A stretch of DNA of 27,599 nt from Escherichia coli. Its GTDB lineage: Bacteria > Pseudomonadota > Gammaproteobacteria > Enterobacterales > Enterobacteriaceae. The position numbers and the translations under genes were made by a program. Shown one piece after another: positions 1 through 27,599 of the stretch. The notes beneath the pieces were generated by a model. That model was not told the DNA's origin. It made no database searches and saw nothing but the letters and a program-made list of their open reading frames with translations. The DNA lies in NCBI RefSeq assembly GCF_003334405.1, contig NZ_QOWM01000029.1, one strand, 5' to 3'. Positions within the stretch are counted from its first letter, which is position 1. Every line of letters begins with the position of its first letter.

Positions 1-8682: not shown

Positions 8683-9075
8683 GTGGACGATGAACGGAAA
8701 AGGAAAAAATTCACACTTTATCTGCATCCGGAAAAAGCTGCAGACTTTCAAACTTTGGAAGCGATAGAGTCCGTTCCGCGTTCTGAGCGTGGTGAGCTGT
8801 TCCGGAATGCATTTATTTCTGGAATGGCGTTACACCAACTTGATCCTCGCCTGCCTGTATTGCTGACTGCCATTTTGAGCGAGGAGTTTTCAGCAGATCA
8901 GGTTGTAACCTTACTCAGTCAGACGACAGGATGGAAGCCTTCTCAGGCCGATATCAGAGCTGTGTTGACTGAACTCGGTGCTTTGCAATCTGCTGAAAAA
9001 ATGCCTCCTTCTGCTACTGATTCGGTGCAGGAGGCAATGAATGATGTGCGCCTTAAAATGCAAAAATTATTCTGA
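8683..9075 (+). CDS. parR: ParR (StbB) centromere-binding adaptor
   Basis: Small ORF directly downstream of parM. Probable GTG start at 8683 preceded by GAGGAG and overlapping the parM stop; product begins (M)DDERKRKKFTLYLHPEKA. Confidence 0.7.
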   Translation: MDDERKRKKFTLYLHPEKAADFQTLEAIESVPRSERGELFRNAFISGMALHQLDPRLPVLLTAILSEEFSADQVVTLLSQTTGWKPSQADIRAVLTELGALQSAEKMPPSATDSVQEAMNDVRLKMQKLF

Positions 9076-9079
9076 TATA

Positions 9080-9450
9080 TCAGAATGAAGCAATGGGGAT
9101 CTCAGTCCATTGTGTTGTATACGAAGGCGAGAGCATTTCCCGTTTCATTTGCCATTCAGGGGCGGTTCCTCGCCCCGCAAACCACACTTTCCCTTTTCCA
9201 GACTGGTTCAGTTCATCGAGTGTTTTCATTAACTTTTCGCTGTTTTTACGGGGCTGGATCTCATCAAATAATCCCGGCTGCGCTATACCCGATGGTGTGA
9301 AATCAGCCAGCATGACTCCTGCCTTCATATAGCGGTACCCTTCACGCCAGACATGGTTTAACGCTCTGCATGCTGCGGCAATAATGTCCCGGCTACCCAG
9401 GCCGTGCCGGCACGTTAACCGGGCTGCATCCGATGCAAGTGTGTCGCTGT
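9080..9450 (-). pseudogene. Y-family DNA polymerase (UmuC/ImpB/MucB-like) 3' fragment
   Basis: Minus-strand translation gives …ALNHVWREGYRYMKAGVMLADFTPSGIAQPGLFDE…WQMKREMLSPSYTT, matching the UmuC-family C-terminus (GYRYKKAGVML…MKREMLSPRYTT). No N-terminal catalytic region is present. Confidence 0.65.
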
Positions 9451-9592
9451 CGCCGGCCTCCTCACCCGGTCACGTTTCGTCGTTCCTCCTCCACGCGCTG
9501 CGGCTTCGGGGCCGCACCTGCATTCGTATGCGGTCGCCCGGTTACAGGTGCGGCACGGCCTGATGGAGGCCGCATGTGAGAGGAGAATTCCC

Positions 9593-10099
9593 ATGCCAAA
9601 CTGGTGCTCAAATCGTATGCATTTTTCTGGTGAACCAGCACAGATCGCTGAGATTAAACGACTGGCCAGCGGTGCAGTCACACCGCTTTATCGCCGCGCC
9701 ACAGATGAAGGTATTCAGCTGTTTCTGGCCGGTAGTGCCGGACTTCTGCAGACCACTGAAGATGTGCGGTTTGAACCATGCCCCGGACTGACGGCTGCCG
9801 GGCGTGGTGTTGTATCGCCGGAGAATATCGCGTTCACCCGCTGGCTGACACACCTGCAGAACGGTGTGCTACTGGATGAACAAAACTGCCTGATGCTGCA
9901 TGAACTCTGGCTGCAGAGTGGTACTGGCCAGCGTCGCTGGGAAGGATTACCGGATGAGGTCAGGGAAACCATCACCGTGCATTTCACCGCCAAAAGAGGT
10001 GACTGGTGTGGCTTCTGGAGTACCGGAGGGAACAAAAGGCAGGTCCCCGCAAAACGTCAAAACCGCGGCTCCCGAAACTCAACAGATGATGGGGGCTGA
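9593..10099 (+). CDS. Hypothetical protein, probably C-terminally truncated or fused
   Basis: ATG at 9593 preceded by GAGAGGAG. Product MPNWCSNRMHFSGEPAQIAEIKRL…; the last ~25 residues look like out-of-frame read-through, suggesting a junction near 10010-10030. Confidence 0.35.
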   Translation: MPNWCSNRMHFSGEPAQIAEIKRLASGAVTPLYRRATDEGIQLFLAGSAGLLQTTEDVRFEPCPGLTAAGRGVVSPENIAFTRWLTHLQNGVLLDEQNCLMLHELWLQSGTGQRRWEGLPDEVRETITVHFTAKRGDWCGFWSTGGNKRQVPAKRQNRGSRNSTDDGG

Positions 10100-10202
10100 A
10101 AACCAGAGAGAGGAGAAAGCAGGATGAGTACCCGTAATGAGGGAAAACAGGGACCATCACTGCCGTACATTCCGTCAGGAAGTTTTGCGAAAGCCATGCT
10201 GA

Positions 10203-10862
10203 TTGAAGGGGCGGATGTCGGTGATGGCCAGCCCCAACGGTAACCTGGATGAAGTGCATGAAGGTCTGCTGCTGCAGGCGGTCAGGGCCTCCTGGCTGGC
10301 TAAAAAGAACAGGGCGCGCATCGATGATGTGGTGGATTTCCTGAAAAACGCCCGTGATAACGACCAGTATGTCGAGTCACCGACCATCCGCAGCCGTCTG
10401 GATGAAATGATTGTCCTGCTGGATCAATATACCGCCGGCGGCACTTACGGCCGGTATTTTAACTCTGATGAGCCGTCCCTGCGGGATGATGCGAAAATGG
10501 TGGTGCTGGAGCTGGGCGGACTGGAAGACCGTCCGTCACTGCTGGTTGCGGTGATGTTCAGCCTCATTATTTACATCGAGAACAGGATGTACCGCACGCC
10601 GCGTAACCTCAAAAAACTGAACGTCATTGATGAGGGATGGCGTCTGCTGGACTTCAAAAATCACAAGGTCGGTGAGTTTATTGAGAAAGGTTACCGTACC
10701 GCCCGCCGTCATACCGGTGCCTATATCACCATCACACAGAACATCGTCGACTTTGACTCTGACAAGGCCTCCAGTGCTGCCCGCGCGGCATGGGGTAACT
10801 CCTCCTACAAAATTATCCTCAAACAGAGTGCGAAGGAGTTCGCGAAATACAACCAGCTGTAA
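10203..10862 (+). pseudogene. traC: Conjugative transfer ATPase TraC (VirB4 family) internal/C-terminal fragment
   Basis: Translation contains KLNVIDEGWRLLDF and flanking sequence resembling the VirB4/TraC ATPase region. Bounded by stops, with no N-terminal domains and no continuation. Confidence 0.5.
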
Positions 10863-11100
10863 CGGCGCAGAGTCACAGCCTGACCCTGCGGGATGCGCAG
10901 GGTGAAACGCAGGTGGTGCGTATTTCTTCTCTGGACAGCAGCTGGTTGCTGTTCCGGCCGGAGAAAATGCCGGTGGCAGACGGCGAGCGTCTGAGGGTGA
11001 CAGGGAAAATTCCCGGACTCCGCGTCTCCGGCGGTGACCGCCTGCAGGTGACATCCGTCAGTGAAGATGCGATGACGGTTGTTGTGCCGGGACGTGCTGA
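10863..11100 (+). pseudogene. traI: Relaxase/helicase TraI internal fragment (plus orientation)
   Basis: Plus-strand translation HSLTLRDAQGETQVVRISSLDSSWLLFRPEKMPVADGERLRVTGKIPGLRVSGGDRLQVTSVSEDAMTVVVPGRAE matches an internal F-type TraI segment, then loses similarity. Confidence 0.6.
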
Positions 11101-12128
11101 ATCCGGACACCATCCTGCATATTATCAGCCAGCAAGCTTTCTCCGTTACGGCTGCCCTGCAGGGCCACGAACTGCGCATCCCCGCTGCCCTTCACCCGTC
11201 CTTCACCACTGAATCCCCGCAGCCCGTTTCCGTCATCCGTGGTCAGTGGGTTCAGCCAGATACCGGCGGACTTGCCGTTACGGTCAAACGCCGGCAGTGC
11301 CACATACGGCTGCGGATATTTACGTCCCGGTGCAATAAACCGTGCCGGGCTGTCTCCCCCGGCCAGCCCTGCCTGACGGAGAACGGCACGGCCGGCCGCC
11401 ACGTCCCGCAGTTCCCGTGCCGTACTGAACAGCCGCTCTGCATTCATGACCTCCCGGTCAGCTTTTGGCTCCAGCACATCGTGGGCAGTCCCTTTCTGTA
11501 CGGCATTGTTAATGGCATCCGTCCAGCCCTGACGGTTATCGGTGTACACCTGCACATGCTGCTTCATACGCGACAGGGCCACGTAGGCTGACTCAAAGCC
11601 GGCCATCAGTTTCCGGTTACCTTCCGTGCCTTCAAGCGCAATGGCAAAGGTTTCACTTGCCCCCTGCGCACCGTGAGCGGTGATGGCATAGGCCAGGTCA
11701 ATATGTTGCTCTGCCTGCTCCTGGCCGGGGCGAATCTCCCGGGTCTGCTGTCCGTCCGACAGCGTGACACTGTCACCGGAAACTGCTGTCACCGTCCAGA
11801 CGCTGTTGGCAACATAACCGCGCTCCCGGTCACTCTTCGTGAAGCGCATCCGGTCACCGGTCCCCACCCTGATGGTGTCCGGGGTGTACAGTGTGACACC
11901 TTCAGCCACCGCCTCCCGGGGAGAAATCAGCCGCGTGTTACCTTCCGCATCCTGCAGGGTTATCAGCCCGTCATCCTTACTGATACCGGCAATCCGATGA
12001 TACACATTATCCACCAGGACAAGTGCGTCCCGATGTGTCTCCCAGGTGGAGAGACGACGCAGCTCCCCGTCACGTATATTCGCTGTGTTCAGGACAGGCA
12101 CCATGACCTGCTCTTTCCCCAGCTCTCG
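11100..12128 (-). pseudogene. traI: Relaxase/helicase TraI C-terminal-region fragment (inverted relative to the other traI piece and to finO)
   Basis: 357-aa minus-strand ORF ([29 protein letters not shown]…GSRNGESLLADNMQDGVRI) matches the F TraI C-terminal region and then diverges into non-homologous sequence before the stop. Confidence 0.8.
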
Positions 12129-12341
12129 CATAAAAAACTGCGCAGGGCGCTGAAGGCCATCACCCGTTCAGAAAGCTATCTGTGTGCCATGAAAGCCGGT
12201 GCCTGCCGGTATGACACGGAAGGGTATGTGACGGAGCATATTTCTCAGGAGGAGGAAGCGTATGCGGCAGAGCGTCTGGATAAAATCCGCCGCCAGAACC
12301 GGATAAAGGCAGAACTTCAGGCCGTGCTTGATGAGAAATAA
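12120..12341 (+). pseudogene. finO: finO 3' fragment (fertility inhibition RNA chaperone, C-terminal ~70 codons)
   Basis: Plus-strand translation [72 protein letters not shown] matches the FinO C-terminus. Upstream sequence in the same frame is the antisense of the traI fragment, so the 5' two-thirds of finO is missing. Confidence 0.8.
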
Positions 12342-12342
12342 A

Positions 12343-12375
12343 AAAAGCCTCCCTCAGGGAGGGGAGGCAGGGAAA
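12343..12375. terminator. GC-rich hairpin flanked by an A-run (putative terminator downstream of finO)
   Basis: AAAAAAAGCCTCCCTCAGGGAGGGG: inverted repeat CCTCCCT/AGGGAGG; on the minus strand the hairpin is followed by a T-run. Confidence 0.35.
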
Positions 12376-12471
12376 TAAGGCTTAAAAGGAAATAACTTCC
12401 GTACCCGAAAGAAAGCCAGTCCACTGAACTATTTATCACAATAATACTGACAACTAAAGGGGGGCAGAAAT

Positions 12472-12612
12472 ATGAATGGATTCAGAAACAGTTCACGGAA
12501 CGCTCAGGTCTGGCGCTGGCAGCGTGCCGGAAGCCGGGCCGTTATTCTGGAGGTCAGTGGACGCACGAAAAAAGCAGCCTTCATTACTCCAGGGATTCAG
12601 AAGGCTGAATAA
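12472..12612 (+). CDS. Small hypothetical protein (46 aa)
   Basis: ATG at 12472 preceded by a G-rich Shine-Dalgarno (AAAGGGGGG); product MNGFRNSSRNAQVWRWQRAGSRAVILEVSGRTKKAAFITPGIQKAE. Below the ORF-track size cut-off and with no recognised homology, so tentative. Confidence 0.25.
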   Translation: MNGFRNSSRNAQVWRWQRAGSRAVILEVSGRTKKAAFITPGIQKAE

Positions 12613-12811
12613 TGCATGAGATTTTCTTTTTTTAATATCCGGTCGGGCAGTATAACCGGACAGTTCTGAGTAGCACAGGTTTTTTTTTCGTGTTAAGTCG
12701 TGATTTTATATTTTGCGATTAATTTCACAAAATAAGGTGTTATTCATTGTGTGCTGCAATGTTCAGGATGCCTGAAATACAGGAGCCATTTTATCTGATA
12801 TGGAGAATAAC

Positions 12812-13273
12812 ATGAGGAAATATATTCCACTGGTATTATTTATCTTTTCATGGCCGGTATTGTCTGCAGATATTCATGGACGGGTTGTTCGTGTACTGGA
12901 CGGTGATACCATCGAGGTCATGGACTCACGGAAGGCGGTGCGGATCAGGCTGGTAAATATTGATGCACCGGAAAAGAAACAGGATTATGGCCGGTGGTCA
13001 ACAGACATGATGAAATCACTGGTCGCAGGAAAAACGGTTACCGTCACATATTTTCAGCGAGATCGTTATGGTCGTATTCTCGGGCAGGTTTATGCGCCAG
13101 ACGGAATGAATATTAATCAGTTTATGGTCCGGGCCGGGGCTGCCTGGGTATATGAGCAGTACAACACAGATCCCGTGCTGCCTGTCCTTCAGAACGAAGC
13201 CAGACAACAAAAACGTGGGCTCTGGTCAGATGCTGATCCGGTTCCCCCCTGGATATGGAGGTACCGTAAATAA
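12812..13273 (+). CDS. Secreted thermonuclease-family (staphylococcal nuclease-like) endonuclease
   Basis: Signal peptide (MRKYIPLVLFIFSWPVLSA) followed by SNase-fold motifs (VVRVLDGDTIEV, RIRLVNIDAPE, DRYGRILGQVY). Confidence 0.75.
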   Translation: MRKYIPLVLFIFSWPVLSADIHGRVVRVLDGDTIEVMDSRKAVRIRLVNIDAPEKKQDYGRWSTDMMKSLVAGKTVTVTYFQRDRYGRILGQVYAPDGMNINQFMVRAGAAWVYEQYNTDPVLPVLQNEARQQKRGLWSDADPVPPWIWRYRK

Positions 13274-13318
13274 AGCGATGGCAATCCTATCATTCATTTG
13301 TTCTTAGCGGGAATAAAA

Positions 13319-13528
13319 ATGGCAAAAACAAAACAGGAATGGCTGTATCAGTTACGGCGATGTTCATCAGTCAATACGCTGGAAAAAATTATTCATAAAA
13401 ACAGAGACAGTTTATCGAACAGTGAACGTGAATCATTTAATTCAGCAGCAGACCACCGGTTAGCAGAATTAATCACCGGAAAGTTATATGACAGGATACC
13501 AAAAGAAATATGGAAATATGTAAGGTAA
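13319..13528 (+). CDS. Hypothetical small protein (69 aa)
   Basis: ORF between the nuclease gene and the DUF2726-like gene; product MAKTKQEWLYQLRRCSSVNTLEKI…; weak SD. Confidence 0.35.
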   Translation: MAKTKQEWLYQLRRCSSVNTLEKIIHKNRDSLSNSERESFNSAADHRLAELITGKLYDRIPKEIWKYVR

Positions 13529-13566
13529 TAATTCAGCAATAATTAATTACCAGGAGCAGATAAACA

Positions 13567-14157
13567 ATGAAGCTGATTATTTTTATTCTTATTGTTCTGA
13601 TTATTGCAGCGTTACTTATCCGGATTATCCTCAGAAGTGTAAATCAGCATTCTCCTTTGCTGATGCAATTGCATGCGGCAGGTATACGGACCGGTGATGC
13701 AGAGCGAATACTGTCCAGCGGTGAATACTGGCAACGTCAGAAGACGCTGCTGACAGAAAGGGAGGTCAGTTTTATGAAAGGACTGTTCAGAATTGTGGAT
13801 ATGAAGCGGTGGTATCTGTGTCCGCAGGTACGGGTCGCGGATATCGTCCAGCTGAACGGGAATATCCGGCCACGATCACGCCAGTGGTGGCAGTTATTCA
13901 GGATGGTGTCTCAGTGGCATGTTGATGTGGTTATCGTTGAGCGGCGTTCGTTCAGTATTGTTGCAGCAGTAGAGCTGGATGATGCCAGCCATTTACGACC
14001 GGAACGCAGACGCCGGGATATTCTTCTGGAAGAGGTTCTGAGGCAGGCTGGTATTCCGTTGCTCAGAAGCCACGATGCCAGAAAACTGCTGCAGATGACC
14101 GGAGAATGGCTGAATACAACAGGGGCTGATCAGCAGTCACCGGAACATCGTAGCTGA
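13567..14157 (+). CDS. Membrane-anchored DUF2726-like protein
   Basis: 196-aa protein with a strongly hydrophobic N-terminal segment (MKLIIFILIVLIIAALLIRIIL) and a C-terminal region (WYLCPQVRVADIV…ELDDASH…RRRRDILLEEVLRQAGIPLLR) resembling the DUF2726 family as I recall it. Confidence 0.55.
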   Translation: MKLIIFILIVLIIAALLIRIILRSVNQHSPLLMQLHAAGIRTGDAERILSSGEYWQRQKTLLTEREVSFMKGLFRIVDMKRWYLCPQVRVADIVQLNGNIRPRSRQWWQLFRMVSQWHVDVVIVERRSFSIVAAVELDDASHLRPERRRRDILLEEVLRQAGIPLLRSHDARKLLQMTGEWLNTTGADQQSPEHRS

Positions 14158-14396
14158 CGCCTTCGCGTTGCTCAGTTGTCCAACCCCGGAAACGGGAAAA
14201 AGCAAGTTTTCCCCGCTCCCGGCGTTTCTATAACTGAAAACCATACTATTTCACAGTTTAAATCACATTAAACGACAGTAATCCCCGTTGATTTGTGCGC
14301 CAACACAGATCTTCGTCACAATTCTCAAGTCGCTGATTTCAAAAAACTGTAGTATCCTCTGCGAAACGATCCCTGTTTGAGTATTGAGGAGGCGAG

Positions 14397-14657
14397 ATGT
14401 CGCAGACAGAAAATGCAGTGACTTCCTCATTGAGTCAAAAGCGGTTTGTGCGCAGAGGTAAGCCTATGACTGACTCTGAGAAACAAATGGCCGCTGTTGC
14501 AAGAAAACGTCTTACACACAAAGAGATAAAAGTTTTTGTCAAAAATCCTCTGAAAGATCTCATGGTTGAGTACTGCGAGAGAGAGGGGATAACACAGGCT
14601 CAGTTCGTTGAGAAAATCATCAAAGATGAACTGCAGAGACTGGATATACTAAAGTAA
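14397..14657 (+). CDS. repA2: RepA2 / CopB transcriptional repressor of repA (RepFIIA replicon)
   Basis: 86-aa product [86 protein letters not shown] is near-identical to R100/R1 CopB as recalled. Confidence 0.9.
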
Positions 14658-14769
14658 AGACTTTACTTTGTGGCGTAGCATGCTAGATTACTGATCGTTT
14701 AAGGAATTTTATGGCTGGCCACGCCATAAGGTGGCAGGGAACTGGTTCTGATGTGGATTTACAGGAGCC

Positions 14770-14866
14770 AGAAAAGTGAAAACCCCGATAATCTTCTTTA
14801 ACTTTGGCGAGTGAGAAAGATTATCGGGGCTAACAAGAAACTGCATAGAAGCTGTTGCTCTATGCG
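14770..14866 (-). ncRNA. copA: CopA antisense RNA (copy-number control), complementary to the repA leader (CopT)
   Basis: Two stem-loops in the repA leader: a 14-bp stem CCCCGATAATCTTC…GAAGATTATCGGGG (14783-14829) followed on the minus strand by a U-run, and a second stem GCATAGA…CTCTATGC (about 14843-14866). Position between repA2 and repA1 matches IncFII CopA. Confidence 0.55.
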
Positions 14867-14880
14867 GGGAGTATAGTTAT

Positions 14881-14955
14881 ATGCCCGGAAAAGTTCAAGA
14901 CTTCTTTCTGTGCTCACTCCTTCTGTGCAACATAAGTGCAGGATGGTGTGACTGA
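14881..14955 (+). CDS. tap: repA leader peptide Tap (RepA6), translationally coupled to repA1
   Basis: 24-codon [27 protein letters not shown] whose TGA stop (14953-14955) overlaps the repA1 GTG start region. Confidence 0.55.
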
Positions 14956-15805
14956 TCTTCAACAAACGTATTACCGCCAGGTAAAGAACCCGAATCCGGT
15001 GTTCACTCCCCGTGAAGGTGCCGGAACGCTGAAGTTCTGCGAAAAACTGATGGAAAAGGCGGTGGGCTTCACCTCCCGTTTTGATTTCGCCATTCATGTG
15101 GCGCATGCCCGTTCCCGTGGTCTGCGTCGGCGCATGCCACCGGTGCTGCGTCGACGGGCTATTGATGCGCTGCTGCAGGGGCTGTGTTTCCACTATGACC
15201 CGCTGGCCAACCGCGTCCAGTGTTCCATCACCACACTGGCCATTGAGTGCGGACTGGCGACAGAGTCTGGTGCAGGAAAACTCTCCATCACCCGTGCCAC
15301 CCGGGCCCTGACGTTCCTGTCAGAGCTGGGACTGATTACCTACCAGACGGAATATGACCCGCTTATCGGGTGCTACATTCCGACCGACATCACGTTCACA
15401 CCGGCTCTGTTTGCTGCCCTTGATGTGTCTGAGGATGCAGTGGCAGCTGCGCGCCGCAGTCGTGTTGAATGGGAAAACAAACAGCGCAAAAAGCAGGGGC
15501 TGGATACCCTGGGTATGGATGAGCTGATAGCGAAAGCCTGGCGTTTTGTGCGTGAGCGTTTCCGCAGTTACCAGACAGAGCTTAAGTCCCGTGGAATAAA
15601 ACGTGCCCGTGCGCGTCGTGATGCGAACAGGGAACGTCAGGATATCGTCACCCTGGTGAAACGGCAGCTGACGCGCGAAATCGCGGAAGGGCGCTTCACT
15701 GCCAGTCGTGAGGCGGTAAAACGTGAAGTGGAGCGTCGTGTGAAAGAGCGCATGATTCTGTCACGTAACCGTAATTACAGCCGGCTGGCCACAGCTTCCC
15801 ACTGA
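14948..15805 (+). CDS. repA1: RepA1 replication initiator (IncFII / RepFIIA)
   Basis: Product (GTG start) [65 protein letters not shown]… matches R100/R1 RepA1 nearly residue for residue as recalled; 285 aa. Confidence 0.9.
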
Positions 15806-15949
15806 AAGTGACCTCCTCTGAATAATCCGGCCCGCGCCGGAGGCTTCCGCACGTCTGAAGCCCGACAGTGCACAAAAAAACAGCACCACATACAAAAAAC
15901 AATCTCATCATCCAGCTTCTGGTGCATCCGGCCCCCCTGTTTTTGATAC

Positions 15950-16150
15950 AAAACACGCCTCACAGACGGGTAATTTTGCTTATCCACATTTAACTGCAAG
16001 GGACTTCTCCACAAGGTTACAGTCGTTCATGTCATAAAGCGCCAGCCGTCAGCCTTACAGGGTGCAATGTATCTTTTAAACACCTGTTTATATCTCCTTT
16101 AAACTACCTAATTACATTCATTTAAAAAGAAAACCTATTCACTGCCTGTC
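15950..16150 (+). promoter_or_regulatory. oriR: RepFIIA origin region (oriR) with DnaA box
   Basis: Consensus DnaA box TTATCCACA at 15980-15988, about 175 bp downstream of the repA1 stop, followed by AT-rich sequence, as in R1/R100 oriR. Downstream GC-rich hairpin cluster (16320-16650) resembles the single-strand initiation region. Confidence 0.5.
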
Positions 16151-16905
16151 CTGTGGACAGACAGATATGCACCTCCCACCGCAAGCGGCGGGCCCCGACC
16201 GGAGCTAATTTAGTTACAACATTCAAACATAAACCCCGGAAAAACCCCGGTTCCGCGCAGAACTGAAACCACAAAGCCCCTCCCTCATAACTGAAAAGCG
16301 AGGCCGCCCCGCCCAAAGGGCGGGAACAACATCGCTTTTAATTATGAATGTTGTAACTAAGCAACATCATCGCTGTCAGTCCTCTGGCGGGAAGTTCTCA
16401 GTACACGCTCGTAAGCGGCCCTAACGGCCCGCTAACGCGGAGATACGCCCCGACTTCGGGTAAACCCTTGTCGGGACCACTCCGACCGCGCACAGAAGCG
16501 CTATCATGGCTGAAAGCGGGTATAGCTTAGCAGGGCGGGGATGGGATAGGTGAAATCTATCAATCAGTACCGGCTTACGCCGGGCTTCGGCGGTTTTACT
16601 CCGGTATCATATGCAACAACGGAGTGCCGCCTTACATGCCGCTAACGCGGCATCAAAAACCCTTTCTTCCCCAGTGATCTCTGTACTCAATGTGTATTTT
16701 CATTTATTGATGAAATTTGATATTTACGCAATTTTCCCGTTCTAGTGTATTTTATTCTTTCGGAGGCTATAATATGTTTAATGTGATTACTCACCCGCCG
16801 CACTGGATGAGCTGCTGGAATTACCAGACAATCTGCTTCGTGAAAACGATGAAGCATGGCTACATCAGTATCATGCCTAAACCGAATGTGGGTAATGACT
16901 CCAAC

Positions 16906-17409
16906 TTATTGATAGTGTTTTATGTTCAGATAATGCCCGATGACTTTGTTATGCAGCTCCACCGATTTTGAGAACGACAGCGACTTCCGTCCCAGCCGTG
17001 CCAGGTGCTGCCTCAGATTCAGGTTATGCCGCTCAATTCGCTGCGTATATCGCTTGCTGATTACGTGCAGCTTTCCCTTCAGGCGGGATTCATACAGCGG
17101 CCAGCCATCCGTCATCCATATCACCACGTCAAAGGGTGACAGCAGGCTCATAAGACGCCCCAGCGTCGCCATAGTGCGTTCACCGAATACGTGCGCAACA
17201 ACCGTCTTCCGGAGACTGTCATACGCGTAAAACAGCCAGCGCTGGCGCGATTTAGCCCCGACATAGCCCCACTGTTCGTCCATTTCCGCGCAGACGATGA
17301 CGTCACTGCCCGGCTGTATGCGCGAGGTTACCGACTGCGGCCTGAGTTTTTTAAGTGACGTAAAATCGTGTTGAGGCCAACGCCCATAATGCGGGCAGTT
17401 GCCCGGCAT
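16906..17409 (-). CDS. insB: IS1 transposase InsB (C-terminal part of the InsAB' frameshift fusion)
   Basis: 167-aa ORF with the IS1 InsB sequence (…[72 protein letters not shown]). Confidence 0.9.
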
Positions 17410-17603
17410 CCAACGCCATTCATGGCCATATCAATGATTTTCTGGTGCGTACCGGGTTGAGAAGCGGTGTAAGTGAACTGCAGTTGCCATGTTTTACGGC
17501 AGTGAGAGCAGAGATAGCGCTGATGTCCGGCGGTGCTTTTGCCGTTACGCACCACCCCGTCAGTAGCTGAACAGGAGGGACAGCTGATAGAAACAGAAGC
17601 CAC
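17328..17603 (-). CDS. insA: IS1 InsA (transposition inhibitor / N-terminal part of InsAB')
   Basis: 91-aa product [43 protein letters not shown]… matches IS1 InsA as recalled. Confidence 0.9.
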
Positions 17604-17658
17604 TGGAGCACCTCAAAAACACCATCATACACTAAATCAGTAAGTTGGCAGCATCACC

Positions 17659-27599: not shown

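Follow-up and report, generated by a model that had tools for sequence, protein, structure and literature searches.

How did an F-like plasmid come to carry a patchwork of gene fragments where its leading region and transfer operon should lie? The question is raised by positions 9080-12341 of the Escherichia coli DNA analysed here, a stretch of 27,599 nucleotides that we call the window and that looks like a complete circular IncFII plasmid of 27.6 kb, since a fimbrial operon spans both of its ends. A sequence-only reading of this DNA had proposed repeated deletion and inversion by illegitimate recombination rather than clean loss mediated by insertion sequences (IS). We consider it very probable that the region is a non-functional scar of an F-like (IncFII) leading region and tra operon, left by deletions and one inversion that depended on neither RecA nor IS elements. 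Taken alone, such a scar would be the ordinary case of an F-type virulence plasmid that sheds costly transfer genes and becomes fixed in its lineage. What comparison with other plasmids adds is evidence that the loss is non-random: most break points of the patchwork lie at short TA-centred sites, and a few such sites (in umuC, DUF1281, a methylase gene, traB, traC and traI) have been re-broken at the identical nucleotide, with other partners, in unrelated plasmids.

Results

Local blastn of the window against the intact F-like plasmid pMRGN1031 (NZ_CP019561.1; reference positions are those of this record), the kind of alignment that the sequence-only reading had suggested for locating the breakpoints, placed each fragment. 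Every base of 6464-14430 lies inside overlapping backbone fragments, and 9080-12341 resolves into eight F-like backbone fragments that keep the backbone order and meet at seven junctions (J1-J7), with no unexplained or foreign base and no filler between them. The patchwork had been recognised correctly, but its junctions had been put at 'at least five', the pieces of the leading region (121 bp) and of traB (89 bp) having been missed.

The left part, 6464-9394, corresponds to reference 57354-60285 and holds parA, parM, stbB and the last 315 of the 1272 nt of umuC; this umuC 3' remnant (9080..9394, minus strand; reference 59971-60285, 98.8% identity) carries an ORF of 82 aa (9080-9328). It is followed by a plus-strand piece (9388..10025; reference 62113-62750, 96.7% identity) made of 229 nt of intergenic or upstream sequence and the 5' 409 of the 902 nt of the DUF1281 gene, and then by the leading-region piece (10018..10138, plus strand; reference 76781-76848 plus 78225-78279), which begins where a repeated ssi/Frpo-like sequence ends and extends to the start-codon region of the gene at reference 78265. 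The counterpart of this 121-bp piece is split in pMRGN1031 by an IS110-family insertion and is unbroken in many plasmids (121-bp hits at 98.3%). Internal fragments of traB (10129..10217, plus strand; 100% identical to reference 85078-85166, approximately aa 200-230) and traC (10216..10861, plus strand; 100% identical to reference 89490-90135, TraC aa 558-773 of 875) come next, and the TAA stop of the ORF on the traC piece (10203-10862) arises from the junction itself. One traI fragment is in native orientation (10859..11106, plus strand; reference 108002-108248, TraI aa 674-756 in the helicase region) and a second is inverted (11100..12125, minus strand; 100% identical to reference 110764-109739, TraI aa 1253-1594), with an ORF of 357 aa (11058-12131, minus strand) that matches NCBIfam TraI positions 1120-1463. 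The finO 3' remnant (12119..12341, plus strand; FinO aa 113-186) forms the tail of a chimeric ORF (11673-12341); from 12119 onward the window follows the reference from 112409 onward, and nuc, hha and repA lie downstream as they do there. About 52 kb of reference backbone (60286-112408) have in this way shrunk to about 2.8 kb. Identity of the fragments to the intact genes of pMRGN1031 is 96.7-100%, and the traB, traC and inverted traI pieces show no difference over 1,761 nt, so the fragments are recent and the reading of them as intact, diverged genes is excluded.

Each junction links non-neighbouring backbone sequences directly. At J1 (9394) umuC (reference 60285) meets DUF1281-upstream sequence (reference 62113; GGT-TA^CCCAGG, the caret marking the crossover) over a single T, within an imperfect match at 5 of 7 positions. 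J2 (10021..10022) joins the DUF1281 gene (...CTGGAGTA^) to the leading region (reference 76784, AATA^CCGGAGG) over TA, and J3 (10129..10134) joins the leading region (GAG-TA^CCCGaAAT) to traB (GTT-TA^CCCGTAAT) over TACCCG, with an extended match at 9 of 10 positions. traB and traC have TG in common at J4 (10216..10217), and J5 (10861..10862), between traC (...CAGCTGTA^) and traI (^ACGGCGCAG), is blunt. The two traI pieces stand head to head at J6 (11100..11101), with AA as exact microhomology. Their parents show homeology across AA(T)CCGG.CACC, which traI contains as an inverted repeat. At J7 (12122..12125) inverted traI meets the 3' part of finO over GCTC. Facing traI pieces at about 11100 and a traI-finO join at about 12120-12128 had both been seen in the sequence-only reading, and both positions hold. 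Exact microhomology, which that reading had recommended looking for, amounts to 1, 2, 6, 2, 0, 2 and 4 nt at J1-J7 (the parental sequences come from one reference allele, and some calls may shift by 1-2 nt), and so lies within the 0 to ~10 nt common to non-homologous parents that characterise microhomology-mediated illegitimate recombination. RecA-type homologous recombination between repeats, which needs tens of bp of homology, was rejected on the same values.

Could IS elements have made these joins and since been lost? IS1, IS256-family and IS110-family elements do occur elsewhere in the window. However, 9080-12341 contains no IS, and no IS copy or end, inverted repeat or target duplication was found at any of J1-J7, while backbone fragments account for every base. 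Similar junctions are moreover present in many independently sequenced complete plasmids, and the fragments match parts of intact genes at 96.7-100% identity. Vanished IS copies, an assembly artefact and intact but diverged genes are together highly improbable explanations. Direct joining over 0-6 nt, in the absence of IS ends, target duplications and filler, instead supports illegitimate recombination as the origin of the junctions, as had been proposed.

J2-J7 are absent from every PLSDB record and every RefSeq complete E. coli record, J7 is spanned by no PLSDB record, and neither in PLSDB nor in RefSeq E. coli does any record reach 80% coverage of the region. An exact-pattern scan of metagenome_contigs and genome_contigs for rearranged traC junctions (GCGAAATACAACCAGCTGTAV) likewise returned no hits. 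In PLSDB and RefSeq E. coli, then, no close relative was found from which the history of the region could be read. J1 has a different standing, since it also occurs in L019 (NZ_CP054663.1), a conjugative plasmid with intact leading-region genes, at 95.5% flank identity and with one base differing at the join. J1 is therefore older than, and separate from, the loss of tra.

The transfer region is essentially gone, as the sequence-only reading had stated. The oriT nic site (GCGTGGGGTGT^GGTGC), present at about 80393 in pMRGN1031, is absent from the window even when 3 mismatches are allowed, and by blastn no window sequence maps to reference 78280-85077 (oriT, traM to traK). Nothing in the window maps to the traD coupling protein, the TraI relaxase domain or the pilus/T4SS genes, traA-K and traN-H; the tra remnants consist only of TraI aa 674-756 and 1253-1594, TraC aa 558-773 and about 30 traB codons. 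Lacking nic site, relaxase domain, coupling protein and pilus genes, the plasmid should be non-conjugative, as the same reading had predicted, and not mobilisable by F systems, a reasonable inference from gene content. It would now have to be inherited vertically, by means of its parM/stbB, hok-type and IncFII replication functions.

To place these junctions in context we assembled roughly 40 non-IS junctions, drawn from a small group of about 12 F-like plasmids that were picked opportunistically from BLAST hit lists; within this sample L020 equals L021, L001 is related to L020, L008, L009 and L016 have one flank in common, and L017, L018, L022 and L023 gave few or no new non-IS junctions. Identical nucleotide positions recur as breakpoints, with partners that differ between plasmids. 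Position 90135 in traC (...CAGCTGTA^) is broken in five plasmids (the window, L001, L002, L005 and L020/L021) and joined to five partners (91288, 93125, 107792, 108002 and 116822), and position 62747 in DUF1281 is joined to 76781 in the window, to traC 89151 in L001 and to 73958 in L020/L021. Three uses each were found for traI 108002 (window, L002, L020/L021), traB 85078 (window, L016, L005) and umuC 60228, and two each for the methylase site 64078, traC 89151, traI ~110760 and traI ~110412. L008 (pAA) shares the J6 breakpoint (reference 110759-110764), there in direct orientation, and small traB fragments overlapping that of the window occur in L007 (85062-85201) and L005 (85029-85089). The L001 junction GGGGTA^GTGGCGG is the exact crossover product of two L020 junctions; older junctions have served again as end points for later deletions. 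The longest imperfect overlap in the full sample is 19 nt (L016), and beyond the BLAST overlap no extended homeology was detected between partner sites, matches being at the random level of 2.5 per 10 nt.

Break positions are strongly non-random. The crossovers fall at TA in a motif of the form CSGK-TA-YCCG, whose flanks are G/C-rich and partly dyad-symmetric. Of 68 parental sites, 18 have A^YCCG at the crossover (mean 2.2 and maximum 9 in 2000 trials of random placement), and 13 of 34 junctions have TA there in both parents (expected 2.7, maximum 8). When the 33 breakpoint TAs are set against all 2,299 TA sites in the region, the enrichment extends to C at -4 (15; expected 8.0), C at +2 (27; expected 9.4), C at +3 (17; expected 7.8) and G at +4 (20; expected 8.6), with Y at +1 in 27. 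Of the seven TAYCCG[ATG]AA sites that the reference contains, five served as breakpoints within this small sample. The L020 junctions were fetched after the motif had been set on the first eleven plasmids, and in five of the six both parents carry TA with YCC adjoining. The information content of the motif is low (~6-8 bits), and it is not present in full at J4 (TG), J7 (GCTC) and the umuC side of J1, so that one cause for all events is not needed. Translation-coupled mRNA cleavage with a subsequent RNA-templated event was considered and rejected, there being no codon-phase bias (T at positions 1, 2 and 3: 9, 8 and 12 versus 458, 347 and 805 in the background). Several breakpoint TAs are intergenic.

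Discussion

The region resembles what is left of transfer functions in non-conjugative IncF virulence and resistance plasmids (pAA-type, ETEC and E. albertii; L001, L002, L005, L007-L011, L014-L016 and L020). These carry tra remnants on a common backbone of parA-parM-stbB, umuDC, DUF1281, leading region, tra, finO, nuc, hha and IncFII repA, and they have decayed in a like manner, with internal gene fragments joined directly. The window differs from them in that J2-J7 are found, among PLSDB and RefSeq complete E. coli records, nowhere else, and in that its decay is unusually far along.

How such scars arise may be pictured as a mostly sequential series of deletions, plus one inversion, with J1 as the older event by virtue of its presence in a conjugative plasmid. 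The responsible process would preferentially cut or stall at TA sites and rejoin at TA, and its agent could be either an activity that breaks and rejoins DNA with a sequence preference or the stalling of replication with template switching at TA sites. We tentatively advance, as an idea with less than even chances, that F-like plasmids are eroded by a novel break-and-rejoin activity of the former kind, acting at TA within CSGK-TA-YCCG-like sites and reusing both original sites and hybrid junctions, so that the loss of conjugation genes would be semi-programmed and hotspot-driven. If the pattern holds in a systematic survey, a specific enzyme or replication hazard would be implicated as a force shaping IncF plasmid evolution, the deletion derivatives that arise would become predictable, and the order of events could be reconstructed in virulence and resistance plasmid lineages.

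One conceivable agent is a dedicated conservative recombinase or transposition-type enzyme, be it a serine recombinase, a transposase or some other strand-transferase, whose gene could lie in the host or on a co-resident element. Such an enzyme would cleave CSGK-TA-YCCG-like sites at their central TA with a 2-nt stagger and join two of them, thereby deleting, inverting or re-inserting the DNA between. It would account for a crossover fixed to TA in both parents, as in the five separate traC events, for the partial dyad symmetry about TA, for the retention of either the left or the right side of one site (both are seen at traB 85078 and traI ~110760), for the exact reuse of hybrid junctions in L001 versus L020, and for homeology that never extends past the overlap. 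Nonetheless, we regard such an enzyme as unlikely, if possible, since TA is paired with TG in J5 and L001b, other junctions lack any TA, the motif is weak, and no enzyme of matching specificity could be assigned among those compared: Rci, ResD, the IS110-family element of the window and gyrase fit poorly, and topoisomerase I only partly. The Rci sfx site consists of the core GTGCCAA followed by the right arm TCCGGTACGTGG (GTGCCAA^TCCGGTACGTGG; PMC4176322). At the hot spots the likeness to it extends at most to CAATCCGG (traI ~110760) or A^TCCGG (traC), only 5-8 nt, and does not include the core; Rci shufflon recombination, besides, yields inversions only, whereas most events here are deletions. 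ResD, acting in Cre/Xer-like fashion on secondary rfsF sites, was rejected as well, for the sole lox/dif-like palindrome adjoining the integrase gene (CATAATTCATAA-ATTATAA-TTATGAATTGTG, 6424-6454), presumably the rfsF equivalent, is AT-rich, Xer-like and unlike CSGK-TA-YCCG. Nor do the sites of IS110-family elements correspond, be it in bridge-RNA recombination or in two insertions followed by recombination and scarless excision: the IS5075-like element of the window (~2865-4281), of a type that targets the inverted repeats of the Tn3 family, sits in a Tn3-family terminal repeat, the reference copy is inserted at an unrelated target, CAACAG^ATGATG, and both insertion sites are unlike the motif. 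Gyrase recognises a degenerate motif with scission before G (PMC6379681), in the presence of quinolones. GTAC or GTAT is the sequence at many of the sites here; the five traC crossovers, however, are all fixed after the third nucleotide, which a 4-nt heteroduplex from the gyrase stagger would not lead one to expect.

It is also conceivable that replication forks stall at short G/C-TA-G/C quasi-palindromes in the lagging-strand template, the nascent 3' end re-annealing at a distant microhomology (MMBIR/FoSTeS-like template switching); several switches in one episode would then yield a collinear patchwork of small pieces with an inverted one. IncFII replication is unidirectional, which is the basis for taking the top strand as the lagging-strand template, and the motif lies mostly on that strand. 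The tiny collinear pieces of 63-140 bp in the window, L005 and L007, microhomologies of 0-6 nt and a 4-nt insertion in L014 that may be templated are all in keeping with template switching. Against it, J1 is separate and older, and annealing is hard to reconcile with the exact reuse of junctions (L001 versus L020) and with joins, blunt or of 2 nt, that are fixed to one nucleotide. We therefore hold template switching to be a rather doubtful explanation.

Perhaps, instead, breaks are seeded by a type IA topoisomerase (E. coli Topo I or III) that cuts single-stranded DNA at TA sites. A published in-vivo mapping study reports cleavage by EcTopoI at TA, for which a C four nucleotides upstream is needed; its motif, TCNTTA/T, is AT-rich (PMC9352719). 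The enrichment of C at -3 and -4 of the breakpoint TAs (15 of 33 against ~8 expected) agrees with this cleavage, and the strand bias with an enzyme that acts on single-stranded DNA. However, the motif described here is G/C-rich and has its strongest signal in YCCG 3' of TA, and the traC crossover lies after TA rather than between T and A. We know, besides, of no established pathway by which Topo IA forms deletions, and consider its involvement improbable. To our knowledge, a crossover right after TA and followed by YCCG is not matched either by CCGG- or GTAC-type restriction enzymes, Chi/RecBCD (wrong orientation), Cre/lox, Hin/Gin, the relaxase nic sites of F, RP4, R64 and RSF1010, the cleavage preferences of RuvC and RusA, or the UAH preference of PemK.

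Compared with known processes, the junctions are like those of short-homology-dependent and -independent illegitimate recombination in E. coli in having 0-6 nt of microhomology, no long homology and no mobile element; the reuse of one phosphodiester bond with varied partners and the preference for a YCCG-flanked TA would be unexpected there. Site-specific recombination at pseudo sites, as carried out by integron integrases, Cin/Gin invertases and Rci, differs in that the sites checked, Rci sfx and the resD-associated palindrome, do not match, but it likewise combines a short fixed core with a degenerate conserved flank, produces deletions as well as an inversion, and reuses hybrid sites.

Structure of the patchwork

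Local alignment of the window to the intact F-like plasmid pMRGN1031 (NZ_CP019561.1, the reference for all gene positions given here), taken over its whole leading and tra regions, tiles window 6464-14430 wholly with backbone fragments, with overlaps of a few bases between neighbors. The patchwork (9080-12341) consists of eight such fragments and seven junctions (J1-J7, from the umuC side to the finO side), and it keeps the backbone order throughout, with one fragment inverted. The umuC 3' end extends to window 9394 (reference 60285) and is followed by the sequence upstream of DUF1281 with the DUF1281 5' part (window 9388-10025, reference 62113-62750) and by a 121-bp leading-region piece (window 10018-10138, reference 76781-76848 and 78225-78279) that an IS110-family insertion interrupts in the reference and that is unbroken in many plasmids. 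Then come 89 bp of traB (window 10129-10217, reference 85078-85166; TraB residues ~200-230), 646 bp of traC (window 10216-10861, reference 89490-90135; TraC residues 558-773), 248 bp of traI (window 10859-11106, reference 108002-108248; TraI residues 674-756), the inverted 1,026-bp traI piece (window 11100-12125, reference 110764-109739; TraI residues 1253-1594), whose ORF is also matched by the NCBIfam TraI model, and, from window 12119 (reference 112409) onward, the finO 3' end (FinO residues 113-186) with everything downstream. Since these pieces are 96.7-100% identical to intact reference genes, with the traB, traC and inverted traI pieces at 100%, they are fragments rather than intact diverged genes, as the sequence-only reading had proposed. 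Its estimate of at least five junctions was right about multiple joins, but the alignment puts the true count at seven.

The exact microhomology, that is, the bases common to both parental backbone sequences at the join, is T at J1, TA at J2, TACCCG at J3, TG at J4, AA at J6 and GCTC at J7, while J5 is blunt. IS ends, target duplications and filler bases are all absent at J1-J7. The joins are thus RecA-independent, IS-independent microhomology joins, which bears out the earlier suggestion of illegitimate recombination rather than IS-mediated loss. J1 is also present in a 108-kb conjugative plasmid (NZ_CP054663.1), with 95.5% flank identity and one base different at the join, and there the DUF1281 gene and the leading-region genes run on intact past it; J1 therefore appears to be an older event, unrelated to the loss of transfer. 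No PLSDB record has J2-J4, J5-J6 or J7, and the patchwork region is not covered by any PLSDB record or any complete E. coli record in RefSeq.

Two of the reading frames are products of the joins. J5 creates a TAA stop codon from the TA of traC and the A of traI, ending a 219-residue TraC-fragment ORF (10203-10862), and a chimeric 222-residue ORF (11673-12341) runs antisense through the inverted traI piece and then in the finO frame.

Recurrent breakpoints in F-like plasmids

Tra-decayed F-like plasmids drawn from BLAST hit lists (L001, L002, L005, L007-L011, L014-L016 and L020-L022), a small sample with several related members, were all mapped to pMRGN1031, so that a single reference allele stands as the parent for every plasmid. 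Identical nucleotide positions serve as junction ends in different plasmids, with different partners. The traC site ...AAATACAACCAGCTGTA/ (the slash marks the crossover) has five different continuations in five plasmids: traW 91288 (L020), traN 93125 (L002), traI 107792 (L005), traI 108002 (the window) and a repA-distal position, 116822 (L001), and the alleles flanking it differ by up to 6%. The DUF1281 site ...CTGGRGTA/ is likewise joined to 73958 in L020, 76781 in the window and 89151 in L001. Other recurrent sites lie in traI at 108002 (the window, L002 and L020), ~110760 (inverted in the window, direct in pAA, L008) and ~110412 (L009 and L022), in umuC at 60228 (L008, L009 and L016, with three partners), in a methylase gene at 64078 (L007 and L010), in traC at 89151 (L001 and L020) and in traB at 85078, where the right side is kept in the window and L016 and the left side in L005. 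With 68 breakpoints spread over 55 kb, rough arithmetic predicts that chance would bring ~0.5 pairs to within 5 bp of each other; at least 16 such pairs were seen. Moreover, the L001 junction GGGGTA/GTGGCGG is the exact crossover product of two L020 junctions, GGGGTA/TCCC... and ...CCATTA/GTGGCGG, indicating that junctions themselves are reused.

L020 (NZ_CP122849.1) and L021 (NZ_CP091039.1), from porcine E. coli in Belgium and China, carry the same nine-junction tra patchwork, with DUF1281 joined to a parB-like piece, three traC pieces, traW-traU, traD and two traI pieces, and MOB-suite calls both conjugative despite it. L001, from a human isolate in China, seems to derive from this lineage by further deletion. 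In L002 (NZ_CP176788.1), at 4100-7400, an internal stretch of traI (reference 108001-109499) is inverted and bears the annotation AAA family ATPase; one of its ends coincides with the window's 108002 breakpoint. In the traB hot region, small overlapping traB fragments persist in three unrelated patchworks.

A TA-centered motif at the crossovers

At 13 of the 34 junctions both parents have TA at the crossover, where 2.7 would be expected and none of 2000 randomizations gave more than 8; A/YCCG on either strand lies at the crossover in 18 of 68 parental sites, against a mean of 2.2 and a maximum of 9 for random placement. When the 33 breakpoint TAs are compared with all 2,299 TA dinucleotides in the region, a pyrimidine follows in 27 (C in 16 against 8.6 expected, T in 11 against 12.8), then C at +2 (27 against 9.4), C at +3 (17 against 7.8) and G at +4 (20 against 8.6); upstream, -1 is mostly G or T, -2 mostly G, and -4 is C in 15 (8.0 expected). 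The consensus, approximately CSGK-TA-YCCG, has partial dyad symmetry, and its information content is low. The reference has seven TAYCCG[ATG]AA sites; five of them serve as breakpoints in the small set of plasmids sampled, and those at 80319 and 102057 do not. The motif was built from the first eleven plasmids and so partly from the data on which it was scored; the exception is L020, added later, in which five of six new junctions have TA in both parents and an adjacent YCC.

Of the 14 fragment ends in the window, 10-11 coincide with motif sites or close variants, namely TA/CCCA (62119), TA/ACGA (62746), TA/CCGG (76784), TA/CCCG (78270 and 85078), TA/TCCG (90134), CGGA/TG (85166), CGGG/TG (108002), AA/CCGG (108248) and AA/TCCGG (110764), while three junction sides depart from the motif. 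Partner sites share no similarity past a few overlapping bases, and the breakpoint TAs show no codon-phase preference. Around reference traB 85058-85083 (window ~10129), two inverted motif copies lie 16 bp apart, CCGGATA/CAGCGTAAGGTGTTTA/CCCG, and both are breakpoints in different plasmids.

The site preference is strong, with the crossover at TA, and both sites and junctions are reused. We hold that illegitimate, hotspot-directed deletion and inversion explains the patchwork, with events that would have occurred mostly one after another. Two leading scenarios could account for it: a sequence-preferring cut-and-rejoin activity, that is, conservative recombination with a TA crossover, or replication stalling and template switching at short quasi-palindromes. 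As agents, Rci/sfx, the Xer-like palindrome linked to resD (window 6424-6454), IS110-family elements and gyrase were each checked and fit poorly. E. coli topoisomerase I is a partial match: it cuts at TA when C stands four nucleotides before it (PMC9352719), but its context is AT-rich, and the crossover here falls after TA, not within it.

It is well established that non-conjugative IncF plasmids can retain remnants of the tra region. The plasmids sampled here show this decay too, and the window's locus is of the same kind and unusually far eroded. A limited literature search (tra-region deletions, rfsF/ResD, sfx and topoisomerase) found no description of nucleotide-precise reuse of TA-centered sites, which is no proof of novelty.

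Transfer ability and other elements

In the alignment to pMRGN1031, oriT and the genes from traM through traK have no counterpart in the window. The F nic sequence was not found in the window with three mismatches allowed, and the window also lacks the relaxase domain, TraD and every pilus-assembly gene. With all of these missing, it is reasonable to infer that the plasmid would be non-conjugative and not mobilizable by F-type helpers; the predicted loss of the transfer region thus holds at the level of gene content, the search for oriT and relaxase having found neither. A minus-strand fimbrial operon of Pef/Afr (K88-like) type spans the window ends (1-1176 and 24402-27599), with a PefA-like major subunit (634-1176), a chaperone (24928-25788) and a PefC/AfrB-type usher lacking its first ~190 N-terminal residues (25697-27544), all on this strand. 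Since the operon is split across the ends, the 27,599-base window is most likely a complete circular plasmid of 27.6 kb.

A ResD/Rsd-like tyrosine recombinase gene (5685-6428) is followed, right after its stop codon, by a dif/lox-like palindrome, CATAATTCATAA-ATTATAA-TTATGAATTGTG (6424-6454), probably the multimer-resolution site of the plasmid. Both the homology between plasmids and the Tn insertion of the reference start a few bases downstream of it. At ~2581-4282, an IS110-family element (~2865-4281, transposase 2928-3989) sits beside a Tn3-family transposase gene, at its end, and is followed by a 39-bp Tn3-family terminal-repeat remnant, an insertion in the style of IS4321/IS5075, into transposon inverted repeats. 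Finally, the plasmid carries fragments of an anaerobic sulfite reductase operon (within 16906-21576), comprising the C-terminal part of AsrA (17677-18177), full AsrB (18181-18999) and part of AsrC (19242-19934), with an IS1 remnant (16906-17409) on one side and a frameshifted IS256-family (IS1414-like) transposase gene (20367-21576) on the other; this is chromosomal-type metabolic DNA captured by a small plasmid.

Follow-up and report, generated by a model that had tools for sequence, protein, structure and literature searches.

The stretch of DNA analyzed here (27,599 nucleotides of the Escherichia coli contig NZ_QOWM01000029.1, hereafter the window) very probably holds, in the region considered, the remains of an F-like leading region, namely of its end distal to oriT, made up of a yubB pseudogene and of a hairpin similar to the class 2 single-stranded DNA (ssDNA) promoters, itself a putative promoter. 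The open reading frame at 9593..10099 (+) was confirmed, with a product of 168 amino acids. As far as DNA and protein comparison can tell, it consists of the front part of yubB, which an illegitimate deletion has joined to part of Frpo1/ssiD; it is a fragment of a known, widespread and uncharacterized gene whose tail is the stub of a known promoter. In turn, the yubB leader is, on sequence evidence, a homologue of the class 2 ssDNA promoters found upstream of klcA/ardB and of ardA. The finding is ordinary overall, with a modest general point concerning this promoter family.

The original prediction had left the product of the frame outside any family. A profile search now assigns it to DUF1281/YubB (PF06924, E = 7e-30), residues 30-145 matching only positions 1-116 of the 177 in the Pfam model (E = 6.9e-30). 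An NCBIfam scan of the frame returned no family, and its PHROGs matches were restricted to families of unknown function. A full-length relative combines DUF1281 with a ferredoxin-like domain, DUF1281_C (PF18406, residues 209-282), and also matches Api92 of Yersinia pseudotuberculosis, for which a crystal structure exists (PDB 2IJR, E = 5e-50). The Pfam scan found no PF18406 match in the 168-residue product, which is a fragment of a family member, the intact yubB product being about 300-310 amino acids long (~308 codons). The gene appears under several names: YfdA in F, Hp8 in pESBL, YccB and YfaB elsewhere, as well as “YubB ferredoxin-like domain-containing protein”. It has been listed as family 27 among the leading-region-enriched, T-strand-coded families, with the description “Uncharacterized; DUF1281” (Samuel et al., 2024, supplementary file 3), and our literature search found no functional study of DUF1281, Api92 or yubB. 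That the frame could be a fragment of a well-known gene holds only weakly, since yubB is widespread and named, yet uncharacterized.

The homology to Api92 starts at residue 3, and the N-terminal motif MPNWCxNR is invariant at M1, P2, N3, W4, C5, N7 and R8 in 22 homologues, down to 45% identity. Because of these two observations the ATG at 9593 is taken as the true start, and the good ribosome binding site that had been noticed in front of it is indeed present (Table 1). RefSeq records often place the start of yubB later, at MHFSG.

At the DNA level, 9388-10025 is 99.5% identical to a yubB locus (L002 914-1551; local blastn). The suspicion of a truncated gene of unknown function, with C-terminal residues derived from frame read-through, was borne out: only codons 1-143 belong to the gene, identity to intact genes ends at 10022, and the last 25 residues are read-through. 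The deletion joint, at 10022/10023, leads from yubB into Frpo1/ssiD with a 2-nt (TA) microhomology. Beyond it, 10018-10095 corresponds to nucleotides 79-1 of the F ssiD record D90178 with 96% identity, a 79-nt stub of a 351-nt element, and the first 86 nt of the longer match (10018-10138) also fit the Frpo2 copy upstream of ssb. Compared with the YubB/DUF1281 family, the frame shares the MPNWCxNR start, the nearly identical DNA over codons 1-143 and the place beside a umuC remnant, but it keeps 143 of ~308 codons, is devoid of the ferredoxin-like domain and carries a 25-residue foreign tail of non-coding origin. The product lacks one third of DUF1281 and the whole C-terminal ferredoxin-like domain, and the frame is therefore best treated as a pseudogene.

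This joint was found in none of the PLSDB plasmids or complete E. coli genomes, no record among them covers 80% of 9330-10210, and in megablast comparisons against plasmids the yubB match always stops near 10025-10029. Likewise, the exact 168-residue sequence is absent from a collection of 15 billion proteins. The yubB DNA itself gave megablast matches to thousands of replicons of F-like, IncI1 and related types.

The neighborhood is a mosaic of gene pieces. On the left, 9102-9394 is 95.6% identical to impB of pESBL (L006 1146-1438); with respect to that plasmid, the window lacks about 190 bp of ancestral intergenic region, along with impA, impC and the beginning of impB, at a joint that is also present in NZ_CP054663.1 (L003). 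On the right, fragments of traB and traC follow, and beyond them an inverted traI fragment, so that the backbone is a decayed F-like one. Missing from the locus are oriT, the genes from traM to traB and whatever else made up the leading region.

Table 1. Features of the yubB relic, its upstream hairpin and its neighbors (positions in the window).
Feature	Position	Strand	Basis
umuC/impB C-terminal remnant	9080..9328	-	NCBIfam PRK03609, UmuC residues 341-421/422, E = 8.5e-38
Left deletion joint, umuC remnant / yubB upstream module	9388..9394		Comparison with pESBL
Type-A hairpin, short homologue of class 2 ssDNA promoters (ssp2)	9397..9567	- (transferred/template strand, on which it would fold)	nhmmer, E = 2.5e-33
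Basal stem, left arm	9398..9424		Repeat search and covariation helices 1-2; pairs with 9536-9562
-10-like hexamer TAACGT	9412..9417	-	T1, A2 and T6 invariant in 25/25 copies; partly in internal loop
-35-like hexamer TTGCAT	9433..9438	-	TTG invariant in 25/25 copies; in helix
Basal stem, right arm (proposed template arm)	9536..9562		Repeat search, covariation, fold
Ribosome binding site GAGAGGAG	9578-9585	+	Read from the sequence; 7 nt before the ATG at 9593
yubB (DUF1281) codons 1-143 of ~308, 3′-truncated pseudogene	9593..10021	+	PF06924; DNA and protein comparison
Read-through tail, 25 codons and stop (codons 144-168)	10022..10099	+	Non-coding Frpo1/ssiD DNA
Frpo1 (ssiD, class 1) 3′ remnant, ygeA 5′UTR and first codons	10018..10138	+	F (L004) 17927-18047, 97.5%
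Internal traB fragment	10129..10217	+	L002 23864-23952, 100%; joined via TACCCG.AAT microhomology
traC fragment, right neighbor	10203..10862	+	NCBIfam PRK13721, TraC residues 556-771/874

The position of the relic is that of yubB elsewhere. In F-like and IncI1 plasmids yubB is the leading-region gene most distant from oriT. In NZ_CP074034.1, an intact F-like plasmid, it encodes about 300 amino acids, comes after sopABC and heads the leading-region run, in which the methylase, DUF1380, antirestriction, ssb and psiB genes are all directed towards oriT. The order [par or umuDC] - ~400 bp - yubB - small ORFs - ~350 bp - N6/N4 methylase (M.EcoGIX-type) - YubE - DUF1380 - KlcA was found in F, an F-like plasmid and pESBL, and in most of the fetched relatives at 45-61% protein identity. 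The fetched loci belong to Salmonella, Klebsiella, Kosakonia, Pantoea and metagenomes. The diverged ones were obtained by protein search and contig look-ups; a protein scan of genome contigs returned near-identical relatives only, and for this reason was unusable for covariation. In the window, the yubB piece lies at the oriT-distal end, on the T-strand, with the umuC remnant on its left, as in L003, L012 and pESBL, and the downstream part of the synteny is deleted. In a TnSeq study of pESBL the values for Hp8 were like those of neighboring genes dispensable for maintenance or transfer, i.e., neutral (PMC4288162), and yubB is frameshifted in classic F; the yubB module may therefore be dispensable or decaying.

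The leader preceding the frame had been described as GC-rich and containing inverted repeats, which is what we observe. With 66% G+C, the 160-nt windows at 9360-9599 are the highest of the neighborhood, those lying from 8960 to 9359 having 0.42-0.49 and those that start from 9520 to 10560 having 0.53-0.59. Two 27-nt arms, 81% complementary, constitute the basal stem, a perfect 10-nt inverted pair joins 9511-9520 with 9545-9554, and several shorter repeats occur besides. Folded as ssDNA, 9393-9571 beats 200 of 200 shuffles on both strands, with z = -3.85 for the transferred strand and z = -4.29 for the sense strand. Folded as RNA, the segment 9420-9600, which leaves most of the left arm outside, does no better than its shuffles (z = -0.48). 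Rfam gave no match at E ≤ 1 in 9000-10400, and in locus L020 only a chance-level CRISPR-DR. A sigma-70 scan of the sense strand revealed no credible promoter inside the leader, either in the window or in pESBL. The structured character of the leader stands, and its interpretation as a usual mRNA leader does not: it is instead a homologue of ssDNA promoter hairpins.

Indeed, the leader can be aligned across the loci at 45-61% protein identity, and some of its blocks surpass the coding sequence in conservation. With these leaders only (type A), a profile HMM was made that retrieves the class 2 elements upstream of ardA (E = 2e-17) and klcA (E = 4e-17) in pESBL and the one upstream of ArdB/KlcA in F (ssp2, E = 3e-15). 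The class 2 elements are matched end to end (model positions 3-181) on the gene strand, and matches also occur at equivalent places in most of the fetched loci with an antirestriction or ardA gene. The type-A and class 2 elements share this full-length homology, nested helices with compensatory changes, an invariant TTG-N18-TA-N3-T on the transferred strand and a location directly 5′ of a T-strand-coded leading gene. They differ in that the window copy is about 171 nt long, against about 230 nt for class 2, precedes yubB and not an anti-restriction gene, and presents TAACGT as its putative -10, where class 2 has TAAGAT. The window copy constitutes a short variant, with an apex of no more than 23 nt from TCACCCGGTCAC to GCTGCGGCTT. 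For the class 2 promoters of pESBL, transcription starts have been mapped by 5′ RACE (Wen et al., 2025, PMC12672017).

The same profile matches two elements from an insect gut metagenome (OFEI01000013.1), “Frpo* 3” (E = 1.5e-44) and “Frpo* 1” (E = 2e-32), and in two pieces the class 2-like “Frpo' 4”. “Frpo* 1” and “Frpo* 3” are elements of the same type (model positions 4-183 and 4-186), except that they keep an apical hairpin with a CATTCAG loop, of which the form in the window, F and pESBL is devoid. Their authors rated them as low-certainty candidates (Samuel et al., 2024), so that the element type upstream of yubB has been listed before, only as a low-certainty candidate.

A different relationship holds with class 1. 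The class 1 single-strand promoter of F is Frpo/ssiD, reportedly from work by Masai and Arai in 1997. The leader would share with it the proposed principle, a transferred-strand hairpin rebuilding a sigma-70 promoter, and shares no sequence similarity: none was detected between 9388-9592 and the Frpo copies in L002 or D90178. An Frpo-like class 1 identity of the leader was thus ruled out by sequence, the match to ssiD being confined to the tail (10018-10095).

When 25 copies of type A and class 2 are aligned jointly (A6), the consensus fold has 33 pairs in nested helices, forming a long, imperfect stem-loop that evolution has kept. Standard pairs occupy 94.7% of the cells, a level attained by none of 500 column shuffles, which give 82.8%, and when the partners are slid by 1-3 columns the paired cells drop to 29-47%. 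Compensatory (double) changes were found at 15 of the 33 pairs, and at 2-5 pairs in the slid controls. An apical hairpin with the conserved CATTCAG loop is kept in other lineages and lost in the window/F/pESBL form. All 25 copies carry TTGnnn-15/16-TAnnnT on the transferred strand, with a spacer of 15 nt in 24 of them and 16 in one, and the invariant letters are the best-conserved positions of the sigma-70 -35 and -10 hexamers. A 15-nt spacer is short, and hence atypical, for sigma-70. The duplex sense strand reads CTGCAT-18-TTACAG, a poor promoter, which fits an activity confined to the single-stranded state. Our search of the literature found no report of promoter activity for type A.

In intact plasmids, the stretch upstream of yubB would fold once the transferred strand enters the recipient. 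The arm 9398-9445 would then act as the non-template one and supply the -35 TTGCAT and the -10 TAACGT, while RNA polymerase would read the opposite arm (9536-9562) as template and exit at the base of the hairpin near 9555. A transcription start near that position, placed from the geometry only, would give a 5′UTR of about 38 nt that includes the ribosome binding site. In this way yubB would be transcribed ahead of complementary-strand synthesis, and conversion to double-stranded DNA would dissolve the promoter. In the window, oriT, the traM to traB stretch and the remaining leading region went with the deletions, and the hairpin can therefore no longer act so at this locus.

Other explanations of the leader have to be weighed against a single-strand promoter. 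It could be an mRNA 5′UTR structure, regulating the translation or stability of a yubB message that starts at an upstream double-stranded-DNA promoter. The sense strand folds as well as the transferred one (z = -4.29), and the mismatch counts lean in its direction, G.T (compatible with G.U in a sense transcript) occurring in 10 cells versus 2 for A.C; however, C.T and C.C, the least stable kind, make up 34 of the 53 non-Watson-Crick cells on the sense strand and become G.A or G.G on the transferred strand, which favors the latter, and neither the RNA fold of 9420-9600, short of most of the left arm, nor Rfam gives support. A consensus-level promoter, TTAACG-16-AATAAT, does exist just upstream at 9358-9385, but it lies in umuC-remnant DNA, is absent from the sopC and impC contexts and is at chance level (2 found versus 0.8 expected). 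Similarly, the leader contains CCTCC-like stretches that could base-pair with the ribosome binding site, but other lineages do not preserve these anti-SD stretches, whereas the TTG and TA...T of the opposite strand are invariant. Furthermore, the mapped starts of the class 2 homologues match the hairpin-promoter model, as stated by their authors (PMC12672017), and we regard a 5′UTR regulator as unlikely. By analogy with known elements, the main task of the hairpin might alternatively be to signal single-strand initiation or to block complementary-strand synthesis, and not to serve as the yubB promoter. Priming of DNA synthesis is known for the class 1 Frpo in vitro, and in vivo according to a 2026 preprint, the yubB hairpin sits at the far boundary of the leading region, the side where complementary-strand synthesis would start, and its homologue ssp2 of F stalls complementary-strand synthesis at the stem end (Fraikin et al., bioRxiv 10.64898/2026.01.09.698686). 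That same preprint finds in ssp2 a barrier and a promoter together, so that the barrier would be an added role and not an alternative; moreover, type A always lies directly 5′ of a T-strand gene, yubB or methylase, at a fixed distance from the ATG, which fits a promoter. A main role in initiation or blockage seems improbable to us.

A further question is whether the leader could be the published class 3 promoter (ssp3) of the M.EcoGIX operon, in which case yubB would be its opening gene. In pESBL (NC_018659) the type-A hairpin and Hp8 lie within 53,270-54,400. There, as in F, yubB is directly upstream of the methylase, the available text of Wen et al. (PMC12672017) says only that the hairpin is “5' of M.EcoGIX”, and in F a parS site “adjacent to yfdA” was used while sites were being placed in each of four operons. 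Nonetheless, pESBL possesses a segment of 385 bp without genes directly 5′ of M.EcoGIX (54397-54782, gene-free in the annotation of Wen et al.), which forms on the transferred strand a very large hairpin, larger than that of the leader (z = -6.10). This segment, called here type B, is unrelated in sequence to the leader (no blastn match between L006 4398-4782 and 9390-9592). From its large hairpin and its gene-free position directly 5′ of M.EcoGIX we infer that type B is the class 3 promoter (ssp3) of Wen et al. According to their article, class 3 differs from all the other hairpins (PMC12672017), whereas the leader is homologous to those of klcA and ardA. The class 3 assignment of the leader, without similarity to type B and with homology to class 2, was discarded, and the version in which yubB opens the M.EcoGIX operon is hardly probable. 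As for the product, that the 168 residues are a functional short form of YubB is most improbable. The frame does start at the true ATG behind a strong ribosome binding site and retains the first five of the predicted helices, and databases contain many DUF1281 proteins that are partial or fused; but the break falls inside DUF1281, at model position 116 of 177, many of the invariant residues are lost along with the ferredoxin-like domain that holds them, the tail comes from a non-coding promoter, all the neighbors are gene fragments, and both the exact sequence and the joint were missing from the protein, PLSDB and complete E. coli genome collections mentioned above.

Retaining the class 2-like hairpin as a putative promoter of yubB, it is pertinent to consider what the type-A elements do in intact plasmids. 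They could be active ssDNA promoters, uncounted on current maps (a fifth in F, a seventh in pESBL) and driving zygotic YubB, a possibility to which we would give a little less than an even chance. In the available text of Wen et al. (PMC12672017), six induced operons are described in pESBL and four in F, and yubB/Hp8/YfdA is not named among them. Having no apical hairpin, the short form of F and IncI1 plasmids might be weakened or inactive, which could explain both that yubB is unlisted among the induced genes and that it is frameshifted in F.

The two unrelated upstream elements, type A and type B, exchange their places among the loci, which speaks for type A being equivalent in function to a promoter cassette: type A stands directly before the methylase in L016, L020, L021 and L024, and type B before yubB in L009, L017, L018 and L022. 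If the type-A hairpin were indeed an uncounted promoter, types A, B (class 3) and class 2 would be interchangeable cassettes, shuffled by recombination among the operons of the leading region. In any case, type-A elements swap with a class 3-type element before yubB and the anti-restriction methylase.

The appropriate annotation for the frame is yubB pseudogene, and for the locus a leading and transfer region of F-like type in decay, with frame, tail and leader all relic DNA. What is added is the short member of the class 2 family upstream of yubB, unmarked in the published operon maps of F and pESBL. By it, a conserved element upstream of yubB joins a recently validated family of single-strand promoters, which carries an invariant TTG...TA...T signature on the transferred strand. 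This bears on the number of single-strand promoters in leading regions, which could exceed the four drawn for F and the six drawn for pESBL. Near such elements, routine annotation is also prone to errors, in the form of spurious ORFs and short start calls.

To the right of the truncated yubB, only scraps of the transfer region are left in window 10203-12131, as detailed in the table. At the junction itself (window 10018-10244), the fused pieces follow one another in the order Frpo1/ssiD stub, internal traB piece and traC DNA. The stub, a 121-bp remnant of the class 1 single-strand promoter of F, brings the ygeA ribosome binding site and its ATG (10125); joined to the traB piece and, beyond that, traC DNA, it gives rise to a chimeric ORF of about 39 codons, MSTRNEGKQGPSLPYIPSGSFAKAMLIEGADVGDGQPQR.

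Beyond the window alone, deletions in F-like plasmids repeatedly end in yubB. In the DUF1281 protein search, many database proteins carry the DUF1281 N-terminal part fused to pieces of PsiB, PsiA, FinO, the methylase or TrbC (for example the search hits P0015, P0019, P0023, P0030, P0036, P0058, P0090 and P0114), and yubB is thus a recurrent deletion end point in these plasmids. In classic F, yubB is frameshifted past ...NVLPEK (6856-7790 in the fetched F locus, L004; about 52.9-53.8 kb of NC_002483), which is why the PLSDB table shows a gap without genes that runs from sopB to the entry after it.

Ahead of yubB and the methylase, the type A hairpin and the unrelated type B element trade places according to plasmid lineage, as if they were interchangeable cassettes. 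In some plasmids, two copies of type B or class 2 elements lie no more than a few kb apart (6010-6242 and 7108-7408 in locus L014; 3976-4209 and 5140-5375 in L019), and such direct repeats could promote leading-region deletions.

Coordinates of features in the window and of the exchanged elements in other plasmid loci
Feature	Position	Strand	Remark
traC fragment	within window 10203-12131		residues 556-771 of 874
traI fragment, inverted	11058-12131	minus	residues about 1120-1463; after the traC fragment
Sigma-70-like site, TTAACG-16-AATAAT	window 9358-9385	+	within umuC remnant; ends ~10 nt ahead of the hairpin
IS110-family transposase; tyrosine recombinase; ParA-type ATPase (minus strand); parM/parR-like pair; thermonuclease-like gene	window 2928-3989, 5685-6428, 6834-9075, 12800-13273
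Type A element, before the methylase	L016 5663-5834; L020 5660-5829; L021 4653-4821; L024 4650-4819
Type B element, before yubB	L017/L018 3735-3953; L022 2743-2953; L009 3666-3988

Between yubB and the methylase, RefSeq places an arginine-rich "hypothetical protein" of 103 aa (L006 4395-4706, pESBL; L002 2042-2353, an F-like plasmid), an ORF that the curated pESBL annotation does not include. The underlying stretch folds on the transferred strand into a single large hairpin (z = -6.10), and therefore the ORF is probably spurious, lying on top of the presumed class 3 single-strand promoter. Likewise, PGAP often sets the DUF1281 start at MHFSG or MYFSG (L002 1143 and many RefSeq records), thus losing MPNWCSNR, an invariant stretch whose alignment to Api92 begins at residue 3. 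In the pESBL record, the long start is the one annotated.

The putative sigma-70-like site could drive the yubB pseudogene from duplex DNA; the scan that includes it returned two sites against 0.8 expected, which is chance level. The remaining window genes in the table are of the kind usually seen in an IncF-type maintenance backbone.

Follow-up and report, generated by a model that had tools for sequence, protein, structure and literature searches.

What the genes between finO and repA2 of IncFII plasmids do, and whether they act together, was examined in a 27,599-nucleotide stretch of Escherichia coli DNA (contig NZ_QOWM01000029.1; referred to here as the window). The segment is an ordinary, already catalogued gene block of IncFII-type resistance plasmids, with the transfer genes on one side and the replication genes on the other. 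This block, yigA-yigB-rmoA-yihA, is a standard accessory piece of F-like (IncFII) plasmids, reaching from the traX-finO distal end to repA2/copB. The block itself is already known.

Layout of the finO-repA2 block

The following features were identified in and around the block.

12118-12341, + strand: finO 3' remnant, last ~224 nt (C-terminal ~73 codons); upstream border, outside the block
12347-12368, no strand assigned: GC-rich terminator-like hairpin directly past the finO stop codon (terminator scan)
12472-12612, + strand: ANR-family regulator gene remnant (yigA), 46 aa, from alignment to the intact L001 gene
12506-12646, - strand: Rfam RF02876 AS-pc02 match (cmscan)
12812-13273, + strand: yigB, SNase-family thermonuclease, 153 aa; an upstream ATG at 12800 gives 157 aa
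13319-13528, + strand: rmoA, Hha/YmoA-family H-NS co-regulator, 69 aa; 76 aa from 13298
13567-14157, + strand: yihA, N-terminal transmembrane helix plus DUF2726 domain, 196 aa
14397-14657, + strand: repA2/copB, start of the IncFII replicon; downstream border, outside the block ('replication regulatory protein RepA' in matching records)
14774-14863: CopA RNA (Rfam, 89.9 bits)
14936-15805: repA1, downstream of CopA RNA

All four ORFs (12472-12612, 12800/12812-13273, 13298/13319-13528 and 13567-14157) lie on the + strand, and all features are present where the preliminary description placed them, with the finO remnant upstream (a match of ~224 nt) and repA2 downstream. Conservation shows that the yigB, rmoA and yihA ORFs are genuine genes rather than chance reading frames; the first small ORF, in contrast, is a truncated remnant. 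Comparison with the loci L001 and L002 by blastn aligned finO locus positions 2280-2502 from window position 12118 onward, and upstream of this remnant an inverted traI fragment is joined, with traI aligning in reverse at 11100-11732. The hairpin past finO was called by the terminator scan on the - strand, where it is accompanied by a T-run; on the + strand it comes after an A-run.

The block is AT-rich, with 35-46% GC compared with 55-61% in its flanks. The gaps between yigB, rmoA and yihA are short (45 and 38 bp), the terminator scan predicted no + strand terminator between the block genes, and no + strand sigma-70 promoter was recognised ahead of yigB in a consensus scan. An operon structure may be read from this spacing.

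Two small regulatory genes, one of them destroyed

The preliminary description had reported two small ORFs of no assigned family. Both ORFs are present, and neither proved to be anonymous: one is rmoA, a member of the Hha family, and the other is the deletion remnant of an ANR-family gene. When aligned with the complete L001 gene (70 aa), the window yigA keeps 31 of 70 codons (the first 31 are intact), followed by a frameshifting deletion of 119 bp. The intact L001 orthologue passes the NCBIfam model NF033650 ANR_neg_reg (33.5 bits against a cut-off of 32, residues 15-65), whereas the 46-aa window ORF gave no NCBIfam match, including to the ~54-residue core of NF033650. The remnant is likely to be non-functional. 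An intact yigA would encode a small ANR-family regulator of the type that binds H-NS and AraC-type activators; ANR proteins bind H-NS (PMC5570504). A second verified carrier of the deletion was found in pMRGN1031 only. A count of 593 carriers was rejected, as the junction-spanning query joins its two halves across an intact gene. On the opposite strand, RF02876 AS-pc02, an antisense RNA to pHK01_099, matched at 78.1 bits (gathering threshold 40; E 3e-18); the match overlaps the ANR remnant in its 3' part, and the central portion of the model corresponds to the deleted segment.

The rmoA product (69 aa) matched NCBIfam PRK10945 Hha with an E-value of 9.6e-29 and 99.5 bits against a cut-off of 90, and a published rmoA primer (PMC3256949) matches 13323-13342 with one mismatch. 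RefSeq annotates the gene as 'hha'. RmoA would pair with H-NS to silence AT-rich plasmid genes, and rmoA of R100 is reported to modulate conjugation (Nieto 1998, as cited in PMC3256949).

yigB encodes a putatively exported SNase-family nuclease

The preliminary description had called this gene a secreted thermonuclease-family enzyme, and the domain, residues and N-terminus of its product agree with that description. The Pfam SNase model PF00565 matched yigB over positions 1-107 of 107 (E 8.2e-31). In an alignment to a PDB thermonuclease (E 4e-14), the motifs DGDT, the R in RIRL, D-A-P-E and YGR were aligned, so that the equivalents of D21, R35, D40, E43 and R87 of the Staphylococcus aureus nuclease are kept and T41 is replaced by Ala. 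T41 of the S. aureus enzyme binds Ca2+ via its backbone. With every catalytic residue retained, the product is a staphylococcal-nuclease homologue of the Ca2+ type. Its N-terminus, MRKYIPLVLFIFSWPVLS/AD, reads as signal-peptide-like: MRK is followed by 14 hydrophobic residues and VLS/AD, resembling a Sec signal peptide. YigB may thus be exported and act as a non-specific nuclease in the periplasm or in the surroundings of the cell. RefSeq lists 462-nt 'thermonuclease family protein' genes in the matching records; against the named NCBIfam equivalogs EcnA and NucI, yigB scored far under the cut-offs.

yihA encodes a membrane-anchored DUF2726 protein under purifying selection

A Pfam profile search matched residues 59-170 of the yihA product to DUF2726 (PF10881, E 1.8e-21). 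The DUF2726 assignment, an error in which the preliminary description had named as evidence against its proposal, was thus confirmed, as was its account of a membrane-anchored protein: residues 3-21 are strongly hydrophobic, with a mean Kyte-Doolittle value of 3.45. A hydrophobic N-terminal segment occurs in 50 of 52 family sequences, and the count of K+R is higher after the segment than before it in 48 of these 52; the count for the window YihA is ambiguous, with two before and one after. These sequence features show a single N-terminal helix as the predicted anchor at the inner membrane, and by the positive-inside rule the nuclease domain is predicted to be cytoplasmic.

In the AF2 model of YihA (pLDDT 94.4) the fold is restriction-endonuclease-like. 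The acidic and His residues of the predicted active site are invariant in the 52 family sequences (25-51% identity), and dN/dS values of 0.14-0.32 indicate purifying selection. Together with the modelled fold, these data suggest that YihA is an active, selected nuclease, whose Vsr-like Mg2+-dependent endonuclease domain would face the cytoplasm. The likeness of DUF2726 to known structures was seen by fold comparison only; at the sequence level, neither the DUF2726 protein nor the profile of its family could be linked to a solved structure, and the papers found to mention DUF2726 gave no biochemical data on it.

The block is widespread and is not among the listed maintenance requirements of pEC958

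A 2055-bp stretch of the block matched at least 5000 PLSDB plasmids, 2093 of the matches listed covering at least 80% of its length. Gene order is identical in pEntH10407, pEC958, L001 and L002, and the published annotation of pEntH10407 contains the IncFII backbone genes of the block (PMC2762410). Both the proposal that the block is a common IncF backbone feature and its expected synteny in IncFII plasmids were therefore borne out. In some records IS1 or IS3 breaks up or substitutes parts of the block. Over the longer interval from 8000 to 17500 of the window, no PLSDB record reached a coverage of 80%.

Two observations bear on the dispensability of these genes, which the preliminary description had named as evidence against its proposal. 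The block does not figure among the maintenance requirements identified by TraDIS of pEC958 (PMC4398462). Classic F lacks hha, yihA and most of yigB, so that almost the whole block is gone, yet it transfers efficiently and is maintained.

The slot varies around a constant DUF2726 gene

In lineages other than the E. coli IncFII one, DUF2726 is not accompanied by the SNase. Orthologues of DUF2726 (46-74% identity) hold the finO-repA2 slot without the SNase in plasmids of Salmonella, Enterobacter and others; in these slots a signal-peptide PLD nuclease is variably present, as is hha. The PLD nuclease is of the PLDc_2 (NucT-like) type and shares the slot with DUF2726 in L006-L009, L012 and L014 and as nucC in pBIC1a, where the homologous slot genes are weakly expressed (RPKM 11-35 compared with 643 for repB). 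As DUF2726 stays in place where the SNase is missing or substituted and hha is variable, yigA, yigB, rmoA and yihA do not look like one system; they are better described as a mosaic of separately acting genes, of which yihA would be the evolutionarily constant member.

This variation bears directly on the idea, along the lines of the preliminary description, that the secreted nuclease in the periplasm and the anchored DUF2726 nuclease form one cooperative, two-nuclease barrier against incoming DNA. In its favour, the catalytic residues are intact in both enzymes, the gaps between the genes are short with no predicted + strand terminator, and the PLDc_2 secreted nuclease found in the DUF2726 slot elsewhere resembles a non-orthologous replacement. 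Against this, DUF2726 stands without a nuclease neighbour in L010, L013, L016, L018-L020 and L021, the two contexts with inovirus prophages (L022-L025) likewise gave no call of one, and the records H19 and H20 have IS1 where the SNase would be, with no SNase among the features under the match and the rest of the block kept. YigB and YihA are moreover predicted in different compartments, and no PADLOC system pairs SNase and DUF2726 domains. We consider such a barrier improbable. In PADLOC-DB 2.0 no model matched the DUF2726 protein, the SNase gave a domain-level match to the candidate 'SNc+LTD' model only, and the Hha match was insignificant.

A toxin-antitoxin pairing of DUF2726 with a small upstream partner was also considered and rejected: the overlapping upstream ORFs differ from lineage to lineage and match no family, those of L006 and L014 being related to each other and unrelated to that of L018 or to Hha.

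Another reading is that the block is mainly regulatory 'stealth' cargo, in which RmoA (with H-NS) and ANR tune plasmid and host genes, and the nucleases are passengers linked to the replicon. The reported effect of rmoA on R100 conjugation (Nieto 1998, as cited in PMC3256949), the binding of H-NS by ANR proteins, the AT-richness of the region and the weak expression of the slot genes in pBIC1a are all in line with it. The ANR gene is dead in the window, however, hha is missing from many orthologous slots, and DUF2726 is kept under purifying selection, which makes a mainly regulatory block rather unlikely.

DUF2726 homologues recur in transfer operons and inoviruses

At least 5000 PLSDB plasmids encode a DUF2726 homologue, and among the matches listed 4150 are predicted to be conjugative. 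In Serratia the gene lies within an F-type tra operon, between traF and trbB, and in L021 it directly follows traI. Homologues also adjoin integrated inoviruses with differing chromosomal flanks. In IMG/VR, 62 of 80 loci with a DUF2726 homologue carry a Zot-like gene, a link based on this viral database and a jackhmmer Zot call rather than on curated annotation; most of the contigs are 4-16 kb, and 54 of 70 viral homologues have the N-terminal hydrophobic segment. A tblastn search of GenBank phages with the window DUF2726 protein gave no match, so the inovirus link rests on the IMG/VR contigs and the prophage contexts; the inovirus-adjacent locus L022 had no match in E. coli complete genomes. 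Eleven context look-ups included three short, uninformative contigs and one chromosomal locus with no mobile-element genes in view; P0238, P0210 and P0196 were two short contigs and one such chromosomal locus. This recurrence of a TM-anchored DUF2726 protein with a Vsr-like fold in F-type transfer operons and inovirus-like contigs is a new lead, and it fits, without proving, a possible exclusion role at the membrane.

The same contexts would suit an enzyme that serves its own element, acting at the membrane to process, repair or resolve transferred or rolling-circle DNA as the element conjugates, is extruded as phage or becomes established. yihA runs in the direction of the tra genes in every case and lies within the tra operon or at its distal end; inoviruses are likewise rolling-circle replicators that export ssDNA at the membrane; and Vsr-family enzymes are repair nickases (PMC3424549). 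A role in own-DNA metabolism is nonetheless unlikely in our estimation, given that classic F transfers efficiently without yihA, that the homologue is missing from many inoviruses and, at the tblastn level, from GenBank phage records, and that yihA falls outside the maintenance requirements of pEC958 (PMC4398462).

A proposed role for YihA

On balance, we slightly favour a reading in which the four slot genes act separately and yihA encodes a membrane-tethered nuclease with a role in exclusion or immunity. The membrane tether, the predicted cytoplasmic-facing domain and the homologues in transfer operons and filamentous phages suggest that YihA would cut DNA at the inner membrane face, its target most likely being incoming foreign DNA. 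Candidate substrates are the T-strand of a competing plasmid and the genome of a filamentous phage during its conversion to duplex; cutting such DNA is what leads us to infer an exclusion or immunity function. Several observations speak against it: classic F lacks yihA, no PADLOC model covers it, TraDIS of pEC958 does not list it and the pBIC1a slot genes are weakly expressed. F-like plasmids also already own dedicated exclusion proteins, TraS and TraT.

A broader and more tentative possibility, which we regard as doubtful, is that elements which pass ssDNA through the inner membrane (F-type conjugative plasmids and inoviruses) have their own accessory family in the membrane-tethered DUF2726 nucleases, which would cut rival incoming DNA and provide exclusion or immunity at the cytoplasmic face. 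Pilus-specific filamentous phages that attack cells with a plasmid would be possible targets, and such a layer of competition between plasmids and phages is absent from current defence catalogues.

The segment in the window belongs to the routine IncFII backbone, and its genes can be labelled with confidence: an ANR remnant, a thermonuclease, RmoA/Hha and a DUF2726 nuclease. Among sequenced plasmids of enterobacteria, at least 5000, most of them conjugative and associated with resistance or virulence, encode this conserved, selected and membrane-anchored predicted nuclease, and the same architecture occurs in filamentous phages. If YihA does act in exclusion or immunity, it would bear on the coexistence of plasmids and phages in clinical Enterobacteriaceae.

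Comparison with known systems

The closest relative of the block as a whole is the R100/NR1-type finO-repA2 segment, as in pEntH10407, pEC958 and thousands of RefSeq plasmids, with the same genes, order and orientation and 97-99.5% nucleotide identity. The window differs from it by the 119-bp deletion in the ANR gene yigA, shared with pMRGN1031, and by a finO reduced to its 3' end that abuts the inverted traI fragment. Like RmoA of R100 in the Hha/YmoA family, the window protein has 69 aa, lies above the Hha cut-off and retains the rmoA primer site; no difference from RmoA of R100 was detected with the Hha profile and the primer site. yigB shares the PF00565 domain and the D21, R35, D40, E43 and R87 equivalents with staphylococcal nuclease, and differs from it in its ~30% identity, the Ala at the T41 equivalent and a putative Gram-negative signal peptide. 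The secreted PLD nucleases (NucT-like, PF13091) of F-like plasmids from Enterobacter, Salmonella and Klebsiella share with the window SNase the slot beside DUF2726/repA2 and carry a signal peptide, but have an unrelated fold and are not homologous to it. The closest known branch to YihA is the Vsr/DUF559/I-Bth0305I group of PD-(D/E)xK nucleases (PDB 1cw0, 3hrl and 3r3p), from which YihA is set apart by its N-terminal membrane anchor and ~50 extra helical residues.

Organization and distribution of the finO-repA2 block

Four co-oriented open reading frames were found between the finO remnant and the replicon, as the preliminary description had placed them, and both boundaries were confirmed.

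12472-12612, + strand, ANR-remnant ORF (yigA), 46 aa
12800 or 12812-13273, + strand, thermonuclease ORF (yigB), 157 or 153 aa, two possible starts
13298 or 13319-13528, + strand, Hha-family ORF (rmoA), 76 or 69 aa, two possible starts
13567-14157, + strand, DUF2726 ORF (yihA), 196 aa
12118-12341, finO 3' remnant, upstream boundary, aligned with the final ~224 nt of the gene
14397-14657, repA2/copB, downstream boundary
14774-14863, CopA antisense RNA (Rfam, 89.9 bits)
14936-15805, repA1, downstream of the block

The block had been taken for a common IncF backbone feature, and database searches bore this out. Its 2055-bp interval matched at least 5000 PLSDB plasmids, at least 2093 of them over at least 80% of its length, and at least 3880 of these plasmids were predicted to be conjugative. 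Hosts among the PLSDB matches listed were mostly Escherichia, Klebsiella, Shigella and Salmonella. The GC content of the block segment was 35-46% compared with 55-61% in the flanks, an AT-rich composition that we infer to be typical of H-NS-silenced DNA.

The surroundings were less regular. The finO remnant is preceded in the alignment by an inverted traI fragment (C-terminal part, - strand, about 11058-12131), which abuts it at about 12118, and an ORF fragment at 10203-10862 is, by eye, presumably TraC-like. The transfer region at 10203-12341 is badly rearranged, and the replicon is probably not self-transmissible. No PLSDB plasmid covered 80% or more of window positions 8000-17500, so the arrangement seems unusual. 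Just downstream of repA1 and the origin, a 167-aa ORF (16906-17409, - strand), which we take by eye to resemble the IS1 transposase InsB, suggests an IS1 boundary of the replicon segment.

Regulatory genes and the secreted nuclease

The two small ORFs of the preliminary description exist where it placed them, but their identities had been missed: one belongs to the Hha family and the other is an ANR remnant. The rmoA product (13319-13528) scored 99.5 bits against NCBIfam PRK10945 (cut-off 90), RefSeq names the gene at this position hha in matching plasmids, and a published rmoA primer matched at 13323-13342 with one mismatch. In R100, rmoA encodes a 69-aa Hha homologue with a reported effect on conjugation (PMC3256949, citing Nieto et al. 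1998).

The ORF at 12472-12612 is the 5' end of a gene named 'ANR family transcriptional regulator' in RefSeq. The intact 70-aa protein, encoded by plasmid locus L001, scored 33.5 bits against NCBIfam NF033650 (cut-off 32; residues 15-65); the 46-aa ORF gave no family match in the profile search. A frame-shifting 119-bp deletion follows codon 31, the same deletion is present in pMRGN1031, and the ORF is most reasonably treated as a pseudogene. The yigA gene occurs in at least three lengths: the intact form, the 119-bp deletion (window and pMRGN1031) and a shorter form in classic F, which differs from that of the window and leaves a 62-aa ORF. The variable spot lies at window 12564/12565, L001 2731-2849 and classic F locus L110 1653-1703, with no obvious repeat at the ends of the deletion. 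On the opposite strand, overlapping the remnant, Rfam RF02876 (AS-pc02) matched at 12646-12506 (-) with 78.1 bits; the deletion covers the middle of the model. AS-pc02 is an antisense RNA to pHK01_099 from the IncFII plasmid pHK01 (Rfam RF02876) and has been found in E. coli vesicles by RT-PCR (PMC12370729). Known binding partners of ANR proteins are H-NS and AraC-type activators (PMC5570504). On the basis of this literature, RmoA would tune the expression of AT-rich plasmid DNA together with H-NS, and ANR, where intact, would act on H-NS in the same tuning.

Profile searches upheld the earlier assignment of both the nuclease and the DUF2726 protein. The product of yigB (12812-13273; so named in older annotations, PMC3438092) is a staphylococcal-nuclease homologue (Pfam PF00565, 8.2e-31; PDB thermonuclease, 4e-14). 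In the alignment with the PDB thermonuclease, the equivalents of D21, R35, D40, E43 and R87 are kept and T41 is Ala. Its N-terminus (MRK, a 14-residue hydrophobic run and VLS/AD) looks like a Sec signal peptide; judging from these residues and this signal sequence, YigB would be an exported Ca2+-type non-specific nuclease.

The DUF2726 protein

YihA, as the gene product was earlier named, has been mis-annotated in some papers as a 'helicase' or 'cell division GTPase'. It matched Pfam PF10881 (1.8e-21) and REase_MTES_1575 (1.7e-4), and 4595 relatives were found at E<=1e-3 among 1.84 billion representative proteins. Across 52 full-length relatives (25-51% identity), E66, V88, R89, D92, H118, D120 and E136 were invariant, and F111, D138, D139, H142, R147, R150 and D151 were at least 90% conserved. 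No solved structure was detectable by sequence; an AlphaFold2 model built from the same alignment reached a pLDDT of 94.4. The strongly hydrophobic N-terminal segment of YihA has a counterpart in 50 of the 52 relatives, and in 48 of the 52 the K+R count is higher after it than before (means 3.9 versus 1.1). This bias, a heuristic whose count is ambiguous for the window protein alone, points to an N-out/C-in orientation across the family, which would place the nuclease domain on the cytoplasmic side. YihA would be an inner-membrane-tethered, Vsr-like putative endonuclease. At least 5000 PLSDB plasmids encode such a TM-DUF2726 homologue, at least 4150 of them predicted to be conjugative.

Comparison with same-slot orthologues gave dN/dS values of 0.14 (Salmonella), 0.21 (Enterobacter) and 0.32 (plasmid locus L016), which indicates purifying selection on yihA. 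Passenger status is one of the rival readings of YihA. In pEC958 (order ANR-IS1-thermonuclease-hha-DUF2726-repA2), TraDIS identified only nine elements needed for maintenance, none in the block (PMC4398462). Classic F (NC_002483; L110 1258-3392) is a natural deletion of the block: it retains an ANR-like remnant and the first 29 SNase codons, followed by hok/srnB, with no hha and no DUF2726. The block is therefore unnecessary for F-type transfer, replication and maintenance under laboratory conditions. In pBIC1a, expression of the homologous genes of the slot was low (RPKM 11-35 versus 643 for repB).

Variation of the slot around DUF2726

DUF2726 orthologues lie between traX/finO and repA2 in plasmids of Enterobacter (L006-L009), Salmonella (L010-L013) and others (L014-L017), and SNase was absent from all of these slots. 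In many of them the space between DUF2726 and repA2 is instead taken by a NucT-like PLDc_2 nuclease that has a signal peptide (L006-L009, L012 and L014; e.g. L006 7027-7581). In E. coli IncFII plasmids SNase lies upstream of DUF2726, unlike the PLD nuclease. PLD may be a non-orthologous replacement of the secreted nuclease, which in either fold is a frequent yet optional neighbour of DUF2726. Klebsiella pBIC1a has yihA and nucC, some slots read finO-DUF2726-repA2 only, and Salmonella loci carry hha at a different position. In plasmid locus L021 (1886-2678), DUF2726 directly follows traI and hha overlaps its 3' end; in the window hha lies upstream, so that the two genes are neighbours in two arrangements. 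In Serratia marcescens plasmids (L018-L020), a 40%-identical homologue (5001-5567) sits inside a type-F transfer operon, flanked by traF and trbB and overlapping each neighbour by 4 bp. DUF2726 was co-oriented with tra genes in every context examined.

IS1/IS3 insertions recur in the block, between ANR and SNase or replacing SNase (pEC958, L005 958-1655; PLSDB records H13, H19 and H20), a sign that natural plasmids lose the SNase portion easily. The preliminary description had suggested that the nuclease and the membrane protein could act in exclusion or defence against incoming DNA; a cooperative barrier of SNase and YihA is a rival reading. Since the contexts vary while DUF2726 itself persists in the slot, the best-supported reading is that the block is not one system but four independent accessory genes.

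Association with filamentous phages

Two more remote TM-DUF2726 proteins, which share 37% and 36% identity with YihA by phmmer and 32% and 33% in the 52-relative alignment, adjoin integrated filamentous prophages (L022-L025) carrying Zot, gp8 coat protein, Rep_trans and secretin. The chromosomal flanks of the two prophages differ, so the DUF2726 gene moves together with the phage. Scanning IMG/VR turned up 116 loci that encode DUF2726 relatives, of which 80 were kept (L026-L105; mostly 4-16 kb contigs). A Zot-like ORF, called by jackhmmer with the two prophage Zot proteins as seeds, was present in 62 of the 80; the same search matched zero plasmid loci. An N-terminal hydrophobic segment was found in 54 of 70 viral homologues. 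Such a nuclease is absent from the main text of a large inovirus survey (PMC6813254), and none of the papers found to mention DUF2726 deals with plasmid transfer or inoviruses.

Common to F-type plasmids and inoviruses is the movement of single-stranded DNA across the inner membrane, and conjugative pili are the receptors of Ff-type inoviruses. For YihA we favour, with low confidence, an exclusion or immunity role in which it would cut rival incoming DNA at the membrane; PADLOC had no model matching YihA. Alternatively, YihA would handle DNA processing of its own element, a reading to be weighed alongside its place among transfer genes and its travel with phages. A toxin-antitoxin reading was tried and failed.

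Relation to known systems

What remains of interest, so far a lead open to testing and not yet a finding, is a widespread, uncharacterised and putative TM-DUF2726 nuclease with a link to inoviruses. The block itself is already known, because it is the same as the yigA-yigB-rmoA-yihA segment of R100-type IncFII plasmids, was annotated with the same gene order in pEntH10407 in 2009, and recurs across thousands of RefSeq entries. The ANR deletion and the truncation of finO are all that sets the window apart from that segment.

Follow-up and report, generated by a model that had tools for sequence, protein, structure and literature searches.

Positions 14220-16653 of the window, the whole 27,599-nucleotide stretch of Escherichia coli DNA that was analysed, very probably constitute an IncFII-family basic replicon that is intact and works as in plasmid R1. 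The order of the parts, their spacing and the 8-nt overlap of tap and repA are the same as in annotated R1 and R100. All three proteins of the replicon (CopB, Tap and RepA) scored above the NCBIfam curated cut-offs in profile searches. When the 72,556 plasmids of PLSDB were searched, more than 5000 matched the replicon at 90-99% identity, the best of them at 98.5% over 2 kb. The parts reported to be required for the maintenance of pEC958 are copA, repA6/tap, repA1, repA4 and ori (PMC4398462).

An initial annotation had described a complete RepFIIA control circuit at 14397-16150. Each of the RepFIIA-type elements that it named lies at or near the place it had assigned to them. The range itself does hold these parts, but the replicon is larger, since the homology to R1 and R100 runs from about 14160-14220 (the copB promoter region) through 16653 (the repA4 region). 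The annotation was right to regard the circuit as known biology: it is a control circuit of the R1/R100 type (IncFII family) with all known parts intact, and it implies no new biology. For every part, the sequence, structure, order and family membership were read from the window, as listed here with the basis of each assignment.

14220-14396, plus strand: region upstream of copB, with the putative constitutive promoter and ribosome-binding site of copB (identity to R1)
14397-14657, plus strand: copB (repA2), 86 aa, R1 type, predicted transcriptional repressor of the repA promoter (ORF, NCBIfam PRK13702)
14651-14689, plus strand: predicted CopB operator and PrepA (palindrome search, sequence reading, identity to R1)
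14774-14863, minus strand: copA, antisense RNA of about 90 nt that forms stem-loops I and II and is complementary to CopT, the plus strand in the leader of the repA mRNA (Rfam, folding)
14870-14898, minus strand: PcopA, with -35 TTGAAC, a 17-nt spacer and -10 TATACT (sigma-70 promoter scan)
14881-14955, plus strand: tap, leader peptide of 24 aa (ORF, TIGR03475)
14913-14951, plus strand: hairpin predicted to sequester the repA Shine-Dalgarno sequence (AGGA, 14940-14943) and GTG start (RNA prediction, R1 model)
14948-15805, plus strand: repA (repA1), initiator with a GTG start, 285 aa (TIGR03474, PRK13750, R1/R100 homology)
15806-15979, plus strand: CIS, the spacer between repA and oriR (identity to R1/R100)
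15980-16167, plus strand: oriR, boundaries approximate, with the DnaA box, a presumed RepA-binding stretch and three AT-rich 9-mers (motif search, alignment)
16168-16653, plus strand: repA4 region downstream of ori, ORF not intact (identity to R1/R100)

The R1 basic replicon (copB-copA-tap-repA-CIS-oriR; NZ_KY749247, 1-2500) is one of the closest known systems. The region before copB (14220-14396) matches both R1 and R100 at 176 of 177 nt and is invariant in the R1/R100 alignment. Because no consensus promoter in this region reached the scan threshold, the copB promoter function is assigned from its identity to R1. CopB, which the initial annotation had placed in the circuit, scored 138.8 bits with PRK13702 (cut-off, 87), and its gene equals R1 copB at 261 of 261 nt. 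In contrast, R100 carries repA2 (CopB) of another type, in which only the first 35 nt or so align and the local alignment spans just 13% of the gene. At the end of copB, a perfect 9-bp palindrome (AAAGTAAAG-a-CTTTACTTT, 14651-14669) overlaps the -35-like hexamer of PrepA (TTTACT, 14662-14667), which is followed by a 16-nt spacer and the -10-like hexamer TAGATT (14684-14689). The two hexamers match the consensus at 8 of 12 positions, under the scan threshold, and the whole operator/PrepA sequence is the same as that of R1 in the alignment. PcopB and PrepA, neither of which was recovered by the consensus promoter scan of 14160-16700, are assigned solely by R1 identity. Their assignment as operator and promoter follows established knowledge of R1 (Riise and Molin 1986 and Light et al. 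1985, both cited in PMC4344636). With a CopB repressor gene upstream and an operator at the repA promoter, binding of CopB is predicted.

The CopA stem-loops of the initial annotation were recovered by family search and folding. Rfam RF00042 matched the minus strand over its full length (14863..14774; model positions 1-92 of 92) with 89.9 bits (E=7.8e-16; gathering score, 60 bits), between copB and tap and opposite the repA leader. The RNA folds into two stem-loops with a minimum free energy of -30.6 kcal/mol (z=-5.8), and none of 200 shuffled sequences folded as well. The 14-bp CopA/CopT stem that had been reported needs correction: the perfect inverted repeat is 13 nt long (14783-14795 and 14817-14829), and in the RNA fold one A-U and two G-U pairs lengthen the stem to 16 pairs. 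The consensus structure is kept across 10 alleles, in which the loop CGCCAA is invariant and the upper stem is variable. PcopA is the only sigma-70 match in 14160-16700 and its start was placed at about 14863. The promoter lies 7 nt upstream of the CopA 5' end given by Rfam, in a region that is invariant across R1, R100 and F.

Tap scored 64.9 bits with TIGR03475 (cut-off, 35), and the tap Shine-Dalgarno sequence (GGAG, 14868-14871) lies 5 nt downstream of the CopT end. Three of its 24 residues differ from R1/R100 Tap in the alignment (R16C, I17N and V18I). Tap WP_001375168.1 is carried by pExPEC XM and p3_COL60J, relatives that share an identical 260-bp copA-tap segment with the window. The overlap of tap and repA1 had been described as one of stop codon with start codon. 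The reading frames do overlap, by 8 nt as in R1 (annotated as tap 664..738 and repA 731..1588) and in R100, whose layout is the same as in the window, but the stop and start codons are separate, with 2 nt between the repA GTG (14948-14950) and the TGA that ends tap (14953-14955; GTGACTGA). The hairpin that would sequester the repA start is also predicted in R1, with differences limited to the loop and one change of G-C to G-U. The Tap ORF ends just inside repA, and translational coupling of the two genes is predicted.

The start of repA was chosen by homology to annotated R1/R100 repA; the open frame itself begins with a GTG at 14936. RepA scored 585.7 bits with the incFII_RepA equivalog TIGR03474 (cut-off, 446.9; residues 9-283 of 285) and 620.4 bits with PRK13750 (cut-off, 478). 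The gene is 98.3% identical to R1 repA at the nucleotide level, with 279 of 285 residues shared, 6 different and no frameshift, and 95.1% identical to that of R100, although its 3' end resembles R100 at several sites where R1 differs. The alignment to R1/R100 that the initial annotation had suggested as a check thus found no substantial divergence of repA, and the CopA hairpins, whose absence would likewise have spoken against the circuit, are present.

Downstream of repA, the CIS is closer to R100 (96.0%) than to R1 (88.0%) and would function as described for R1. oriR is 95-96% identical to R1 (96%), R100 and other FII plasmids. The expected DnaA box was located at 15980-15988 (TTATCCACA) as the only copy in the window. 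As a motif it is weak alone, since its chance expectation is 0.27 and 23 of 100 shuffled sequences have at least one copy; it is, however, invariant and homologous in position to the oriR box of R1/R100. Three TCNTTTAAA 9-mers (16072-16080, 16095-16103 and 16118-16126), spaced at 23 bp, are aligned with those in R1/R100 oriR. The repA4 region is about 91% identical to R1/R100. Its 129-aa RepA4 frame, intact in R1, R100 and p3_COL60J, is interrupted in the window by stops and frameshifts, and it is also broken in pExPEC XM and p1RM8082.

The R1-type control mechanism has been summarised (PMC4344636), and by analogy with R1 and R100 the parts would act as follows. RepA would be the rate-limiting initiator, acting on oriR about 175 bp downstream, where the DnaA box and the three AT-rich 9-mers lie, and its synthesis would be throttled at two levels, by CopA and by CopB. 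The unstable antisense CopA, made from the strong PcopA, would block the translation of tap by pairing with CopT, which lies in the repA leader immediately before the tap ribosome-binding site. Since the repA Shine-Dalgarno sequence and GTG would be held in a hairpin through which the tap frame passes, ending 2 nt past the GTG, repA would be translated only when tap is. CopB would repress the internal PrepA via the 9-bp palindromic operator overlapping its -35, so that the copB promoter would normally be the sole source of repA transcripts. From the intact parts, autonomous low-copy replication can reasonably be expected, and we infer replication, copy number and incompatibility in the same way.

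The replicon is a mosaic when its identity to other plasmids is followed along its length, and its 5' type is already present in E. coli plasmids. Positions 14220-15675, which cover the control module and repA up to 85% of its length, are 99.8% identical (3 differences) to the type found in the ExPEC XM plasmid (pExPEC XM; NZ_CP025329) and p3_COL60J (NZ_CP092246). These plasmids diverge from the window from 15676 onward, where 3-18 differences per 100 bp were counted against the pExPEC XM type, and the breakpoint was placed at about 15676. In this 5' type, an R1-type copB is joined to a CopA allele that differs from those of R1/R100 and F RepFIC. This allele is already known: at least 24 PLSDB records, pExPEC XM and p3_COL60J among them, match the 260-bp FII typing segment (14691-14950) at 100% identity, and they come from E. 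coli, E. albertii, E. fergusonii and Salmonella. The segment was delimited by primer sequences that are reportedly those of Villa et al. 2010. For the FII allele number, no accession-to-allele table was found in the supplements of PMC12090814, and papers that cite same-allele plasmids by accession gave none that was usable.

The copA gene is the incompatibility and specificity determinant, and its sequence decides how far the label RepFIIA applies. The label is apt for the architecture, which is of the R1/R100 type, but not in the sense of identity to R1/R100. R1 and R100 CopA are identical to each other over 91 nt, and the CopA of the window has just 70 of 92 aligned positions (76%) in common with this shared sequence. 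It is unlikely that the window holds a strict RepFIIA replicon with the CopA specificity and incompatibility group of R1/R100, although copB and repA are at or near identity with R1 and the architecture is shared. The loop CGCCAA and the lower 13-bp stem are the same as in R1/R100 CopA, so that the first kissing contact could still form and there could be some cross-reaction with R1/R100 CopA. However, the upper stem of stem-loop II carries 5 changes and an indel, 7 of the 14 spacer positions are changed, and stem-loop I is replaced throughout. Furthermore, the CopA of F RepFIC is nearer to that of R1 (90% identity), yet this replicon is typed separately as FIC (PMC12090814), and 3 mismatches in the copA specificity loop were enough to abolish displacement between FII-family plasmids in the case of pEK499 (PMC6961859). 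Because of the differences in the upper stem, spacer and stem-loop I, CopA-mediated incompatibility with R1/R100 is expected to be weak or none, whereas full incompatibility is expected with plasmids of the same copA allele. Typing the replicon as R1/R100 RepFIIA would be inappropriate. Its copA allele is distinct, which matters for predictions of incompatibility, for pMLST/FAB typing and for plasmid-curing designs based on copA.

The origin-proximal part of the mosaic is a variant. No PLSDB plasmid matched 15676-16653 (the repA 3' end, CIS, oriR and repA4 region) at more than 96.7%; this half of the replicon lacks a close relative in PLSDB, a hint that the host lineage is under-sampled. Relative to a panel of 13 plasmids, the repA4 region has about 21 private substitutions and repA has 1, and the oriR substitutions at 16012, 16022 and 16108 are missing from the panel. 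A 32-mer spanning 16012 and 16022 gave no exact match in a genome collection of 100,044 species; therefore, the source genome or a close relative is not a species representative in that collection. A separate search with 16168-16653 gave plasmids of E. marmotae (94.9%) and E. albertii (93.0%) as the best relatives; in the rest of the replicon, no close similarity links the E. marmotae plasmid to the window. Given these relatives, decay was set aside as an explanation of the private substitutions in 16168-16653, for which divergence of the lineage, or recombination, is no less likely. The broken repA4 and the private substitutions in repA4 and oriR may reduce origin or priming function. We give little credence to a further reading, in which 15676-16653 would be a variant origin, co-evolved with the RepA C-terminus in a poorly sampled lineage of Escherichia, and may have altered DnaA or priming needs or host range. 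The variant features noted in this stretch are RepA P285H, the three private oriR substitutions, a near-consensus DnaA-box-like TTCTCCACA and the decayed repA4. The DnaA-box-like sequence (16005-16013), 25 bp after the real box, was discounted because its relaxed consensus occurs in the window at about chance frequency.

The same excess of private substitutions from 15676 bears on whether the replicon is active at all. Like the disrupted F RepFIC, it might be vestigial and carried passively by a plasmid that replicates from an origin outside the 27.6-kb window. Many IncF plasmids are multi-replicon (PMC12090814), and the backbone around the replicon shows decay, with fragments of TraC and TraI, an incomplete FinO, and IS1, IS256 and IS110. 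This reading is nevertheless very improbable, as copB, copA, tap and repA are full-length and pass the equivalog cut-offs, RepA has so few substitutions relative to R1, and the DnaA box, 9-mers, PcopA, operator and Shine-Dalgarno hairpin are intact. The broken repA4 ORF could be taken as a sign of inactivity, but other natural plasmids share this defect. The larger ORFs scanned in the window included no second rep gene.

F RepFIC (NC_002483, 3.3-3.95 kb) is a member of the same family whose copB-copA-tap layout and CopA loop hexamer agree with those of the window, and MOB-suite lists IncFIC for several plasmids with the same or a related allele, such as pExPEC XM and the E. marmotae plasmid. 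A RepFIC replicon of the P307/F type instead of FII can be given almost no weight, because alignment to the F RepFIC control region showed 70% CopA identity with different upper stems and stem-loop I, and a copB of another type, with just 18% of the gene alignable. The MOB-suite labels are not reliable here, as even R1 and R100 receive the label IncFIA. F repA is also truncated by a transposon, whereas repA in the window is intact.

The comparison with R100/NR1 RepFIIA (NC_002134, 88.0-90.6 kb) likewise gave the same architecture as that of the window. Beyond the replicon, R1 carries pemI/pemK (kis-kid) downstream, whereas the window has a RelE/ParE gene stub and IS1 in their place. The window comes from an IncF plasmid whose FII-family replicon presumably works, and this frames any claims about the cargo nearby. 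The neighbouring cargo in the window includes IS1-bounded asr genes and a fimbrial usher.

Direct reading of 13800-17200, with its ORFs listed, revealed on the plus strand the part order of the textbook IncFII basic replicon:

14397-14657, plus strand: copB/repA2 ORF, 86 aa; PRK13702, 138.8 bits (cut-off 87)
14863..14774, minus strand: full-length copA, antisense RNA; Rfam RF00042, 89.9 bits (gathering score 60)
14881-14955, plus strand: tap ORF, 24 aa; TIGR03475, 64.9 bits (cut-off 35)
14936-15805, plus strand: repA ORF, open from GTG 14936; 285 aa from the in-frame GTG 14948, where its homologues begin; TIGR03474 incFII_RepA, 585.7 bits (cut-off 446.9); PRK13750, 620.4 bits (cut-off 478)
15980-15988: DnaA box TTATCCACA, the single copy in the window, 175 nt past the repA stop

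All three proteins exceed curated NCBIfam cut-offs. With the Rfam threshold passed as well, the claim of the initial annotation that the copy-number control circuit is complete (CopB, CopA, tap, repA and DnaA box) was confirmed, and its view that this is known biology was borne out, the replicon being an ordinary one of the IncFII family. All replicon parts are present and intact; we infer their activities from plasmids R1 (NZ_KY749247) and R100 (NC_002134).

The CopA fold consists of stem-loop I, a long stem-loop II and a U-run (MFE -30.6 kcal/mol; z=-5.8), and equally good folding was seen in none of 200 shuffles. Stem-loop II contains a perfect inverted repeat of 13 nt (14783-14795 / 14817-14829), which lengthens to 16 pairs as RNA; the 14-bp CopA/CopT stem proposed initially was close to this but inexact. 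The sole sigma-70-like site reported by a promoter scan of 14160-16700 lies on the minus strand at 14898..14870 (-35 TTGAAC, 17 nt, -10 TATACT), and is identified as the copA promoter because transcription from it would begin where the Rfam CopA match has its 5' end. In RefSeq relatives, the 45-aa ORF at 14709-14846 (minus strand), which overlaps copA and runs antisense to the repA leader, bears the label 'hypothetical protein' (WP_001385661.1); this is most likely a spurious gene call over the CopA RNA gene. At 14651-14669, a perfect 9-bp palindrome, AAAGTAAAG-a-CTTTACTTT, shares bases with both the stop codon of copB and a -35-like TTTACT, with TAGATT 16 nt further on. The same stretch occurs unchanged in R1, and established R1 work (cited in PMC4344636) equates it with the CopB operator of the repA promoter.

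The tap stop had been described as overlapping the repA GTG. Instead, the TGA (14953-14955) lies 2 nt past the GTG (14948-14950), and the two frames share 8 nt (GTGACTGA), exactly the overlap annotated in R1 (tap 664..738, repA 731..1588) and likewise in R100. RNA folding placed the repA SD AGGA (14940-14943) and the GTG inside a hairpin that is predicted in R1 too, differing in the loop and by one G-C to G-U change. The tap SD GGAG (14868-14871) starts 5 nt beyond the end of CopT, the strand complementary to CopA in the repA mRNA leader. By analogy with the R1-type mechanism (summarized in PMC4344636), CopA-CopT pairing would block tap translation. Translation of repA would in turn need that of tap, since the repA SD and GTG are held in a hairpin that a ribosome has to open first. 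CopB would repress the repA promoter, and RepA would be rate-limiting and act at oriR.

The DnaA box alone is weak evidence for the origin (0.27 copies expected by chance; at least one copy in 23 of 100 shuffles). Its sequence is unchanged in R1 and R100, however, where it takes up the equivalent position. Beyond the box lie three TCNTTTAAA 9-mers, at 16072, 16095 and 16118, with a spacing of 23 bp; together with the box they form the layout expected of R1 oriR. At 16005-16013, the R1/R100 sequence TTCCCCATA is changed to TTCTCCACA by two substitutions, one (16008) common to an Escherichia marmotae plasmid and the other (16012) private to the window. The result, 25 bp past the real DnaA box, has one mismatch to the consensus TTWTNCACA and is not statistically notable as a DnaA-box-like site. 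The replicon, initially placed at 14397-16150, does lie there but is wider: since homology to R1/R100 runs through the repA4 region (16168-16653) as far as 16653, it extends over about 14220-16653.

More than 5000 PLSDB plasmids matched by megablast at 90-99% identity, the top match being 98.5% over 2 kb. None was identical, and neither was any of 5,426 complete E. coli genomes. The upstream region (14220-14396) is 99.4% identical to R1 and to R100; copB is 100% identical to that of R1, while R100 copB is of a different type. For repA, identity is 98.3% to R1 (6 aa differences) and 95.1% to R100; for CIS, the segment between repA and oriR (15806-15979), 96.0% to R100 and 88.0% to R1. Identity is 95-96% to all compared in oriR and about 91% in the repA4 region.

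Among these otherwise highly similar elements, copA is the exception. A single CopA sequence is common to R1 and R100, and the window's CopA agrees with it at only 70 of 92 aligned positions (76%); its identity to F RepFIC is 70%, against 90% between F and R1. Hence the initial RepFIIA reading was right as to family but imprecise, and "RepFIIA" here should be read as a family label only. Ten distinct CopA alleles all keep the two-hairpin consensus structure and an unchanged CGCCAA loop. They vary mainly in the upper stem beside that loop, where a G-C/C-G closing pair covaries, in the spacer and in stem-loop I, which is of two sequence types, both with an AUAG/CUAU stem base. At least 24 PLSDB plasmids, from E. 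coli, E. albertii, E. fergusonii and Salmonella, carry the FII typing segment (14691-14950, 260 bp) with 100% identity; it is a minority allele, matched at 99% or more by 45 of the 5000 best records. An anti-F curing cassette did not displace pEK499, whose copA specificity loop has 3 mismatches, until the pEK499 copAB region was added (PMC6961859). The window differs from R1/R100 copA at more positions than these 3, although the loop hexamer is conserved; we therefore expect, from sequence comparison, that CopA-mediated incompatibility with R1/R100 would be weak or absent.

Differences tallied per 100-bp bin against 13 plasmids revealed a mosaic. The segment 14220-15675 is 99.8% identical (3 differences) to the type of pExPEC XM (NZ_CP025329) and p3_COL60J (NZ_CP092246); from 15676 onward the window departs from all 13. 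Separate searches gave best identities of 96.7% for both 15560-16200 and 15806-16200, and of 94.9%, to the E. marmotae plasmid, for 16168-16900. About 21 window-private substitutions fall in the repA4 region, with 3 in oriR (16012, 16022, 16108) and 1 in repA (P285H). A RepA4 frame of 129 aa, intact in R1, R100 and p3_COL60J, is disrupted in the window. Since pExPEC XM and p1RM8082 also have a disrupted frame, RepA4 is probably not essential as a protein; in pEC958, the repA4 DNA region scored as required (PMC4398462).

The replicon's neighbourhood contains the following:

2928-3989, plus strand: IS110-family (RNA-guided) transposase; NF033542, 347.6 bits
5685-6428: tyrosine recombinase
6834-7478, minus strand: ParA-family ATPase
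7707-8678: 323-aa ORF, no match in the NCBIfam search
10203-10862, plus strand: TraC internal fragment
11058-12131, strand opposite to TraC: TraI fragment
within ORF 11673-12341: FinO, C-terminal part only
12506-12646, minus strand: Rfam AS-pc02 (RF02876, antisense to pHK01_099), 78.1 bits (gathering score 40), model partly missing
16774-16836: RelE/ParE-family toxin gene reduced to its first ~63 nt
16891-17658: complete 768-bp IS1, exact terminal repeat 17636-17658, insA/insB ORFs on the minus strand
17677-19934: anaerobic sulfite reductase genes asrA (C-terminal half only, TIGR02910 positions 182-333), asrB (full length, TIGR02911, 443.5 bits) and asrC (partial, TIGR02912 positions 141-314)
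20749-21576: IS256-family transposase
25697-27544, minus strand: PefC/AfrB-family fimbrial outer-membrane usher; NF011760, 902.5 bits (cut-off 752)

A scan of the window's larger ORFs turned up no second replication initiator. The maintenance genes seen, at 5685-9075, are the tyrosine recombinase, the ParA-family ATPase and the 323-aa ORF; matching plasmids annotate a parM gene somewhere in this part of the backbone. The transfer region (10203-12341) is decayed, and the plasmid is probably not self-transmissible. The AS-pc02 match falls within the IncF backbone, between finO and the nuclease. Past the repA4 region, the RelE/ParE stub marks the end of the match to the E. marmotae plasmid (pRHBSTW-00777_2) and occupies the position at which R1/R100 carry pemI/pemK, which the window lacks. 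The IS1, 238 bp beyond the end of replicon homology, marks the boundary between backbone and cargo and adjoins the asr genes, an unusual IncF plasmid cargo that appears to be partly truncated. The usher ORF covers profile positions 193-796, its N-terminus being absent or its start mis-called, and suggests a virulence-type plasmid.
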